The notes under the pieces are model-generated. The model saw only the letters and a list, made by a program, of their open reading frames with translations, searched no databases and was not told the origin of the DNA. DNA of 64,000 bases from an uncultured candidatus Porisulfidus sp. (GTDB lineage Bacteria; Pseudomonadota; Gammaproteobacteria; Poriferisulfidales; Poriferisulfidaceae): the NCBI GenBank assembly GCA_963668445.1, contig OY764335.1:918346-982345 (forward strand). The letters are read 5' to 3'. Shown in pieces: positions 1 to 64,000 of this stretch. The position numbers were made by a program, and so were the translations under genes. Positions within the stretch are counted from its first letter, which is position 1. Every line of letters starts with the position of its first letter.

Positions 1-435
1 GAGGACGCGCATACTCTGTATGGATTCGCTGACGACGCGGAACGGGAATTGTTCGGCCAGCTCCTGCGCATTTCCGGCATCGGCGCCCGAACCGCATTGG
101 CGATCCTCTCGACCTTGCCTGGCGCGGCGTTGCGCGGGCATGTCGAGTCTGGGGACATGGCGGCGCTCGTTCGTGTGCCGGGCATCGGCAAGAAGACCGC
201 GCAGCGGCTGCTTCTGGAACTTCGGGACATGCTGCAGGCAGGTTCCGAACTGGACGCGTCCGCACCGGCGACGCCGCAGCACGAAGCGGAACAGGCTCTG
301 GTGCGGCTGGGCTGGAAGCCTGCTGAAGCGCGGCGCATGGTGGCGGCCTGCGACGAGGGGCAAAGCCAGGATGCGGAAGCCCTCATTCGGCAAGCATTGC
401 AGGCCAGTTATGCGGCCACGAGTAGCCGGCGATGA
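1..435 (+). CDS. ruvA: Holliday junction DNA helicase RuvA, 5-prime truncated by the window edge
   Basis: Frame-1 translation from nt 1 reads ...[32 protein letters not shown]...[18 protein letters not shown], matching RuvA domains II/III; stop at 433-435 overlaps the ruvB start. Confidence 0.9.
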
Positions 436-1469
436 GCGATGAGAACCTATTGGACCGCGAAGCCGAAGGGCGCGGCGAATTGGAGTTCGAAGGCAATGTC
501 CGTCCGCGCCAGTTGGCGGAGTTCATCGGCCAGCCGGAATTGCGCGACCAGTTCGGCGTCTACCTCGAGGCGGCGCGCCGGCGCGGGAGCACGCTGGACC
601 ACGTGCTGGTATTCGGTCCGCCGGGGCTCGGCAAGACCACGCTGTCGCATATCATCGCGCATGAGATGGGGGCGCAATTGCGGCAGTCGTCGGGCCCGGT
701 CCTCGAACGCGGCGGCGATTTGGCGGCCATCCTGACCAGTCTGCAACCCGGCGATGTTCTGTTCATCGACGAAATCCATCGCCTGCAGCCGGCTGTGGAG
801 GAGATTCTGTATCCGGCCCTCGAAGATTCCCGCATTGATCTGATGATCGGCGAAGGCGCGGCGGCGCGTTCGATCCAGATTGATCTGACGCCGTTCACGC
901 TGGTCGGCGCGACCACTCGCAGCGGCCTTCTGACAGCGCCGCTGCTGTCGCGTTTCGGCATCCAAGGGCGGCTGGATTTTTACTCTGCGGAGGAATTGGC
1001 GAAGATCGTCGCCCGGTCGGCGAAAATCCTTTCCATTCCCATCGATGCAGGCGGCGCTTTGGAGATCGGGCGCCGGGCCCGTGGCACGCCCCGCATTGCG
1101 AACCGTTTGTTGCGCCGCGTGCGCGATTATGCCGAGGTCCGTGCCGACGGCCGCATCAATGCGCCAGTGGCCGAGCAGGCATTGGAATTCATGAAGGTGG
1201 ATCGCTGCGGCATCAACGATCTGGATCGTGAATACCTGCGTACCATCCTCGTCAAGTTCGGCGGCGGGCCGGTCGGCATTGACAGCATTTCGGTGGCGGT
1301 CAACGAAGAGCGCGGCACGCTGGAGGAAGTGGTGGAGCCGTACCTGATCCAGCAGGGCTTTCTGAAGCGGACGCCGCGCGGGCGCATGGCGACGCCGCGC
1401 GCCCGTGCGCACTTGGGCTTGGAAGCGCCGCCGGAGTCCAGCCAACTGCCGCTGTCGGAGGAGGCTTGA
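432..1469 (+). CDS. ruvB: Holliday junction ATP-dependent DNA helicase RuvB
   Basis: Walker [11 protein letters not shown] and FIDEIHRL motif; 345 aa; 4-nt overlap with ruvA. Confidence 0.95.
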
Positions 1470-1868
1470 ATGCATAGGTTGCCGGTGCGGGTGTATTATG
1501 AGGATACCGATGCCGAGGGTGTGCTTTATCATGCGGCTACGATCCGCTACCTGGACCGTGGCCGCACTGAGTGGCTGCGGGCCGCGGGACACCTCTTGCG
1601 GCATATGGCAGAGGCGGAACGACGGGTGTTCGCCGTGCATTCGCTGACAGTCCGCTATCTGGGCATGGGCCGCTTGGATGACGAACTGACGGTGCATACG
1701 CGCCTGTCCGCTCGCGGACGCGCGTCGCTCGATTTTGAACAAAGCCTATGGAGGGAGCAGGAATGCTTGGCGCAGGCGGAGATTCGGGTGGCATGCCTGA
1801 ATGTGGAGACGGGGCGTCCGGCGGCAGTGCCGGAGCTAAGGCCTGACGAGGAACCGGACGATGCATGA
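1470..1868 (+). CDS. ybgC: Tol-Pal-associated acyl-CoA thioesterase YbgC (hotdog fold)
   Basis: 132 aa; N-terminus VYYEDTDAEGVLYHA typical of 4HBT thioesterases; sits immediately upstream of tolQ. Confidence 0.8.
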   Translation: MHRLPVRVYYEDTDAEGVLYHAATIRYLDRGRTEWLRAAGHLLRHMAEAERRVFAVHSLTVRYLGMGRLDDELTVHTRLSARGRASLDFEQSLWREQECLAQAEIRVACLNVETGRPAAVPELRPDEEPDDA

Positions 1869-2538
1869 ATTCACGCTTTTGGGCATGCTGACGCAGGCTT
1901 CGACAGTTGTGCAGGCTGTCATGCTGCTGCTGCTGCTTGCCTCGATCGCGTCGTGGGCCATCATCCTCAACAAGTCGCGCGTCCTGAACGTCCATCAGAA
2001 GGATGCGCGCAAGTTCGAAGATCGATTCTGGCAAGGCGTCGATCTGTCGCAGCTGTATGGGCAGCTGCGCCAGCGGAAATCGCATTCGGCGCTGGAGGAA
2101 GTGTTTTGCTTGGGCTTTCGCGAATACGTGCAACTGACCCGGAATCGGCAGGTTTCGCTGGATAGCATCAACCATACGGCGGTGCGCAGCATGCGCGTCG
2201 CGCTGTCGCGCAATGTCGAACATCTGGAAACGCATTTGCCGACGCTGGCGACCATCGGCTCCACCAGCCCCTACATCGGCTTGTTCGGCACGGTGTGGGG
2301 CATCATCAACGCATTCCATTCGCTGGACCCGACGCAGGGTGCGTCAATGCTGATTTCCATTGCACCCGGAATCTCGGAGGCTTTGGTGGCGACCGCCTTG
2401 GGCTTGTTCGCAGCCATCCCCGCGGTCATTGCCTATAATCGCTTCACCGACCGGGTGGACAAGTTGCAAGTGCAGTACAGCAACTTCATTGAAGAGTTCA
2501 CCGCGCTGCTGCAGCGCGAATCGCTGCAGAGCGACTAG
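1861..2538 (+). CDS. tolQ: Tol-Pal system protein TolQ (MotA/ExbB family)
   Basis: 225 aa; GLFGTVWGIINAF and IAPGISEALVATALGLFAAIPAVIAYN signatures. Confidence 0.9.
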   Translation: MHEFTLLGMLTQASTVVQAVMLLLLLASIASWAIILNKSRVLNVHQKDARKFEDRFWQGVDLSQLYGQLRQRKSHSALEEVFCLGFREYVQLTRNRQVSLDSINHTAVRSMRVALSRNVEHLETHLPTLATIGSTSPYIGLFGTVWGIINAFHSLDPTQGASMLISIAPGISEALVATALGLFAAIPAVIAYNRFTDRVDKLQVQYSNFIEEFTALLQRESLQSD

Positions 2539-2541
2539 GCC

Positions 2542-2976
2542 ATGGCTCCGCTGCAGACCACCCGCCGCCACATGGCGCAGATCAACATCGTGCCGTACAT
2601 CGATGTCATGCTGGTGCTGCTGCTTATCTTCATGATTGCAACTCCCTTGATGCAGCAAGGCATGCTGATCGATTTGCCGAAAGCGCCGTCGGAGCCTGTC
2701 GAGCCGGAACCGTACCACGAGCCGCTGGTGCTGGAAATCAATCGCGACGGCGAATTGCGGCTGGTGCGCGAAGGGACGTTCTCCAATGCGGTTGCCGAAT
2801 CGGACTTGCCGGGCCTGGTTGAGGCCATGATGCGCGAGGGCGGCGATGAGACGCTGTATGTGCGTGCGGACGCAGGGCTGCCGTACGGCACCGTGGTGGC
2901 GGCCGTCGCCCGGCTCAGCCAAGCCGGCGTGACGGCTTTGAGCCTGCTGACGCAGCCGCCGGCGGAATCCCCATGA
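2542..2976 (+). CDS. tolR: Tol-Pal system protein TolR (ExbD family)
   Basis: 144 aa; TM segment INIVPYIDVMLVLLLIFM with the conserved Asp. Confidence 0.9.
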   Translation: MAPLQTTRRHMAQINIVPYIDVMLVLLLIFMIATPLMQQGMLIDLPKAPSEPVEPEPYHEPLVLEINRDGELRLVREGTFSNAVAESDLPGLVEAMMREGGDETLYVRADAGLPYGTVVAAVARLSQAGVTALSLLTQPPAESP

Positions 2977-3809
2977 TCGTTTCGCCGCGTTCCGTCGGCA
3001 GGGCGCAGCACCGCTTTGGCACTTGGGCCTGGGTCGGCGCCGTGGCCGTGCATGTCGGCATTTTCGCCGCGCTGCAGTTCGGCAGCACTCCGCCAGCCCG
3101 CTCCAGCATCTCGTTGCCGCCAGCGACCGAAGCGATCCGGGTCCAAGCCATGGATGCGGAAGTCCTGCGCAAGCGGCGTGCGGCGCATCAGCGGGCGCTA
3201 CGCGAATTGGAGCAAGCCCGGCAACGTGAAGCGCAAGCCAAAGAAGCCGAACGGCTGCGGCAGCAGGCATTGCGCCAAGCGGCCGAGCGCAAACGCCGCG
3301 AAGCCAAGCAGCAAGCGAAACGGAAACGTGCCGAAGAGGAGCAGCGCCGGCGCGAGGCCGCGCAGCGCGAAGCGGAGAAACTCCGGGAGGCTAAGGCTGC
3401 GGCGATGCGGGCCGAAGCCGAACGGCAGGCCAAAGTGCTGAAGGAGCAGCTGGCACGGGCAGAGCGGGTCGCCGGCCAGAGGCGAGCGGAGCAAATGCGC
3501 AAGCAGCGCCGGGAGGCGGAGAGGCGCAGCCGTCTGCTCGGCGAGTGGACCGTGGCCATTCGAGCGCGCATTGAAAATCTTTGGCGGCCGCCGCCAACGG
3601 CGGCAAGCCGGCCCTGCGAAGCCGTTGTCGAACAGAGCAAACACGGCGAGGTGCTATCGGTCAAAGTGCGCAACTGCACCGCCTCCCAAGCTTGGCAGGA
3701 TTCCCTGCGCAACGCCGTGCTCAAGGCAAGCCCGTTGCCGGCCGCGCCGCACAAGAATCTGTTCGAGCGGCGGCTGGTCATTACGTTCCATCCCAAGGAG
3801 CGCGACTGA
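2973..3809 (+). CDS. tolA: Tol-Pal system protein TolA
   Basis: N-terminal TM segment, long A/E/K/R-rich helical region, C-terminal globular domain; position between tolR and tolB. Confidence 0.8.
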   Translation: MIVSPRSVGRAQHRFGTWAWVGAVAVHVGIFAALQFGSTPPARSSISLPPATEAIRVQAMDAEVLRKRRAAHQRALRELEQARQREAQAKEAERLRQQALRQAAERKRREAKQQAKRKRAEEEQRRREAAQREAEKLREAKAAAMRAEAERQAKVLKEQLARAERVAGQRRAEQMRKQRREAERRSRLLGEWTVAIRARIENLWRPPPTAASRPCEAVVEQSKHGEVLSVKVRNCTASQAWQDSLRNAVLKASPLPAAPHKNLFERRLVITFHPKERD

Positions 3810-5113
3810 TGGGGGTTCGATTGCGACTGTTGGCGCTGCTGGCTCTGGCATGGCCGCCGCTCGGCCAGGCCGAACTGCTTCTGGATGTGCGCGAGGGCGT
3901 GGAAGGCGGCATTCTGATTGCGGTCGCGCCGGTCGGCGCATCCAGTCGGGAACTGGCGGATGTGGTCCGATGGGATCTGTCGTTCAGCCCGGCCTTCGAA
4001 GTGCTGCAGCCCGGCAAAATGCCGCAAGCCGTCCTGTCCGGTCATACACCGAATTGGGCAGATTGGCGCCAGCGCCCGGTCGAGTACCTGCTGACGGTCG
4101 AGAGCCAAGAACTGGGGAACGATCGGGTCGGGCTGAAGTTCCATCTGCAGGATGTGCTGCGCGGACGCACGATCTTGGCGCGCCGGCTGGCAGTCGCGCA
4201 GCGGTTCCATCGGCGTCTCGCGCATCAGACGGCCGATGCCGTGCATGAGCACCTTACCGGGGTTCCGGGCGCATTCGATACGCGCATGGCATACATCAGC
4301 CAAAGCGGGAGCGGCCGCAAGGCCCGCTACCGCCTGTATGTCTCCGACATTGACGGGCATCGGCCGGTAGCATTGCTCGAGTCGCCGCACCCGTTGCTGT
4401 CGCCGGACTGGTCGCCGGACGGGAAGCAACTGGCCTACGTGTCGTTCGAACTCGGGCACGCGCAAGTGTACGTGCACCACTTGGCGAAAGGCGCCCGCCG
4501 GCCCTTGCCTTATGACGGAGCCCACTCCAGTGCGCCGGACTGGTCGCCGGACGGGCGGCAGCTGGCGATGGCGATGACCATTGAAGGGGATACGGAAATC
4601 TTCATCTACACGCTGGCGACAAACACGCTGCGCCGCCTCACGCGCAGCCGGGGCATCGATACGGAGCCGGTCTGGACGGCGGACGGCAAGGCGCTGGTCT
4701 TTACGTCGGGACGCTCCGGCCAGCCACGGCTCTACCGGCAGGCCGTGCATGGCGCGGCGGCATCCGTGCTCCCGATCGCGGGCCGCTACAGCGCATCTGC
4801 GGATGCCTCGCTTGACGGACGCTATCTGGCATTCGTGCAGTCCACCCCGCAGGGCGGCTTCGGCATTGCGCTGTACGAGACGGCAAGCGAGGTTGTGCAT
4901 CCGCTGTCGTCCGGCGGTCTGGACGAAGCGCCGTCGTTTGCGCCCAACGGGCTCGGCTTGCTGTATGCCAATACCATGCGCAGCAGGAAGCGGGGCGGGA
5001 AGGCCGGGAAGCAAGTGCTGACGCGAACCAGTCGTGATGGTACAATCCAACGGCAGTTGGACATCCCGCAGGCGAATGTACGGGAGCCTGCATGGTCCCC
5101 TTACCGCCACTGA
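3809..5113 (+). CDS. tolB: Tol-Pal system beta-propeller protein TolB
   Basis: ATG at 3809 overlaps the tolA stop (TGATG); signal peptide MGVRLRLLALLALAWPPLGQA; repeated DWSPDG propeller motifs. The long ORF-track start at 3581 was rejected. Confidence 0.9.
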   Translation: MGVRLRLLALLALAWPPLGQAELLLDVREGVEGGILIAVAPVGASSRELADVVRWDLSFSPAFEVLQPGKMPQAVLSGHTPNWADWRQRPVEYLLTVESQELGNDRVGLKFHLQDVLRGRTILARRLAVAQRFHRRLAHQTADAVHEHLTGVPGAFDTRMAYISQSGSGRKARYRLYVSDIDGHRPVALLESPHPLLSPDWSPDGKQLAYVSFELGHAQVYVHHLAKGARRPLPYDGAHSSAPDWSPDGRQLAMAMTIEGDTEIFIYTLATNTLRRLTRSRGIDTEPVWTADGKALVFTSGRSGQPRLYRQAVHGAAASVLPIAGRYSASADASLDGRYLAFVQSTPQGGFGIALYETASEVVHPLSSGGLDEAPSFAPNGLGLLYANTMRSRKRGGKAGKQVLTRTSRDGTIQRQLDIPQANVREPAWSPYRH

Positions 5114-5124
5114 TGGTTTTGATT

Positions 5125-5715
5125 ATGGAATTGCCACTCTCGAGATATGTGCTGCTATTGACTCTGCCGCTACTTGGCGCATGCAGCAGCGAAAAAGACG
5201 AACCGCCGCTTGACGCACTGGATCCGCCGGCGGCCTTGCTGGAGGAGGAACAGCCGCAGCAGCCTCAGGACGGCGTCAAAACAACGCGCTTGGATGACGA
5301 TGGCAATATCCTTTCCGACGAAATAGTACACGACGAAGATAGCGGCGAATTCGCGGCGGCGGACGACATGGAATCGCTGCCGGCGCAAGGCACCACCGTG
5401 TACTTCGGCTACGACAGCACCGATATCGACTCCCAATACATGGGCATCATCCAGAAAGTGGCCGACCGTCTGCACAGCAATTCGTCCGCGACGGTGCGTT
5501 TGGAGGGCCATACGGACGAACGCGGCTCCCGAACATACAATTTGGCGCTTGGCGAGCGACGGGCGCAAAGCGTGCTAGATTTGCTGCTGGAGAAGAATGT
5601 GCTGCCCGAACAAGTGGACTGGGTCAGCTATGGCGAAGAGATTCCGGCGGTGACCGGGCAGGGCGAAGAGGTCTGGAGGAAGAATCGCCGGGTCGAAATG
5701 ATTCTGGACGAATGA
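5125..5715 (+). CDS. pal: Peptidoglycan-associated lipoprotein Pal (OmpA-like)
   Basis: Signal peptide with lipobox LLGAC; OmpA-like motifs VRLEGHTDERGSRTYNLALGERRA; start chosen at the ATG just before the signal peptide. Confidence 0.9.
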   Translation: MELPLSRYVLLLTLPLLGACSSEKDEPPLDALDPPAALLEEEQPQQPQDGVKTTRLDDDGNILSDEIVHDEDSGEFAAADDMESLPAQGTTVYFGYDSTDIDSQYMGIIQKVADRLHSNSSATVRLEGHTDERGSRTYNLALGERRAQSVLDLLLEKNVLPEQVDWVSYGEEIPAVTGQGEEVWRKNRRVEMILDE

Positions 5716-6497
5716 TGCGCCCGTGCAGGCCGCATCGGATCGGACGCATTCTGGCGGCGGCGTGCGGGCTTGCGCTCGCGGCAAACGCAGGAGCGGAAAC
5801 CGTCCCGCCGGCATCCGGCCCGGAGCAGTTGGATGAGGTCCGCGCCGAGTTGGAACGCTTGGAAGCGTCCGTGCAAGCGTTGCGGCGCGCATTGGAAGCC
5901 TACGCGCAAAATCAGGCAGAATTCGATGCGCCGCCGGTCTCGGCCGAGCGTACGGATGCGCCGCCGCCAGAAGCCGACCTTGCGGTTCAGTCCGGCGCAG
6001 CCGAATCGGATGCCGAGCAGATGCTGGCGCTTGAAGAACCGGCGACCCAAGAACAGTCTGCCGAGCCGCCGCCGGCAGAGGGGGACGCCCTCCGGTTCGT
6101 GGTGCTTGATCCCCCCTTGGAAATGCTGCGCCAGGGCCGCGAAGCGTTTCACGACCGCGAATTCTATGCGGCTGAGAAGAAGTTCCGTGAGTTTTTGGAC
6201 CGCTACCCCAAACATGTTGAGGCGCTGTCGGTTCGCCATTGGCTTGGCGAGACCTTGTATGAACAGGGTGCTTACCAAGCCGCCATTCAGGAATTTGGCG
6301 CGGTGCTGGAGCATGGCAGCGGTCCTCGCCGTCTGGTCGCTCGTCTCAAAACCGGCTATGCGTGGTACGAATTGGGCGAATACGAGAAGGCCCAGGCCGC
6401 CTTGATGCAAGTGCAGGCCGAAGACCCGAACGGCAGTCTGGGCCGGCTTGCGCAGTTGCGTCTGGAGCGTCTGGAACGCCGAACCGGCTCCGAATAG
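5712..6497 (+). CDS. cpoB: Tol-Pal system protein CpoB/YbgF (TPR, coiled coil)
   Basis: Signal peptide, coiled-coil N-domain, TPR-like C-terminal repeats; conserved position after pal. Confidence 0.8.
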   Translation: MMRPCRPHRIGRILAAACGLALAANAGAETVPPASGPEQLDEVRAELERLEASVQALRRALEAYAQNQAEFDAPPVSAERTDAPPPEADLAVQSGAAESDAEQMLALEEPATQEQSAEPPPAEGDALRFVVLDPPLEMLRQGREAFHDREFYAAEKKFREFLDRYPKHVEALSVRHWLGETLYEQGAYQAAIQEFGAVLEHGSGPRRLVARLKTGYAWYELGEYEKAQAALMQVQAEDPNGSLGRLAQLRLERLERRTGSE

Positions 6498-7153
6498 TGG
6501 TGCGTGCGGAAAACGGCGGCGTGCGATTGCGCGTCACGGAGATCTTCCATTCCATTCAGGGCGAAGGGGCGGCGAGCGGCTGGCCCAGCGCCTTCGTGCG
6601 CCTCACCGGCTGCCCGCTGCGTTGCCAATATTGCGATACGGCCTATGCGTTTACGGAAGGCGCATGGCGGACGCTGCCGGATATTTTGCAGGCGGTGGCC
6701 ACGCAGCCGACGCGGAATGTGTGCGTGACCGGCGGCGAACCGCTTGCGCAGCCGGACTGCCATGCATTGCTGGAGGCTTTGTGCGATGCCGGATACGCGG
6801 TCACGCTCGAGACCGGCGGCGCCTTGCCGATTGCCGACGTGGATGCCCGGGTGCAGCGGGCGCTTGACATTAAGACGCCGGACAGCGGCGAAGTCGACCG
6901 CAACGATTGGCACAATCTGGATAGCTTGCAGGCCACGGATTTCGTAAAGTTCGTCATCTGCTCGCGGGCCGATTACGTCTGGGCGCGGACATGCGTGCGT
7001 GAACGCGAATGGGCGTGCGACGTGTTCTTCTCGCCGGCATGGGGGCAGCTGGATGCCGGGCAGTTGGGCGAATGGATCGTGGCCGATGCCTTGCCGGTGC
7101 GCATGCAAGTGCAATTGCACAAGATTTTGTGGGGCGATGTCCGCGGACGCTAG
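6497..7153 (+). CDS. queE: 7-carboxy-7-deazaguanine synthase QueE (radical SAM)
   Basis: [10 protein letters not shown] and [10 protein letters not shown] radical-SAM cluster motif; no in-frame ATG nearby; probable GTG start at 6497 overlapping the cpoB stop. Confidence 0.8.
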
Positions 7154-7823
7154 GCCGCTGGTGCTGCTGCTGTCCGGAGGCATGGACTCAGCCACGGCGC
7201 TGGGCTGGGCGCTGGCGCACGGCTGGCAGCCCGTCGCAATGAGTTTCCGGTACGGGCAGCGCCATGCGGCCGAAGTGCAGGCCGCACGCCGTTTGGCGCA
7301 GCAAGCCGGTTGCGAACACGTCGAAATGGAGCTGAATCTGGCGCAATTCGGGGCTTCGGCCTTGACGGATGCGGCGCTGGATGTTCCGGAAGGGCCGGAT
7401 GCGGGAATTCCGGCCACGTACGTGCCGGCCCGCAATACGGTATTCCTGTCCGTCGCTCTGGCTCTGGCTGAGGCACGCGGCATCCATGACTTGTGCCTCG
7501 GCGTCAATGCGGTCGATTATTCGGGCTATCCGGATTGCCGCAAGGCCTTCATCGACGCGTTCGAAGCCATGGCGAACTTGGCGACGCGCGATGGCGTGGA
7601 GGGCCGGCCGTTCCGCATCCATGCGCCGCTGATCGATTGGTCCAAGGCCGAAATCATCCAAGCCGGGACGCAGTGGGGTGTGGATTACGCTCTGACCGTG
7701 TCCTGCTATCAGGCGGACGGCGAAGGACGCGCCTGCGGCCGCTGCGAAGCCTGCCGTCTGCGCCGCGAAGGCTTCGCGGAGGCGCAAATCCCCGACGCCA
7801 CGCGCTATCAGCCCGCTCGCTAG
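7137..7823 (+). CDS. queC: 7-cyano-7-deazaguanine synthase QueC
   Basis: PP-loop [11 protein letters not shown]; C-terminal zinc-site cysteines CGRCEAC; 17-nt overlap with queE. Confidence 0.9.
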
Positions 7824-7894
7824 GGCGGGAAGCCGCCTGCCCGGTATAATGGACATGCGCATTTGGCGGGCATCGACAGGAGGAAACGCAGGCC

Positions 7895-8983
7895 ATGCCT
7901 CTGGATAGGGAACAGATTGAAAACGCACTCAAGGATGTCCAGGACCCTGCGGCCGGCGTCGATTTGATTGCGGCCCGAGCGCTCGGCGATATCGCCGTCG
8001 ACGGCAATGCGGCAAGCATCTCCATTCGTCTGGGCTATCCGGCCAAGAGCATTTGCGAGGAACTGGCGCAGACAGTGAAAGGGCGCTTGGCACAGCTCGA
8101 TGGGCAGGCGAGTTTCGAAGTGGACGTGGGTTGGGATATCCAGTCGCATTCCGTGCAGAAGAATCTCAAGCCGATGGAGAACATCAAGAATGTGTTGGCG
8201 GTTGCGTCCGGCAAGGGCGGCGTCGGCAAATCGACGACCGCCATCAATCTGGCGCTGGCGCTGTCGGCGGAAGGCGCCACCGTCGGCATGCTGGATGCCG
8301 ACATCTACGGACCTAGCCAGCCGCGCATGTTGGGCATTTCGGGTCAACCGGATTCGCAGGACGGCAAAAGCCTGGAGCCGATGACGGCACACGGGTTGCA
8401 GGCCATGTCGATCGGCTTCCTGATCGACGAGGAAACGCCGATGATCTGGCGCGGTCCCATGGTGACGCAGGCATTGGAGCAGCTGCTCAACGATACGCGC
8501 TGGCGCGGCTTGGACTATCTGGTGGTGGATCTGCCGCCGGGCACCGGCGACGTGCAACTGACGCTGGCGCAGAAAATCCCGGTCAGCGGCGCTGTGATCG
8601 TCACGACCCCACAGGACATCGCCTTGCTGGATGCGCGCAAGGGGCTCAAGATGTTCCGCAAGGTGGAAGTGCCCGTGCTGGGCGTCGTGGAAAACATGAG
8701 CCTGCACATCTGCAGCGAATGCGGGCACGAAGAGCCGATTTTCGGTTCCGGCGGCGGCGAGAGTTTGGCGCAGGAGAACGATGTGGAGCTGCTGGGGCAG
8801 TTGCCGCTGGACCGGCGCATCCGCGAAGAAACCGACAGCGGCCAGCCGACTGTGGTCGCTGCGCCGGAAGACCGCATTAGCCAGATATACCGCGACATCG
8901 CCCGCCGTGCGGCCGCACGGCTCGCTCAGCAGGCCCGCGACTACAGCGCCAAGTTCCCGCGGATCGTCATCCAGAACGATTGA
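7895..8983 (+). CDS. apbC: Fe-S cluster carrier ATPase ApbC/Mrp
   Basis: N-terminal DUF59-like region, deviant Walker A ASGKGGVGKSTT, CxxC motif (CSECGHE). Confidence 0.9.
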   Translation: MPLDREQIENALKDVQDPAAGVDLIAARALGDIAVDGNAASISIRLGYPAKSICEELAQTVKGRLAQLDGQASFEVDVGWDIQSHSVQKNLKPMENIKNVLAVASGKGGVGKSTTAINLALALSAEGATVGMLDADIYGPSQPRMLGISGQPDSQDGKSLEPMTAHGLQAMSIGFLIDEETPMIWRGPMVTQALEQLLNDTRWRGLDYLVVDLPPGTGDVQLTLAQKIPVSGAVIVTTPQDIALLDARKGLKMFRKVEVPVLGVVENMSLHICSECGHEEPIFGSGGGESLAQENDVELLGQLPLDRRIREETDSGQPTVVAAPEDRISQIYRDIARRAAARLAQQARDYSAKFPRIVIQND

Positions 8984-9550
8984 ATGGGCGTCAAGTCGGA
9001 TCAGTGGATTCGGCGCATGGCCGAAGAGCAGCGCCTGATCGAACCGTTCGAGCCGCGCCAAATCAGCGAGTCGGAAGATCGGCGCGTCATCTCCTACGGC
9101 ACCTCCAGCTACGGCTACGACATCCGCTGCTCGACGCATTTCAAGATTTTCACGAACATCAATTCGGCCATCGTCGATCCGAAGCAGTTCGCGGAGGACA
9201 GCTTCATCGACTACGAAGGCGACGTGTGCATCATTCCGCCGAACTCGTTCGTGCTGGCCAGCACCGTCGAATACCTGCGCCTGCCGCGGTCCGTGCTGGC
9301 CGTCTGCCTCGGCAAATCCACCTACGCCCGTTGCGGCATCATCGTCAATGTCACGCCGCTGGAGCCGGAATGGGAAGGCCATGTGACGCTGGAGTTTTCC
9401 AATACGACACCGTTGCCCGCCAAGGTCTATGCGAACGAGGGCGTGGCGCAGTTGGTGTTCTTCGAGGCGGATCAATTGTGCGAGGTCTCGTATGCGGACC
9501 GCAAGGGGAAGTATCAGAAGCAGCAGGGCGTGACGTTGCCGCGCGCCTGA
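8984..9550 (+). CDS. dcd: dCTP deaminase
   Basis: 188 aa; strongly conserved Dcd sequence (e.g. [19 protein letters not shown]). Confidence 0.9.
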
Positions 9551-9576
9551 GGCAGAAAGGCGCGAGGAATACGGCG

Positions 9577-9828
9577 ATGTCCAAATTGCGCATCTTGCGC
9601 CGCATCGTGGCGCTGGTGGTCGGCGGCATCATCCTGCTGGTCGGCGTGGTCATGTTCTTTACGCCAGGACCTGCGATTCTAGTCATTCCGGCCGGGTTGG
9701 CGATTCTGGCGACCGAATTCGCATGGGCCCGAAAGGTGCTGGCGTACTTTCGCGAAAGGGTAGCCCACGCCACGCAGCGCAACGACGGCTGGTGGAGTCG
9801 CCTGGCCCGGAAGTTTTCCAGAAAATAG
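9577..9828 (+). CDS. Small two-TM membrane protein, PGPGW-like (FTPGPAILVIP motif)
   Basis: 84-aa internal ATG-started ORF with two hydrophobic helices and a TPGP motif; the longer ORF-track version (8980..9828) overlaps dcd and was rejected. Confidence 0.45.
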   Translation: MSKLRILRRIVALVVGGIILLVGVVMFFTPGPAILVIPAGLAILATEFAWARKVLAYFRERVAHATQRNDGWWSRLARKFSRK

Positions 9829-9954
9829 TGCGGATTGAAGGGCGGAGATGCAGTAATCCGGCTGCCGCCGTACGGCAAATTGTAGAATGGGTGCCTAGGT
9901 GCGCTTGCTTCGCGGCCCCCGACGACTTCCTGCCGAATCCGAAACACGACTTGA

Positions 9955-11259
<1,305 letters not shown>

Positions 11260-11278
11260 CGGCCCGGGCGGCCCCGCC

Positions 11279-11590
11279 ATGCGCATACTGCTGTGGGGCA
11301 TGGGCGGGCTGCTGGCGGCGCTGCTGTACCTGCTGGTGCTTGGCGAAGGCGGCTTATGGGACTTGCGGGAACAGGTTCGCGAGCATCAGCGTTTGAAACT
11401 GGAAAATGAGAAGCTGGCCGAACGCAATCGGATACTGGCGGCCGAACTCGATAATTTGCGGGCCGGCGCGGCAGGCGTTGAAGGCATTTCACGCGAGGAA
11501 TTGGGCATGATTCGCGAAGGCGAAGAGTTCTACCAGTTCACCGGGCCCGAATTGAACGGCAAGGCGGCGGCGCCTTTGGAACAGCCATGA
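11279..11590 (+). CDS. ftsB: Cell division protein FtsB
   Basis: 103 aa; N-terminal TM plus a leucine-zipper-like coiled coil; conserved position after eno. Confidence 0.8.
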   Translation: MRILLWGMGGLLAALLYLLVLGEGGLWDLREQVREHQRLKLENEKLAERNRILAAELDNLRAGAAGVEGISREELGMIREGEEFYQFTGPELNGKAAAPLEQP

Positions 11591-11636
11591 GCATGCCGCC
11601 ATGCCCGATGCTTCTTGCCGGTGCTGGAACGGGCCG

Positions 11637-12335
11637 ATGATCCATGCGCTGGTTGCTGGCGGCGGGGATGGCGAACGCTTCGGCGGTCCCAAGTGGCGCG
11701 TGCCGCTGGCCGGGCGGCGCGTGTTGGACTACGCCTTGCGGCCGCTGGCTATGTGCCATCCGGAAATCCAGAGCATCACGCTGCTGCTGCCGGAACGGGA
11801 ACTTGGAAACGAGCCGCCGCCTTGGCTGGCGGGCATGGATTTTCAGGAACTGGCTGGCGGGCCGAGCCGGGCGGAGTCGGTGATGCGCGGTCTGGAAGCC
11901 TTGCGCGGGCAGACCGATGCGGCGGCGTGGGTTCTGGTCCATGATGTGGCGCGCCCTTGCGTCTGGCAGGCCGACATGGCGCGGCTGCTGCGCGCCCGCA
12001 ACGCGGGCGGCGGTTTGCTGGCCGTCCCAGTGACGGACAGCGTGAAATGCGGCGAGGGCGGGAGCGTGGCCCGTAGCATCGACCGCCGCGGCTTGTGGCG
12101 GGCACAGACCCCGCAGCTGTTCCGGCTGGCGGATTTGCATCAGGCCATGCTGCAAGCCCTGCAGGACAAGATCGAGGTGACGGACGAATCGAGCGCGATG
12201 GAACACTGCGGGCATCGGCCACAACTTGTGCAAGGCAGCGAAGATAATATTAAACTGACTTGGCCGGAGGACTTGCCTCGGGCCGAACGAATTCTTCAGG
12301 ATGACCCGGATCATGCGTATTGGACACGGCTATGA
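11637..12335 (+). CDS. ispD: 2-C-methyl-D-erythritol 4-phosphate cytidylyltransferase IspD
   Basis: Start MIHALVAGGGDGERFGG matches the IspD N-terminal glycine-rich motif; the ORF-track start at 11601 was rejected. Confidence 0.85.
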   Translation: MIHALVAGGGDGERFGGPKWRVPLAGRRVLDYALRPLAMCHPEIQSITLLLPERELGNEPPPWLAGMDFQELAGGPSRAESVMRGLEALRGQTDAAAWVLVHDVARPCVWQADMARLLRARNAGGGLLAVPVTDSVKCGEGGSVARSIDRRGLWRAQTPQLFRLADLHQAMLQALQDKIEVTDESSAMEHCGHRPQLVQGSEDNIKLTWPEDLPRAERILQDDPDHAYWTRL

Positions 12336-12789
12336 CGTTCATGCGTTCACCGCCGGCGACGGCGTGTGGCTCGGCGGCGTGCGCATCGGGCATACGCACG
12401 GTGTGGCCGCACATTCCGATGGCGATGTGGTGCTGCATGCTCTGATTGATGCCTTGCTGGGTGCGGCCGGGCTTGGCGACATTGGCGGCTGGTTCCCGGA
12501 TAGCGACGCCCGCTACCGCGACGCCGCCAGCGCGGACATGCTGCAGGAAGTGCTCGAAAAACTGCAGGCGCAAGATTTGGCGGTCTGTAACGTGGATGTC
12601 ACCCTGATTGCCCAAGCACCCAAACTCGCTCCGCATCGTGCCGCCATTCTGCAGCGGTTGGCGGAATTGCTGGGCCTGGATGCCAGCCGGATCAATGTCA
12701 AGGCCACCACTCATGAAGGGCTCGGCGCCTTGGGACGCGGCGAGGGCATAGCCGCGCATGCCGTCGTTCTGTTGGAGGAACCCGACTAG
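12313..12789 (+). CDS. ispF: 2-C-methyl-D-erythritol 2,4-cyclodiphosphate synthase IspF
   Basis: MRIGHGYDVHAF...HSDGDV signature; overlaps ispD by 23 nt. Confidence 0.9.
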   Translation: MRIGHGYDVHAFTAGDGVWLGGVRIGHTHGVAAHSDGDVVLHALIDALLGAAGLGDIGGWFPDSDARYRDAASADMLQEVLEKLQAQDLAVCNVDVTLIAQAPKLAPHRAAILQRLAELLGLDASRINVKATTHEGLGALGRGEGIAAHAVVLLEEPD

Positions 12790-12791
12790 CC

Positions 12792-14753
12792 GTGCCGGCC
12801 TCGGAATTCGATGCCGCGGCCTGCTTCGGTCCGGAGGGCCGCTTGGCCGAACAGGTCGCGGACTACCATCCTCGGCAGGAGCAGCGCGCAATGGCGGAGG
12901 CCGTTTGGGAGGCTCTGGAGCAGGAGCATACGCTGGCGGTTGAAGCGGGCACTGGCGTCGGAAAGACGCTGGCCTACCTGATGCCTGTGCTTGCCTCCGG
13001 GCGTAAGACTCTGATCGCCACTGCCACGCGTCATCTCCAGGACCAGCTGTTCCAGAAAGACCTGCCGGATGCGTGCGCGGCCAGCGGGCAGGAAGTTCAG
13101 GCGTGCGTCCTCAAAGGCCGAGCCAACTACCTGTGCTTGCATCGCTATCGGACGTACGCCCGCGACGATTTCTTCGGCAAATCCGGGCATGCCCAAGCCT
13201 TGCATGCTTGGACCGGGCATACCGAGACCGGCGATCTGGCCGAATTGGATTTCCCCGAAAACGATGCCTTGGTGCCGGCCATCACCTCGACGGCCGAGAA
13301 TTGCTTGGGCAAGGATTGCGGCGATCTTAAGGAATGCTTTGTGATGCGGGCGCGCGAACGGGCGCGCAGCGCCGTCATTGTCGTCGCCAACCACCACCTG
13401 TTCGCAGCCGACTTGGTGATGCGCGAAGACTCGCTCGGCGAATGCCTGCCAACCTTTGAGGCGCTGGTGTTCGACGAAGCGCATAAGTTGCGGCAAGCGC
13501 TGGAACAAAGCTGGAGCCGTCGGATCAGCACGGCGAAGGTTGCGCAATTCTGCAACGATGTGGAGAAGTTCGCCAAGTCGGAAGCGAAGGTGGACACTCG
13601 CGTGCTTGCCGTGCATGTGCGCAGCGTGCGCCAAGCGCTCAAGCAGGTGATCGAGCGGGTTTATGCAGAACTTGCCGAAGATCGGAAGGCGCGCATCCGG
13701 CGCATTCCCCCGCCTGCATCGTTCAAGGCATGGATCAAGCCATTGCTGGAGGCCTTGGCGGATTTGCAGGGCGATTTCAAGGCGTTTGAAGACGAGGATG
13801 CCGTGCTGGAGAATCTGGACGCGCAATGCGGCCGCTTGCTCGAAGCGCTGGGCGATTGGCCGAAAGACGAGCCTGGCTGGTGCGAGTACCTGTGCTTTGC
13901 GGAACAGTCCGCACGCAAACGGTTCCTAAGCCGAGGGTTCAGTTTGCATCAGACGCCGCTGGACATCAGCGGAGCCTTCGCGGAGGCACGGGCGCGCTAC
14001 CCGGCGCGCTGGGTCTATACGTCCGCCACCCTGTCCGTGGCCGGAAATTTCGACTTCTTCAAGCAGAAGCTGGGGCTTGCTCCGGATACGGCCGGGTTGC
14101 TGCTGCACAGTCCGTTCTTCTTCCAAGACCAGGCCGTGCTGTATCTGCCGCAAGGACTGCCGGAGCCGAACCGGCCGAGCTACACCGAATCGGTGCTGCA
14201 GTCCGTGCTGCCGCTGCTGGAGGCTTTGCAAGGCCGCACCCTGCTGCTGTTCACCAGCCTGCGGGCCATGCGGGAGGCTCGGGAATGGCTGGCTGCCAAG
14301 CAGTTGGACTGTGAACTGCTGATGCAAGGCGAGGCGCCGCGATGGCGGCTGCTGGAACGCTTCGCGAAGGATGGCGCACGCACAATTCTTTTGGGCTCGA
14401 TGGGTTTTTGGGAAGGAGTGGACATCCGCGGTTCGGCGCTGAGTTGCGTGGTGATCGACAAAATCCCGTTCGAAAACCATACCGATCTGCTGCATCAGGC
14501 GCGCCGCCGGGCGATTCGAGACAGCGGCGGCGACCCTTTTGCGCAATGGCAGCTGCCTCATGCGGCCTTGCTGCTGAAGCAGGGAGTCGGACGCTTGCTG
14601 CGCAGTGAGACGGACCAAGGCATTGCGGTCATCGCGGACCCGCGCATGGTCACCAAAGGCTACGGGGAAGTTCTCCTCGAAAGCCTGCCGGATTTGGCGG
14701 TCCGAAAAGATCCGGCTCAGGTTTTGCGTTTCGCACAGGAGATGGAGGCATGA
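12792..14753 (+). CDS. DinG/YoaA-family (Rad3-related) ATP-dependent DNA helicase
   Basis: Walker A VEAGTGVGKTLAYL, DEAH box (VFDEAHKL), 653 aa. Confidence 0.8.
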   Translation: MPASEFDAAACFGPEGRLAEQVADYHPRQEQRAMAEAVWEALEQEHTLAVEAGTGVGKTLAYLMPVLASGRKTLIATATRHLQDQLFQKDLPDACAASGQEVQACVLKGRANYLCLHRYRTYARDDFFGKSGHAQALHAWTGHTETGDLAELDFPENDALVPAITSTAENCLGKDCGDLKECFVMRARERARSAVIVVANHHLFAADLVMREDSLGECLPTFEALVFDEAHKLRQALEQSWSRRISTAKVAQFCNDVEKFAKSEAKVDTRVLAVHVRSVRQALKQVIERVYAELAEDRKARIRRIPPPASFKAWIKPLLEALADLQGDFKAFEDEDAVLENLDAQCGRLLEALGDWPKDEPGWCEYLCFAEQSARKRFLSRGFSLHQTPLDISGAFAEARARYPARWVYTSATLSVAGNFDFFKQKLGLAPDTAGLLLHSPFFFQDQAVLYLPQGLPEPNRPSYTESVLQSVLPLLEALQGRTLLLFTSLRAMREAREWLAAKQLDCELLMQGEAPRWRLLERFAKDGARTILLGSMGFWEGVDIRGSALSCVVIDKIPFENHTDLLHQARRRAIRDSGGDPFAQWQLPHAALLLKQGVGRLLRSETDQGIAVIADPRMVTKGYGEVLLESLPDLAVRKDPAQVLRFAQEMEA

Positions 14754-15433
14754 GCAGGCCGGCGGTCGTGTTGGCTTTGGAGACATCTTCCGAAGTGTGT
14801 TCGGCGGCCTTGGCCGTAGGCGACGCAAGGCATCTGCGGCGTCGGGTTGCGCCACGCGAGCATACGCGCTATGTTTTGGGGCAAATCGACGAGTTGTTCC
14901 AAGAGGTAGGCCGTACCGCGCAGGATTTGAATGCGGTCGCGTTCGGTCAAGGGCCGGGCAGTTTCACGGGCGTACGGATTGCGACGGCGTTGGCCCAAGG
15001 CCTGGCGGTCGCCCATGCCGTGCCACTGCTTCCGGTGTCTTCGCTGGCCGCTATGGCTTGGGCGGCTTGGACGGAAGCTTCGCACTCGCAAGTCCTAGTC
15101 GTTACGGATGCGCGCCTGAGCCAAGTGTACTGGGGCTTCTACCAGGCCGGCGCGGATGGCTTGGCAACGCTGCAGCCCGAAGCCTTGGCATCGCCGGAGG
15201 ATTTGCAGGCAAAGCTGAAATACTTGCCGGAAGGCTGGCAGGGCGTGGGTTCAGGATGGAGTTTGCCGGCCATGCAGCCGATGTGCGAGATGAGCGTCGC
15301 CGTGCCGGACTCGGAGATGCGCCCTGAAGCGGCGGCGGTCTTGGATTTGGCGTTGCGCGATATGCGGCACGGCAAATTCGCGGATTACGATGAAGCGCAG
15401 CCAATCTATTTGAGGCATCCGGTTCGGACATGA
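14750..15433 (+). CDS. tsaB: tRNA threonylcarbamoyladenosine biosynthesis protein TsaB (YeaZ)
   Basis: ALETSSEVCSAAL and GPGSFTGVRIA motifs. Confidence 0.8.
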   Translation: MSRPAVVLALETSSEVCSAALAVGDARHLRRRVAPREHTRYVLGQIDELFQEVGRTAQDLNAVAFGQGPGSFTGVRIATALAQGLAVAHAVPLLPVSSLAAMAWAAWTEASHSQVLVVTDARLSQVYWGFYQAGADGLATLQPEALASPEDLQAKLKYLPEGWQGVGSGWSLPAMQPMCEMSVAVPDSEMRPEAAAVLDLALRDMRHGKFADYDEAQPIYLRHPVRT

Positions 15434-15876
15434 GCCATCAGTTGCCGCGCTTTCACCTGGCCTTTGCCGTGGACGACCTGTCGGCGGCCGAAGCCTTCTA
15501 TGCGGGTGTGCTGCAATGCCGCATCGGACGTGCCGACGAACGCTGGATCGATTTCGACTTCATGGGCCACCAGATTACCGCGCACTGCATGGCTGCCAAG
15601 CAACAGGAAGGGCATAGCCCTGTTGATGGCGAATCCATTCCTGTGCCGCATTTCGGCATCATTCTGGAATGGGAGCAGTGGAAAGCCATGATGGAACGCT
15701 TGCGCGAATGCAGCGTTCCGTTCGAACGGGAGCCCGCGGTTCGCTTCAAGGGAGAAATCGGCGAACAGGGCACGGCCTTCGTGCGCGACCCGGCCGGCAA
15801 TGTTCTGGAGTTCAAGTCGTTTCGCGACCCGAATCAGGTTTTCGCTTGCCATGCAGAAGAACAAGAACCTAGATAG
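15430..15876 (+). CDS. VOC-family (glyoxalase/bleomycin resistance/dioxygenase fold) protein
   Basis: 148 aa; FHLAFAVDDL start typical of the VOC fold; function not inferable. Confidence 0.55.
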   Translation: MSHQLPRFHLAFAVDDLSAAEAFYAGVLQCRIGRADERWIDFDFMGHQITAHCMAAKQQEGHSPVDGESIPVPHFGIILEWEQWKAMMERLRECSVPFEREPAVRFKGEIGEQGTAFVRDPAGNVLEFKSFRDPNQVFACHAEEQEPR

Positions 15877-16118
15877 AATAATAGGTATTCTATATAATAG
15901 ATTATTAAATATGATATTTTTTTAAAACTATGTCAATCATGCTTGTACTCCATTCCCTGCGAATCCCGAGTTTTCCATATACAATGCATTAGGATTCAAT
16001 GTTGCGGAAAGCCTCCTTGAATGAACTCTGGATCAATGCTTGACGGCGCTATTAGCGACCATCCGGCCATCCGCACGGATGCGTCCATGCTTGACGGCTT
16101 TAGGCTTTAAATTCAGAC
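15877..16118. promoter_or_regulatory. AT-rich (about 35% GC) intergenic region upstream of mutL with a 12-bp direct repeat containing TTGACG (-35-like) and small palindromes
   Basis: Sharp compositional drop against roughly 62% GC flanks; atgcttgacggc occurs at 16036-16047 and 16087-16098; palindrome AGAATAataggTATTCT at about 15880-15896. Confidence 0.4.
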
Positions 16119-17852
16119 ATGCCGATACGCAAGCTTGATACCAGCCTGATTAATCAGATCACCGCCGGGGAAGTTATCGAACGCCCGGCTTCCGTTGTGA
16201 AGGAATTGATTGAGAACAGCTTGGATGCCGGTGCCAAAACAATCCGGATTCAAATCGAAGAGGGAGGCAAGCGGCGCATTTCCATCGCCGACGACGGCTG
16301 CGGCATCGCCCAGGACGAGTTGAGCTTGGCCTTGGCGCGGCATGCGACTTCCAAGCTGGACTGCGCCGAAGACTTATGGCGCATTCAGACATTGGGCTTT
16401 CGCGGGGAGGCATTGCCCAGCATTGCCTCGGTATCGCGCTTGACGCTAACCTCGGCAACCGGAGGAGACGAGCACGGCTGGCGCGTGGAGGGGGGCGGCG
16501 CACAGATGCCAAAGCCCTGCCCGCATCCTCGCGGATGCACGGTGGAGGTGCGCGATTTGTTCTTCAACACGCCGGCGCGACGGAAGTTCCTGCGCGCCGA
16601 CTCGACTGAATGGAAGCACATTGCGACGGCATTGCGCCGTCTGGCTCTCGGCCATTTGGCGGTGACGTTCGAAGCCGTCCATGGTGGCCGCCGGCAATTG
16701 CAGTATCCAAGCGTCGGCAAAGGCACGGGGGAAGCGGCGCGGCTGGAGGCGATTCTCGGCGACGAGTTCGCCGAGCAGTCGGTGTTCTTCGAAGACACGG
16801 CCGACGGCTTGCGCATCTGCGGCTGGATTGGGCTGCCGACGTATTCGCGCAGCCAGCCCGACCAGCAGTTCTTGTATGTCAATGGCCGCTATGTGCGCGA
16901 CAAGACCGTGGCGCACGCCGTGCGCCGAGCTTATGAAGATGTGCTGTACGGGCAGCGCTATCCGTGCTACGTCATCTATCTGGAAATGCCCGCCGGCGCA
17001 GTGGACGTCAATGTCCATCCCAATAAATTGGAAGTGCGCTTCCGCGAATCCCGGCAGGTGCATCATTTCGTGTCGCAAAGCATTGCTCAGGCCATTGGCA
17101 CGGTGCGTCCGGGCGACGCCGGGCATGCCGCCGCGAGCTTCAGAACCCTAGTGAATGAAAATCCGCAGGCGCAGCAGCCTGCAATGCCGTTGCATATGAT
17201 CCGTTCGCCGGATGCGCCTGCAGCGCCGCTGCGGGCCGACATCGGTTCGCGTAAGATTCCGGCCGAAGTGCCGCCGCTCGGGTTTGCCCGTGCGCAGTTG
17301 CACGGCATCTATGTACTGGCCGAGAACGAACAGGGTCTGATTCTGGTCGACATGCATGCCGCGCATGAGCGGATTGCCTACGAGCGGCTCAAGGCTTCGC
17401 GGGACGGGGAAGGCGTGCGGATGCAGCCGCTCCTGGTGCCGCAGATCTTGAATCTGAGCGAAGCCGAGGTGGCCTGCGCGGAAGAGCATCAGGAGGCGCT
17501 GGCAAGCTTCGGCATCGAAGTGGCTGCGGCGGGTCCGACGCAATTGCAGGTTCGCGCCGTGCCTTCGCTGCTGGCGCGCGCCGATCCGGTCGCGCTGGTG
17601 CGCGATGTCGTGTCGGATCTTATGGAGCACGGGCAGAGCCGACGCATCGAAGAACGGGAGAACGAACTGCTGTCCTCCATGGCGTGCCATGGCGCGGTGC
17701 GGGCCGGGCGGCAGCTGACGATGGAAGAAATGAATGCGCTGCTGCGCGACATGGAAGAGACGGAGCGCTCCGGGCAATGCAATCATGGCCGTCCGACTTG
17801 GGTGCAGATCAGCATCGACCAGTTGGACAAGCTGTTCATGCGCGGGCAGTGA
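16119..17852 (+). CDS. mutL: DNA mismatch repair protein MutL
   Basis: GHKL ATPase motifs (ELIENSLDAGA, DDGCGI) and the C-terminal dimerisation domain. Confidence 0.95.
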   Translation: MPIRKLDTSLINQITAGEVIERPASVVKELIENSLDAGAKTIRIQIEEGGKRRISIADDGCGIAQDELSLALARHATSKLDCAEDLWRIQTLGFRGEALPSIASVSRLTLTSATGGDEHGWRVEGGGAQMPKPCPHPRGCTVEVRDLFFNTPARRKFLRADSTEWKHIATALRRLALGHLAVTFEAVHGGRRQLQYPSVGKGTGEAARLEAILGDEFAEQSVFFEDTADGLRICGWIGLPTYSRSQPDQQFLYVNGRYVRDKTVAHAVRRAYEDVLYGQRYPCYVIYLEMPAGAVDVNVHPNKLEVRFRESRQVHHFVSQSIAQAIGTVRPGDAGHAAASFRTLVNENPQAQQPAMPLHMIRSPDAPAAPLRADIGSRKIPAEVPPLGFARAQLHGIYVLAENEQGLILVDMHAAHERIAYERLKASRDGEGVRMQPLLVPQILNLSEAEVACAEEHQEALASFGIEVAAAGPTQLQVRAVPSLLARADPVALVRDVVSDLMEHGQSRRIEERENELLSSMACHGAVRAGRQLTMEEMNALLRDMEETERSGQCNHGRPTWVQISIDQLDKLFMRGQ

Positions 17853-17857
17853 GCGGC

Positions 17858-18796
17858 GTGCGCATCCGGGCGCTGGCCCTGATGGGGCCTACGGCCATGG
17901 GCAAAACGGAATGCGCGGTGGAACTCGTGCGGCGCGGGCCGTTCGAGATCATTAGCGTGGATTCGGCAATGATCTACCGCGGCATGGACATTGGCAGCGC
18001 CACGCCGAAGCCGGAGATTCTGGCAACGGCGCCGCACCGCATGATCAACATTCTGGATCCGGCCGAGACGTATTCCGCTTATGACTTCGCCCGAGAGGCG
18101 CGTGCTCATATTCGGCAGATCCATGCTGCCGGCCGCTTGCCGCTTCTGGTCGGCGGGGCGCGCCTGTATTTTTTGGCGCTGATGCGGGGCCTGTCTCCGA
18201 TGCCGAATGCCGATCCGGAAATCCGCCGCCGACTGCGGCGGGAATGCCGGGACTTGGGCGTACGGGCCTTGTACGAGCGTCTGTGCCGCTGCGACCCGGC
18301 TATGGCCCGCCGGCTTGCGCCCGCCGACACGCAGCGCATCCTGCGCGCCTTGGAAGTGTTCGAGTCGACCCGGCGCCCGATGAGTGCGTGGCTGGATGCA
18401 GCACCGGCCCGGAGCTCCGGCGACATTGCCTACCATCAGCTGGCCCTGTGGCCTGAAGATCGCGCCCGCCTGCATCGCCGGATCCATGCGCGCTTCGGCC
18501 GCATGCTGGATGAGGGCCTGATCGAGGAGACGCGGGCTTTGCACGAACGCGGCGATCTGACGATGGAGTGCCAGGCCATGCGATGCGTCGGCTATCGGCA
18601 GGCGTGGCGCTTTCTGGACGGGGCCTGTAGCCGCGACGAAATGCGGGAGCAGGCGATGGCCGCCACGCGGCAACTGGCGAAGCGGCAACTGACGTGGCTG
18701 CGGCATGCGCCCGACGTGATACACTGCCGCATGGAGCGGCCGGAGCCTGCCAAAGTTCTGGCAGCTGTGGAACGATTGCGGCTGGAGCCAGTCTAA
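17858..18796 (+). CDS. miaA: tRNA dimethylallyltransferase MiaA
   Basis: P-loop GPTAMGKT; probable GTG start 6 nt after the mutL stop; the ORF-track start at 17684 overlaps mutL and was rejected. Confidence 0.9.
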   Translation: MRIRALALMGPTAMGKTECAVELVRRGPFEIISVDSAMIYRGMDIGSATPKPEILATAPHRMINILDPAETYSAYDFAREARAHIRQIHAAGRLPLLVGGARLYFLALMRGLSPMPNADPEIRRRLRRECRDLGVRALYERLCRCDPAMARRLAPADTQRILRALEVFESTRRPMSAWLDAAPARSSGDIAYHQLALWPEDRARLHRRIHARFGRMLDEGLIEETRALHERGDLTMECQAMRCVGYRQAWRFLDGACSRDEMREQAMAATRQLAKRQLTWLRHAPDVIHCRMERPEPAKVLAAVERLRLEPV

Positions 18797-18850
18797 ATCT
18801 AATGGCGGCAACGACAATAATAAAAACCATCGCCACTGCGGGAGGCCTGC

Positions 18851-19093
18851 ATGACTAAGGGGCACTCGATCCAAGAGCCATTCCTGAACCAACTGCGCAA
18901 GCAGCATATCCCCGTCTGCATTTTCCTCATCAATGGCATCAAGCTTCAAGGGCAGGTGGATTCCTACGACCAATTCGTCGTCATCCTGAGAAGTTCCGTC
19001 AATCAGATGATCTACAAGCACGCGATTTCGACCATTGTGCCGGCCAGCATGGTGGAATTGCGCGACGACCCGGATGCGGCTTTTAACGACTAG
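18851..19093 (+). CDS. hfq: RNA chaperone Hfq
   Basis: 80 aa; Sm1/Sm2 motifs ([21 protein letters not shown]). Confidence 0.95.
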
Positions 19094-19101
19094 CTGGCGC
19101 C

Positions 19102-20415
19102 GTGCGGAGCTCCCGCTTGTTTGAGCGCCCCTCTGCTGATTCGGCCTGCGTGCTGGCGCATGTGGCTTTGGTATCCGAGAACCGGACGGCCGCGGCGGAA
19201 CAGGAAGAATTCGTCGGATTGGCGCATAGCGCCGGGCTTCGGGCATGCGCGCAACTGGAGTTTCGACGGCGCACGCCGCATCCAAGCTTCTACGTCGGAC
19301 GGGGACAGGCCGAACTGGTGCGGCAATGCTGCGCTGAGCATGGCGTGCAGCTGCTGGCCATCAATGCCGATCTGAGCCCTAGCCAGGAGCGCAATCTGGA
19401 AGCGGCATTGCAGTGCCGGGTCCTAGGCCGCACCGGCCTGATTCTGGATATCTTCGCCCAGCGGGCCCGGTCGCATGAGGGGAAGCTGCAAGTGGAGCTG
19501 GCGCAGCTCAGCTATCTGTCAACACGCCTAGTTCGCGGCTGGAGCCATTTGGAGCGCCAGAAGGGCGGCATCGGCCTGCGCGGCCCCGGCGAGACCCAAT
19601 TGGAGTTGGATCGCCGCCTGCTCATGCGGCGCATGCGGACCTTGCGCCGCCGGTTGGAGACAGTGGAGCGGCAACGCGCCCAGAGCCGCGCCCGCCGCCG
19701 CCGGGCTCGGTTGTTCCATGTCGCCTTGGTGGGCCATACCAATGCCGGCAAGTCCACGCTGTTCAACCGCCTAACCGGCAGCCGCACGCATGTCGCCGAC
19801 CAGTTGTTCGCCACTTTGGATCCCACGCATCGGCGCCTAAGCCTCGGCGATGCGCAGGAAGCCATCCTCTCCGATACGGTGGGCTTCATTCGCAACCTGC
19901 CGCTCGAACTGGTGCAGGCGTTCCATGCGACGCTGGAGGAAGTCCGCGAATGCGACCTGCTGCTCCATGTCATCGACCGGAGTGCCGAGCAATACGCGGA
20001 GCAGGCCGCATACGTACGCGACGTGCTGGAGCATATCGAAGCCTCGAAAGTGCCGGTCATCGAGGTATACAACAAAGCGGACTTGCTTGCGAACGGGGCA
20101 GAGGGCGACGGAGCCAACGGCTCCGTTCAACGCATAGCCCTGTCGGCCCGAACCGGCGCGGGCGTGCCGGAATTGCGCGAGCAGCTGCGCCGGCGCGTCC
20201 AGGGAGCGACGGCTTGCGTGTCCCTGTGCCTGCCGCCTTCGGCCTATCCGCTGCGGGCGGAACTGTACCGGCTCGGGACGATCGAAGAGGAACGGTTCAC
20301 TGCGCAAGGGGAATGCGAGATTCGGCTGCAACTGCCGCGCTCCTGCCTGGCGCGCTTTGAGAAGTTCCGGACGGCGGTTCAATGGAAGGCGCCGGAGCTG
20401 GAGGCGCATGCATGA
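19102..20415 (+). CDS. hflX: GTPase HflX
   Basis: HflX N-domain followed by G-domain GHTNAGKSTLFN; GTG start, exact start uncertain. Confidence 0.9.
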   Translation: MRSSRLFERPSADSACVLAHVALVSENRTAAAEQEEFVGLAHSAGLRACAQLEFRRRTPHPSFYVGRGQAELVRQCCAEHGVQLLAINADLSPSQERNLEAALQCRVLGRTGLILDIFAQRARSHEGKLQVELAQLSYLSTRLVRGWSHLERQKGGIGLRGPGETQLELDRRLLMRRMRTLRRRLETVERQRAQSRARRRRARLFHVALVGHTNAGKSTLFNRLTGSRTHVADQLFATLDPTHRRLSLGDAQEAILSDTVGFIRNLPLELVQAFHATLEEVRECDLLLHVIDRSAEQYAEQAAYVRDVLEHIEASKVPVIEVYNKADLLANGAEGDGANGSVQRIALSARTGAGVPELREQLRRRVQGATACVSLCLPPSAYPLRAELYRLGTIEEERFTAQGECEIRLQLPRSCLARFEKFRTAVQWKAPELEAHA

Positions 20416-20534
20416 CGGCTTGGGGCAGGAAGAACAGGTCCGGGCCGGATTCTCGGATGGCGCTTTTGTGCAGATTCGGGGATGGCCTTGGAATTTGTTA
20501 GAATAGGGCACCGACATCCCACGCAGGAATACTG

Positions 20535-21671
20535 ATGCCTTGGAGCAGCAACGGCGACGGCGGCAATCCGTGGCAGCGCAACACCCGGCAAGGCCCGCCG
20601 GAAATTGACGAACTTCTGAGCCGCATGTGGAACCGCTTTTTCGGGCGGCTGCAGGGCGGCGGCGGCGGCAAAAGTGGCAGCAAATGGTCGCTGGGCAGCG
20701 GCGTCATTGTTGCGGCGCTGGCAGTGCTGTGGCTGCTGTCCGGCTTCTACATCGTCGAGGCCAGCGAGCGCGGCGTGGTCCTGCGTTTCGGCAAGTACGA
20801 CCGCACCACCATGCCCGGCCCCGGCTGGCACATCCCGTACCCCATCGAGTCCGTGAGCGTCGTCAACGTCACGGGGAACCGCAGCGTAGAGAAGCGCACC
20901 ACCATGCTGACCCAGGACGAGAACATCGTCGAGTTGAAGTTCTCGGTGCAGTACCGCCTCAAGAATGCGGAGGACTACCTGTTCAACGTGGAAAACCCCG
21001 ACATCGCCTTCGACCGCAGCTGCCGCTTCAAGAGCACCATCTGCGGCGTGTTGGACAGCGCGATCCGCACCACGGTCGGGCGCAACAATATGGATTTCAT
21101 TCTGCGCGAAGGCCGCGCCGAAATCGCCAGCCGCACCATGGTCCTGATGCAGGAGATTCTGGATGCCTACGGCACCGGGATCGAAATCCTGACCATCAAC
21201 CTCGAAGACTCGCAGCCTCCCAATGCCGTGCAGGATGCCTTTCAGGATGCGACCAAGGCGCGCGAAGACATGGAACGCTACAAGAACGAGGCGCAAGCCT
21301 ACGCGAACGAGGTGGTGCCGCAGGCCCGCGGCGAAGCGGCCCGCATGATGGAAGACGCCAAAGCCTACCGGGCACGCGTGATCGCGAATGCCGAAGGCGA
21401 AGCGTCGCGCTTCACGCAACTACTGGCCGAATACCGGAAAGCTCCGGAAGTGACGCGCCAGCGCATGTATCTCCAGACCGTGGAGTCGGTGCTGTCCAAG
21501 AGTTCCAAAGTCGTGGTCGATGTCGAGAAGGGCAGCAACATGCTGTTCCTGCCTTTGGACCGAATCATGGAACAACGGGGAGGCTCGAGTGCCAAGCCGT
21601 CGTCGTCCATGCCCTCGAATGCGTCGGAGTCCCGCGGCTCCGGCGCGACGCGCTTGCGGGAGGGACGCTGA
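20535..21671 (+). CDS. hflK: FtsH protease modulator HflK (SPFH family)
   Basis: TM followed by an SPFH domain; conserved hflX-hflK-hflC order. Confidence 0.9.
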   Translation: MPWSSNGDGGNPWQRNTRQGPPEIDELLSRMWNRFFGRLQGGGGGKSGSKWSLGSGVIVAALAVLWLLSGFYIVEASERGVVLRFGKYDRTTMPGPGWHIPYPIESVSVVNVTGNRSVEKRTTMLTQDENIVELKFSVQYRLKNAEDYLFNVENPDIAFDRSCRFKSTICGVLDSAIRTTVGRNNMDFILREGRAEIASRTMVLMQEILDAYGTGIEILTINLEDSQPPNAVQDAFQDATKAREDMERYKNEAQAYANEVVPQARGEAARMMEDAKAYRARVIANAEGEASRFTQLLAEYRKAPEVTRQRMYLQTVESVLSKSSKVVVDVEKGSNMLFLPLDRIMEQRGGSSAKPSSSMPSNASESRGSGATRLREGR

Positions 21672-21672
21672 G

Positions 21673-22536
21673 ATGGCTTTGACTCCTCCGCGCCTGATCG
21701 CTCTGGCCGTGCTGGTCGTGCTGGCCTGGGCTTCAACGTTCTATGTTCGGCAGACCGAGACGGCCATCGTATTCCAACTGGGCGACATCCGGCGCGCCGA
21801 TCTCACCCCCGGCCTGCATTTCCAGATGCCGTTCATCAACAACGTGCAAAAGTTCGATGCCCGCGTGCTGTCGCTCGATTCCAAGCCGGAATTGTTCCTG
21901 ACCAGCGAGAAGAAGAACATGTCGGTGGATTTCTTCGTCAAATGGCGCATCGAGAACGTGAGCCAGTATTTCCGGGCCACGCAGGGCGATCGCACCCGCG
22001 CTGAAGGGCGCCTGACCCAGATCGTGAAGGATGGCCTGAAGAACCAGTTCGGCGTGCGCACTATCCAGCAAGCGATTTCGGGCGAGCGGCGCGAGATCAT
22101 GGACGTGCTGCAAGTGCGGTCGAACGAGAATGCCAAGGAGCTTGGCATCCGCGTCGTGGATGTCCGCATCAGCCGCATTGAATTGCCGGACGAGGTCAGC
22201 GATTCCGTGTATCGCCGGATGCGCGCCGAACGCAGCCGCACGGCCAAGGACTTTCGGGCCCGCGGCCAGGAAATGGCCGAGCGCATTCGCGCCGATGCCG
22301 ACCGCCAGCGCACGGTGATTCAGGCGGAAGCGTACCGGGATGCCGAGAAGATTCGCGGCGAAGGCGATGCCAAATCGACACAGATGTACGCGGAAGCCTA
22401 CAATCAGGATCCCGAGTTCTACGCGTTTACGCGCAGCCTGAATGCCTACGTCAGCACGTTCCAGGACAAAGGCGACGTGTTGGTGGTCGAGCCGGACTCG
22501 GACTTCTTCCAGTATTTCAAGCAGCTCAAGAAGTAG
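21673..22536 (+). CDS. hflC: FtsH protease modulator HflC (SPFH family)
   Basis: ATG at 21673, 1 nt after the hflK stop; MALTPPRLIALAVLVVLAW TM followed by an SPFH domain. Confidence 0.9.
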   Translation: MALTPPRLIALAVLVVLAWASTFYVRQTETAIVFQLGDIRRADLTPGLHFQMPFINNVQKFDARVLSLDSKPELFLTSEKKNMSVDFFVKWRIENVSQYFRATQGDRTRAEGRLTQIVKDGLKNQFGVRTIQQAISGERREIMDVLQVRSNENAKELGIRVVDVRISRIELPDEVSDSVYRRMRAERSRTAKDFRARGQEMAERIRADADRQRTVIQAEAYRDAEKIRGEGDAKSTQMYAEAYNQDPEFYAFTRSLNAYVSTFQDKGDVLVVEPDSDFFQYFKQLKK

Positions 22537-22554
22537 CCCCCGTTCCCCGCCATC

Positions 22555-22745
22555 ATGTGGGAATATATTCTGGTGGCCGTGGCGCTGGTGCTGATGCTGG
22601 AGGGCCTCGTCGCCTTGGCTAGTCCGGGATTGGCCCGATCATGGCTGGAACGCATGCTGCAGCTGTCCGACCAGCAACTTCGCTTCATGGGCCTCATCGG
22701 CGTCACTCTGGGGGTGGTCCTGCTGTATCTGGTGCGGCTGCTGTC

Positions 22746-22749
<4 letters not shown>
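22555..22749 (+). CDS. DUF2065-family small membrane protein
   Basis: 64 aa, two TM helices; conserved position between hflC and hisZ in many proteobacteria. Confidence 0.55.
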
Positions 22750-27777
<5,028 letters not shown>

Positions 27778-28065
27778 GGATGAGCCTTTCAAAAGGTTAG
27801 CAGCTTCTCTGGCGATTATGTGGTGTCCTGCGTATTCCGTATCATAGAGGCGCTTTTGCTTCTGCTCCGATAGGCGTATTGGGCCGTTTCGCAGCGACCT
27901 TTCGGCGAATTGGCGGTAGCAGTCGTGTTGGAATGGCCGTGCCCATAATAGGTTCCATTGTGCCTCATTTGGGCAAGATGCATGGGCAAGGCCCAAAGTG
28001 GATGGGGAACCGCCCGTTATGGCATAATACCCGCCCGCCGAGTCTTTTCTAGGACTGCTAGCCAC

Positions 28066-28392
28066 ATGATTCTTATCAGCGACGCATTGGCGCAGGATGG
28101 AGCCGCCGCCATGGGAGGCTGGTCCATGTTCGCCATGATCGGGATTTTCTTCCTGATCATGTATTTCATGATCATCCGGCCTCAGAACAAGCGCGTCAAA
28201 GACCATCGCGATTTGGTCAATTCCTTGCAAAAAGGCGATGAAATTTCGACCAATGGCGGTTTGATGGGGCGCATCAAGCATGTCGGTGCCAACACCGTGC
28301 GGCTGGAATTGGCGGAAGGCATCGAGGTGCGCTTGCGCAAGGATGCGGTCAGCAATGTCCTGCCGAAGGGCTCGCTCGCAAAAAGTGACTGA
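28066..28392 (+). CDS. yajC: Preprotein translocase subunit YajC
   Basis: 108 aa; TM followed by the conserved YajC sequence IIRPQNKRVKDHRDLVNSLQKGDEI. Confidence 0.85.
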   Translation: MILISDALAQDGAAAMGGWSMFAMIGIFFLIMYFMIIRPQNKRVKDHRDLVNSLQKGDEISTNGGLMGRIKHVGANTVRLELAEGIEVRLRKDAVSNVLPKGSLAKSD

Positions 28393-28427
28393 CTGATTCC
28401 GCCGAATCCCGACGTTTCGGCACGCCC

Positions 28428-30290
28428 ATGAAAGCGAATCAATACCCACTGTGGAAGAACCTGCTGGTGCTTGGCGTGTTGCTGATCGCCGTGCTGTATG
28501 CCGCGCCCAATTTGTACCCGTCGGATCCTTCGGTGCAGATTTCCTCCTCCCGGGTCGAAATCGGCGCGCAAGAGCAGAAGCAGGTCGAGCAGATCCTCAA
28601 GTTGCGGAACCTTTCGTACCGGGAAACCGAGCTGCTTGAAGAATCGCTGCTGGTGCGGTTCGAGGCTCCGGAGGAGCAGTTGCGTGCGGCCGACGCATTG
28701 CGCGAAGCCTTGTCGGACCGCTATTCCGTCGCGCTGCATCTGGCGCCTGCGACGCCTCAGTGGCTGGAAATGCTGAACGCGCATCCGATGAATTTGGGCT
28801 TGGATTTGCGCGGCGGCGTGCATTTCCTGCTGGAAGTCAATCTGGATGCCTCCATCAGCCGGGCCTACGACCAGCATGCCACCGACATTCGCACATTGCT
28901 GCGCGAGCAGGATCTGCGCTACCGCAAAGTGGTCGTGCAGGGCGAGCAGATCCAGATACATGTCCGCGACGCAGCCGTTCTGGAACAGATCGAAGAAGTG
29001 TTGAAGGATGAATACTTCGATATGTTCGAAGTCGTCCAGCGCGATTTTGACGGCCGTTCGGGCATCGCCATGCAGCTGACCTCCGGGACGCGGAGCGAAG
29101 TGCGCCGCAATGCCATCAGCCAGAATCTGGTCACGCTGCGAAAGCGCGTCAACGAATTGGGGGTCGCCGAGCCGGTCATCCAGCAACAAGGGAAGACCCG
29201 CATCGCCGTGCAATTGCCGGGTGTTCAGGACACGGCCCGAGCCAAGGAAATTCTGGGCGCGACGGCGACGCTCGAATTCCGACTGGTCGACGATAAGGAA
29301 GATGCCTATCTGGCCATGGAGACGGGGCGAGTTCCGCTGGCGGACGAATTGTATTACGACCGCGACGGCGAGCCCGTGCTGCTGAAGCGCCGCGTGATGC
29401 TCACCGGCGAACATATCATCGATGCCTCATCCGGCTTCGACGAGCACAGCCGTCCCGCGGTGCATATAACGCTAGATGGCGACGGTGCCCGGAAATTCGC
29501 CAAGGTGACTGGCGAGAACGTCAAGCGCCACATGGCCGTGGTGTTTATCGAGCAGCGCGGCGCGACGGTCGTCGCCGACGGCGAGACGCGCACCGTCATG
29601 CAAGAGACCGAGGAAGTGATCAGCGTGGCGATCATTCAGGAGCAGCTGGCCAAGCGCTTCCAAATCAGCGGCCTGAGCACGACTCGCGAATCCCGCAATC
29701 TGGCATTGTTCCTGCGCGCAGGCTCTCTGGCCACGCCGATGCACATTGTGGAGGAGCGGACGGTTGGGCCCAGCCTCGGCCAGCAGAACATTGAGTTGGG
29801 CGCCTTGTCGGTCCTGATCGGCTTTCTGCTCGTGATGGTGTTCATGATCCTGTACTACCGTTTGTTCGGCCTGGTGGCCGATCTGGCGCTGGTCGCCAAT
29901 CTGGTGCTGATCGTGGCGGTGATGTCGATGATTCCCGGCGCCACGCTGACCTTGCCCGGCATCGCCGGCATCGTACTGACCGTCGGCATGGCCGTGGACG
30001 CGAATGTGCTGATCTTCGAGCGCATCCGCGAAGAATTGGCGAGCGGCAATACGCCTCAAGCCAGCATCCAGGCCGGCTACAGCAAGGCCTTGGCCACGAT
30101 TGCCGATGCCAACCTCACGACCTTGATCGCGGCGATTGTGTTGTTCGCCTTCGGCACCGGCCCCATCAAGGGCTTCGCCGTGACGCTGTCCATTGGCATT
30201 GCGGCCTCCATGTTTACGGCCATCATGGGTACGCGGGCCGTCATTAATCTGGTCTACGGGAGGCAGCACGCTCCAGTGCTGAAGGTGTGA
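28428..30290 (+). CDS. secD: Protein translocase subunit SecD
   Basis: 620 aa; periplasmic domain plus a C-terminal 6-TM SecDF core. Confidence 0.95.
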   Translation: MKANQYPLWKNLLVLGVLLIAVLYAAPNLYPSDPSVQISSSRVEIGAQEQKQVEQILKLRNLSYRETELLEESLLVRFEAPEEQLRAADALREALSDRYSVALHLAPATPQWLEMLNAHPMNLGLDLRGGVHFLLEVNLDASISRAYDQHATDIRTLLREQDLRYRKVVVQGEQIQIHVRDAAVLEQIEEVLKDEYFDMFEVVQRDFDGRSGIAMQLTSGTRSEVRRNAISQNLVTLRKRVNELGVAEPVIQQQGKTRIAVQLPGVQDTARAKEILGATATLEFRLVDDKEDAYLAMETGRVPLADELYYDRDGEPVLLKRRVMLTGEHIIDASSGFDEHSRPAVHITLDGDGARKFAKVTGENVKRHMAVVFIEQRGATVVADGETRTVMQETEEVISVAIIQEQLAKRFQISGLSTTRESRNLALFLRAGSLATPMHIVEERTVGPSLGQQNIELGALSVLIGFLLVMVFMILYYRLFGLVADLALVANLVLIVAVMSMIPGATLTLPGIAGIVLTVGMAVDANVLIFERIREELASGNTPQASIQAGYSKALATIADANLTTLIAAIVLFAFGTGPIKGFAVTLSIGIAASMFTAIMGTRAVINLVYGRQHAPVLKV

Positions 30291-31219
30291 CCATGCGCCT
30301 GCTGCCGCGTAAGCTTTCGATCGATTTTATGGGCCGCGCCCGGCAGGCCATGTTTCTGTCGGGAGCCGTGCTGCTGGCCTCCATCGGTTCGCTGGTCGTG
30401 CAAGGCCTGAACCTTGGCATCGACTTCGAGGGAGGCACGCTGATCGAAGTCGGCTATCCCGCGCCGGTGGAACTGGGTGCGGTGCGCACGCAATTGGAAG
30501 CGCACGGCTTCGGCAATGCCGTCGTGCAGCACTTCGGCTCGGCGCAGGACGTACTGGTGCGCATCAAGCCGGACGATCGCCCGGAAAGCGAATTGAGCAA
30601 TCGCGCCTTGGAAGCGCTGCGCGGGGGAGGGCAGGAAGTGCAGTTGCGCCGAGTGGAGTTCGTCGGTCCGCAGGTCGGCGAGGAACTGCGCGACGACGGC
30701 GGCCTGGCCATGCTGTATGCGCTGGCGCTGATTTTGATATACGTGGCGCTGCGCTTCGAACACCGGTTTTCATTCGGGGCCGTCATGGCGCTGGTGCACG
30801 ACGTGATCATCACGATCGGCTTCTTCTCGCTGACCCGGATCGAATTCGACCTGACTGTGCTGGCCGCCATTCTGGCCGTGATCGGCTATTCCCTGAACGA
30901 TACGATCGTCGTGTACGACCGGATCCGGGAGAATTTCCGCCAGCTGCGGCGCCATTCCAGCATCGAAGTGCTCAATGTCTCCATTAATCAGACGCTGTCG
31001 CGCACCCTGATGACGTCGCTGACCACCTTGCTGGTGCTGGCCGCATTGTTCTTTTTCGGTGGTGAAGTCATCCACGCGTTTTCGATTGCATTGATCGTCG
31101 GCGTGCTGGTAGGCACTTATTCTTCAATCTATGTGGCCGGCAGTTCCTTGCTGGCACTCGGCATCAGCGGTCGCGATCTCGAAAAGTCGCCTCCCAGCGA
31201 GGTAGACGACCGCCCGTAG
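30287..31219 (+). CDS. secF: Protein translocase subunit SecF
   Basis: 310 aa; SecF core; 4-nt overlap with secD. Confidence 0.9.
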   Translation: MTMRLLPRKLSIDFMGRARQAMFLSGAVLLASIGSLVVQGLNLGIDFEGGTLIEVGYPAPVELGAVRTQLEAHGFGNAVVQHFGSAQDVLVRIKPDDRPESELSNRALEALRGGGQEVQLRRVEFVGPQVGEELRDDGGLAMLYALALILIYVALRFEHRFSFGAVMALVHDVIITIGFFSLTRIEFDLTVLAAILAVIGYSLNDTIVVYDRIRENFRQLRRHSSIEVLNVSINQTLSRTLMTSLTTLLVLAALFFFGGEVIHAFSIALIVGVLVGTYSSIYVAGSSLLALGISGRDLEKSPPSEVDDRP

Positions 31220-31232
31220 GCGAGCGTACGCA

Positions 31233-32039
31233 TCAGTGCTCCAGGGCGGAATCGTCCCGAAGTTTCCGCAGGCGCTCCTGCATGGCTTCCAGAACGCGCG
31301 GCGTGGCCGCAATGATGTTGCCGCTGTCCAAGGGGTCGCCGTTGCCGTCCAGATCCTGTACGATGGCACCGGCTTCCCGGGCAATGACGATGCCTGCGGC
31401 CATATCCCATGGGCGCAAGCCGAATTCCCAGTAGCCGTGGAATCGTCCGGCCGCGACGTAGGCCAGGTCCAATGCGGCGGAGCCGATGCGCCGGATTCCG
31501 GCGGTGCCCGGAACCAGCGCTTTCAAGGTTTCCAAGTACGGTTCCAGATCGACATCGCCGCGGAACGGGAATCCGGTCGCCAAGACGGCATCCTGCATCC
31601 CTGATGCGGGGCGTACCCGGATGCGCCGGCCGTCCAGATGCGCGCCGCGCCCGGCTTCTGCGGTGTACATCTCCTGCTTGAATGGATCGTAGACCACCCC
31701 AAGCTTCAAACGGCCATGCTGGCGCAAAGCGATGGAGACGGCGTAATGCGGGATGCCGAACAGGAAATTGGTCGTGCCGTCCAGCGGGTCGATCAGCCAT
31801 TGGGACTCCGAATCCTCCGAAGATTCGGACATGCTTTCTTCGGCTAGGATGCCGTGCTCCGGGTGGGCCTTCTTGAGGCGGTCAATGATGACATGCTCGG
31901 CTTCCCGGTCCACGCTGCTGACGAAATCGTGATCCGCCTTGCGTTCCACCGAGACGCGATCGGTGAAGTTGTGGTGGCGGATGATGATCCGCCCGGCAGC
32001 TTGGGCGGCATCGACGGCAATGTTGAGGAGCGCACTCAT
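31233..32039 (-). CDS. suhB: Inositol monophosphatase SuhB
   Basis: IMPase motifs WLIDPLDGTTNF and the metal-binding Asp residues. Confidence 0.85.
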   Translation of the reverse strand: MSALLNIAVDAAQAAGRIIIRHHNFTDRVSVERKADHDFVSSVDREAEHVIIDRLKKAHPEHGILAEESMSESSEDSESQWLIDPLDGTTNFLFGIPHYAVSIALRQHGRLKLGVVYDPFKQEMYTAEAGRGAHLDGRRIRVRPASGMQDAVLATGFPFRGDVDLEPYLETLKALVPGTAGIRRIGSAALDLAYVAAGRFHGYWEFGLRPWDMAAGIVIAREAGAIVQDLDGNGDPLDSGNIIAATPRVLEAMQERLRKLRDDSALEH

Positions 32040-32311
32040 CGGCCTAGGCCGTGCCGTCGCCGGTCCTTCCTGCAGGCTGTGGCAGGCGGAAGGCAGAAGG
32101 AGGGGTGATGGATGGCCATAGAAATCTTTCCGGATTGGCGGCCTTATCTTGCCAAGACCCGTAGAGCGGGCCAGGGCAAAGGATATCCTGCCAGCCCGCC
32201 GCCCGATTGCCGCATGGGGAATTTTGTTAAAATGCGTCCTCTAATCTTAGCCGGTGCCGGAGACTTTCCGGGAACCTCTATTTTACAGTTTGAGAGCCAC
32301 ACGCCATATAC

Positions 32312-33253
32312 ATGCAACCGAGCACAGCGCAAACAGTCCAGAACCGGGTAGGCATGCTGATGTGGCAAGCCGCCTTGGTGCCGCTGCTTGCGGCGGTGCT
32401 GGTCGCCTTGCAATTCGAAATCATCGAGGAGGTTTATTGGGGGCCTTTGACGACAGAGATCGGCTGGGTGGTCAACGGCGTCATTATGGTCTTGTTTCTG
32501 GCTGCGCTGCTGCGCATGAGTGCGCTACTGCGCTTCTATTTTCGCGAGGACCGTGCCATCGATGCATTCGACGAGCAGTTGGATTTCGGGCTGGCTGGAG
32601 ATAAGGCCGAAAGCCTCGCCGGTACGCTTGTCATGCAGCGCTATCGGGCCTTGGAGCAGAGCCGGCTGGAATGGGAACAGCCCCATCAAACGGCTTTGGC
32701 AGGCATTTTGTGGAGTCAAGAGGCTGCACGCTTGGGCTTGATGCGTCTGATTCAGAACGTGCTGATCCTGCTCGGCGTCTTCGGCACGGTGGCTTCCCTG
32801 TCGCTCGCCCTGATCGGTGCTTCCGAACTTTTTTCCTCGCCGGAGAATGCCAGCGGCATCACATTGGTCGTGCGCGGCATGGCCACCGCCTTGTCGACAA
32901 CCATGGCCGCGATCGCCGCGTATCTTGTGCTGGCATTCGTCGCGTCTCGCGTGATCGCGGCGCAAGCGCATGTCTGCCGCCGGGTCGAGTCCCTGACCAT
33001 CAACCGCATGTTGCCGCTGCTTTCCAAAACATCCGGAAACCTGGCGCAGAACCTGCTGCATGCGCTCAGCGAATTGCAAAGCCTGCTGGCAGGCCTGCGC
33101 GATACGCATGACGCCTTGCAAAAGCAGGCGTTGAATTTGGGCGAATTCGAACGGGCGCGGCTCGAACATGAAGCCGCACTGCTGAAGCAGATGCGCCGCA
33201 TTAATCAAGCGCTGAGGGAAGGGTTCCGACTACAGAATACGGGGGCGCCATGA
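32312..33253 (+). CDS. MotA/TolQ/ExbB-family proton-channel protein with a C-terminal coiled-coil tail
   Basis: Helix LILLGVFGTVASLSLALIG matches the LLGxxGTV signature shared with tolQ in this same window; a second helix GMATALSTTMAAIAAYLVLAF; about 100-aa helical tail; start may instead be the internal Met at about 32354. Confidence 0.6.
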   Translation: MQPSTAQTVQNRVGMLMWQAALVPLLAAVLVALQFEIIEEVYWGPLTTEIGWVVNGVIMVLFLAALLRMSALLRFYFREDRAIDAFDEQLDFGLAGDKAESLAGTLVMQRYRALEQSRLEWEQPHQTALAGILWSQEAARLGLMRLIQNVLILLGVFGTVASLSLALIGASELFSSPENASGITLVVRGMATALSTTMAAIAAYLVLAFVASRVIAAQAHVCRRVESLTINRMLPLLSKTSGNLAQNLLHALSELQSLLAGLRDTHDALQKQALNLGEFERARLEHEAALLKQMRRINQALREGFRLQNTGAP

Positions 33254-34146
33254 ACATGGAGCAAGCGGCCCCGTTCGGGCAAGGCATCTTCCAAGCCCCC
33301 GGCGGCGAAGAAAGTTTTTGGCCTTCCTTTACGGACGTGATGATGGTGGTCGTCATCGTGTTCCTGCTGTCCAGCACGGCCGTCGTCTTGCACAATTGGG
33401 ATTTGGCCAACCAGGTCCGGGCGATGATCATGCTGGAACAGCAGGCCCGCACCGAAGCCGAAGATCTGACGGCGCAGCAAAAGCTCCTGCACGCGGAACT
33501 GGAGCACTTGCGCGAGCGCATGGCGCATGCGAGCGCAGCGTTGACGCACAAAAGCCAAACGCTGGCGGCCAGGGACGCGGAATTGAAAGAGGCCCAAAGC
33601 GGCCTTTTCGACCTTCGAGCTTCCACGCTGCTCGTGCAGAAGGAACGCGACCGCCTGCTGGAGGAGATGGAACTGGCCAAGGCTGCCAATGCCAAGCGGG
33701 AACAGCAACTGCTGGCCGCGCAGCAGCAATTGGTGCGGCTGGAGGAAGAAAAGGCAGGTTTCGAGAAGATGTTCGTGACGGTGGATGCGCAGCACCGCCA
33801 GACGCTGGAGGAGTTGGAAATGCTGCGGACCCAGCATGCGGAAATCGAAGAGAAGTACCGAGTGCTCATGAAGCCGGCACGCAGCGCCTTGGGCAAGGTT
33901 TCGGTCGCCGTGCGCTATACCCGGCGCGACGGGCAATTGACGACGGAACTTCGGATCCCGGATTCGGACAAATTCCTGTCCGTCGATTCGGAAACTTTGC
34001 ATCAGATGCTTGGCGACCTGAAAGAACAGCACTCCGGTCAGTTGTTCTTGCGCATCATTATCCCCACAGGGGCGAATCTCAGCTACGAAGAAGGCTGGCA
34101 GTTTTCGCTCGATCTGCTGCGCCGCTACGATTACTACTACCAATGA
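33250..34146 (+). CDS. MotB/TolR/ExbD-like plug/anchor protein with a long periplasmic coiled coil
   Basis: N-terminal FWPSFTDVMMVVVIVFLL (TM with conserved Asp, like FTDVM/ADLM of MotB/ExbD); about 150-aa coiled coil; C-terminal about 80 aa only weakly OmpA-like; 4-nt overlap with the upstream MotA-like gene. Confidence 0.55.
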   Translation: MNMEQAAPFGQGIFQAPGGEESFWPSFTDVMMVVVIVFLLSSTAVVLHNWDLANQVRAMIMLEQQARTEAEDLTAQQKLLHAELEHLRERMAHASAALTHKSQTLAARDAELKEAQSGLFDLRASTLLVQKERDRLLEEMELAKAANAKREQQLLAAQQQLVRLEEEKAGFEKMFVTVDAQHRQTLEELEMLRTQHAEIEEKYRVLMKPARSALGKVSVAVRYTRRDGQLTTELRIPDSDKFLSVDSETLHQMLGDLKEQHSGQLFLRIIIPTGANLSYEEGWQFSLDLLRRYDYYYQ

Positions 34147-34187
34147 TGCAGCGCATCGAGAACTGACGGATTCGGGGGAGAGTCATC

Positions 34188-35114
34188 ATGGCGGCATCCG
34201 TGGCGGTGGAAGGCTTGGTCAAGACCTACGGCGACCTGCGGGCAGTCGATGGTCTCAGCTTCGCGGTCGAGACCGGCGAAGTGCTCGGATTTCTGGGCCC
34301 GAACGGGGCCGGGAAGTCCACCACCATGAAAATGATTACGGGCTTCCTGCCGCCGACGGCAGGGCAGGCCTCGGTATGCGGCTACTCGGTCGCCGAACAG
34401 CCCTTGCAAGCCAAACGCTGCCTCGGCTATTTGCCGGAAGGCGCTCCCGCATACGGCGAGATGACGCCGTGGCAGTTCCTGAATTTCGTCGCCGACATCC
34501 GGCGTCCGCAGAATCGTTCGGAGCAGATGGACCGGGTGGTCGGCCAGCTGGCACTCGAACCGGTGCTGCATCGGCCAATCGACACCTTGTCGAAAGGCTA
34601 CCGCCGCCGCGTCGGGCTGGCGCAGGCCATGCTGCATGATCCGCAGGTGCTGATCATGGACGAGCCGACTGACGGGCTGGATCCGAACCAGAAGCAGCAA
34701 GTGCGCCAGTTCATCAGCGAGATGGCCCGCGACAAGACCATCATCATTTCCACGCATATTCTGGAGGAGGTGGAGGCCATCTGCACCCGGGCGATCATCA
34801 TCGCGAACGGCAAGGTGCTGGTCGACGAGACCCCGGACGCCTTGCGGGCACGCTCCCGCTACAGCAACGCGGTGACGATCCAAGGCGATGTGGCTCCGGA
34901 CGTGCGCAAGGGCTTGGCGGAACTGGACGGTGTGGCCGTCGCGGAACCGGAGCGCGAGCAGAGCCTCACGCTGATTCCCAAGTCCGGCTGCGTCATCGAA
35001 GAGCCGGTGCGCCGCCTCCTGCTGCGCCACGGCCTGCAAGACATCCGGCTGTTCATTCAGCCCGGCCGGCTGGACGACGTATTCCATGCGCTGACCCATC
35101 ATGCCCATGAATAA
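34188..35114 (+). CDS. ABC transporter ATP-binding protein (GldA-like, ABC-2 type)
   Basis: Walker A GPNGAGKST, signature LSKGYRRRV, Walker B LIMDEPT. Confidence 0.85.
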   Translation: MAASVAVEGLVKTYGDLRAVDGLSFAVETGEVLGFLGPNGAGKSTTMKMITGFLPPTAGQASVCGYSVAEQPLQAKRCLGYLPEGAPAYGEMTPWQFLNFVADIRRPQNRSEQMDRVVGQLALEPVLHRPIDTLSKGYRRRVGLAQAMLHDPQVLIMDEPTDGLDPNQKQQVRQFISEMARDKTIIISTHILEEVEAICTRAIIIANGKVLVDETPDALRARSRYSNAVTIQGDVAPDVRKGLAELDGVAVAEPEREQSLTLIPKSGCVIEEPVRRLLLRHGLQDIRLFIQPGRLDDVFHALTHHAHE

Positions 35115-35841
35115 CCTCCACGCCATTGTTCGGCGCGAGCTGATCAGCTATTTCCAGACGCCGATCGCCTACGTGTTCATCATGATCTTCCTGCTGCTGT
35201 CGGGGGCGATGAGCTTTTATTTGGGGAACTTCTACGAACGCGAGCAGGCGGATTTGGATGCCTTCTTTTCGTTCCATCCTTGGCTGTACCTGTTTCTGGT
35301 GCCAGCGATCAGCATGCGGCTGTGGGCGGAAGAACGCAAGACGGGCAGCATCGAACTTCTGACGACGTTGCCGCTGACGGTCCTGGAAGCCGTGCTCGGC
35401 AAGTTCCTTGCGGCCTGGGCCTTCACCGGCATCGCCTTGCTGCTAACCTTCCCGATCTGGCTTACCGTCAATTACCTCGGCGACCCTGACAATGGCATCA
35501 TCGTGGCCGCGTATCTGGGCAGTTTCCTCATGGCCGGAGGCTTCATGGCGATCGGCGCCTGCCTGTCCGCCGCCACCCGAAATCAGGTAATCGCTTTCAT
35601 TCTCAGCGTCGTCACTTGCTTTCTTTTCCTGCTGAGCGGGTTTCCCATCGTGCTGGACTTTTTCCAGCTGTGGCTGCCGCAGCCGATCGTGGATGCGATT
35701 GCATCGCTGAGCTTTCTGACGCACTTCTCATCGATCAATAAGGGCGTCATCGATGTTCGGGACTTGCTGTATTTCGTCATTCTGATTTCGGTATGGCTGT
35801 ATGCCAATGTGATTGTGGTTCGGACTCGGAAAGCGGCATGA
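35101..35841 (+). CDS. ABC-2 type transporter permease (GldF-like)
   Basis: 246 aa, six predicted TM helices; overlaps the ATPase gene by 14 nt. Confidence 0.75.
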   Translation: MPMNNLHAIVRRELISYFQTPIAYVFIMIFLLLSGAMSFYLGNFYEREQADLDAFFSFHPWLYLFLVPAISMRLWAEERKTGSIELLTTLPLTVLEAVLGKFLAAWAFTGIALLLTFPIWLTVNYLGDPDNGIIVAAYLGSFLMAGGFMAIGACLSAATRNQVIAFILSVVTCFLFLLSGFPIVLDFFQLWLPQPIVDAIASLSFLTHFSSINKGVIDVRDLLYFVILISVWLYANVIVVRTRKAA

Positions 35842-37721
35842 AGATGCCCGATCAGCACATGTACGCCGCAGCGGGCCTGAGCCTGCTCGCGATCCTGTTC
35901 GTCTCCAGCATCATGTTCAGCAATCTGGTGCTAGACAATCTGCGCCTAGACCTTACGGAGCAAAAACTGTATACCGTCAACGAAGGCACCTTGAAGGTTC
36001 TGGGAGGCATTCAGCAGCCCATCAACTTGTACCTGTTCTTTTCCGATCAGGCCAGCTCCGACAACACCTATTTGCGCAACTACGCCCGCCGCGTGCGCGA
36101 ACTGCTGGAGGAGTATGCCTACTATGCGGACGGGCGGCTGACGCTGCAGGTGATCGACCCTGCTCCGTTCTCGGAAGAAGAGGACCGTGCGACGGAATTC
36201 AATCTGAGTGCCGTTCCGACGCAGCAGGGAAACAACCTCTACTTCGGCCTGGTTGGCACGAATGCTGTCGATGATGTTGAAATTATTGAATTTTTTCAGC
36301 CGGAGCGCGAAGCGTATCTGGAATACGACATCAGCCAGTTGATCTACGCGCTGACGCATCCGGCCAAACCGGTCGTCGGCGTCCTGACCGGACTTCAGAT
36401 GTTCGGCGGATTCGATCTCGGGGCGCAGCGCTCCACGCCCGAATGGGCAATTTTGGACCATGTCAAGCGCACGTTCGAAGTGCGCCAGATCGATCCGGCC
36501 GACGGCACGGTCGATCCGGACATCCAGACGCTGATGCTGGCGCATCCCAAGCGACTGTCGCCGAAAACGCTTTACGCGACCGACCAGTTCGTGATGCGCG
36601 GCGGGCGCATGCTGCTGCTGGTGGATCCGTACGCGGACAAGGATCCGATGTTCCAGCAGGCCAGCAACCCGCCCGAGTCCGGCGGCATTCAGGCATCCGA
36701 CAGCGTCGAACTGCTGGCGGCCTGGGGCTTGCGCATGGATACGGAGCAGATTGCGGCGGACCGCACTTTGGCGCTGCCGGTGCAAAGCCCCGGTCAAAGG
36801 CGCACGGTGCGTCATGCTTCGTTCCTCAACGTGCATGCGCAAGCCATCAATCGCAACAACCTGATTACCGCGCAGCTGTCCAGGGTCATGATGGGCTTTC
36901 CTGGACATCTTGAGCAGGCGGAAGGATTCGAAGGCGAATTCATCCCATTGCTGACCACGACCGAAGACTCCAAAACGATTCACAAGCAACACTACCGCTA
37001 CCTGCCGGATCCTTCAACCCTGATGCAAGGATTCGAGCCGGGCGGAACTCCGCTGACACTGGCCGCATGGGTGCGCGCCCGACCCCGAAGCCTCTTCCCG
37101 GATGGGCCGCCGGAAGGCGCGGAAGAACCGGCCGACGGCCACCGCGCCGCTGCCGAAGAAGCCGTGGATGCGATTGTGGTCGCCGACAGCGACATGCTGT
37201 CGGACACGCTGTGGGCTCAGGTGCAGAGCTTCTTCGGGCAGCGGGTCGTCCAGCCGTGGGCCAACAACGGGGATTTCATCGTCAATGCGCTGGAAAGCCT
37301 GGGGGGCAGCAGCGATCTGATCGGATTGCGCGGCCGGGCACGATTCTCACGGCCGTTCCATGTCGTTGACGGTCTGCGGCGGCAAGCGGAGGGTCGCCTG
37401 CATCTCAAGGAAGAGGAGTTGAAGACGCGTTTGCAAGAAGCGGAGCAGAAGATCGCGCAGCTGCAGCAGCTCAAGCAGGACGAGGACCAGAACCTGCTTA
37501 CCGAACAGCAGCGGGCGGAAATTATCTCCTATCAGCAGGAGCGGGCGCGGATCCGGCGGGAATTGCGTTCGGTCCGGCATGAATTGGATCGTGACATCCA
37601 GCGGCTGGGCTTCGCCTTGCGCTTGATTAACATCTGGCTGATGCCCATCCTTCTGACAGCCGCCGCCATCGGCTTGTGGATGTTCCAGCGCCGCCGCCGC
37701 GCCCAGCGAGTCGCTTCATGA
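35838..37721 (+). CDS. GldG-family ABC-transporter auxiliary protein
   Basis: N-terminal TM, large periplasmic domain, C-terminal coiled coil plus TM; ATGA overlap with the permease; characteristic GldG architecture. Confidence 0.7.
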   Translation: MKMPDQHMYAAAGLSLLAILFVSSIMFSNLVLDNLRLDLTEQKLYTVNEGTLKVLGGIQQPINLYLFFSDQASSDNTYLRNYARRVRELLEEYAYYADGRLTLQVIDPAPFSEEEDRATEFNLSAVPTQQGNNLYFGLVGTNAVDDVEIIEFFQPEREAYLEYDISQLIYALTHPAKPVVGVLTGLQMFGGFDLGAQRSTPEWAILDHVKRTFEVRQIDPADGTVDPDIQTLMLAHPKRLSPKTLYATDQFVMRGGRMLLLVDPYADKDPMFQQASNPPESGGIQASDSVELLAAWGLRMDTEQIAADRTLALPVQSPGQRRTVRHASFLNVHAQAINRNNLITAQLSRVMMGFPGHLEQAEGFEGEFIPLLTTTEDSKTIHKQHYRYLPDPSTLMQGFEPGGTPLTLAAWVRARPRSLFPDGPPEGAEEPADGHRAAAEEAVDAIVVADSDMLSDTLWAQVQSFFGQRVVQPWANNGDFIVNALESLGGSSDLIGLRGRARFSRPFHVVDGLRRQAEGRLHLKEEELKTRLQEAEQKIAQLQQLKQDEDQNLLTEQQRAEIISYQQERARIRRELRSVRHELDRDIQRLGFALRLINIWLMPILLTAAAIGLWMFQRRRRAQRVAS

Positions 37722-38734
37722 ACGCCCGCGAATTCAAAATCCTCGCCGCCCTGACGGGCACCATGCTGGTGCTGACCATCATGGCCTACAGCGTCTTCCA
37801 TCGCACGGCCGACCATGAGTACGCCGGGGAGTTATGGCTGGAGGCGCTTGACGTCAATACGGTGACGCGCATCGAAGTTCACGGTCCGGAAGAAGCCGAG
37901 CAGGTGTCTCTGGAGCGGCGCCCGGAAGGTTGGGGCGTCGTGCAGCGCCGGCACTACCCGGCGCAAGTCGGCATGATCCGCCGTTTGCTTCTGGACTTAT
38001 CGGAAGCGAAATTGTTCGAGCGCAAGACCGACAATCCGGAGCAGCACGCGCAACTGGGCCTAGGGCGCATTGACGAGCCCGGTGCTGTAGGGCAGCAGGT
38101 CGCGCTGCATTTTGAAGGCGGTGGCCTGACGGTGCGCATCGGCTCCAGGCCGAGCGGGCGCAATTCGACTTACGTGCGCACTGCCGGCGACGATCAGGCG
38201 TGGCTGGTGGACCGCACATTCACGATTCCTGCGGAGCCGCGCCGTTGGCTGGAGCCGACGCTGCTGGACATCGGCATGGAGCAGATCGAGCGTATCCGCA
38301 TTGAACATCCGGATGGCGAGGTCATTGAAGGGCAACGGGCGACGGACGAAGGCGGAGTGCGGTTTGATGTGCTGCGCGTGCCGGCCGGGCGGAGCCTCAA
38401 GAACGAGTTCATCTTGAGCCGCGCCGCCGGTTCTATCGCGAGCCTGTCGCTGGAGGATGTGATGCCCGTGGATCAGGCGCGCGAATATGTGCAGGATGCG
38501 TCGCGCATCACGTATGCCATCCAGCGTGGCTACGCACTGGAAGCGCAATTGTTTGTGCGGGACATCGAGCGGTATGCGGTGTTCTCGATTCGCGTACAGG
38601 AAGATGCCGCCGAAGAGGCTCGCGCGGAAGCGGAGCAGTTGGCAGGGCATGTGCGGGACTGGGCCTTCCGCATCCCCTCGTTCGCCTACGACAGCATGGT
38701 GCTGCGCTGGTCCGATATTCTGAACGAGGAGTAG
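37718..38734 (+). CDS. DUF4340-domain protein (partner of GldG-type ABC systems)
   Basis: N-terminal TM plus about 310-aa periplasmic region; ATGA overlap with the GldG-like gene. Confidence 0.6.
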   Translation: MNAREFKILAALTGTMLVLTIMAYSVFHRTADHEYAGELWLEALDVNTVTRIEVHGPEEAEQVSLERRPEGWGVVQRRHYPAQVGMIRRLLLDLSEAKLFERKTDNPEQHAQLGLGRIDEPGAVGQQVALHFEGGGLTVRIGSRPSGRNSTYVRTAGDDQAWLVDRTFTIPAEPRRWLEPTLLDIGMEQIERIRIEHPDGEVIEGQRATDEGGVRFDVLRVPAGRSLKNEFILSRAAGSIASLSLEDVMPVDQAREYVQDASRITYAIQRGYALEAQLFVRDIERYAVFSIRVQEDAAEEARAEAEQLAGHVRDWAFRIPSFAYDSMVLRWSDILNEE

Positions 38735-38737
38735 CCG

Positions 38738-39706
<969 letters not shown>

Positions 39707-39897
39707 TTACGGGAGCGTTGCCCCGCTGCAGCGCAAATGTGCGGTTTTGCGGCTTTGCCGCATGCTGCGGTGCCATCGAGAGGCTTACGGACAGGCGGCC
39801 CTTGTCCTATAATGCCAGCGGAATCGGACGCTTTCCCATCTTGAAGAAACCTCTGCCCAAGCGCGCAAAGCGGAAGCCCGCTCCGCGGCCTTCCATC

Positions 39898-42153
39898 ATG
39901 GCGCCGGTGATTCGCGAAGGCGCCTTGCTCGTGTGCGCCGCGCTCTCGGTCTATCTGCTGGTGGCGCTGGCATCGTACCATCCCGACGACCCGAATTGGG
40001 TCGATACGGGGCAGGGCGGGATTCGCAACGCCGCCGGCCAGGTCGGTGCCGTTCTCGCCGGCGTCTTGCTGGCTCTCGCCGGCCACATCGCCTACCTCAT
40101 CCCGGTCATGCTCGGCTATGCCGGCTGGCTGGTCTACCGCCAGCGGCGCATGACCCCCGAGGATCTAGGGCGCCGCCGCTGGAGCATCTCCGCCATTCGC
40201 TGGCTCGGGTTCGGCATGACCCTGGGCGCAGCTTGCGCACTCTCCAGCATCTATGTGCTGACGGGAGCACTGCCGGTCGGAGGGGGCGGCCTCATCGGGC
40301 AAGAGGTCGCAAGCACTTTCATTGCGGCGTTCAATGCGGTCGGGGCCACGGTGCTCCTGCTTGCTTTGCTACTGACCGGAGTGACGCTGTGGACCGGCTT
40401 TTCCTGGCTGCAAGCGGTGGATGCCGTGGGGAAGCTTTTCTGGATCTTGGGCGGTTTCAGCATTGCCGCAGTACGGCGAGTACGGGAATATTGGGAAGAC
40501 CGGCACAATCGCCAGCAGCGTGCGGAACAGCGCATTCGGATCCGGCAGCGCCGGAAAGAGCGCAAGGAGAAGACCCGGATCGAGCCCAAGATCAGAATTG
40601 AGCCGGACATCAAGCGGGTTGCTCGGGAAAAACAGATTTCCCTGCCCATAGTTCCAAGTTCGGCCGAGTTGCCGCCGCTGGATTTGCTGGACAAGCCGCT
40701 GGAAAGCGGCGCAGGATATTCCGAAGAGACGCTGAGCAACATGTCGCAGCAGATTGAGATGAAAATGGAAGAGTTCAAGATCGAAGTTTCGGTTGTCGCC
40801 GTGACGCCAGGCCCGATCGTGACACGCTTCGATCTGGAACCGGCCCCCGGAGTGCGCGGCAGCAAGATCAGCAGCTACGCAAAGGATCTGGCACGGGCCC
40901 TGTCGGTGGTCAGCATTCGGGTGGAAGAGGTCGTGGAGGGCAAATCGGTCATTGGCTTGGAGGTGCCGAACGATGATCGAGAAATGGTGCTGGCGAGCGA
41001 AATTCTTCATTCCGCCGCGTTCAACAATTCCTCCTCCTTGCTGACGCTGGCACTGGGCAAGAGCATCAGCGGCCAACCAATCGTCTGCGACTTGGCGAAA
41101 ATGCCGCATCTGCTGGTGGCAGGCACGACCGGCTCGGGCAAATCGGTCGCCATCAACACCATGATCATGAGTCTGCTCTATAAGGCATTGCCGAAGGATC
41201 TGCGGCTGATTCTGATCGACCCAAAAATGCTGGAACTCGGCATCTACGGAGGCATTCCGCACCTGCTGACGCCGGTGGTGACGGACATGAAGCAGGCGGC
41301 GAATGCGCTGCTGTGGTGTGTGGGGGAGATGGAGCGCCGCTATGCGGTGATGGCGAAACTTGGCGTCCGCAATCTGGACGGCTACAACAGCAAGATCGGG
41401 AAGGCGGAGCAGGAAGGCGAGCCGCTGCGCGATCCGACATTTGCAAGCGCGGGCGAGGAAGAGGAAGCGCCGCTGCTGGAACGCATGCCCTACATCGTCG
41501 TCGTCATTGACGAGTTTGCGGACATGATGATGGTCGTCGGCAAGAAGGTCGAAGAATACATCATCCGTTTGGCGCAAAAGGCGAGGGCGGCCGGCATCCA
41601 TCTCGTGCTGGCCACCCAGCGTCCTACCCGGGAAGTCGTCACGGGCCTGATCAAATCCAACATTCCGGCGCGCATTTCCTTCCGCGTCGCCTCCAATGTC
41701 GATTCGCGCACGATCCTCGACCAGATCGGCGCCGAGCAGCTGCTCGGGCACGGCGACATGCTGTTCATGGATGCCGGCAGCTCCTTGCCGAAGCGGGTGC
41801 ACGGCGCATTCATTTCCATCGATGAAGTCAATCTGGTCACCAAGCATCTGCGCGAGCATGGCGGAGAGCCCAACTATCTGGACGACGTGGTTCAGGAAGG
41901 TACCAGCACCCTGCTGCCTGGGCAATCCGACGAGAGTGGCGGCGATGGCGAAGCCGACCCGCTGTACCAGCAGGCGGTCGAAGTGGTCGTGCGGGACCGC
42001 AAGGCTTCCGTCTCCTACCTGCAGCGCCGGCTCAAAATCGGCTACAACCGGGCGGCCCGCATGATCGAGGAAATGGAAGAGGCGCAGATCGTCGGGGCCG
42101 TACAATCCTCCGGCGTGCGCGAAGTGTTGGCACCTGCGCCGGACGACTCGTAA
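39898..42153 (+). CDS. ftsK: DNA translocase FtsK
   Basis: N-terminal 4-TM domain, Pro/Lys-rich linker, motor domain with Walker A GTTGSGKS, C-terminal gamma winged helix; start uncertain (an in-frame TTG at 39841 is also possible). Confidence 0.9.
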   Translation: MAPVIREGALLVCAALSVYLLVALASYHPDDPNWVDTGQGGIRNAAGQVGAVLAGVLLALAGHIAYLIPVMLGYAGWLVYRQRRMTPEDLGRRRWSISAIRWLGFGMTLGAACALSSIYVLTGALPVGGGGLIGQEVASTFIAAFNAVGATVLLLALLLTGVTLWTGFSWLQAVDAVGKLFWILGGFSIAAVRRVREYWEDRHNRQQRAEQRIRIRQRRKERKEKTRIEPKIRIEPDIKRVAREKQISLPIVPSSAELPPLDLLDKPLESGAGYSEETLSNMSQQIEMKMEEFKIEVSVVAVTPGPIVTRFDLEPAPGVRGSKISSYAKDLARALSVVSIRVEEVVEGKSVIGLEVPNDDREMVLASEILHSAAFNNSSSLLTLALGKSISGQPIVCDLAKMPHLLVAGTTGSGKSVAINTMIMSLLYKALPKDLRLILIDPKMLELGIYGGIPHLLTPVVTDMKQAANALLWCVGEMERRYAVMAKLGVRNLDGYNSKIGKAEQEGEPLRDPTFASAGEEEEAPLLERMPYIVVVIDEFADMMMVVGKKVEEYIIRLAQKARAAGIHLVLATQRPTREVVTGLIKSNIPARISFRVASNVDSRTILDQIGAEQLLGHGDMLFMDAGSSLPKRVHGAFISIDEVNLVTKHLREHGGEPNYLDDVVQEGTSTLLPGQSDESGGDGEADPLYQQAVEVVVRDRKASVSYLQRRLKIGYNRAARMIEEMEEAQIVGAVQSSGVREVLAPAPDDS

Positions 42154-42794
42154 TGCTGCGGACTGGCGGCTGGCGGTTGGCTGGCTTGGCCGCGATGCTC
42201 GGCACGGCAGGCATGCCGTGCGCGGCGACGGAATCCGGAGAGCCGCTGCGGCAATTCCTTGAGGAAACGCGCGCCATCGCCGCATCCTTCGAGCAATCGG
42301 TCACCAGTGCCGAAGGCGAACTGCTGACGACCGGCCACGGCCGCATGAGCCTGCAACGCCCGGATCGGCTGCGCTGGAACCACGAAAGCCCGGAGCCGCT
42401 GGAACTGGTCGCAGACGGCCTGAACTTCTGGTCTTACGACCCGTTTTTAGCGCAGGCCACCGTGATGCCTCTCGCCGAAGCCACGCGCCAGACCCCATTG
42501 GCCGTGCTGATCGGGCAGCAAACATGGGAGGAATCGTTCCGCGTCGTGGAGACGGCGCATCGTGACGGGGTCGATTGGATGGCATTGCGTCCGCGCACCG
42601 GCGAAGAGCAGGCAGGCGATATCCAGATAGGCCTGAAGGCCGGAGTGCTCCGCGAGTTGCGCTTTGCCAATCAGTTCGGGCAGATCGTCCACATACGATT
42701 GGCGCAGATAGAGATCAACCCGCCGTTGGACGACGACCACTTCGATTTCCACCCGCCGCCCGGCACCGACATCCTAGGCACGCCGGCGCGATGA
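42153..42794 (+). CDS. lolA: Outer-membrane lipoprotein carrier protein LolA
   Basis: Signal peptide plus the LolA fold sequence; conserved ftsK-lolA-rarA order. Confidence 0.85.
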   Translation: MLRTGGWRLAGLAAMLGTAGMPCAATESGEPLRQFLEETRAIAASFEQSVTSAEGELLTTGHGRMSLQRPDRLRWNHESPEPLELVADGLNFWSYDPFLAQATVMPLAEATRQTPLAVLIGQQTWEESFRVVETAHRDGVDWMALRPRTGEEQAGDIQIGLKAGVLRELRFANQFGQIVHIRLAQIEINPPLDDDHFDFHPPPGTDILGTPAR

Positions 42795-44116
42795 CCGAAC
42801 TGTTCGAATCGGGCAACGAGTTCCGCCCTTTGGCCGACCGGATGCGTCCGCGCAGCTTGGAGGAGTATGCCGGACAGCAGCATTTGCTCGCCCCGGATCT
42901 TCCGCTCCAACAGGCCATCCTTGCCGGCAAGCTGCATTCGATGGTGTTCTGGGGGCCGCCTGGCACTGGCAAGACGACTTTGGCGCAACTGATCAGCCAT
43001 TACGCGCAAGCCCGGTTCGTTAGCCTGTCGGCGGTTCTAGCCGGCGTCAAGGAAATTCGCGAGGCGATTGCCGGCGCTCGCGAAGCGCAAACGCTGCATC
43101 AGCAGGCGACCGTCCTGTTCATCGACGAAATCCATCGCCTCAACAAGGCCCAGCAGGATGTGTTCCTGCCGCATATCGAGGACGGTACGATCTTCCTGCT
43201 CGGCGCGACCACCGAAAATCCTTCGTTCGAATTGAACAACGCCTTGCTGTCCCGTGTCCGCGTCTACGTCCTGAAGATTTTGGAGAGCGCCGATCTCGAA
43301 CAGGTGCTGGATCGGGCGCTGGCCGATGAGGAACGGGGGGCGGGGGCGCTGTCCCCGGTATTGGACGGCGATGCTCGAGAGTTGCTGATTCGGGCGGCGG
43401 ACGGCGATGCCCGCATCCTCCTGAACCTTCTGGAGATCGGATTGGATCTCGCCGAAGAGCGGGAGGAGGGCAAAGTCGTCGATGCGGATGTCGTGCGGCA
43501 GGTGGCCAGCCAAGGTGTGCGGCGCTTCGACAAGGGCGGCGAATACTTCTACGACCAGATTTCGGCACTGCACAAATCCGTGCGCGGCTCCGATCCGGAT
43601 GCCGCCTTGTACTGGCTGTGCCGAATGCTGGACGGCGGCTGCGACCCGCACTACATCGCACGGCGCGTGGTGCGCATGGCCAGCGAGGATATCGGCAACG
43701 CCGCGCCGCAGGCCCTGAACCTCTGTCTGTCCGCTTGGCAGGCGTACGAGCGCCTAGGCTCCCCGGAAGGCGAATTGGCCATCGCTTCGGCGGTGATCTA
43801 TCTGGCCTGCGCCCCGAAAAGCAATGCGGCGTACATGGCCTACAAGGCCGCCATGGTGCGGGCGAAGGAATCCGGCACGCTGGAAGTGCCGATGCATCTG
43901 CGGAATGCGCCAACCCGGCTGATGAAGGAACTAGGCTACGGCAAGGACTACCGGTATGCGCACGACCACGAAGGCGGCTATGTGCCGGACGAAGTGTATC
44001 TGCCGGAGGAATTGCAGGGGGCCGCGTTCTACCATCCGGTCGACCGGGGCCAGGAGAAGGCCGTGGCCGTGTGGCTGCAGAAGGTGCGCGACAAGGTGCG
44101 CGAAGAAGCCAATTAG
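42791..44116 (+). CDS. rarA: Replication-associated recombination protein A (RarA/MgsA AAA+ ATPase)
   Basis: Walker A GPPGTGKTTLA, Walker [11 protein letters not shown], MgsA C-terminal domain. Confidence 0.9.
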   Translation: MTELFESGNEFRPLADRMRPRSLEEYAGQQHLLAPDLPLQQAILAGKLHSMVFWGPPGTGKTTLAQLISHYAQARFVSLSAVLAGVKEIREAIAGAREAQTLHQQATVLFIDEIHRLNKAQQDVFLPHIEDGTIFLLGATTENPSFELNNALLSRVRVYVLKILESADLEQVLDRALADEERGAGALSPVLDGDARELLIRAADGDARILLNLLEIGLDLAEEREEGKVVDADVVRQVASQGVRRFDKGGEYFYDQISALHKSVRGSDPDAALYWLCRMLDGGCDPHYIARRVVRMASEDIGNAAPQALNLCLSAWQAYERLGSPEGELAIASAVIYLACAPKSNAAYMAYKAAMVRAKESGTLEVPMHLRNAPTRLMKELGYGKDYRYAHDHEGGYVPDEVYLPEELQGAAFYHPVDRGQEKAVAVWLQKVRDKVREEAN

Positions 44117-44597
44117 GCCGAGCATGCCCCTTTCCAAGACGCGGCGGAGCAGATGCCGCATACCCTAAAAAATAATTTAGGAAAGCGTAATAATATATTG
44201 TTTAAAAAATATTTTTCAGCTCCAAATACGTGCGTTTCGGCGACGGCATAGCCCAAGCCTTGCCAAACTCGGCACTGTTTTACCGGCTTAATTCAGAGGA
44301 GGCTGCACTCACGATAGCTTTAGTGGGTCTTCCGGGTTTTGTGGAACGCGAATTTCAGGACGCGAGCCCCGAACCACCTCCCCCCGCCACTGGCAGTTCG
44401 CGCAGCTAGGCGTGGTCCTTGCTGCGGCGCAGGGCGGTGAACTTCCCGCTCAGGTCGAAGAAGGAGAAGGACGGCTTCGGGCCGCGGTTTTCGCGCCACG
44501 CCTGCATGGCATCCTCGTTCTCGCCGATGGCCTGATTCCAGAGGTAGCGATTGGCACCGGCGATGCGGGCTCCGTTCGTGCATGGGCACTTTCCACA

Positions 44598-46089
44598 TTA
44601 CGGAGTCCTGAAGACCCGCTTTAGCGCATCCTTCAACGTCTGGCCTTTGGCGGTTAGCCGGTATTTTTGTTGGCGATAATTCGGCTGGTCCGGAATAGTC
44701 ATTTCGATAAGGCCTTTTCCAAGGCTGGCCAAATATAGCGCAGGAGCACGTTCGCCCGGTCCTTAAGTCCTAGAATCTGCATGATTTCGGATCGGGTATG
44801 CTCGTTATCAAGGGTCAAGACGAGTTTTTCGACCTTCGAGTTTCTTGTAGGGTTTTCTTCGAAGTTTGGCTGGATTCCGGGCTATGAGCCTCGGCTTTCC
44901 TCGCAAAAGTCATGGTTACCCAGGACTCGGAAACATCGATCAGCGGCTCAGCTGCCCCATAGTCGCGGCATAGTTGGAGCATGCGCCGTATGCCGCTGCC
45001 AATCTGTTCGACGAGGCCCATGCGGTGGAACATACCGAACAGGAGCGGATTTCGGGGAACGCTTTTCATGCCGAGATTTTCTTCGTGCATTCCGGCCGGC
45101 AAACCTCCCGGGGTCACGATTTCAAGGAGGTCGCGGAAGATGTAGACCTGCACATTCGCCGTGGAGCGGTAATCCCGGTGCGCGATGGCGTTGACCAGAG
45201 CTTCGCGCAGCGCATCTTCGGGCAATTCCAAGCGTTCATGACGGCCCAGAGCGTGCAGAATCAATTCCGTGTTCAATTTGGACTGGATGCACGCGATGCA
45301 GTCTTCGTAAATGGAGAAGAGGTCGCGGGTGAAGTCCTTGCAGTCCAGAATCCGCGTTTTGGTCGTTCCCTGGAACAAGGCGCAAGTCACTCCGGCGCGC
45401 AAAGTGTGGCGCGTGATGTCGCCCGCGAGAAGCCATGCGCCGGCATGGGTCATGCCTCCGTTCTTCAGCAAATGCAGATTTGCCAAAGCCTCGCGGGGAG
45501 CCATGACTTCCGGAATTTTCGCGCGCTGTGCAAACCGCTTCCAGCTGGCATCCGTGAGGTCCTCTTCGACACGGAAACTTGCGCAGTGCGTCTCGTCGAA
45601 GCGGAGCAGTCCTTCCTTGAAGAAGAATTCTCGAATTTCGTCCCGCGTCAGCTGCTGGGAGTTTGCGCCCTTGCGCAGAAAGAACTTCCCGGCGTAGGAA
45701 TAGGGCTTTCCATGCTGTTCGGGAACTTGGACGCAGAGCACGCCTGCTGCCGACACGATGTCAATGGCGATGGGCGGGTCTGCCGACCGTGCGATAGTCT
45801 GCGCTTTGGATTTCAGTTCGTTATGCTTGCCGACGCCGACAATCTCCCCGTCATCCGCCACGCCGATCAGAACCGTGCCTCCGGTCGCATTCGCGAAAGC
45901 GCACAATTCACGGGCCAAATCGGCTGTGAAGGCGCGCTTGAACTCGATGGTGAAGCCTTCGCCAAGCGCGACGAGATCGGAAAGTTCCTGCCGTTTCGCA
46001 GTCGTTGTCGTGCCGTTTCGTGGCAAGTGGATTGGCGTAAAGGAGGTACCCGAATTATAGCCCACAGCGGCATACGCACGCGGAGCCAT
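44598..46089 (-). pseudogene. AlbA_2 (Schlafen-like) plus HATPase_c_4 putative regulator gene, disrupted by at least two frameshifts near the 3-prime end
   Basis: N-terminal AlbA_2 motif FTIEFKRAF...LCAFANATGGTVLIGVADDGEIVGV; the main ORF stops at 44815 but the conserved C-terminus continues in two other frames (LVLTLDNEHTRSEIMQILGLKDR... then GLIEMTIPDQPNYRQQKYRLTAKG) down to the TAA at 44598-44600; the ORF-track N-terminal 81 aa are antisense to tRNA-Ala and were rejected. Confidence 0.6.
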
Positions 46090-46182
46090 CACGGGCGGAA
46101 TGCGCCGGGCTGCAACCGATGAAGGAGAAGCCCGTGCGCATTGACAGGCTCCTGCCTGCATTGCACAATATGCGGGCCGCGT

Positions 46183-46258
<76 letters not shown>

Positions 46259-46382
46259 CGCGCATCCTGCTTGCCCTGCGGAAACTGCCAACGGCTCGAT
46301 GCCGGGCGGGAACGGGGGGCGCATTTTGGCATAATGGCATGGAATCCCGGCCCGAAATCCCGCTACTTCCTGCCTGACCGCC

Positions 46383-46760
46383 ATGCCGGCCGAACGCCCC
46401 GTATCGCCCCATCTGCATATCTATCGGCTGCCGATGGCGGCCGTGTTGTCAATCAGCCACCGCATCACCGGCGCTTTCCTGTCAGCCGTCGCTGTCGCCC
46501 TGTGCTTCATGCTGGCGGTGGCGGCCTATGCGCCTGAGGTTTGGAGATGCGTCGTGGCCGGCCTGCAGCATCCGCTCGGGCATCTCGTGCTGATCGTCTG
46601 GACATTCGCGCTGGCGTTCCACCTGTGCACCGGCATCCGGCATCTGGTCTGGGATACCGGCGTGGGCTTGGAGATGGCGGCTGTGCAGCGCAGCAATTGG
46701 CTGGTCCTGCTCGGCTCGATCGGCCTGACCGCCGCGGTTTGGGGGTGGATCTGCTTATGA
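46383..46760 (+). CDS. sdhC: Succinate dehydrogenase cytochrome b556 subunit
   Basis: [26 protein letters not shown] motif; three TM helices. Confidence 0.85.
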
Positions 46761-47101
46761 GCAAGCGAGGGCAGGCCCGGCGGCATTGGTGGCTGGAGCG
46801 GATGACGTCGGTCGCATTGGTGCCGCTGTCCGCATGGCTGGTGTATGCGCTGGCCAGCCGGCCGCTGGTCGACCCGGAAAGGCTGGCGCAATGGCTTCAA
46901 AACCCGATTTCGGCAGCACTGCTCGGCCTGTTCGTGCTGGCGTCGCTGCATCACTCCATGCTCGGCCTGGAAGTCATCGTCGACGACTATGTCGCCGACC
47001 CGGGCTGGAATCGCCGTGCGCACCTCATGTGCCGGGCCTTGCTGCTGCTGGCGCTGTTTGCGGCGGCGGCGGGCATGCTGCATTTCCTGGCTGCGCCATG
47101 A
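46757..47101 (+). CDS. sdhD: Succinate dehydrogenase hydrophobic membrane anchor subunit
   Basis: 114 aa; three TM helices with heme-ligand His region; ATGA overlap with sdhC. Confidence 0.8.
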
Positions 47102-48888
47102 CTGCGGCCTACACGCTGGTTGAGCACCGCTACGATGTCGTCATCGTCGGCGCGGGCGGGGCGGGCCTGCGCGCCACGCTGGGCATGGCGGCCAGCGGCC
47201 TGTCGACGGCATGCATCACCAAAGTCTTTCCGACCCGGAGCCACACGGTGGCCGCGCAGGGCGGAGTGAGCGCCGCGCTGGGGAATATGGGCGACGACGA
47301 TTGGCGCTGGCACATGTACGACACGGTGAAGGGCTCCGACTGGCTGGGCGATCAGGATGCGATCCAGTACATGTGCCGGGAGGCCATTCCGTCGATCATC
47401 GAGCTGGAGCATTACGGCGTGCCGTTCTCCCGCACCGACAGCGGCGCCATCTATCAGCGTCCTTTCGGAGGCATGACGACGCACTACGGCGAAGGGATCG
47501 CGCAGCGCACCTGCGCAGCGGCGGACCGCACCGGCCATGCGATCCTGCATACGCTGTACCAGCAATCCCTCAAGCATCAGGCGAAATTCTTCATCGAATA
47601 CTTCGCCATCGATCTGGTGACGGACGACGACGGGCGATGCTGCGGCGTACTCGCCTGGGATCTGGCCACCGGGGAATTGCACCATTTCCATGCGCATACC
47701 GTGCTGCTGGCGACCGGCGGCTATGGCCGCGCCTATTTCTCCTGCACTTCGGCCCATACCTGCACCGGCGACGGCAACGCCATGGTGCAGCGCCTCGGTA
47801 TGCCGCTGCAGGACATGGAGTTCGTCCAGTTCCATCCGACCGGCATCTACGGGGCGGGCTGCCTCATTACCGAAGGAGCGCGAGGGGAGGGCGGCTATCT
47901 GACCAACGGGCAAGGAGAGCGCTTCATGGAGCGCTATGCGCCGAATGCCAAGGATCTGGCGTCGCGCGATGTCGTCAGCCGTTCGATGACGATCGAGATC
48001 AACGAGCAGCGCGGCTGCGGCCTGGAGCAGGACCACATCCATCTGCATCTGGAGCATTTGGGCGCCGACGTCATCAAGGAGCGGCTGCCGGGCATTGCCG
48101 AATCGGCGCGCATCTTCGCCGGCGTGGACGTGACGCGCGAACCGATTCCGGTGCTGCCGACCGTGCACTACAGCATGGGCGGCATTCCGACCAACATCCA
48201 TGGCGAAGTCATGACCGTCCGCGACGGCGACGCGAACGCCGTGGTGCCGGGCCTGATGGCGATCGGCGAGGCTGCCTGCGTCTCCGTGCACGGCGCCAAC
48301 CGCCTCGGTTCGAACTCGCTGCTGGATCTGATCGTATTCGGCCGCTCCGCCGCCATTCGGGCGGTGGAACTCATCACGCCGGGCGGGGCGCATCCGGAAG
48401 CGACAGGCGCATCCGTCGCTAGGATCCTCGACCGCTTCGACGATTTGCGGCACGCCGACGGCGGCACACCGACCGCGGATATGCGCTTGGAACTGCAGCG
48501 GGCCATGCAGAAGCACGCCGCCGTATTCCGTACGCAGGAGACGCTGCAGGCCGGGCTGGAGCGGGTTCGGGCCGCACATCAGGCATTCCGGGATGTGCGC
48601 GTCAGCGACCGCTCCATGATCTGGAATACGGACTTGGTGGAGACGCTGGAATTGGGGAATCTGCTGCCGCAAGGCGTCGCGACTCTTGAATCCGCCCTCA
48701 ACCGTCTGGAAAGCCGCGGCGCGCACGCCCGCGAGGATTATCCGGAACGCAACGACGAGGAATGGATGAAGCATACCGTATGCTGGATCGCCCCGGATGG
48801 GCAATGTCGCATCGAGTACCGGGACGTCCATCTGTTCACGCTGGACGACGAGGCGGAAGTCGTGCCGCCGAAAGCCCGCGTATACTGA
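47098..48888 (+). CDS. sdhA: Succinate dehydrogenase flavoprotein subunit
   Basis: FAD-binding [13 protein letters not shown], covalent-FAD His region SHTVAAQGG; 596 aa; the ORF-track start at 46786 overlaps sdhD and was rejected. Confidence 0.95.
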
Positions 48889-48908
48889 ACTTCCGGAAAG
48901 CATCCGCC

Positions 48909-49691
48909 ATGGCTCAATTCACGCTCCCTGCCAACGCTGTCGTCCGCAAGCAGGGCCGCCAGCATTCCGCACCTGCCGGCGCTAACGAGGTGCGTACGTT
49001 CCACATCTACCGATACGAGCCGGAAGAGGGCGAGAATCCGCGTCTGGACACCTACGACATCGATGCCACGCAATGCGGTCCGATGGTGCTGGACGCGCTC
49101 ATCAAGATCAAGAACGAGGTTGATGCGACCCTGTCGTTCCGCCGTTCATGCCGCGAAGGTATCTGCGGCTCTTGCTCCATGAACATCAATGGGCGGAACG
49201 CCTTGGCCTGCACATGCGACATCGGGCAGTTCAAAGGGGAGATCCGGGTCTATCCCTTGCCGCACATGCCGGTCGTCAAGGATCTGGTGACGGACCTGTC
49301 CGGCTTCTACCGGCAATATGCGGCGGTGGAGCCGTGGCTGAAGAACGACGGGGAGGCGCCGGAACGCGAGCGCGCACAGGCCAAAGAAGACCGGGCGCGG
49401 CTGGAAGGTCTGGAGGAGTGCATCCTGTGCGCCTGCTGCTCGACGAGCTGCCCCAGCTACTGGTGGAATCCCGACAAGTACTTGGGGCCGGCGGCCTTGC
49501 TGCAAGCGTGGCGTTGGCTGGCGGACAGTCGCGACGAAGCGGCGGATGAGCGTTTGGACTTTCTGGCGGATTCGTTCAAGCTCTACCGCTGCCATACGAT
49601 CATGAACTGCACCCAGACATGCCCGAAAGGACTGAATCCCGCGCGGGCAATCGCCGAAATCAAGAAAATGGTGGCATTGCGCAAGGCGTAG
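48909..49691 (+). CDS. sdhB: Succinate dehydrogenase iron-sulfur subunit
   Basis: 2Fe-2[10 protein letters not shown], 4Fe-4[13 protein letters not shown], 3Fe-4[13 protein letters not shown]. Confidence 0.95.
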
Positions 49692-49692
49692 A

Positions 49693-49947
49693 ATGTCGGA
49701 ACAGGACCGGTTGCGTTGGCGGTGCCGGCGAGGGACCCGGGAGTTGGACTTGATGCTGATGCGCTACTTGGAGCAAGACTACCCGAAGGCGTCGGAAGCC
49801 GAGCGCGCGGCATTCGCGGCGCTGCTGGAGCGTCCCGACCCCGAGATTCAAGCGCTGCTGTGGAATGCCGTGCCGAGCCGCGACCCGCATGTGGCTGGCA
49901 TTATTGCCAAGATCCACGCATCCGGAGCTTCCGATGACGCATCCTGA
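49693..49947 (+). CDS. sdhE: FAD assembly factor SdhE (YgfY/CptB family)
   Basis: RLRWRCRRGTRELDLML...F motif typical of SdhE; directly after sdhB. Confidence 0.8.
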   Translation: MSEQDRLRWRCRRGTRELDLMLMRYLEQDYPKASEAERAAFAALLERPDPEIQALLWNAVPSRDPHVAGIIAKIHASGASDDAS

Positions 49948-51085
49948 CTTCCAGCCCTGCGGCCCGAATCGGACCCCGCCGTCGACCCGGGTCGTCGCTC
50001 TTCCGGGGGATTACGGGCAGACCGATTTCGTCATGCGCCGCGGCGGGCGTCTGGCCGAGGTGCAACTGGGCTACGAGACTTGGGGAGCCCTGTCGCGCAA
50101 CCAGGACAACGCCATTCTGATCTTTACGGGACTGTCGCCGACCGCCCATGCGGCCTCCAACGAGGCGGACGACACGGCCGGCTGGTGGGAATACATGGTC
50201 GGGCCCGGCAAGCCCATCGACACCGATCGCTTCTTCGTGGTGTGCGTCAATTCCCTAGGCGGTTGCTTCGGCTCGACCGGGCCTTCCTCCTGCGACCCGG
50301 CGACTGGCAAGCCGTACGGCGTCAATTTTCCGGAACTGTCGATTGAGGACATCGCGAAAGCCGGGCACCATGCCATGCGCGAACTGGGCGTCGATCATCT
50401 GCACGCCGTCGTCGGCGCTTCCATGGGCGGCATGTCCGCATTGGCGCACGCCCTGCAATACCCGGACGAAATGGATTACCTCATCGTCATCTCGGCGGCT
50501 TGTCGCGCTTTGCCGTTCACCATCGCCATGCGTTCGCTGCAGCGCGAGATCATCCGTTGCGACCCGGCATGGAAGGACGGGCAGTACGAGGCGGACGCCG
50601 CTTCATTCTGCGGCATGCGGCTGGCGCGCAAACTCGGGCTGATGTCCTACCGTGCCGCGCAGGAATGGCGGCAGCGCTTCAATCGGGCCCGCGTGCCGGC
50701 CCATCGGGCCTCGGACGAGATGTTCGGAATCGAATTCGAAATTGAATCCTATCTGGAGCACAACGCCAAGAAGTTCGTGGACAGCTTCGATGCCAACAGC
50801 TATCTGTACCTGTCGCGGGCCATGGACCTGTTCGATGTGGCCGAGCACGGCGGCACCGTCAATGCGGGGCTGGCGCGGATTCATGCGCGCAAGACTTTGG
50901 TGGTCGGCGTCAGCAGCGATATCCTGTTCCCGTACGAGCAGCAGGAGGAAATCGCCGAAGGCCTGCGCAAGGCCGGGCGCGAGGTCGAACTGGTGCATCT
51001 GGACTCCATCCAGGGGCATGATTCGTTTCTGGTCGATGCCGAACGCTTTTCGCCCGTCGTGCAGCAGTTCTTGGAACAGACCTGA
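49934..51085 (+). CDS. metX: Homoserine O-acyltransferase MetX (alpha/beta hydrolase)
   Basis: GASMGGM nucleophile elbow; MetX-specific N-terminal and C-terminal regions; 14-nt overlap with sdhE. Confidence 0.9.
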   Translation: MTHPDFQPCGPNRTPPSTRVVALPGDYGQTDFVMRRGGRLAEVQLGYETWGALSRNQDNAILIFTGLSPTAHAASNEADDTAGWWEYMVGPGKPIDTDRFFVVCVNSLGGCFGSTGPSSCDPATGKPYGVNFPELSIEDIAKAGHHAMRELGVDHLHAVVGASMGGMSALAHALQYPDEMDYLIVISAACRALPFTIAMRSLQREIIRCDPAWKDGQYEADAASFCGMRLARKLGLMSYRAAQEWRQRFNRARVPAHRASDEMFGIEFEIESYLEHNAKKFVDSFDANSYLYLSRAMDLFDVAEHGGTVNAGLARIHARKTLVVGVSSDILFPYEQQEEIAEGLRKAGREVELVHLDSIQGHDSFLVDAERFSPVVQQFLEQT

Positions 51086-51753
51086 TGGCGGACCGTGCGG
51101 CACCTGATCGGTTGGCGCAGCCCGATGGCAATCGCGTGCATGCCATTGCCATGCCGCATTTGAGGGCTATGCGATCCCTCGTTTCTCGTAATCTTAGCCG
51201 GGAGGTCGGTTGGCAGGCATGGGCTGCTGGCATTACAGTCCTTGTCTTGTCTGCAATTGTCGCGTGGCGTTTCGGATTCGGTTTTGAGGCAGGTGCTGCT
51301 TTGCTGCTGACTTGGGCGTTGGTCGCATTGAGCATTTCGGACATGCGCACGTATCAATTGCCAGACGAAATTACGCTATCGTTTCTATGGCTTGGCCTGC
51401 TCGTCAACATTAATGGCGCGTTTGCGCCGCTCCAGTCCGCCGTGCTTGGAGCGGTCGGGGGCTACCTGTGGTTCTGGATAGTGGCTCATGGAGCGCGAGT
51501 CATTACAGGAAAGGAGATGCTGGGGCATGGCGATTTCAAGATGCTGGCCATGATCGGCGCATGGCTCGGAGTGGGATTGCTGCCCCTTGTGGTAACATTG
51601 GCAGCCATGATAGGCACGCTTGCTGGGATTGGATTGATTATGCACGGCACCCATCGGAGAGGCTCACCGATACCGTTCGGGCCTTTTCTAGCGATGGCGG
51701 CCTTCGCCATGTTGATTGCGGACCGGGCTGCGCTTCTAGGTTTTCTAGTATGA
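51085..51753 (+). CDS. A24-family prepilin peptidase, short form without an N-terminal Zn-finger domain
   Basis: Catalytic-Asp regions ISDMRTYQLPDEITL and GHGDFKMLAMIGAWLG; ATGA overlap with metX; start could be a later Met. Confidence 0.7.
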   Translation: MADRAAPDRLAQPDGNRVHAIAMPHLRAMRSLVSRNLSREVGWQAWAAGITVLVLSAIVAWRFGFGFEAGAALLLTWALVALSISDMRTYQLPDEITLSFLWLGLLVNINGAFAPLQSAVLGAVGGYLWFWIVAHGARVITGKEMLGHGDFKMLAMIGAWLGVGLLPLVVTLAAMIGTLAGIGLIMHGTHRRGSPIPFGPFLAMAAFAMLIADRAALLGFLV

Positions 51754-51938
51754 ATTGGAGTTACGACTCTACTAAAGGTATGTACATAGGAGGTCGTGGT
51801 ATGGCATTCGATACGGCGTTTCAGGTCTACAACGTGACAGGAATGCTGCCGGCTGCCGTGATGACGCTAGCCGCAAAGGTGGGACGGGCGCCTTTGGGAA
51901 GTCAGTTGCTGACATTTCAAGTATCGGGATGGCCGTAA
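51750..51938 (+). CDS. Hypothetical small protein (62 aa) translationally coupled to the prepilin peptidase gene
   Basis: ATG overlaps the peptidase stop (ATGA) and its 3-prime end overlaps the next lipoprotein gene by 10 nt; no recognisable domain. Confidence 0.3.
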   Translation: MNWSYDSTKGMYIGGRGMAFDTAFQVYNVTGMLPAAVMTLAAKVGRAPLGSQLLTFQVSGWP

Positions 51939-52906
51939 ACATCCGATTGGCCTGTATTGCACTTGGACTGCCTCTGCTTGCAGGGTGCTTCGAGTCTGAT
52001 ATGTGGCATCACATCGAGTTCAGATACGGGTCGCTTTCTATTAGAGTGTGGCCTTTTGGCTTATCTACATCTGGCTTGGTTGAATTAGGCATCACGCACT
52101 ACGCAACTTTCAGCAATTATGAGAAATTGATCGACGAATGCGGGCCAGGAATGGAAAAAGTCAAAGAGATGCACGAACGCCGGATTGCCGATATGGTTGA
52201 TCCGGATGAAATCAAACGGACATACGGCAAGACAGTCGCCCCTGTGATACAGGAATCCATGATCCGGTGCCTAGAAAAACGTCCGGCTCTTGTCCCGAAG
52301 GAATGCAAGCGCAGAATGATTGTAATCAGTAGCAAGATCATGCGGGAAGTCTATGGGACGGTCGGTCTCCAGTGCGGAGAATCCTCCGATCTTCCTCTTG
52401 AGATCAAGATGGCAAAGTTGGATGCGGCTGACCCTCTGCGACAATCATGGCGTGGCCCGCGGTTTGAGATAGGGCAGCTGGACGAGGAACAGCTTAGAGA
52501 AGAACCGACCCATATCGGTCATTACTCTAACTTAGATAAACTGTTGGATGAATGCGGTCCTGGCGCGAAGAAAGCTCGGGATATTGCTATTCAGACTAAT
52601 AATTTGATGGGTACCACGTTTGACCGGATAATAGCGGATGCCTTAATCGAGTGCCTCAAAAAGCGAAACCTCGTTCCTTCCGAATGCCTAGATGGGATGG
52701 TTCCGACCCTTTTTCCTATAACGGCAGGGATTTATGTCTCCCAAGTAGGCTTCCGATGCGGCGGCGGCCTACTGGGCAGACACTCCCCCCAATTAAGTCA
52801 TGGGAGCAGCATGATCAGTCTCGCCAGTAGCAGCTTGCGTCTCGCATGCAAGGGAAACTGGCATCAAGGCATTCCAGTGCGAAAGCCATCATGCGAGGAG
52901 GAATGA
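51929..52906 (+). CDS. Hypothetical lipoprotein built from a tandem duplicated domain of about 95 aa
   Basis: Signal peptide with lipobox LLAGC; two internal repeats sharing HY..(S/F).N..KL(I/L)DECGPG ... CL(E/K)KR..(L)VP.EC ... VG(L/F)(Q/R)CG; locally lower GC (about 50%). Confidence 0.55.
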   Translation: MAVNIRLACIALGLPLLAGCFESDMWHHIEFRYGSLSIRVWPFGLSTSGLVELGITHYATFSNYEKLIDECGPGMEKVKEMHERRIADMVDPDEIKRTYGKTVAPVIQESMIRCLEKRPALVPKECKRRMIVISSKIMREVYGTVGLQCGESSDLPLEIKMAKLDAADPLRQSWRGPRFEIGQLDEEQLREEPTHIGHYSNLDKLLDECGPGAKKARDIAIQTNNLMGTTFDRIIADALIECLKKRNLVPSECLDGMVPTLFPITAGIYVSQVGFRCGGGLLGRHSPQLSHGSSMISLASSSLRLACKGNWHQGIPVRKPSCEEE

Positions 52907-52930
52907 CGCATGGCATGGGAAATGGCGTAA

Positions 52931-53281
52931 GTGACGGACGATCTTCTGGATAGCATGGTCCGGGCCATCGTGGATGCGGTGGATCCTGAACAGGTGATTC
53001 TGCTCGGTTCGCGTGCGCGCGGTGATGCGCGCAAAAACTCAGATGTGGATTTGATCGTTATTGAAGCCGAACCGTTCGAATCTAGCCATAGCCGACATGA
53101 CGAGATGGTTCGGTTAGGTCGAATGTTGGGCGGTTTTCAAATTCCAAATGATATTCTCGTGTTCAGCAGCGACGAAGTGGAATACTGGCGCGACTCTATC
53201 AACCATGTGCTGGCCCGTGCATTGCGAGAAGGGAAACTGCTTTATGAGCGATTAAGCACGCTCGCGAAATGCTCGCTGTAG
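52931..53281 (+). CDS. MNT-type minimal nucleotidyltransferase (antitoxin-like), copy 1, N-terminally altered
   Basis: GSRARGDARKNSDVDL polymerase-beta-like NTase motif; relative to copy 2 the ancestral ATG (52910) is followed by an in-frame TAA at 52928 and a GTG restart at 52931. Confidence 0.55.
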   Translation: MTDDLLDSMVRAIVDAVDPEQVILLGSRARGDARKNSDVDLIVIEAEPFESSHSRHDEMVRLGRMLGGFQIPNDILVFSSDEVEYWRDSINHVLARALREGKLLYERLSTLAKCSL

Positions 53282-53680
53282 CCGAGCGGGACTTTGATAC
53301 TCTGCGCATACTGGCAGATGTTCCTGTGGCCGACGAGGTGTTCGGCTTGCGCAACAGGCAGCCGAAAAGCTTTTTTTAAGGCTTGGATTGCCTGATTGGG
53401 CGAAGCCTATCCAATTACCCACAACCTCAATATACTTTTGGAAGAACTTCGAAAATGCAATGCCGAAGTCGATCAATTTAGCAACTTGAGCAGTCTGAAT
53501 CCCTACGCCGTCAAATTCCGCTACGCGTATGATGCTTCCACAGCAGCACTAAACCGAATCGAGATTATTCAACGTGTGGAAGCGTTGCTTAAGGAAGTGC
53601 AAAGGAAGTGCAGCGGCAAATCAGCAAATACGACGGCTAATGTCGAGAACTGCAAAAGCATGTATAGAAATTCAGGCTGA
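53244..53680 (+). pseudogene. HEPN-domain (toxin-like) partner of MNT copy 1, disrupted by frameshifts and a nonsense codon
   Basis: Starts MSD then TAA; homology to copy 2 (KHARE..AERD...ILADVPVADE...QQAAEKLF) continues in shifted frames; only the C-terminal 94 codons (53396..53680) remain as an intact ORF. Confidence 0.5.
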
Positions 53681-53773
53681 CTTTCTATGTTTTGACCGGC
53701 CCGTAACTCCGCCGATGCTGGGCGAATCGACCGGAGCGTAGTAGGGGGTCAGATCTTTCGAATCGCTAAAATG

Positions 53774-54007
53774 CTAGATCTTTGCTCCGCAACTCTGAAG
53801 TTTTTCCAAAAGAAGGTCAAGATCGTGAGTCGTCGGGTAGTTGCTCCCCAGTAGGGCGAGCCAAGCTTTGAAGAGCTTTTCAACTGCCTGTTGTCCATGG
53901 AAGCCGATTGTTTCATCGGCCACAGGAGTATCCATCAGAACGCGCAGGGCTGTGAGGTCACGCTCGGCTAATACGAGCAATTCGCGAGCGTGCTTAAGGT
54001 CGCTCAT
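53774..54007 (-). CDS. HEPN-domain protein, copy 2, possibly C-terminally truncated (77 aa)
   Basis: MSDLKHARELLVLAERDLTALRVLMDTPVADETIGFHGQQAVEKLFKAWLALLGSNYPTTHDLDLLLEKLQSCGAKI; ends at a TAG where copy 1 continues (AEVDQFSN...). Confidence 0.5.
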   Translation of the reverse strand: MSDLKHARELLVLAERDLTALRVLMDTPVADETIGFHGQQAVEKLFKAWLALLGSNYPTTHDLDLLLEKLQSCGAKI

Positions 54008-54341
54008 AAAGCAATCTTCCTTCTCGCAGGGCACGGGCCAGCACATGGTTAATGGAATCGCGCCAATACTCCACTTCATCGCGGCTGAACACGAGAACGT
54101 CTTTCGGAACCCGAAAACCGGTCAGTGCCCGACCCAACCGGACCATTTCGTCGTGCCGGTTGCGACCAGCTTCGAACGGTTCGGCTTCGATGACGATCAG
54201 ATCCACATCGGAATCTCTGCGTGCATCGCCGCGTGCGTGCGAGCCGAACAGAATCACCTGTTCAGGGTCCACCGCATCCACGATGACCCGGACCATGCTA
54301 TCCAGCAGATCATCCGTTACTTCCGCCATTTCCCATGCCAT
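53994..54341 (-). CDS. MNT-type minimal nucleotidyltransferase, copy 2 (intact)
   Basis: 115 aa; GSHARGDARRDSDVDL motif; overlaps HEPN copy 2 by 14 nt (typical toxin-antitoxin-like coupling). Confidence 0.7.
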   Translation of the reverse strand: MAWEMAEVTDDLLDSMVRVIVDAVDPEQVILFGSHARGDARRDSDVDLIVIEAEPFEAGRNRHDEMVRLGRALTGFRVPKDVLVFSRDEVEYWRDSINHVLARALREGRLLYERP

Positions 54342-54518
54342 GCGTGATTCCTCCTCGCATAATGGCTTTCACATTGGAAGGCCTTGTTGCCAGTTTCCCT
54401 TGCATTCGCGAAAGAAGATGCGAAGCGGAAAGGCTTTGCGCCCCGAGGGCGGCTCCTAGCGCAAAGATGCTAGATGCCAACTTATTCTACATGAACGGAA
54501 CCGGCAAGGCAGGGCGCA

Positions 54519-55005
54519 TCAGGAGTAGTCGCGCCATTGGCCATCATGTCGCGCGGGCTGCATAATGGCCGATGCCGAGACGCGCCTTGATCGGGCCGAC
54601 GTCTCGGTTGCAGCCGCCATCGCATCAGCCAAGGAGGCGATCTGAGCGAACGCCAAGCGCGTTGCGCTGCGTATTATTCGTTGATAGTAAACGTGGCGAT
54701 GCCCGAAGCGAAAGTCATGCTGACGCCGGCCTCCCATGTGAGATGTTTCTCGAGCATATTTTGCAACCCGCTGGGCAGATCGGTTACCTTGCAATGTCCA
54801 CCGCCTCGGGGCAGCCCAGTTTGTCACGGCCTTGCGGATGGTCGCGATCTCGCCATAGAGCTGCCGCTGCTTTTCGTTGTCGCTGACGTGCGTGTAGCCG
54901 GCCAGCACAGCCAGCAGAATGAGCGACATCAGGCCGACAACCAGGCTGAACTCAATCAGCGTGAAGCCGCTTTGGATGACCGTGCGAATCTAGACACAAG
55001 GGCAT
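54519..55005 (-). pseudogene. Type IV pilin/pseudopilin-like gene (prepilin N-terminal methylation motif GFTLIE) with an apparent 1-nt frameshift inside the leader peptide
   Basis: The minus-strand frame reads ...IRTVIQSGFTLIEFSLVVGLMSLILLAVLAGY... with no canonical start and an in-frame TAG just upstream; an ATG (complement 55003-55005) in the -1 frame gives MPLCLDSHGHPKR which would join to GFTLIE if one G were restored at about 54969. Confidence 0.5.
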
Positions 55006-55158
55006 TGCACACTAAATAGCCCATCCTTTTTCTACTTCGCATAAGGAGCATTATGTAAAGTAAATAGTTCGAGCAGCCCAATCCAGCGAGAAATGGCTCA
55101 AATCCCCAAAATCAGGCAAAATACGCCCGCTTAGCCCCCAATCCGCTCCTTTGCTGCA

Positions 55159-55947
55159 ATGCGCCTGCTCCTGCTGTCCGACACACACCAGAATTTCCTG
55201 CGCTCCAACGAGTGGCCGCATCCGCTGCCCGAGCACGAGATTTTAATCCTTGCCGGCGATATTTCCGAATACTCCGAGCGGCCAGGAAATCTCCTGGACG
55301 TTCTAGCGCATTACCGGGAACGGACCGACAAGCCGATCCTGTACTTGCTTGGTAATCATGAATTCTATCGCCAAGACTACCATGAGACACTGAAACGCAT
55401 CCGCGCCGACACCCAGCGGCTTGGCATTGAATTGCTGCATTGCCGCCGCATCCAGTTCGGAGACATTGCCTTCCACGGCTGCACGCTATGGTCGGATTTC
55501 ATGCTGCATGGATCCGGGCAGGCCCGATTCTATGGGCTCCATGCCGAAATGCGCGTCAACGATTTCCGCATGATCCGCTACCAGGGTCGGAAGTTCCGCC
55601 ATACGGATTGTGCGACTCTGCATGTACAGGAACGGGCTTGGCTGCAGCAATCGCTGGCAGACTCAACGGCACCGCATAACGTCGTGATTACGCATTTCGC
55701 GCCGATTGGACGCTGCATTGCTCCCCGGTTCCAGAACGACAACCTAAATGCCTATTTCGTTGCCGCTTGCGAAGACTTAGTCGAACGATACCGGCCCGAC
55801 CTGTGGCTGTACGGCCACACGCATCAAGCGGACGATTTCGAACTGGGCGGCACGCGATTCGTCAATAATGCCCGCGGCTACCCGAAGGAGGCGTGCGCGA
55901 CGGATTTCAGACCGAACAAAGTGATTGAAGTCGGAGCGCCGAACTAG
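55159..55947 (+). CDS. Calcineurin-like metallophosphoesterase
   Basis: Metal-binding motifs LLLSDTH, ILAGD, GNHE, GHTH. Confidence 0.7.
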   Translation: MRLLLLSDTHQNFLRSNEWPHPLPEHEILILAGDISEYSERPGNLLDVLAHYRERTDKPILYLLGNHEFYRQDYHETLKRIRADTQRLGIELLHCRRIQFGDIAFHGCTLWSDFMLHGSGQARFYGLHAEMRVNDFRMIRYQGRKFRHTDCATLHVQERAWLQQSLADSTAPHNVVITHFAPIGRCIAPRFQNDNLNAYFVAACEDLVERYRPDLWLYGHTHQADDFELGGTRFVNNARGYPKEACATDFRPNKVIEVGAPN

Positions 55948-56714
55948 CGGTACTCATTGCAAAGCGTGCCGATGCCCTCGATTTCGACTTCGACCGTACA
56001 ACCGCGCGGCATCGGGCCCAATCCGCTGTTGGTACCGCAGCAGATGACATCGCCCGGATTCAAGGTCATGTTGGCGGAGAGTTCCCGCACGACCTCCACT
56101 GGCGGCATAATCATGTCCGTTGCAGGATAGTGCTGCTTCTCTTCGCCATCAACGCGCGTCACGACCGTCAAATCCCGATAATCCAGCCCCGTCGCGACCA
56201 CCGGACCGAAAATGCCGAAAGTGTCGAAGCCTTTGGCGCGAGTCCATTGGTCGAATCCTGCGTATTCCTTGAGCAAGCTGAACGCCGTGACATCATTGAT
56301 GCAGGTGTACCCGAAAATGGCAGCGGCGGCCTCATCCGGGCCGGCGTCATGGACGGCCTTGCCGATGACGATGCCCAGCTCCCCTTCATAGAACACGTCC
56401 TCGGCGACCGATTGCGGATGCCGAATGACCTCTCCCGTCGCTAGGAACGACGAATTGGCCTTGAACAAATAAAGCGGCGTTTCCGGGAATTGCAGCCCTT
56501 TTTCACCCGCCAAGGTGCGGTAGTTGTTCCATAACGCAGGCATCTTGGTCGGTTCGGTGGGCGTCAGCAAGCGGACATCCTGAAGCGGAACCGCCTCGCC
56601 CGTCGGCTCCGGGTCGGCAAACATATCGCCCTTGCAAACTTTGATATGCGAGTCCTCTAAGCGCCCGAACCCGACGGCCCGGCCTTTATGTGCGAAGCGC
56701 ACCCAGCGCGTCAT
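55944..56714 (-). CDS. Fumarylacetoacetate hydrolase (FAH) family protein
   Basis: FAH-fold motifs FYEGELGIVIGK and the C-terminal NPGDVICCGT..G. Confidence 0.8.
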   Translation of the reverse strand: MTRWVRFAHKGRAVGFGRLEDSHIKVCKGDMFADPEPTGEAVPLQDVRLLTPTEPTKMPALWNNYRTLAGEKGLQFPETPLYLFKANSSFLATGEVIRHPQSVAEDVFYEGELGIVIGKAVHDAGPDEAAAAIFGYTCINDVTAFSLLKEYAGFDQWTRAKGFDTFGIFGPVVATGLDYRDLTVVTRVDGEEKQHYPATDMIMPPVEVVRELSANMTLNPGDVICCGTNSGLGPMPRGCTVEVEIEGIGTLCNEYR

Positions 56715-57676
56715 GCTGCGACCGCCTGCCCTGCCATATCCCGCAAAGCATTAAGAGCCGCATCCTCCGGTTCCGGACGCGTGGCGACCCGCCGCCAGTT
56801 CCGGGCTCCCGGACGGCCGTGCAACAAGCCCGAAATGTGGCGCGTCATACGTGCAAGTGGCACGCCGCGCAGGCGTTCGCGTTCCAAATACGGAAGATAC
56901 GCTTCCAGCACTTCGCTCGGAGTCGCGGGAATATTGGATGCGGAAAACAATTCGTTCTCCATGCGACGCACCGTCCACGGGTCTTCATACGCCAGGCGCC
57001 CGATCATGACGCCATCCATATGCGCCAATTGCCGGTAAACTTCATCCACGGCTCGAATGCCGCCGTTGACGACAACGGTCAGTTGCGGGAATTCTCGCTT
57101 CAGCTCCCATACCCGCTCGTAATTCAGCGGCGGGATAGTTCGGTTTTGCTTCGGACTCAAGCCCGACAGCATGGCTTTGCGGGCGTGTACGTAGAAAATT
57201 TGGCACCCGGCCTCTGCGACCGTTGCGACGAATCGATGCAGGTCTTCCGCCGAATCCTGCCGGTCCACACCAATACGGCATTTGACAGAGACCGGAATAT
57301 CCGTCCTCGCTTGCATCGCGCTGACGCATTCGGCGACGCGTTCCGGTTCCTTCATCAAGCAGGCTCCGAACCGGCCGGCAGACACCCGGCCACTGGGGCA
57401 GCCGACATTCAGGTTGACCTCGTCGTAGCCCTGCTCTTGCGCCATGGCAGCGCACCGCGCCAAATCGCCAGGTTCGCTGCCTCCCAATTGCAAGGAAACA
57501 GGGTGCTCTTCCTCATTAAAATCAAGGAATTTAGAGGCGTTCCCATGCAAAACAGCACCTGCTGGAATCATTTCGGTGAAGAGCCATGCGTGAGGCGCCA
57601 GCAGGCGCATGAGGTAGCGGAAATGACGGTCCGTATGGTCCATCATCGGCGCGATGCAGAAAGTGCGGACGGACAT
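56711..57676 (-). CDS. dusA: tRNA-dihydrouridine synthase DusA
   Basis: CIAPMMDHTDRHFR N-terminus characteristic of DusA; TIM-barrel motifs NLNVGCP, VKCRIG. Confidence 0.9.
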   Translation of the reverse strand: MSVRTFCIAPMMDHTDRHFRYLMRLLAPHAWLFTEMIPAGAVLHGNASKFLDFNEEEHPVSLQLGGSEPGDLARCAAMAQEQGYDEVNLNVGCPSGRVSAGRFGACLMKEPERVAECVSAMQARTDIPVSVKCRIGVDRQDSAEDLHRFVATVAEAGCQIFYVHARKAMLSGLSPKQNRTIPPLNYERVWELKREFPQLTVVVNGGIRAVDEVYRQLAHMDGVMIGRLAYEDPWTVRRMENELFSASNIPATPSEVLEAYLPYLERERLRGVPLARMTRHISGLLHGRPGARNWRRVATRPEPEDAALNALRDMAGQAVAA

Positions 57677-57751
57677 GCTGGCCGGAAAGTCTTGCAGGAC
57701 AGGCCAATTATAAGGGCAGAGCCCCTACCCTGCGCATATTGTGGAATCTGG

Positions 57752-58450
57752 TCAATTGGGTGAAAGCTGTATTTCGGCGTCCGGGTCGCCTGCTGCGAGC
57801 GCGTTCATGTATGCCAAGCACAGATCTTGAGACAGATAGCGTCCGTATGCCTCATCTTCCTCTTTCTCAGCAATGGGGAAAGTCGAATAGATGTACTGGA
57901 CATCGTCGTGGTCGGTAATGCCATAGAGATGGAAATACAATGCATCAAGTTTGGCTCGCAAATGCAGTCGGCGCTCCTCGTCCCATAGAAATGGTGGCAT
58001 CACAGTTCCAGATTCGTCGACGTAGTTCATGTGTACGGCGAAAGGCGCCATGTCATGAGCAGTATAGGTTAGTTCCAGTACTGCCTCTCGGACAATGTCT
58101 AAAGCGGTTTTGGGCCCAAAATTTTCGTTGTCATAAAATTTCTGAGGAATAAAGGGAAGTTGCTCGATAATAAAAAGATTCAATGTTTGTCCATGGATTT
58201 TCTGTCGCGCCACGAAATCAAGGATCGTTGCATTGAGATTGGCAGCCAGTAGCCATTCATTGCGGATTTCGCTTTCCGATTTTAGGATAGGCACCTTGTT
58301 ACCAAAGCCTACTGCGGGGAGTAGCGCCGCTATAACGGTTCTAGTGTTGGTGGGAGCCGTGATTTCCTTGAAGCCAAGAGTCCAGCCATATCCATCGTCC
58401 CAGCCGCATTCTATTCCTCTCATTCGGACCGTGCGCATGCCAACTGCCAT
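57752..58450 (-). pseudogene. N-terminally truncated remnant of an Eco57I/type IIG-like DNA methyltransferase/restriction enzyme (C-terminal domain only)
   Basis: 232-aa ORF whose sequence (WLLAANLNATILDF...LPFIPQ...DIVREAVLELTYTAH...LYGITDHDDVQYIYSTFP) resembles the C-terminal target-recognition regions of type IIG/BREX-type methyltransferases; no methyltransferase catalytic motifs and no room for them; GC about 48%. Confidence 0.45.
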
Positions 58451-58489
58451 TTCGCTATACTGGCAAACCAGAAATCCCGAAGGATCAAC

Positions 58490-59461
58490 TTGCCTTCATC
58501 TCCTGCCGAAACCCGCCCGATGCCCTCTTCCACGCCTCCGGCCTTGGATATCGCCGGCCTCAAGAAGACTTACGCCAATGGCGTCGAGGCACTGCAGGGC
58601 ATCGACTTGAGCGTCGAGCGCGGTGATTTCTTCGCCCTGCTCGGCCCGAACGGCGCCGGCAAGTCCACGGCCATCGGCATCATCGCATCGCTGGTAACCT
58701 TTTCGGAAGGCTCGGTCTCCATCTTCGGGCACGACATCGTGCGCGACTACGCGGCGGCCCGCGCTCGCCTCGGGCTGGTGCCGCAGGAGTTCAACTTCAA
58801 TCAGTTCGACCCGGTCGAGGAGATCGTCATCCATCAGGCCGGCTTCCACGGCATTCCCCGAAGCGACGCGACGCGGAGCACCCACGCCCTCTTGGAGCAA
58901 TTGGATCTTCTGGACAAGCGCACAGTGGCAGCGCGAGAGCTGTCCGGCGGCATGAAGCGCCGGCTGATGATCGCCCGGGCGTTGGTGCATCAGCCGCAGC
59001 TGCTCATTCTGGACGAGCCGACTGCCGGCGTTGATCTGGAGATCCGCCATAGCCTGTGGAGTTATCTGAAGGACATCAACGCGCAAGGCACAACCATCAT
59101 TCTGACGACGCATTATCTGGAAGAGGCGGAGCATCTGTGCCGCACGATCGCCATTATCTCGAAGGGACGGATCCGAGCCGACACGACCATGCGCGAACTG
59201 CTCGATCAGTTGGATGCCGAGCATTTCGTGCTGTACCTGAAAGAGGCCCTGCCCCACTGCCCGCGCATCGACGGTTACGCCATGCTGTGCCCGGACCCCC
59301 GAACGCTGGAAGTCACGGTCAACCGCCGCGCCGACCTCAATCGGCTGTTCCGGGAACTCAACGCCTTGGGCATTGAGGTGCTGAGCATGAAAAACAAGAC
59401 CAACCGGCTGGAGAAGCTGTTCCTGCAGCTGGTCGGCCACCGCTTCGATCCGGCGCCATGA
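58490..59461 (+). CDS. ABC transporter ATP-binding protein (ABC-2 type, YadG-like)
   Basis: Walker A GPNGAGKST, signature LSGGMKRRL, Walker B LILDEPT; start possibly a later Met. Confidence 0.85.
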   Translation: MPSSPAETRPMPSSTPPALDIAGLKKTYANGVEALQGIDLSVERGDFFALLGPNGAGKSTAIGIIASLVTFSEGSVSIFGHDIVRDYAAARARLGLVPQEFNFNQFDPVEEIVIHQAGFHGIPRSDATRSTHALLEQLDLLDKRTVAARELSGGMKRRLMIARALVHQPQLLILDEPTAGVDLEIRHSLWSYLKDINAQGTTIILTTHYLEEAEHLCRTIAIISKGRIRADTTMRELLDQLDAEHFVLYLKEALPHCPRIDGYAMLCPDPRTLEVTVNRRADLNRLFRELNALGIEVLSMKNKTNRLEKLFLQLVGHRFDPAP

Positions 59462-60231
59462 ACCTGCGTCTGCAGCTCGTCGCTTTCCAGACGATCCTTG
59501 TCCGGGAGTTCCTGCGCTTCATGCGCATCTGGATTCAAACCATTTTGCCGCCGGCAATCACCACGGCCTTGTATTTCATCATCTTCGGCGAACTGATCGG
59601 CTCGCAACTGGCGGATATCGGCGGCTACCGCTACATGGATTACATTGCTCCCGGCCTGATCCTGATGGCGGTCATCACGAATGCGTACGCCAATGTCGTC
59701 TCCTCGTTCTACAGTTCCAAGTTCCAGCGGCACATCGAGGAGCTTCTGGTCTCGCCAGTCTCGAATTTCGTCATCTTGGCCGGCTATGTCGGCGGTGGCG
59801 TGATGCGCGGGCTGACGGTCGGTTTGGCGGTCACGCTCGTCACCGCGTTTTTTGCGGAAATTCCGCTCCATCACCTGGGTTTGATCCTGAGCGTCGCCCT
59901 GCTCACCAGCATTCTGTTCTCGCTCGCCGGCTTCATCAATGGCATCTATGCGAAAAGCTTCGACGACATCTCCATCATTCCGACGTTCGTCTTGACGCCA
60001 CTGACTTATTTGGGCGGCATCTTCTATTCGCTGGACATGCTGCCGCCCTTCTGGCAGCAGGTCTCGCTCGTCAACCCGATTCTGCACATGATCGGATTGT
60101 TCCGCTACGGCTGGATGGGCATCCAAGAAGTGGATCCGGCGAATTCCCTGCTGCTGATTGTCGGAGTGACTTTGGCGCTGGGCTATGCCTGCTTGCGCCT
60201 GCTCAAACGCGGCACTGGAATTCGTCCGTAG
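59458..60231 (+). CDS. ABC-2 type transporter permease (YadH-like)
   Basis: 257 aa, six TM helices; ATGA overlap with the ATPase gene. Confidence 0.8.
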   Translation: MNLRLQLVAFQTILVREFLRFMRIWIQTILPPAITTALYFIIFGELIGSQLADIGGYRYMDYIAPGLILMAVITNAYANVVSSFYSSKFQRHIEELLVSPVSNFVILAGYVGGGVMRGLTVGLAVTLVTAFFAEIPLHHLGLILSVALLTSILFSLAGFINGIYAKSFDDISIIPTFVLTPLTYLGGIFYSLDMLPPFWQQVSLVNPILHMIGLFRYGWMGIQEVDPANSLLLIVGVTLALGYACLRLLKRGTGIRP

Positions 60232-60263
60232 CCGGGCATCGGGAGCCCGCTCTTTCGGGAAAA

Positions 60264-60339
60264 TGGCGTCCCCAAGGGGATTCGAACCCCTGTTGCCGCC
60301 GTGAAAGGGCGGTGTCCTAGGCCTCTAGACGATGGGGAC
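60264..60339 (-). tRNA. tRNA-Glu (anticodon TTC)
   Basis: The reverse complement reads GTCCCCATCGTCTAGAGGCCTAGGACACCGCCCTTTCACGGCGGCAACAGGGGTTCGAATCCCCTTGGGGACGCCA, a near-match to canonical bacterial tRNA-Glu. Confidence 0.9.
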
Positions 60340-60453
60340 GGAACTGAATGGAGACGCATTTTAATCCGGAAAGGGTCGTTTCGTCAAACTGGCTGCCCGC
60401 CAACCTTCTCCTGTGGCATTAGAATAGAGCAAATCGGCAACGATGGGACTTTC

Positions 60454-62286
60454 ATGCTCGCAATGTTGGAATGGATTTGGAAGCGGCTTGCGCGCCCTGC
60501 CGCGGTTCTAGTTTGGCTGTACGGCAGCACGGGCATCGCCGCCGCCGAAATGGGCGGCATGGCGGATGCCGGTATCGTGTGCATGGAGAAGGATCCCCCC
60601 TACTGCTACACCACAGGACCGTACTCGCCCGGCTTCGCGCTGGCCACGGCCCATCCGGCCGCTACGGAAGCGGGCTTGGAAATTCTGAACGCCGGCGGCA
60701 ACGCCTTCGATGCGGCGGTCGCGGTTTCCGCCGTACTCGGCGTCGTGGAGCCCTACGGTTCCGGTCTAGGCGGCGGCGGCTTCTTTCTGCTGCACGACCG
60801 CGAACGCGAACACACCGCGATGCTGGACGCCCGCGAGCGGGCGCCGCTGGCCGCCCACCGCGACATGTACTTGGACACCGACGGGAACGTCGATCGGGAC
60901 CTGGCGCTCAACGGCCCTCTGGCGGCCGGCATTCCCGGCATTGCGGCCGCATGGGCGCATCTGGCGGACCGTTACGGCCGTCTGCCTCTCGCGCAGACGC
61001 TGGCTCCGGCCATCCGGCTCGCCCGCGATGGAATTGAGATCGACCCGAAGTTGGCGCAGTCCATGGCAGCCCGCGCAGACATTTTTGCCCGCTACCCTTC
61101 GTCAGAGATATTCGGACCTGCGGCATCGGCATCGCCTACTCGCCTCGTTCAAACGGATATGGCAGACACGTTGGAGCATTTGGCCGAGCATGGGGCACAG
61201 GCATTCTATTCCGGCCCGCTGGCCGAAAGCCTGATTGCGGGCATCCGCGCCCATGGCGGCATCTGGACGCATGAGGATTTGAAGCAGTACCGGGTCATGG
61301 AGCGCGAGCCCGTCAGAATCCGATGGCGCGAAGCGGAAATCATGAGCGCATCCTTGCCTTCGGCCACCGGCGTCATTGTGGCGCAAGTGCTAAACATGCT
61401 GGGCGAAGACTGGCTGGACATGGCGGGCGTAAGCGAATTCAGCAAGCAATTCATGCCCGGATCGCGCCGCGACGATTGGCTGCATATGGCGGATCAGACG
61501 CCTCGCCTGCATAAATTGATCGAAGCCTTGCGCCGTGCCTATCTGGATCGCGCCCGCCATCTGGGCGACCCGGACCATGCCGACGTACCGGTCGCCCAAT
61601 TGATGAGTACCGGACATGCACGGAAATTGATGGCCGATTTCGATCCGGAGCGTGCTACTCCTTCGCCCGGCCCCGGTGCCCCAGAGCTGGAAGCCGGGCA
61701 TACGACGCATTTCAGCATTCTGGATGACCGGGGCAACTGGGTCAGTGCGACGCTCTCCATCAACGGCCTGTTCGGATCCGGCTTCGTTGCACCGGACACG
61801 GGCATTCTTCTGAACAACGAAATGGACGATTTTTCCGCCAAGCCCGGTGCGCCCAACCTGTACGGCCTAATCGGAAGCGATGCCAATGCCATCGCACCCG
61901 GCAAGCGCATGCTGTCGTCCATGGGGCCAACCGCGGTGCGCGGCGAATTCCGGCTCGCCCTGCTGGGCACGCCTGGCGGCAGCCGCATCACCACCATGGT
62001 GCTGCAGAGCATTCTGCAGTTCCTGCAAGGCGCGGGCGCGGAAGATCTTGTCGCCACGCCGCGCCTGCACCATCAGGCTTTGCCCAACAAGGTCTTCGTC
62101 GAATCTGGGGCGATGGCAGATGCGGGCCCACTGGAAGCCCTCGGCCATACAGTCATGGAGGTTGAGCCTTGGGGCAACATGCAAGCCGTCGTTTGGGATC
62201 TTGCCGCCAATAAGCTGGAAGCCGCTTCCGACCCTCGCGGCATCGGCTCGGCAGCTACAAAAATCACCGACCATCATCTAGAATAA
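60454..62286 (+). CDS. ggt: Gamma-glutamyltransferase
   Basis: Signal/TM region followed by the GGT fold; autoprocessing site around ...ELEAGHTTHFS (Thr nucleophile); GGXGG motif; the ORF-track start at 60301 overlaps tRNA-Glu and was rejected. Confidence 0.9.
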   Translation: MLAMLEWIWKRLARPAAVLVWLYGSTGIAAAEMGGMADAGIVCMEKDPPYCYTTGPYSPGFALATAHPAATEAGLEILNAGGNAFDAAVAVSAVLGVVEPYGSGLGGGGFFLLHDREREHTAMLDARERAPLAAHRDMYLDTDGNVDRDLALNGPLAAGIPGIAAAWAHLADRYGRLPLAQTLAPAIRLARDGIEIDPKLAQSMAARADIFARYPSSEIFGPAASASPTRLVQTDMADTLEHLAEHGAQAFYSGPLAESLIAGIRAHGGIWTHEDLKQYRVMEREPVRIRWREAEIMSASLPSATGVIVAQVLNMLGEDWLDMAGVSEFSKQFMPGSRRDDWLHMADQTPRLHKLIEALRRAYLDRARHLGDPDHADVPVAQLMSTGHARKLMADFDPERATPSPGPGAPELEAGHTTHFSILDDRGNWVSATLSINGLFGSGFVAPDTGILLNNEMDDFSAKPGAPNLYGLIGSDANAIAPGKRMLSSMGPTAVRGEFRLALLGTPGGSRITTMVLQSILQFLQGAGAEDLVATPRLHHQALPNKVFVESGAMADAGPLEALGHTVMEVEPWGNMQAVVWDLAANKLEAASDPRGIGSAATKITDHHLE

Positions 62287-62323
62287 ATCTAATATAAAAG
62301 ATATAATCTATTGATATAAAAAC

Positions 62324-62337
62324 AATCCTATAGGATT
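62324..62337. repeat. Perfect 14-bp palindrome AATCCTATAGGATT in the AT-rich convergent ggt/gltX intergenic region
   Basis: Read directly; it abuts the gltX stop codon; surrounding 50 bp are under 25% GC. Confidence 0.4.
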
Positions 62338-63750
62338 CTAACTTTCCATTTCGGAGGACATCGCGACGGCATCCAGACGCTGCAGGGTGCGGGCGCGTCC
62401 CAGCAGCAGCAACGTATCCTCAATGGACGGCGAGACGGCGCTTCCGGTGACGGCGACGCGCAAGGGCTGAGCGATCTTGCCGGGCTTGACTTGGCACCGC
62501 TCGCAAGCAACTTGGATAAGGTTCCGCAAGGCTTCCGCCGTCCACGCGGTCTTCTTCAAGTCCGAGCGCAGTTCGCGCAACATCGCCACGGCATCGGCAG
62601 TCAGGAATTTCCGTGCAGCCTTCTCATCCACAGATGGATTTTCCTCCAGTAGCCAGCGGCTCTGCCGCGCCATATCCGCCATATTGCGGCAGCGCTGGCG
62701 TTGTACGTCCAGCAAAGCATCTTGCGCCGCCGCATCCAGAGCAGTCGAGTCCAGTCCTTGCGCGGCGCAGTGCCACGCGAATTCCACGTTCAATTCGTTC
62801 CGCTCCACGCGTCCGATTTGCTGCTGGTTGATCCAGTCGAGCTTCTTCGAATCTAGCCGGCTGGCGGCGGGATTGAGGCTGTCCAAGTCGAATTTCCGGA
62901 TGAGTTCGTCCCGGCTGAAGAGTTCGTCGTCGCCATGCGCCCAGCCTAGCCGTGCAAGCGCATTGACCAGAGCCGTCGGCAGATAGCCCCACTCCCGATA
63001 GCGCATCACGTCCGCGGCATCTTCGCGCTTGGACAATTTGCGCCCTTGAGCATCCAGAATCATGGGCAAGTGGGCGTACTGGGGCTCCGGCGCTCCAAGA
63101 GCCCGAAGGATATGGACTTGGCGCGGAGTGTTGTTGAGATGGTCGTCGCCGCGAATGATGTGCGTAATGCCTGCGTCCCAATCGTCGGCGACGACGGCCA
63201 GATGATAGGTCGGACTCCCGTCGGCGCGGGCGATGACCAGATCGTCCAACTCGTCGTTGCGGTAGGTCACGGTGCCTTTGAGACTGTCGCGGACACTGAC
63301 GTCGCCATCCAAAGGAGTCTTGAAGCGCACCACGGAATGCTCCGATGGCGGCTTGCCAAGTTCGCGGCAGTGCCGGTCGTAGCGCGGCTTGGATTTGGCT
63401 TCAAGTTGCTCCTGCCTCAGCCGGTCCAATCGCTCCGCCGTGCAATCGCAGTAGTACGCATGGCCGCAGTCCAGAAGCATCTGCAAGACTTCCCGGTGGC
63501 GTGCGCCGCGTGCGGACTGCTGCACGACTTCGCCGTCCCAGTCGATGCCCAACCATTCCAATGCAGCCAGAATCTGCTGCCGGTTCGCTTCCGTCGAGCG
63601 TTTGCGGTCGGTGTCCTCGACGCGCAGCATGAATTCGCCTCCGCTATGCCGGGCGAACAACCAATTGTAGAGTGCCGTCCGCGCCCCGCCCAAGTGCAGG
63701 GCCCCCGTAGGACTAGGAGCGAAGCGGGTTCGAATGGCGGAAGCGGTCAT
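62338..63750 (-). CDS. gltX: Glutamyl-tRNA synthetase
   Basis: Class I HIGH motif (PSPTGALHLGG) and KMSKS-like KLSKR; start taken at MTASAIRTRFAPSPTG. Confidence 0.95.
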   Translation of the reverse strand: MTASAIRTRFAPSPTGALHLGGARTALYNWLFARHSGGEFMLRVEDTDRKRSTEANRQQILAALEWLGIDWDGEVVQQSARGARHREVLQMLLDCGHAYYCDCTAERLDRLRQEQLEAKSKPRYDRHCRELGKPPSEHSVVRFKTPLDGDVSVRDSLKGTVTYRNDELDDLVIARADGSPTYHLAVVADDWDAGITHIIRGDDHLNNTPRQVHILRALGAPEPQYAHLPMILDAQGRKLSKREDAADVMRYREWGYLPTALVNALARLGWAHGDDELFSRDELIRKFDLDSLNPAASRLDSKKLDWINQQQIGRVERNELNVEFAWHCAAQGLDSTALDAAAQDALLDVQRQRCRNMADMARQSRWLLEENPSVDEKAARKFLTADAVAMLRELRSDLKKTAWTAEALRNLIQVACERCQVKPGKIAQPLRVAVTGSAVSPSIEDTLLLLGRARTLQRLDAVAMSSEMES

Positions 63751-63893
63751 GGCAATGGCATGGCGGCGGCAAACCAGGCGCAAGCACTGATCATCCGGCA
63801 AGCAGCATAGCCATTTTACTAGTGACTTGGCGGCCTCTGCCGACCTCCACCGACACGGGGTACAATCAGGGCTCCAGTACCCCCGCCCGCCCC

Positions 63894-64000
63894 ATGTTCC
63901 TCGACACTTACCAAGCGCAGATTGCTGAACGCCAATTCGCTTCGGATCCGGTGCAGCAGCAGGCCGCCGAACAACTTCAAAGTGTCTTCGACCACCTGAC
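63894..64000 (+). CDS. Possible ZapE/AFG1-family ATPase, N-terminus only (3-prime truncated by the window)
   Basis: ATG at 63894; MFLDTYQAQIAERQFASDPVQQQAAEQLQSVFDHL resembles ZapE N-termini; too short to be sure. Confidence 0.35.
   Translation, partial: MFLDTYQAQIAERQFASDPVQQQAAEQLQSVFDHL

Follow-up and report, generated by a model that had tools for sequence, protein, structure and literature searches.

The genome of an uncultured sponge symbiont, 'Candidatus Porisulfidus' sp. (assembly GCA_963668445.1, contig OY764335.1), carries a pair of genes resembling the stator of an ion-driven motor directly upstream of a GldA/GldF/GldG-type ABC transporter and a DUF4340 gene, and the arrangement raises the question of whether the two sets of genes form a single machine. 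An ABC machine of the GldG type powered by a proton-motive-force (PMF) motor would, if real, be an envelope system with two energy sources and as such of a new kind. A preliminary description of the locus had proposed that the stator energises the GldG complex or reaches towards it, and had held that no link between a MotAB-like stator and an ABC system had been described. The latter statement overlooks SiiA-SiiB of the Salmonella SPI-4 type I secretion system, a MotAB/ExbBD-like proton channel that is encoded with, and assists, an ABC-based secretion apparatus (bioRxiv 10.1101/641415).

The whole stretch analysed, here called the window, comprises 64,000 nucleotides (positions 918,346 to 982,345 of the contig). 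The reading favoured, to which a probability of about 0.7 is attached, is that the locus consists of two autonomous envelope modules, adjacent only in the 'Candidatus Porisulfidus' lineage, and that the first of these, genes A and B, is a divergent motor of the TolQR/ExbBD type.

Organisation of the locus

An ORF check of the window bore out the tight packing first described: six co-directional open reading frames on the + strand occupy positions 32312-38734, overlapping by 4 to 14 nt within the two sub-blocks, which are 41 bp apart (Table 1). For two genes the start adopted is not that of the longest ORF. The GldG-like start at 35838 forms an ATGA overlap with the permease stop codon and aligns with homologues, and the DUF4340 start at 37718 also lies in an ATGA overlap and yields the 338 aa of database protein P0139. 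The gene at 1861 that had been taken for a genuine tolQ is indeed one, being a member of a complete tolQ-tolR-tolA-tolB-pal-cpoB cluster (1861-6497) elsewhere in the window.

Table 1. Features of the A/B and ABC modules in the window
Feature	Position	Strand	Basis
Gene A, MotA/ExbB/TolQ-superfamily membrane protein (predicted), 313 aa	32312..33253	+	Pfam, hhalign, AF2, Foldseek, hydropathy, invariant residues
Gene B, TolR/ExbD/MotB-type partner (predicted), 298 aa	33250..34146	+	ATGA overlap with A
Spacer between A/B module and ABC module, 41 bp	34147..34187	+	Terminator, promoter and RBS inspection
ABC transporter ATPase, GldA-like	34188..35114	+	Pfam ABC_tran E 5e-28; NCBIfam GldA 289.9 bits
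ABC-2 type permease, GldF-like	35101..35841	+	Pfam ABC2_membrane_2/3; NCBIfam GldF 177.7 bits
GldG-like accessory protein (DUF7088 + ABC_transp_aux), 627 aa	35838..37721	+	Pfam PF09822, PF23357; NCBIfam GldG
DUF4340 protein, 338 aa	37718..38734	+	Pfam PF14238 E 3.1e-14; database protein P0139; hydropathy
Imperfect palindrome CCTTCCTGCAGGCTGTGGCAGGCGGAAGG, beside suhB start	32066..32094		Sequence match; comparison with relative

The spacer of the window contains a ribosome-binding-like stretch, GGGGGAGAG, and gave neither a terminator match nor a promoter match. Because spacers of 41-47 bp without a predicted terminator occur in four lineages (the window and loci L174, L001 and L093), the A/B pair and the ABC cassette may be co-transcribed in some members of Porisulfidus, and a lineage-specific recruitment of one module to the other is conceivable. 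In the main Porisulfidus clade the spacer is ~120 bp long, and one locus there, L003, has a 9/12 promoter-like match in it. The palindrome reported upstream of gene A is present and imperfect, a repeat finder giving only a different arm pair that is 75% complementary, but its suggested role as a regulatory site is unsupported. The sequence has not been conserved in L174, the closest relative, whose A protein is 80% identical, and it is therefore probably not a functional element.

A channel-type protein and its long-helix partner

Protein A has four hydrophobic segments (residues ~12-41, 46-77, 141-174 and 190-219 by hydropathy), to which the AF2 model (pLDDT 79) adds two helical elements, a cytoplasmic insert (~60 aa) and, at the C-terminus, a hairpin (~90 aa) that terminates in an invariant L-x-x-G-F-R-L. 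The motif ILLGVFGT..SL is present, and G155, F157, G158 and T159 are invariant in the alignment of homologues. Against the Pfam family MotA_ExbB (PF01618) the protein scores 20.7 bits (E 3.6e-4, residues 138-218), short of the gathering threshold of 22.9; a precomputed PF01618 match is on record for many of its relatives that are 30-55% identical. Alignment of the A family with the TolQ of the window by hhalign gave a probability of 79.7% (E 1.5e-5, 107 columns) and paired GVFGT of A with GLFGT of TolQ, and ALSTT with ALVAT. When the model was compared with the PDB by Foldseek, the top 34 matches were without exception chains of ExbB, TolQ or PomA, and ZorA and MotA came next, at modest values (probability ~1.0, TM-score normalised to target 0.45-0.64, E 6e-3 to 0.1). 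A sequence-profile search against PDB chains yielded coiled-coil noise only, so that the homology came from hhalign and fold comparison, and an exact-sequence database look-up returned no record of the protein A of the window. Profile and predicted fold place A in the MotA/ExbB/TolQ superfamily, in keeping with the kinship to the tolQ of the window that had been proposed.

Protein B begins with a disordered stretch (residues 1-24) and has a single hydrophobic segment (residues 22-52 by hydropathy). The motif FWPSFTDVMMVVVIVF is present, with W24, P25, S26, T28 and D29 invariant (D29 over 25 aligned homologues), and WPSFTD is found in 74/74 B ORFs, which substantiates the TolR/MotB-like membrane segment with a conserved Asp first noticed. 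In the AF2 model residues 27-206 make up one helix, with pLDDT >90 over most of its length, of which ~160 residues, up to residue 206, extend beyond the membrane. The C-terminal part (217-292) is modelled as an alpha/beta domain with a TolR-like fold; among globular structures it is matched best by the periplasmic domains of TolR, including the E. coli TolR structure 5by4, the entry title of which names the Tol-Pal stator protein. The structural assignments of both proteins rest on AF2 models, with Foldseek E values of 6e-3 and weaker. At the sequence level B falls below threshold for the ExbD/TolR family PF02472 (14.7 bits against a gathering score of 25.4, E 0.032, TM region only), its C-terminal domain alone has no significant Pfam or PDB sequence match, and the best PDB sequence-profile match of its TM region is a ZorB chain, 8vvn_B (E 8.6e-6), with 8vvi_A and 8qyd_F also matched. 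An OmpA-like peptidoglycan-binding domain was not found in B by Pfam or structural comparison. Across the family B ranges from 277 to 806 aa and has no short TM-to-domain linker of the ExbD/TolR kind; the truncation of B in L174 is only apparent, and reflects a scaffold gap (a run of N). The long coiled-coil extensions originally ascribed to both proteins are thus borne out for B and apply more loosely to A, with its C-terminal hairpin. By motif and modelled fold, B is a TolR/MotB-type partner with a conserved Asp and a TolR-fold C-terminal domain.

The likeness of the pair to TolQ-TolR and ExbB-ExbD lies in the channel helices, with G-x-F-G-T and A-L-S-T-T of A at the positions of the TolQ motifs given above, in the single TM segment of B, which like that of TolR has an Asp at its N-terminal end and is accompanied by the TolR periplasmic fold, and in the adjacency and translational coupling of the two genes. 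However, TolQ and ExbB have three hydrophobic segments whereas A has four, together with the C-terminal hairpin and its own invariant motif, and in B, unlike TolR, TM segment and head are separated by a helix of 160 to >600 residues. Moreover, A and B both lie below Pfam gathering thresholds and no TolA- or TonB-like gene is linked to them. The count of four TM segments is that of MotA, and the TM motif of B, W-x-S-F-x-D-x-M, is similar to that of MotB and ZorB. A/B and Zorya both have a motor with a long coiled coil, but in Zorya ZorA bears it as a cytoplasmic tail, whereas in the present pair B bears it and its location, judged from homologous topology, would be periplasmic.

The ABC cassette

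Pfam domains confirm the GldA/F/G-like ABC set and DUF4340 gene previously described, namely ABC_tran, the ABC-2 permease, ABC_transp_aux with DUF7088 (PF09822 E 2.9e-58, PF23357 E 4.3e-22) and DUF4340 in the four downstream genes. By hydropathy the GldG-like protein has a periplasmic region of ~554 aa between two TM segments, and the DUF4340 protein an N-terminal membrane anchor followed by a periplasmic domain of ~310 aa. The domain families and the gene order (ATPase, ABC-2 permease, ABC_transp_aux) are those of GldA-GldF-GldG in Bacteroidetes, but the scores against the NCBIfam equivalogs (TIGR03522, TIGR03518, TIGR03521) are far below their cut-offs (GldA 289.9 against 402.6 bits, GldF 177.7 against 288.5, GldG 79.8 against 389.85), the cassette has an additional DUF4340 gene, and it stands alone as a unit of four genes in non-gliding Proteobacteria. 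No functional study of the proteobacterial cassette was found in the literature searched for DUF4340, PF09822 and ABC_transp_aux. The four-gene cassette is widespread on its own.

Distribution of the two modules

Gene neighbourhoods were surveyed in both directions, over 10 kb per side of the best 80 loci of each scan; the reverse, metagenome scan was seeded with the GldG alignment, that of DUF4340 being too divergent to serve as a seed. At least 543 species-representative genomes of Gamma- and Zetaproteobacteria have A and B side by side and coupled in translation, with the B head domain in 371 representative clusters, and A is followed by B in 80/80 of the best species-representative loci. 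Complete genomes with A/B include Chromatiaceae CP037918.1, Leucothrix arctica and Sedimenticolaceae OY782758.1. Genes for GldG, DUF4340 and the permease lie within 10 kb of A/B at all 11 uncut loci of the Porisulfidus clade, as against 0/68 elsewhere. In the reverse direction no A-, B- or TolQ-like gene was found within 10 kb of the best 80 metagenome GldG cassettes, and no A/B-like gene within 10 kb of the nearest outgroup cassettes (0/2). The census shows that the case for a motor-GldG machine rests on a lineage-specific juxtaposition. Because the modules adjoin only in one sponge-symbiont lineage, a machine in which the motor powers the transporter is unsupported. Adjacency was the sole basis for proposing that the stator drives the GldG complex or extends towards it, and this adjacency does not reach beyond the Porisulfidus clade. 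The preliminary description had itself named a lack of synteny between the stator-like genes and GldG/DUF4340 in related genomes as grounds for refutation, and the census found such a lack.

Within that clade the junction between B and the ABC cassette has been kept while A diverged down to ~46% identity and DUF4340 to 42%, and has also outlasted one or more rearrangements upstream of it (suhB/secDF versus ICL/IDH). Downstream, the trxB-ftsK-lolA block is likewise conserved inside the clade, and retention of the junction is therefore not special. Among the A/B loci surveyed there is no universal third gene, neighbours being lineage-specific; those that recur are DUF455 (22 loci), CobW (13-14), mnmG (6-8) and small ORFs without assignment. 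The contexts are made up of core housekeeping genes, as in mnmE-A/B-mnmG, and not defence islands.

Interpretation

Under the preferred explanation of two autonomous modules, the first would have A as its channel ring and B as its axle, with Asp29 as the protonatable residue of what the sequence suggests is a proton-coupled motor; membership of the family points to a 5:2 A:B assembly. The helix of B would be a dimeric coiled coil ~24 nm long and, inserted between the TM segment and the TolR-fold domain, would hold the TolR-like head far from the inner membrane. The pair would be inherited vertically in the core genome of many sulfur-/iron-oxidising and marine Gamma- and Zetaproteobacteria, and its output partner would not be encoded alongside it. 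The second module would be a GldA/F/G-like ABC-2 exporter with DUF4340, which stands alone elsewhere. In Porisulfidus the two would have come together upstream of an ancestral trxB-ftsK-lolA block and then stayed with the whole neighbourhood. Joint working of A/B with the ABC cassette is unsupported, and the modules presumably function independently. Against this explanation stand the survival of the junction through deep divergence and upstream rearrangement within the clade, and the precedent of SiiAB for a MotAB-like channel that assists ABC-based secretion.

A bolder reading, conceivable but doubtful, is that A/B is a distinct and so far undescribed class of TolQR-like motor in which the TolR-like subunit would span the periplasm and transmit the force itself, combining axle, TolA-like long helix and head in one chain. 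It would serve some core envelope function in hundreds of sulfur-/iron-oxidising and marine Proteobacteria, and in Porisulfidus might also be coupled to the GldG/DUF4340 exporter.

It is rather unlikely that A/B instead powers a system of the Ton or Tol kind in which a gene at another locus supplies the third component (a TonB/TolA-like transducer or an outer-membrane target), with B acting only as a long-reach anchor to the peptidoglycan or outer membrane. The best fold matches, ExbB/TolQ for A and TolR for the head of B, would suit such a system, as would the lack of a consistent neighbour, which is expected were the partners unlinked. However, no candidate third component was found, the window already holds a complete Tol-Pal cluster, and the range of B lengths is hard to square with an anchor of fixed distance.

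Recruitment in Porisulfidus only, whereby the coiled coil of a TolQR-like motor reaches periplasmic GldG and DUF4340, and PMF assists or gates ATP-driven export by the GldF/GldG/DUF4340 exporter, must be considered improbable. The six co-directional genes with their short, terminator-free spacers in four lineages are in its favour, as is the presence of the junction in every sampled genome of the clade in spite of upstream rearrangement, and the large periplasmic domains of GldG and DUF4340 would be within reach of a helix of ~24 nm. SiiAB, likened here by description, is the closest precedent for the motor-plus-ABC idea, but it is encoded, along with its substrate, in a conserved sii operon, whereas the association with an ABC system here is restricted to a single clade and functionally unsupported. 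No association is seen beyond that clade in either direction, each module is clearly functional alone elsewhere, the entire neighbourhood is syntenic in the clade, which makes retention of the junction unexceptional, and the main clade has the longer spacer with its promoter-like match. Nor was a clade-specific change noted in the C-terminal domain of B, the invariant residues being common to non-linked relatives.

That A/B might be an anti-phage sensor of the Zorya kind, or else the stator of a flagellar or gliding apparatus, is very improbable, and these identities were rejected. In their favour are weak hits to ZorA2, ZorB1 and ZorB2 from PADLOC and NCBIfam (E 2e-4 to 2e-2; PADLOC gave only weak ZorA/ZorB matches and none for the neighbouring genes), a ZorB chain as best PDB sequence match of the B TM region and four TM segments in A as in MotA and ZorA. 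Against them, the head of B is TolR-like without an OmpA-like domain, ZorC, ZorD, ZorE and flagellar genes are absent from the vicinity, A at 313 aa has no long ZorA tail, the contexts are housekeeping ones and the Gld proteins score far under the Bacteroidetes equivalog cut-offs.

Significance

The more useful outcome of the analysis is a family of TolQR-like motors with sharp limits, in core-genome positions and with no linked partner. The A/B family, a TolQR-like pair in which the TolR-like subunit has a coiled coil of very variable length, appears to be undescribed in the surveys checked: such an architecture is unmentioned in two recent surveys of MotAB/ExbBD homologues and periplasmic force transducers, one of which explicitly expects further 5:2 motors (PMC12505986, PMC12204202). 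Finding what A/B drives would lengthen the short list of known outputs for this class of motor.

The locus and its surroundings

The six co-directional ORFs reported in the preliminary description are present as stated. They encode a MotA/ExbB/TolQ-like protein (A, 313 aa), its TolR/MotB-like partner (B, 298 aa, with Asp29 in the transmembrane helix) and, directly 3' of these, a cassette of ABC ATPase, ABC-2 permease, GldG-like and DUF4340 genes. The adopted starts of the last two genes each give an ATGA overlap with the stop of the gene before. The cassette scores far under the cut-offs of the NCBIfam equivalog models for Bacteroidetes GldA, GldF and GldG and is therefore termed Gld-like rather than Gld. 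The locus is flanked upstream by secD-secF and suhB and downstream by trxB and ftsK. A complete tolQ-tolR-tolA-tolB-pal-cpoB cluster, preceded by ruvA, ruvB and a ybgC-like gene, lies at 1861-6497 and A/B is therefore an additional pair in the window. The palindrome at 32066-32094, put forward earlier as a possible regulatory site, exists but is imperfect and is not kept in the closest relative. Elsewhere, GC content in the window is lowest (0.51) at 52931-54341, where small ORFs look like duplicated MNT/HEPN toxin-antitoxin pairs.

Coordinates of the A/B-cassette locus and of the ORFs in the low-GC stretch
Feature	Position	Strand	Remarks
A	32312-33253	+	ORF
B	33250-34146	+	ORF; ATGA overlap with A
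Spacer, B to ATPase			41 bp
ABC ATPase	34188-35114	+	Pfam ABC_tran, strong score
ABC-2 permease	35101-35841	+	Pfam ABC-2 permease, strong score
GldG-like gene	start 35838	+	start from homologue comparison; Pfam DUF7088 and ABC_transp_aux, strong scores
DUF4340 gene	start 37718	+	start from homologue comparison; Pfam DUF4340, strong score
Nucleotidyltransferase-like ORF, copy 1	52931-53281	+	small
HEPN-like ORF after copy 1	53396-53680	+	small
Nucleotidyltransferase-like ORF, inverted copy 2	53994-54341	-	small
HEPN-like ORF after copy 2	53774-54079	-	small

Conservation of the junction between A/B and the cassette

The preliminary description proposed that an A/B stator energises, or reaches toward, the GldG-type ABC complex, and named synteny in related genomes as the decisive test. 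When one genome per species was scanned, relatives of A turned up in at least 543 genomes, and in the best 80 loci, which were fetched, tblastn placed B after A in every case. All four cassette genes follow A-B in the 11 uncut loci of the Porisulfidus clade, the window's own lineage, whose members oxidise sulfur, live in association with sponges and have chromosomes of 1.6-2.0 Mb. Beyond that clade, none of 68 of these loci has the permease, the GldG or the DUF4340 gene near A-B; they cover Zetaproteobacteria, Sedimenticolaceae, Chromatiaceae, Arenicellales, Thioglobus, Halothiobacillaceae, Granulosicoccaceae, the Olavius Gamma-3 symbiont and others; a few show only weak (25-34%), unrelated ABC-ATPase matches. 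Independent context look-ups found the block kept by the database proteins P0004 (64% identity) and P0019 (52%), and A-B retained with the cassette absent in Leucothrix (P0068, P0066 and P0082; 30-34% identity).

The nearest DUF4340 proteins from outside Porisulfidus (Woeseiaceae, Steroidobacteraceae) lie in stand-alone ABC-permease-GldG-DUF4340 cassettes. A reverse census, in which metagenomes were scanned with a GldG alignment, yielded 80 loci (1.04 Mb; GldG 40-46% identical). Of these, 75 contain the permease, 65 the ATPase and 64 DUF4340, and none has a match to the A or B profile HMMs, TolQ or TolR. The proposed stator-ABC machine is thus unsupported beyond a single clade, and the synteny indicates that two autonomous modules have come to lie side by side in this lineage only.

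A functional recruitment of A/B to the cassette restricted to this lineage is the other reading to be weighed. No terminator was found in the 41-47 bp spacer of four lineages; the spacer of the main clade measures about 120 bp and contains a promoter-like match (9 of 12 positions). Co-transcription of A/B with the cassette is possible in the window's genome. The most divergent clade member (L093) has ICL/IDH upstream, yet keeps A-B-cassette-trxB-ftsK-lolA-rarA; the junction is thus conserved like the surrounding synteny and no more, and recruitment seems improbable.

Identity of A and B

The earlier identification of the parts was supported, and sharpened for B, a TolR-like protein into which a coiled coil is inserted. 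A scores 20.7 bits against Pfam MotA_ExbB, under the gathering score of 22.9; B matches Pfam ExbD only at E 0.032, over the transmembrane helix; ZorA and ZorB matches in PADLOC and NCBIfam are weak. Homologues (88 clusters for A, 50 for B) were aligned, and in A the helices I-L-x-G-V-F-G-T..S-L and M..A-L-x-T-T..A-I and the C-terminal motif L-x-x-G-F-R-L are invariant. Profile-profile comparison with the window's TolQ gave a probability of 80% (E 1.5e-5, 107 columns), pairing GLFGT of TolQ with GVFGT of A and ALVAT with ALSTT. Judged by hydropathy, A has four hydrophobic segments and TolQ three. The top 34 PDB matches of an AF2 model of A (pLDDT 79) were ExbB, TolQ and PomA chains; ZorA and MotA ranked below these 34.

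In B, F-W-P-S-x-T-D is invariant and the conserved C-terminal domain ends in Y-D-Y-Y. As modelled, B is a TolR/ExbD-type subunit in which a helix of about 160 residues is inserted between the Asp-bearing transmembrane segment and the C-terminal TolR-fold head. By homology of topology, with the N-terminus in the cytoplasm, the helix would be periplasmic and, if a dimeric coiled coil, roughly 24 nm long.

The A/B family

In the 74 loci whose ORFs are complete, A and B mostly overlap by 4 or 8 nt, WPSFTD is present in every B, and B ranges from 277 to 806 aa, the variation lying wholly in the helix. (The B of L174, the closest relative, is seemingly truncated in the gene call because Ns fill a scaffold join at ~9230-9245, and not by mutation.) A profile of the head gave 371 matches in 1.84 billion representative proteins, 343 at E <= 1e-10; among the 150 matches listed, it lies at or within ~30 residues of the C-terminus of proteins of 111-540 aa, with no other architecture.

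The neighbours of A-B are heterogeneous housekeeping genes. A divergent DUF455 gene is near the pair in 22 loci, and a CobW/G3E-family GTPase gene, often with a 4-nt overlap, lies directly 3' of B in 13 Sedimenticolaceae-/Chromatiaceae-type loci (among them L026, L027, L035, L039, L040, L056, L059, L074, L085-L087 and L089), where it could share a lineage-specific operon with the pair or reflect local synteny alone. Other neighbours include HAD, AhpC and cmoB-like methyltransferase genes, and in one lineage (L007 and L008) rmuC, at 8694-10004, runs 4 nt into the start of A. Six Arenicellales-/Thioglobus-type loci (L034, L045, L050, L071, L081 and L083; A at ~10001, B to ~13000) encode a B of 559-806 aa, with A-B between mnmE upstream and mnmG downstream and yidC adjoining, a region of origin-proximal core genes. 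A coiled coil of 500-650 residues, as in these long forms, would far exceed the width of the periplasm. The A-B positions are core genome, neither defence islands nor secretion loci, and no consistently linked third component was found among the neighbours in the fetched loci. One locus (L068, JAIVTC010000131.1) belongs to a MAG that bears the name 'Candidatus Bathyarchaeota archaeon' and is probably a mis-binned bacterial contig.

Possible mechanism and significance

A and B may form an A5B2 assembly working as a TolQR-like ion-driven motor, in which protonation and deprotonation of Asp29 of B, opposite the conserved Thr of the GVFGT and ALSTT helices of A, would drive relative rotation. The long coiled coil of the B dimer would place both TolR-fold heads at a great distance from the inner membrane. 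There the heads might be anchored to a partner in the envelope, or act on it, this partner being either peptidoglycan or an outer-membrane-associated protein. The conserved C-terminal hairpin of A, predicted to be cytoplasmic, could offer a second interaction surface.

The preliminary description knew of no link between a MotAB-like stator and this ABC/GldG system; the concept has a precedent, since the Salmonella SPI-4 pair SiiAB has been described as a MotAB-like channel that cooperates with type I (ABC-based) secretion (bioRxiv 10.1101/641415). A literature search found no functional study of a proteobacterial GldG/DUF4340 cassette. A 2025 survey sorts MotAB homologues into a flagellar group and 'generic' ion transporters; it describes compact heads on the B subunits and DUF appendages of several kinds, and contains no coiled-coil B subunit, the word 'coiled' occurring 0 times (PMC12505986). 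A study of force transducers of the TolA/TonB type, also from 2025, reported new vWA transducers and expected further 5:2 motors, and has nothing similar to the A/B pair (PMC12204202). The novelty resides in the A/B family, not in a stator-ABC machine.

Follow-up and report, generated by a model that had tools for sequence, protein, structure and literature searches.

A TolR-like inner subunit with a long heptad coiled coil and its TolQ/ExbB-type partner in a Porisulfidus genome

The gene pair and its A subunit

The window considered in the current analysis, a stretch of 64,000 nucleotides from an uncultured candidatus Porisulfidus species (contig OY764335.1), encodes two overlapping genes that are referred to here as A and B. 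The B gene occupies exactly the reading frame of the original prediction, and its ATG shares the letters ATGA with the stop codon of the upstream A gene, an overlap that suggests translational coupling of the two. The features of the pair are as follows.

32312-33253, + strand: A subunit, a protein of the TolQ/ExbB/MotA family of 313 aa with four predicted transmembrane helices
33221-33232, + strand: GFRL motif at the C-terminus of A (family consensus LLReGFRLP)
33250-34146, + strand: B subunit gene of 298 codons and a stop, whose start codon overlaps the stop codon of A
33328-33390, + strand: transmembrane ('transpore') helix of B, residues 27-47, hydrophobic and headed by FWPSFTD
33334-33336, + strand: codon of Asp29, at the cytoplasmic end of the helix, inside the invariant FWPSFTD
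33391-33867, + strand: rod of B, an uninterrupted heptad coiled coil of 159 residues (48-206) with a length of 23.6 nm, taking 0.1485 nm per residue
33868-33885, + strand: junction motif M-K-P-A-R-S between rod and head (family consensus [RK]PARS)
33886-34143, + strand: head, residues 213-298 (86 aa), assigned a TolR/ExbD-type fold by AlphaFold2 and structure comparison

The product of the B gene is the inner subunit of a so far uncharacterised motor related to the proton-driven Tol, Ton and flagellar stator motors, and is best regarded as a TolR whose membrane helix and periplasmic domain have been separated by an inserted coiled coil. This architecture had been called unusual for the ExbD/TolR/MotB family and is indeed not described for it. 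None of the 50 B homologues found carries a functional name from any source. Clustered at 50% identity, the family comprises 302 clusters or more (E<=1e-30, 1.84 billion representatives searched), and it is represented by no Pfam or NCBIfam model; the Pfam scores of both A and B lie below the gathering cut-offs. The labels TBCA_PH (PF25541) and CCDC39 (PF24161), attached to some B homologues in precomputed Pfam assignments, have been set aside as generic coiled-coil matches.

The transmembrane helices of A lie at about residues 16-34, 50-72, 145-169 and 186-213, with a cytoplasmic loop at 73-144 and a helical cytoplasmic tail of ~100 aa following the last helix. The MotA_ExbB family of Pfam (PF01618) is matched by A below the cut-off (E 3.6e-4) and by 43 of the 46 A homologues (best 1.5e-6). 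Alignment of the A family with TolQ/ExbB using hhalign gives a probability of 93.5% (E 2.2e-7, 171 columns) and pairs GVFGT and GMSTALSTT of A with GLxGTV and GISEALxTT of TolQ/ExbB, respectively. The GT and TT positions, which make up the threonine ring in TolQ/ExbB, are thus conserved in A. When the A family profile was compared with the sequences of the PDB, coiled-coil noise from the tail was recovered and no ExbB, MotA or ZorA chain. The residues G304, F305, R306 and L307 of the tail are nearly invariant in 46 A sequences, and the tail is of nearly fixed length, with 115 residues separating the TM4 motif from GFRL in 53 of 66 A sequences. Tail length does not co-vary with the length of the B rod (r = 0.09).

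Membrane helix, rod and head of the B subunit

The original prediction of a membrane signature with an essential Asp is borne out by the hydrophobic helix 27-47, where D29 is shared by every sequence in alignments of 25 and of 73 B homologues; B is therefore retained as a subunit of the stator-B type. The invariant columns of the family include F23, W24, P25, S26, T28, D29, M31, V33 and F38. This segment aligns with ExbD/TolR (hhalign, E 5e-5, with G039 left out of the ExbD alignment). The Pfam model ExbD (PF02472) scores 14.7 bits on B against a cut-off of 25.4, over residues 26-48 only, and gives weak matches in 13 of 25 B homologues (best E 0.0018). The closest solved sequences to the membrane region are the ZorB chains 8vvn_B, 8vvi_A and 8qyd_F, the first of which is matched by the B family profile over residues 18-75 (E 9.6e-6). 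The conserved residues M31, F38, L45 and L52 all fall on heptad d positions, and the heptad frame therefore continues from the membrane into the rod. This unbroken passage of the frame out of the membrane helix is newly recognised in the current analysis.

A periplasmic coiled coil of about 150 residues had been proposed, and the rod is found to extend over ~160 residues. Residues 48-206 keep a single heptad phase (a/d contrast z 4.3 against shuffles), with Fourier peaks at 7/3 and about 7 residues and no proline. AlphaFold2 predicts one helix spanning 27-206 with pLDDT >90 over most of its length, the predictions being made on monomers. Across the B family hydrophobic residues make up 66% at a, 55% at d and 8-17% elsewhere in the heptad, and charge is highest at e and g. 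N49 (a) and L52 (d) are essentially invariant, and 73 sequences contain no proline in the rod. The features of a canonical coiled coil, namely continuous heptads, hydrophobic a/d, polar e/g and indels of whole heptads, are all present. A helical hairpin has been considered and is judged unlikely in view of the single phase, the single-heptad steps in length and the lack of any break by proline or conserved glycine. The heptad chemistry, with Asn at a positions, and analogy suggest that the rod is a parallel dimer.

The rod is also found to vary in length from 124 to 422 residues, nearly always by whole heptads, which has not been noted before. The distance from the Asp to the PAR motif ranges from 159 to 320 residues (124 to 422 in a wider set) and equals 5 mod 7 in 105 of 110 and in 93 of 119 sequences; the second commonest class, 2 mod 7, corresponds to one stutter of 4 residues. 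Indels of whole heptads are to be expected in any real coiled coil and in themselves are no proof of torque transmission. The longest rods, of ~400 residues (~59 nm), exceed any plausible periplasmic width, so that a simple match to the distance of the outer membrane cannot be the rule for the whole family.

Long periplasmic coiled coils such as that of Lpp serve as spacers. The B rod might likewise be a passive tether or periplasmic ruler that spaces or links the layers of the envelope, with the motor-like parts being vestigial, and the differences in rod length among lineages would be in keeping with such a role. It is contradicted by the invariance of the proton-binding Asp and of the entire FWPSFTD, by the GT/TT channel motifs of A, which are invariant across lineages at only 28-35% overall identity, and by the obligate pairing of A and B, which points to an active channel. 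A purely passive role is hence considered very improbable.

The rod passes into the head through the junction motif, in which P209, A210 and R211 are invariant in the B family; the full-length AlphaFold2 model shows a dip in pLDDT at residues 207-210. In the predicted head, strands at 217-226, 229-235 and 243-245 are followed by a helix (247-260), a strand (265-270) and a second helix (279-293), and the C-terminus ends in an invariant YDYY. The head modelled alone from 71 sequences reaches a pLDDT of 91.1 and a pTM of 0.79. On comparison with 48,161 solved chains using VIA-align 2, the best match of this model is TolR 2jwk (Z 8.4, rmsd 2.3 A, 73/74 residues), followed by TolR 5by4_A (Z 7.8); the next row is unrelated (Z 6.0), and ExbD 2pfu scores Z 4.9. 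The full-length model matches the same two TolR chains. Profile-profile sequence comparison of the head with ExbD/TolR is not significant (hhalign, E 0.087), and Foldseek searches of the PDB with the full model and with the head alone gave no significant E-values; TolR 5by4 appears at rank 46 and yet has the top TM-score (0.55). The models point to a well conserved domain of the TolR/ExbD fold.

This assignment replaces the faint OmpA-like spacing that had been proposed for the last 80 residues. The accompanying proposal, that a clear peptidoglycan-binding domain of the OmpA type is lacking, stands: B matches neither PF00691 nor MotB_plug at a Pfam threshold of E<=1, and a six-frame search of the genome for PF00691 (E<=0.01) recovered Pal only. 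An OmpA-like head has been rejected on these two grounds. No VWA domain is matched in B by Pfam.

Genomic neighbourhood and distribution

A lies directly upstream of B in 78 of 80 related loci and all other neighbours vary, with 38 gene families directly upstream and 49 directly downstream of the pair. No conserved third partner gene was found, the commonest direct neighbours occurring in at most 9 of the 80 loci and being lineage-specific. The neighbours are housekeeping genes. In 12 of the 80 loci a gene of the MlaC family lies no more than three genes away from the pair, in two arrangements; the source genome has a single MlaC gene, far off at 753 kb.

In the window the pair is followed by genes for a GldA/GldF/GldG-like ABC transporter and a DUF4340 protein (34188-38734), and the six genes could be regarded as one envelope machine. 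They are co-directional, the gap between B and the ABC ATPase gene is 41 bp with no terminator-like site, and five Porisulfidus loci share this arrangement. These five, all of one genus, are the only loci among the 80 in which the ABC, GldG and DUF4340 genes adjoin the pair, the neighbours in the other 75 being unrelated to them. The GldAFG-like cluster is not a conserved partner, and a six-gene machine is accordingly considered improbable.

The pair occupies a core chromosomal position with a G+C content normal for the genome, and has no relatives in phage and plasmid collections. It is carried by 13 of 15 congeneric species. A sample of 15 genomes from sister families of the same order yielded no member of the B family, which is therefore not universally needed. 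The carriers number at least 378 species and include sulfur-oxidising Gammaproteobacteria, Zetaproteobacteria and Desulfuromonadales; among them are the cultivable Mariprofundus ferrooxydans PV-1 and M. erugo P3. The 1.76-Mb source genome encodes five to six motor genes of the A type, at least two of them with non-canonical B partners; the canonical tolQR-pal (about 1840-5700 of the window) and exbBD occur separately in it. A TPH-vWA system with coiled-coil segments after the transmembrane helix is encoded at 440-444 kb. A flagellar rotor was not detected, there being no match to FliG_C in this 99.5%-complete, single-contig genome.

These data also bear on an origin of the pair as an ordinary paralogue of MotB or of the flagellar stator, or as the remnant of a Zorya defence module. 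One related cluster in the ESM Atlas has been named automatically as 'Flagellar motor protein MotB family protein', and PADLOC reports weak matches to ZorA2 and ZorB1 (ZorB1 E 3.3e-4, in the transmembrane region only). Like MotAB and PomAB, the pair has an A protein with four transmembrane helices and a B protein with its Asp at the cytoplasmic end of the membrane helix, and a helix directly follows the membrane segment where MotB has its plug. Unlike them, it has no OmpA-like domain in B and no flagellar genes in the genome, and the cytoplasmic loop of A aligns with TolQ and not with the torque-generating interface of MotA.

The pair resembles ZorA-ZorB in that ZorB chains are the closest solved sequences to the B membrane region and in the helical cytoplasmic tail of A. 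ZorB differs in having an OmpA-type peptidoglycan-binding domain, and the tail of ZorA is several-fold longer. The NCBIfam model ZorB1 scores 14.1 bits on B against a cut-off of 400. Zorya systems further need ZorC/D or ZorE effectors and are carried on an accessory island, neither of which applies to the pair: no genes resembling ZorC, ZorD or ZorE occur nearby and the site is a core one. The domain, genome and neighbourhood evidence effectively refutes both origins.

A proposed motor and its comparison with known systems

The components described above are those of the TolQ-TolR and ExbB-ExbD motors: a TolQ/ExbB-type channel protein, a B subunit with an N-terminal transpore helix, an essential Asp and a C-terminal domain predicted to have the TolR/ExbD fold, and adjacent, overlapping genes. 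In TolR and ExbD the helix and the domain are joined by a short flexible linker of a few tens of residues, and B has instead its coiled coil of ~160 residues (124-422 across the family). A differs from TolQ/ExbB by an extra N-terminal transmembrane helix and the 100-aa tail ending in GFRLP, and genes for TolA/TonB, TolB and Pal are not linked to the pair. That both the architecture and the identity of a TolQR-type motor have been correctly assigned is held with high confidence.

It is on balance probable that the pair is a self-contained two-protein ion-driven motor of this lineage, in which the B dimer forms a rigid shaft or anchor spanning the periplasm. By analogy the A subunits would form a proton-conducting ring, perhaps a pentamer, and two B subunits would sit in its pore, each with Asp29 in the ion path; the stoichiometry is probably 5:2. 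The alignment of the GT/TT motifs of A with those of TolQ is compatible with an A5B2 complex in which the Asp of B may face the threonine ring. The membrane helix of B would run on, with no break and no change of heptad frame, as a parallel coiled coil of two strands, ~24 nm long and ending in the TolR-type head. The B dimer would therefore be a rigid rod able to reach the peptidoglycan or outer-membrane region alone, and a separate arm like TonB or TolA would be unneeded. The reach like that of TonB or TolA, which had been described as fused to a stator subunit, holds as a functional analogy only, B having no sequence or domain relation to either protein. Proton flow would drive a relative rotation of ring and B dimer, with the rod passing the resulting torque or tension between inner membrane and the target of the head, which may be peptidoglycan or a partner in the outer envelope. 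Physiologically the motor may serve envelope maintenance, tethering or transport.

Two groups of motors offer comparisons for such an arrangement. The B-type subunits of TPH-vWA proteins paired with TolQ-like genes have been proposed to be periplasmic transducers themselves and to turn inside the pentamer (Mol Biol Evol 2025, PMC12204202, section 8). Like B, they have a transpore helix with an Asp, their own periplasmic extension and head, and no separate TolR. In contrast, the head of B has the predicted fold of TolR and not of vWA, a single B gene replaces a heterologous pair, and the rod of B, strictly regular in its heptads, is much the longer; profile comparison of B with the TPH-vWA protein of the same genome gave no significant similarity (hhalign). 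GldL-GldM and PorL-PorM, which power gliding and type IX secretion, are motors of the 5:2 type whose inner dimer is rigid across the periplasm and does work at the outer envelope (PMC9389320, PMC8986121). The concept of an inner dimer crossing the periplasm may be shared by analogy. The periplasmic part of GldM consists of globular domains and not of a coiled coil, GldL has 2 transmembrane helices, and these systems belong to Bacteroidota.

Which part of the complex would move can be stated with less assurance. The rod may itself be the output that moves, a role also suggested for GldM and the TPH-vWA proteins, at somewhat under even chances. A fuller form of this proposal is put forward tentatively: the B dimer would rotate as a coiled-coil drive shaft, 15-59 nm long, and its TolR-type head would act on a load at the level of the peptidoglycan or outer membrane. 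The converse, with the rod as a fixed anchor and the ring with its cytoplasmic tail as the output, is given about the same tentative weight.

The TolR fold is a proposed peptidoglycan binder in Tol-Pal (title of entry 5by4), and MotB and TolR have short linkers. In one elaboration of a fixed rod, the head would fasten the B dimer to peptidoglycan and the rotating A ring would work through its tail or through an unlinked partner bound at its rim, a logic resembling a miniature Zorya or Ton system. The fixed length of the A tail and its nearly invariant GFRL end would be understandable in such a device, as would the sharing of the TolR fold by the head, the ZorB chains as nearest solved relatives of the membrane helix and the weak PADLOC matches. 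It is countered by the want of any linked third gene or nearby effector genes and by the tail of ~100 aa, far shorter than that of ZorA; moreover, anchoring to peptidoglycan has no obvious need for a rigid rod of 24-59 nm. This elaboration is regarded as rather unlikely.

The transfer of work from ion-driven motors of the 5:2 type to targets at a distance is still to be explained in the Ton, Tol, gliding and Zorya systems. The transmission element is seen here in its simplest geometry, as a heptad-regular coiled coil that emerges straight from the proton-binding helix, and the natural series of lengths from 124 to 422 residues in heptad steps is suited to tests of torque or tension along B. 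The family represents a conserved envelope machine of ecologically important sulfur- and iron-oxidising bacteria and sponge symbionts. If the B dimer does act as a drive shaft, it would be the first axle of coiled-coil type in an ion-driven motor and would provide chemolithotrophic bacteria with a route, independent of Tol and Ton, for energy from the inner membrane to the outer envelope.

The A/B gene pair and its membrane anchor

The open reading frame of the original prediction has been confirmed at 33250-34146 on the forward strand and encodes a protein of 298 residues, the B subunit. Its ATG overlaps, as ATGA, the TGA of the preceding frame (32312-33253, 313 residues), which encodes the TolQ/ExbB-like A subunit and lies immediately 5' of the B gene in 78 of 80 loci. 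The G+C content around the B gene (0.60) is that of the remainder of the window. An ABC-ATPase gene follows after 41 bp, in which there is no terminator-like site, and opens the following cluster.

34188-38734: tightly packed genes for an ABC ATPase, an ABC-2 permease, a GldG-like ABC_transp_aux/DUF7088 protein (642 residues) and a DUF4340 protein

Such GldA/F/G-like ABC transporter and DUF4340 genes adjoin the pair only in the five Porisulfidus loci among the 80 and are therefore probably an independent module.

The A protein is predicted to have four transmembrane helices, one more at the N-terminus than TolQ; a loop in the cytoplasm and a helical tail of about 100 residues complete it. PF01618 is matched by 43 of 46 A homologues (best E-value 1.5e-6), and hhalign aligns A with TolQ/ExbB over 171 columns (probability 93.5%, E-value 2.2e-7), pairing GVFGT with GLxGTV and GMSTALSTT with GISEALxTT, which are the conserved threonine positions. 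The tail hardly varies in length, with 115 residues in 53 of the 66 sequences, ends in an almost invariant LLReGFRLP and shows no co-variation in length with the rod of B.

The hydrophobic helix of B spans residues 27-47, with FWPSFTD before it. Among 25 B homologues of only 25-79% overall identity, F23, W24, P25, S26, T28, D29, M31, V33 and F38 are invariant. Pfam gives a sub-threshold ExbD match restricted to residues 26-48 (14.7 bits, cut-off 25.4), and PADLOC and NCBIfam give weak ZorB matches over the anchor stretch. The sole non-coiled-coil matches of the family profile in the PDB are the ZorB chains 8vvn_B (E-value 9.6e-6), 8vvi_A and 8qyd_F, the entries 8vvn and 8vvi being from the Zorya paper (PMC11890865). 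The transmembrane segment also aligns by hhalign with an ExbD/TolR alignment built from 28 genomic sequences (E-value 5e-5). The plug/TM signature with an essential Asp, D29, is upheld by this invariance and these profile matches.

Other motor genes in the genome

The genome of the window (1.757 Mb, one contig, 99.5% complete) has its own tolQR-pal, within the window, and separately exbBD, so that the A/B pair is an additional system.

About 1861-2538 (within 1840-2958): canonical tolQ
2563-2958: canonical tolR
5401-5688: Pal, the only OmpA-family domain of the genome
Contig G000:C1 of the same genome, 440288-444053 (locus L121:288-4053; also L086): second non-canonical motor locus

FliG has not been found in this 99.5% complete genome, and a flagellar stator role is excluded on this ground. 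A Zorya system has also been rejected, its defining features being absent. Six genes of the MotA/ExbB family are encoded in the 1.76 Mb, despite the lack of FliG.

The 440-444 kb locus encodes a TolQ/MotA-like protein of 287 residues (PF01618, E-value 8e-11), a 308-residue protein without Pfam match and two consecutive proteins, each of which combines an ExbD-like transmembrane helix bearing an Asp (AFLDVM and AFLDVV) with a coiled-coil segment and a region that matches vWA weakly and has a DxSxS motif. Section 8 of PMC12204202 proposes a class of 'TPH-vWA in heterologous pairs next to tolQ without tolR' (TPH, transpore helix), which this locus fits. A third orphan MotA_ExbB-family protein (388 residues, E-value 5.5e-6) is encoded on the minus strand at about 220.7-222.5 kb of G000:C1 (L087:874-2631), followed by a 193-residue single-TM protein with neither a Pfam match nor an Asp in its transmembrane helix.

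The coiled-coil rod and the head domain

AlphaFold2, with an alignment of 25 sequences, predicts a single unbroken helix over residues 27-206 (pLDDT mostly above 90), and in sliding windows of 28 residues the best heptad phase is constant over residues 48-206, which bears out the periplasmic coiled coil claimed for B. The hydrophobic contrast of the a/d positions stands 4.3 SD over shuffles, with Fourier peaks at 2.34 (7/3) and about 7.3 residues, and the rod is free of proline both in the window protein and across 73 family members. In these 73 the hydrophobic share is 66% at a, 55% at d (plus 12% Ala) and 8-17% at b, c, e, f and g, with e and g the most charged. Asn at a positions is characteristic of coiled coils that dimerise in parallel and in register; N49 is invariant and a77 is again often Asn. 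The conserved transmembrane residues M31, F38 and L45, and then L52, are seven apart and all on d positions, so that the heptad frame begins inside the membrane and carries on along the rod, uninterrupted by any flexible linker. The 159 residues of the rod correspond to 23.6 nm at 0.1485 nm per residue.

A quantisation of rod length in steps of seven residues is a new finding of the present analysis. The spacing between the invariant Asp and the Pro, likewise invariant, of the [RK]PAR junction motif equals 5 mod 7 in 105 of the 110 distinct sequences compared, with observed values of 159, 166, 173, 180, 187, 194, 201, 208, 215, 222, 243, 292 and 320 and a mode of 180 (54 sequences). In an independent and more diverse set of 119 cluster representatives no more than 50% identical, spanning 124-422 residues, 93 again fall into this class, and the runner-up, 2 mod 7 (13 of 119), amounts to one classical 4-residue stutter. 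Zetaproteobacterial loci, though from close taxa, differ in length (173, 180, 187, 191, 202 and 205), and heptad insertions and deletions have therefore been repeated and independent. The rod is thus genuine and continuous, with selection acting on register and length left free; the longest rods, of about 59 nm, cannot be explained by a simple match to periplasm width.

The last 86 residues are second only to the transmembrane helix in conservation, with the consensus KY.KL.RPARS..GK.VV.VRY ... LH..L..LK ... LYVKIIIP.DSGLSY.EAW.F...LL.KYDYYYQ. No OmpA match is obtained in Pfam at E-values up to 1, and a six-frame search of the whole genome with PF00691 finds only Pal (5401-5688); the absence of a clear OmpA-type peptidoglycan-binding domain therefore holds, and the faint OmpA-like spacing originally suggested for the C-terminus is discarded. 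The head is instead a predicted TolR/ExbD-fold domain, because TolR structures match best both in the full-length model and in that of the head alone. Against 48,161 chains, the full-length model has just two matches in its top 50 that are not coiled coils, both of them TolR (5by4_A, Z 8.6, rmsd 2.7 Å over 87 residues; 2jwk, Z 8.6, rmsd 2.2 Å over 74). The head predicted alone from 71 sequences (pLDDT 91.1, pTM 0.79) has TolR at its first two ranks (2jwk, Z 8.4, rmsd 2.3 Å over 73/74 residues; 5by4_A, Z 7.8), then a match at Z 6.0, with ExbD (2pfu) ninth at Z 4.9. Foldseek E-values for the head are non-significant, 5by4 having the top TM-score (0.55) and the lowest rmsd. The hhalign comparison of the head profile with ExbD/TolR is likewise non-significant (E-value 0.087), its alignment nonetheless being in the structurally expected register.

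Distribution and proposed mode of action

At least 378 genomes at species level encode a relative of B, and an exhaustive profile search gives 302 clusters at E-values up to 1e-30 (proteins of 258-604 residues). Among the matches listed, carriers are mostly sulfur-oxidising Gammaproteobacteria, Zetaproteobacteria (Mariprofundus) and Desulfuromonadales, the closest being the gammaproteobacterial Candidatus Porisulfidus sponge symbionts. No source provides a functional name for the family; ESM Atlas clusters are automatically named 'Smc', 'hypothetical' or 'MotB family', and no Pfam family is assigned to them. The head is present in 13 of 15 other species of the genus and in none of 15 sampled sister-family genomes of the order, so that the pair is lineage-core yet patchy at higher ranks. 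This patchy spread, with carriers in Zetaproteobacteria and Desulfuromonadales, suggests repeated loss or lateral spread; phage and plasmid collections contain no relatives.

In other loci the pair lies among unrelated housekeeping genes (ThiC, HisB, Dtd and GlnE, for example), with 38 different families directly upstream of the pair and 49 directly downstream. Only an MlaC-family gene recurs near the pair: in 12 of the 80 loci it is no more than three genes away, in one of two arrangements.

L034:817-1407, L055:376-1095 and L077:1373-2206 (related loci): orphan MlaC-family (phospholipid-binding) gene directly upstream of the pair
L039:10792-11427 and eight similar loci: orphan MlaC-family gene two to three genes downstream of the pair
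L039:10094-10624 and eight similar loci: 177-residue secreted Cys-containing protein with signal peptide, without Pfam family, directly after the B gene

The nine loci with the secreted protein all belong to one gammaproteobacterial clade, and tblastn finds no homologue of it in the genome of the window, whose one MlaC gene is located away from the pair. The MlaC neighbourhood is a weak lead towards a lipid, envelope or outer-membrane function.

A survey of MotAB relatives (mBio 2025, PMC12505986) describes heterogeneous non-flagellar 'GIT' complexes; the word 'coiled' does not occur anywhere in it, and the sections consulted contain no description of a coiled-coil-rod B subunit. In section 8 of a study of periplasmic force transducers (Mol Biol Evol 2025, PMC12204202), TolR-less TolQ-like genes are proposed to pair with 'TPH-vWA' proteins, in which a vWA head comes after an Asp-bearing transpore helix; these proteins are proposed to rotate inside the pentamer. 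The B family differs from these as a TolR-headed, long-rod counterpart, of which we found no published description in the literature.

A TolQ-type channel protein is here obligately paired with a TolR-type protein, in which the helix with the Asp passes rigidly and without a break into a heptad-regular rod capped by the TolR-fold head. By analogy with the solved 5:2 motors (PMC9389320), five A and two B subunits may assemble, and protons would drive rotation of A relative to B. The lack of a flexible linker and the selection on register suggest that torque or tension is transmitted along B. Our preference, a tentative one, is for B as the moving shaft; that B is a fixed anchor and A the output is somewhat less likely. 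Envelope maintenance is the default guess for the cellular role of the pair.
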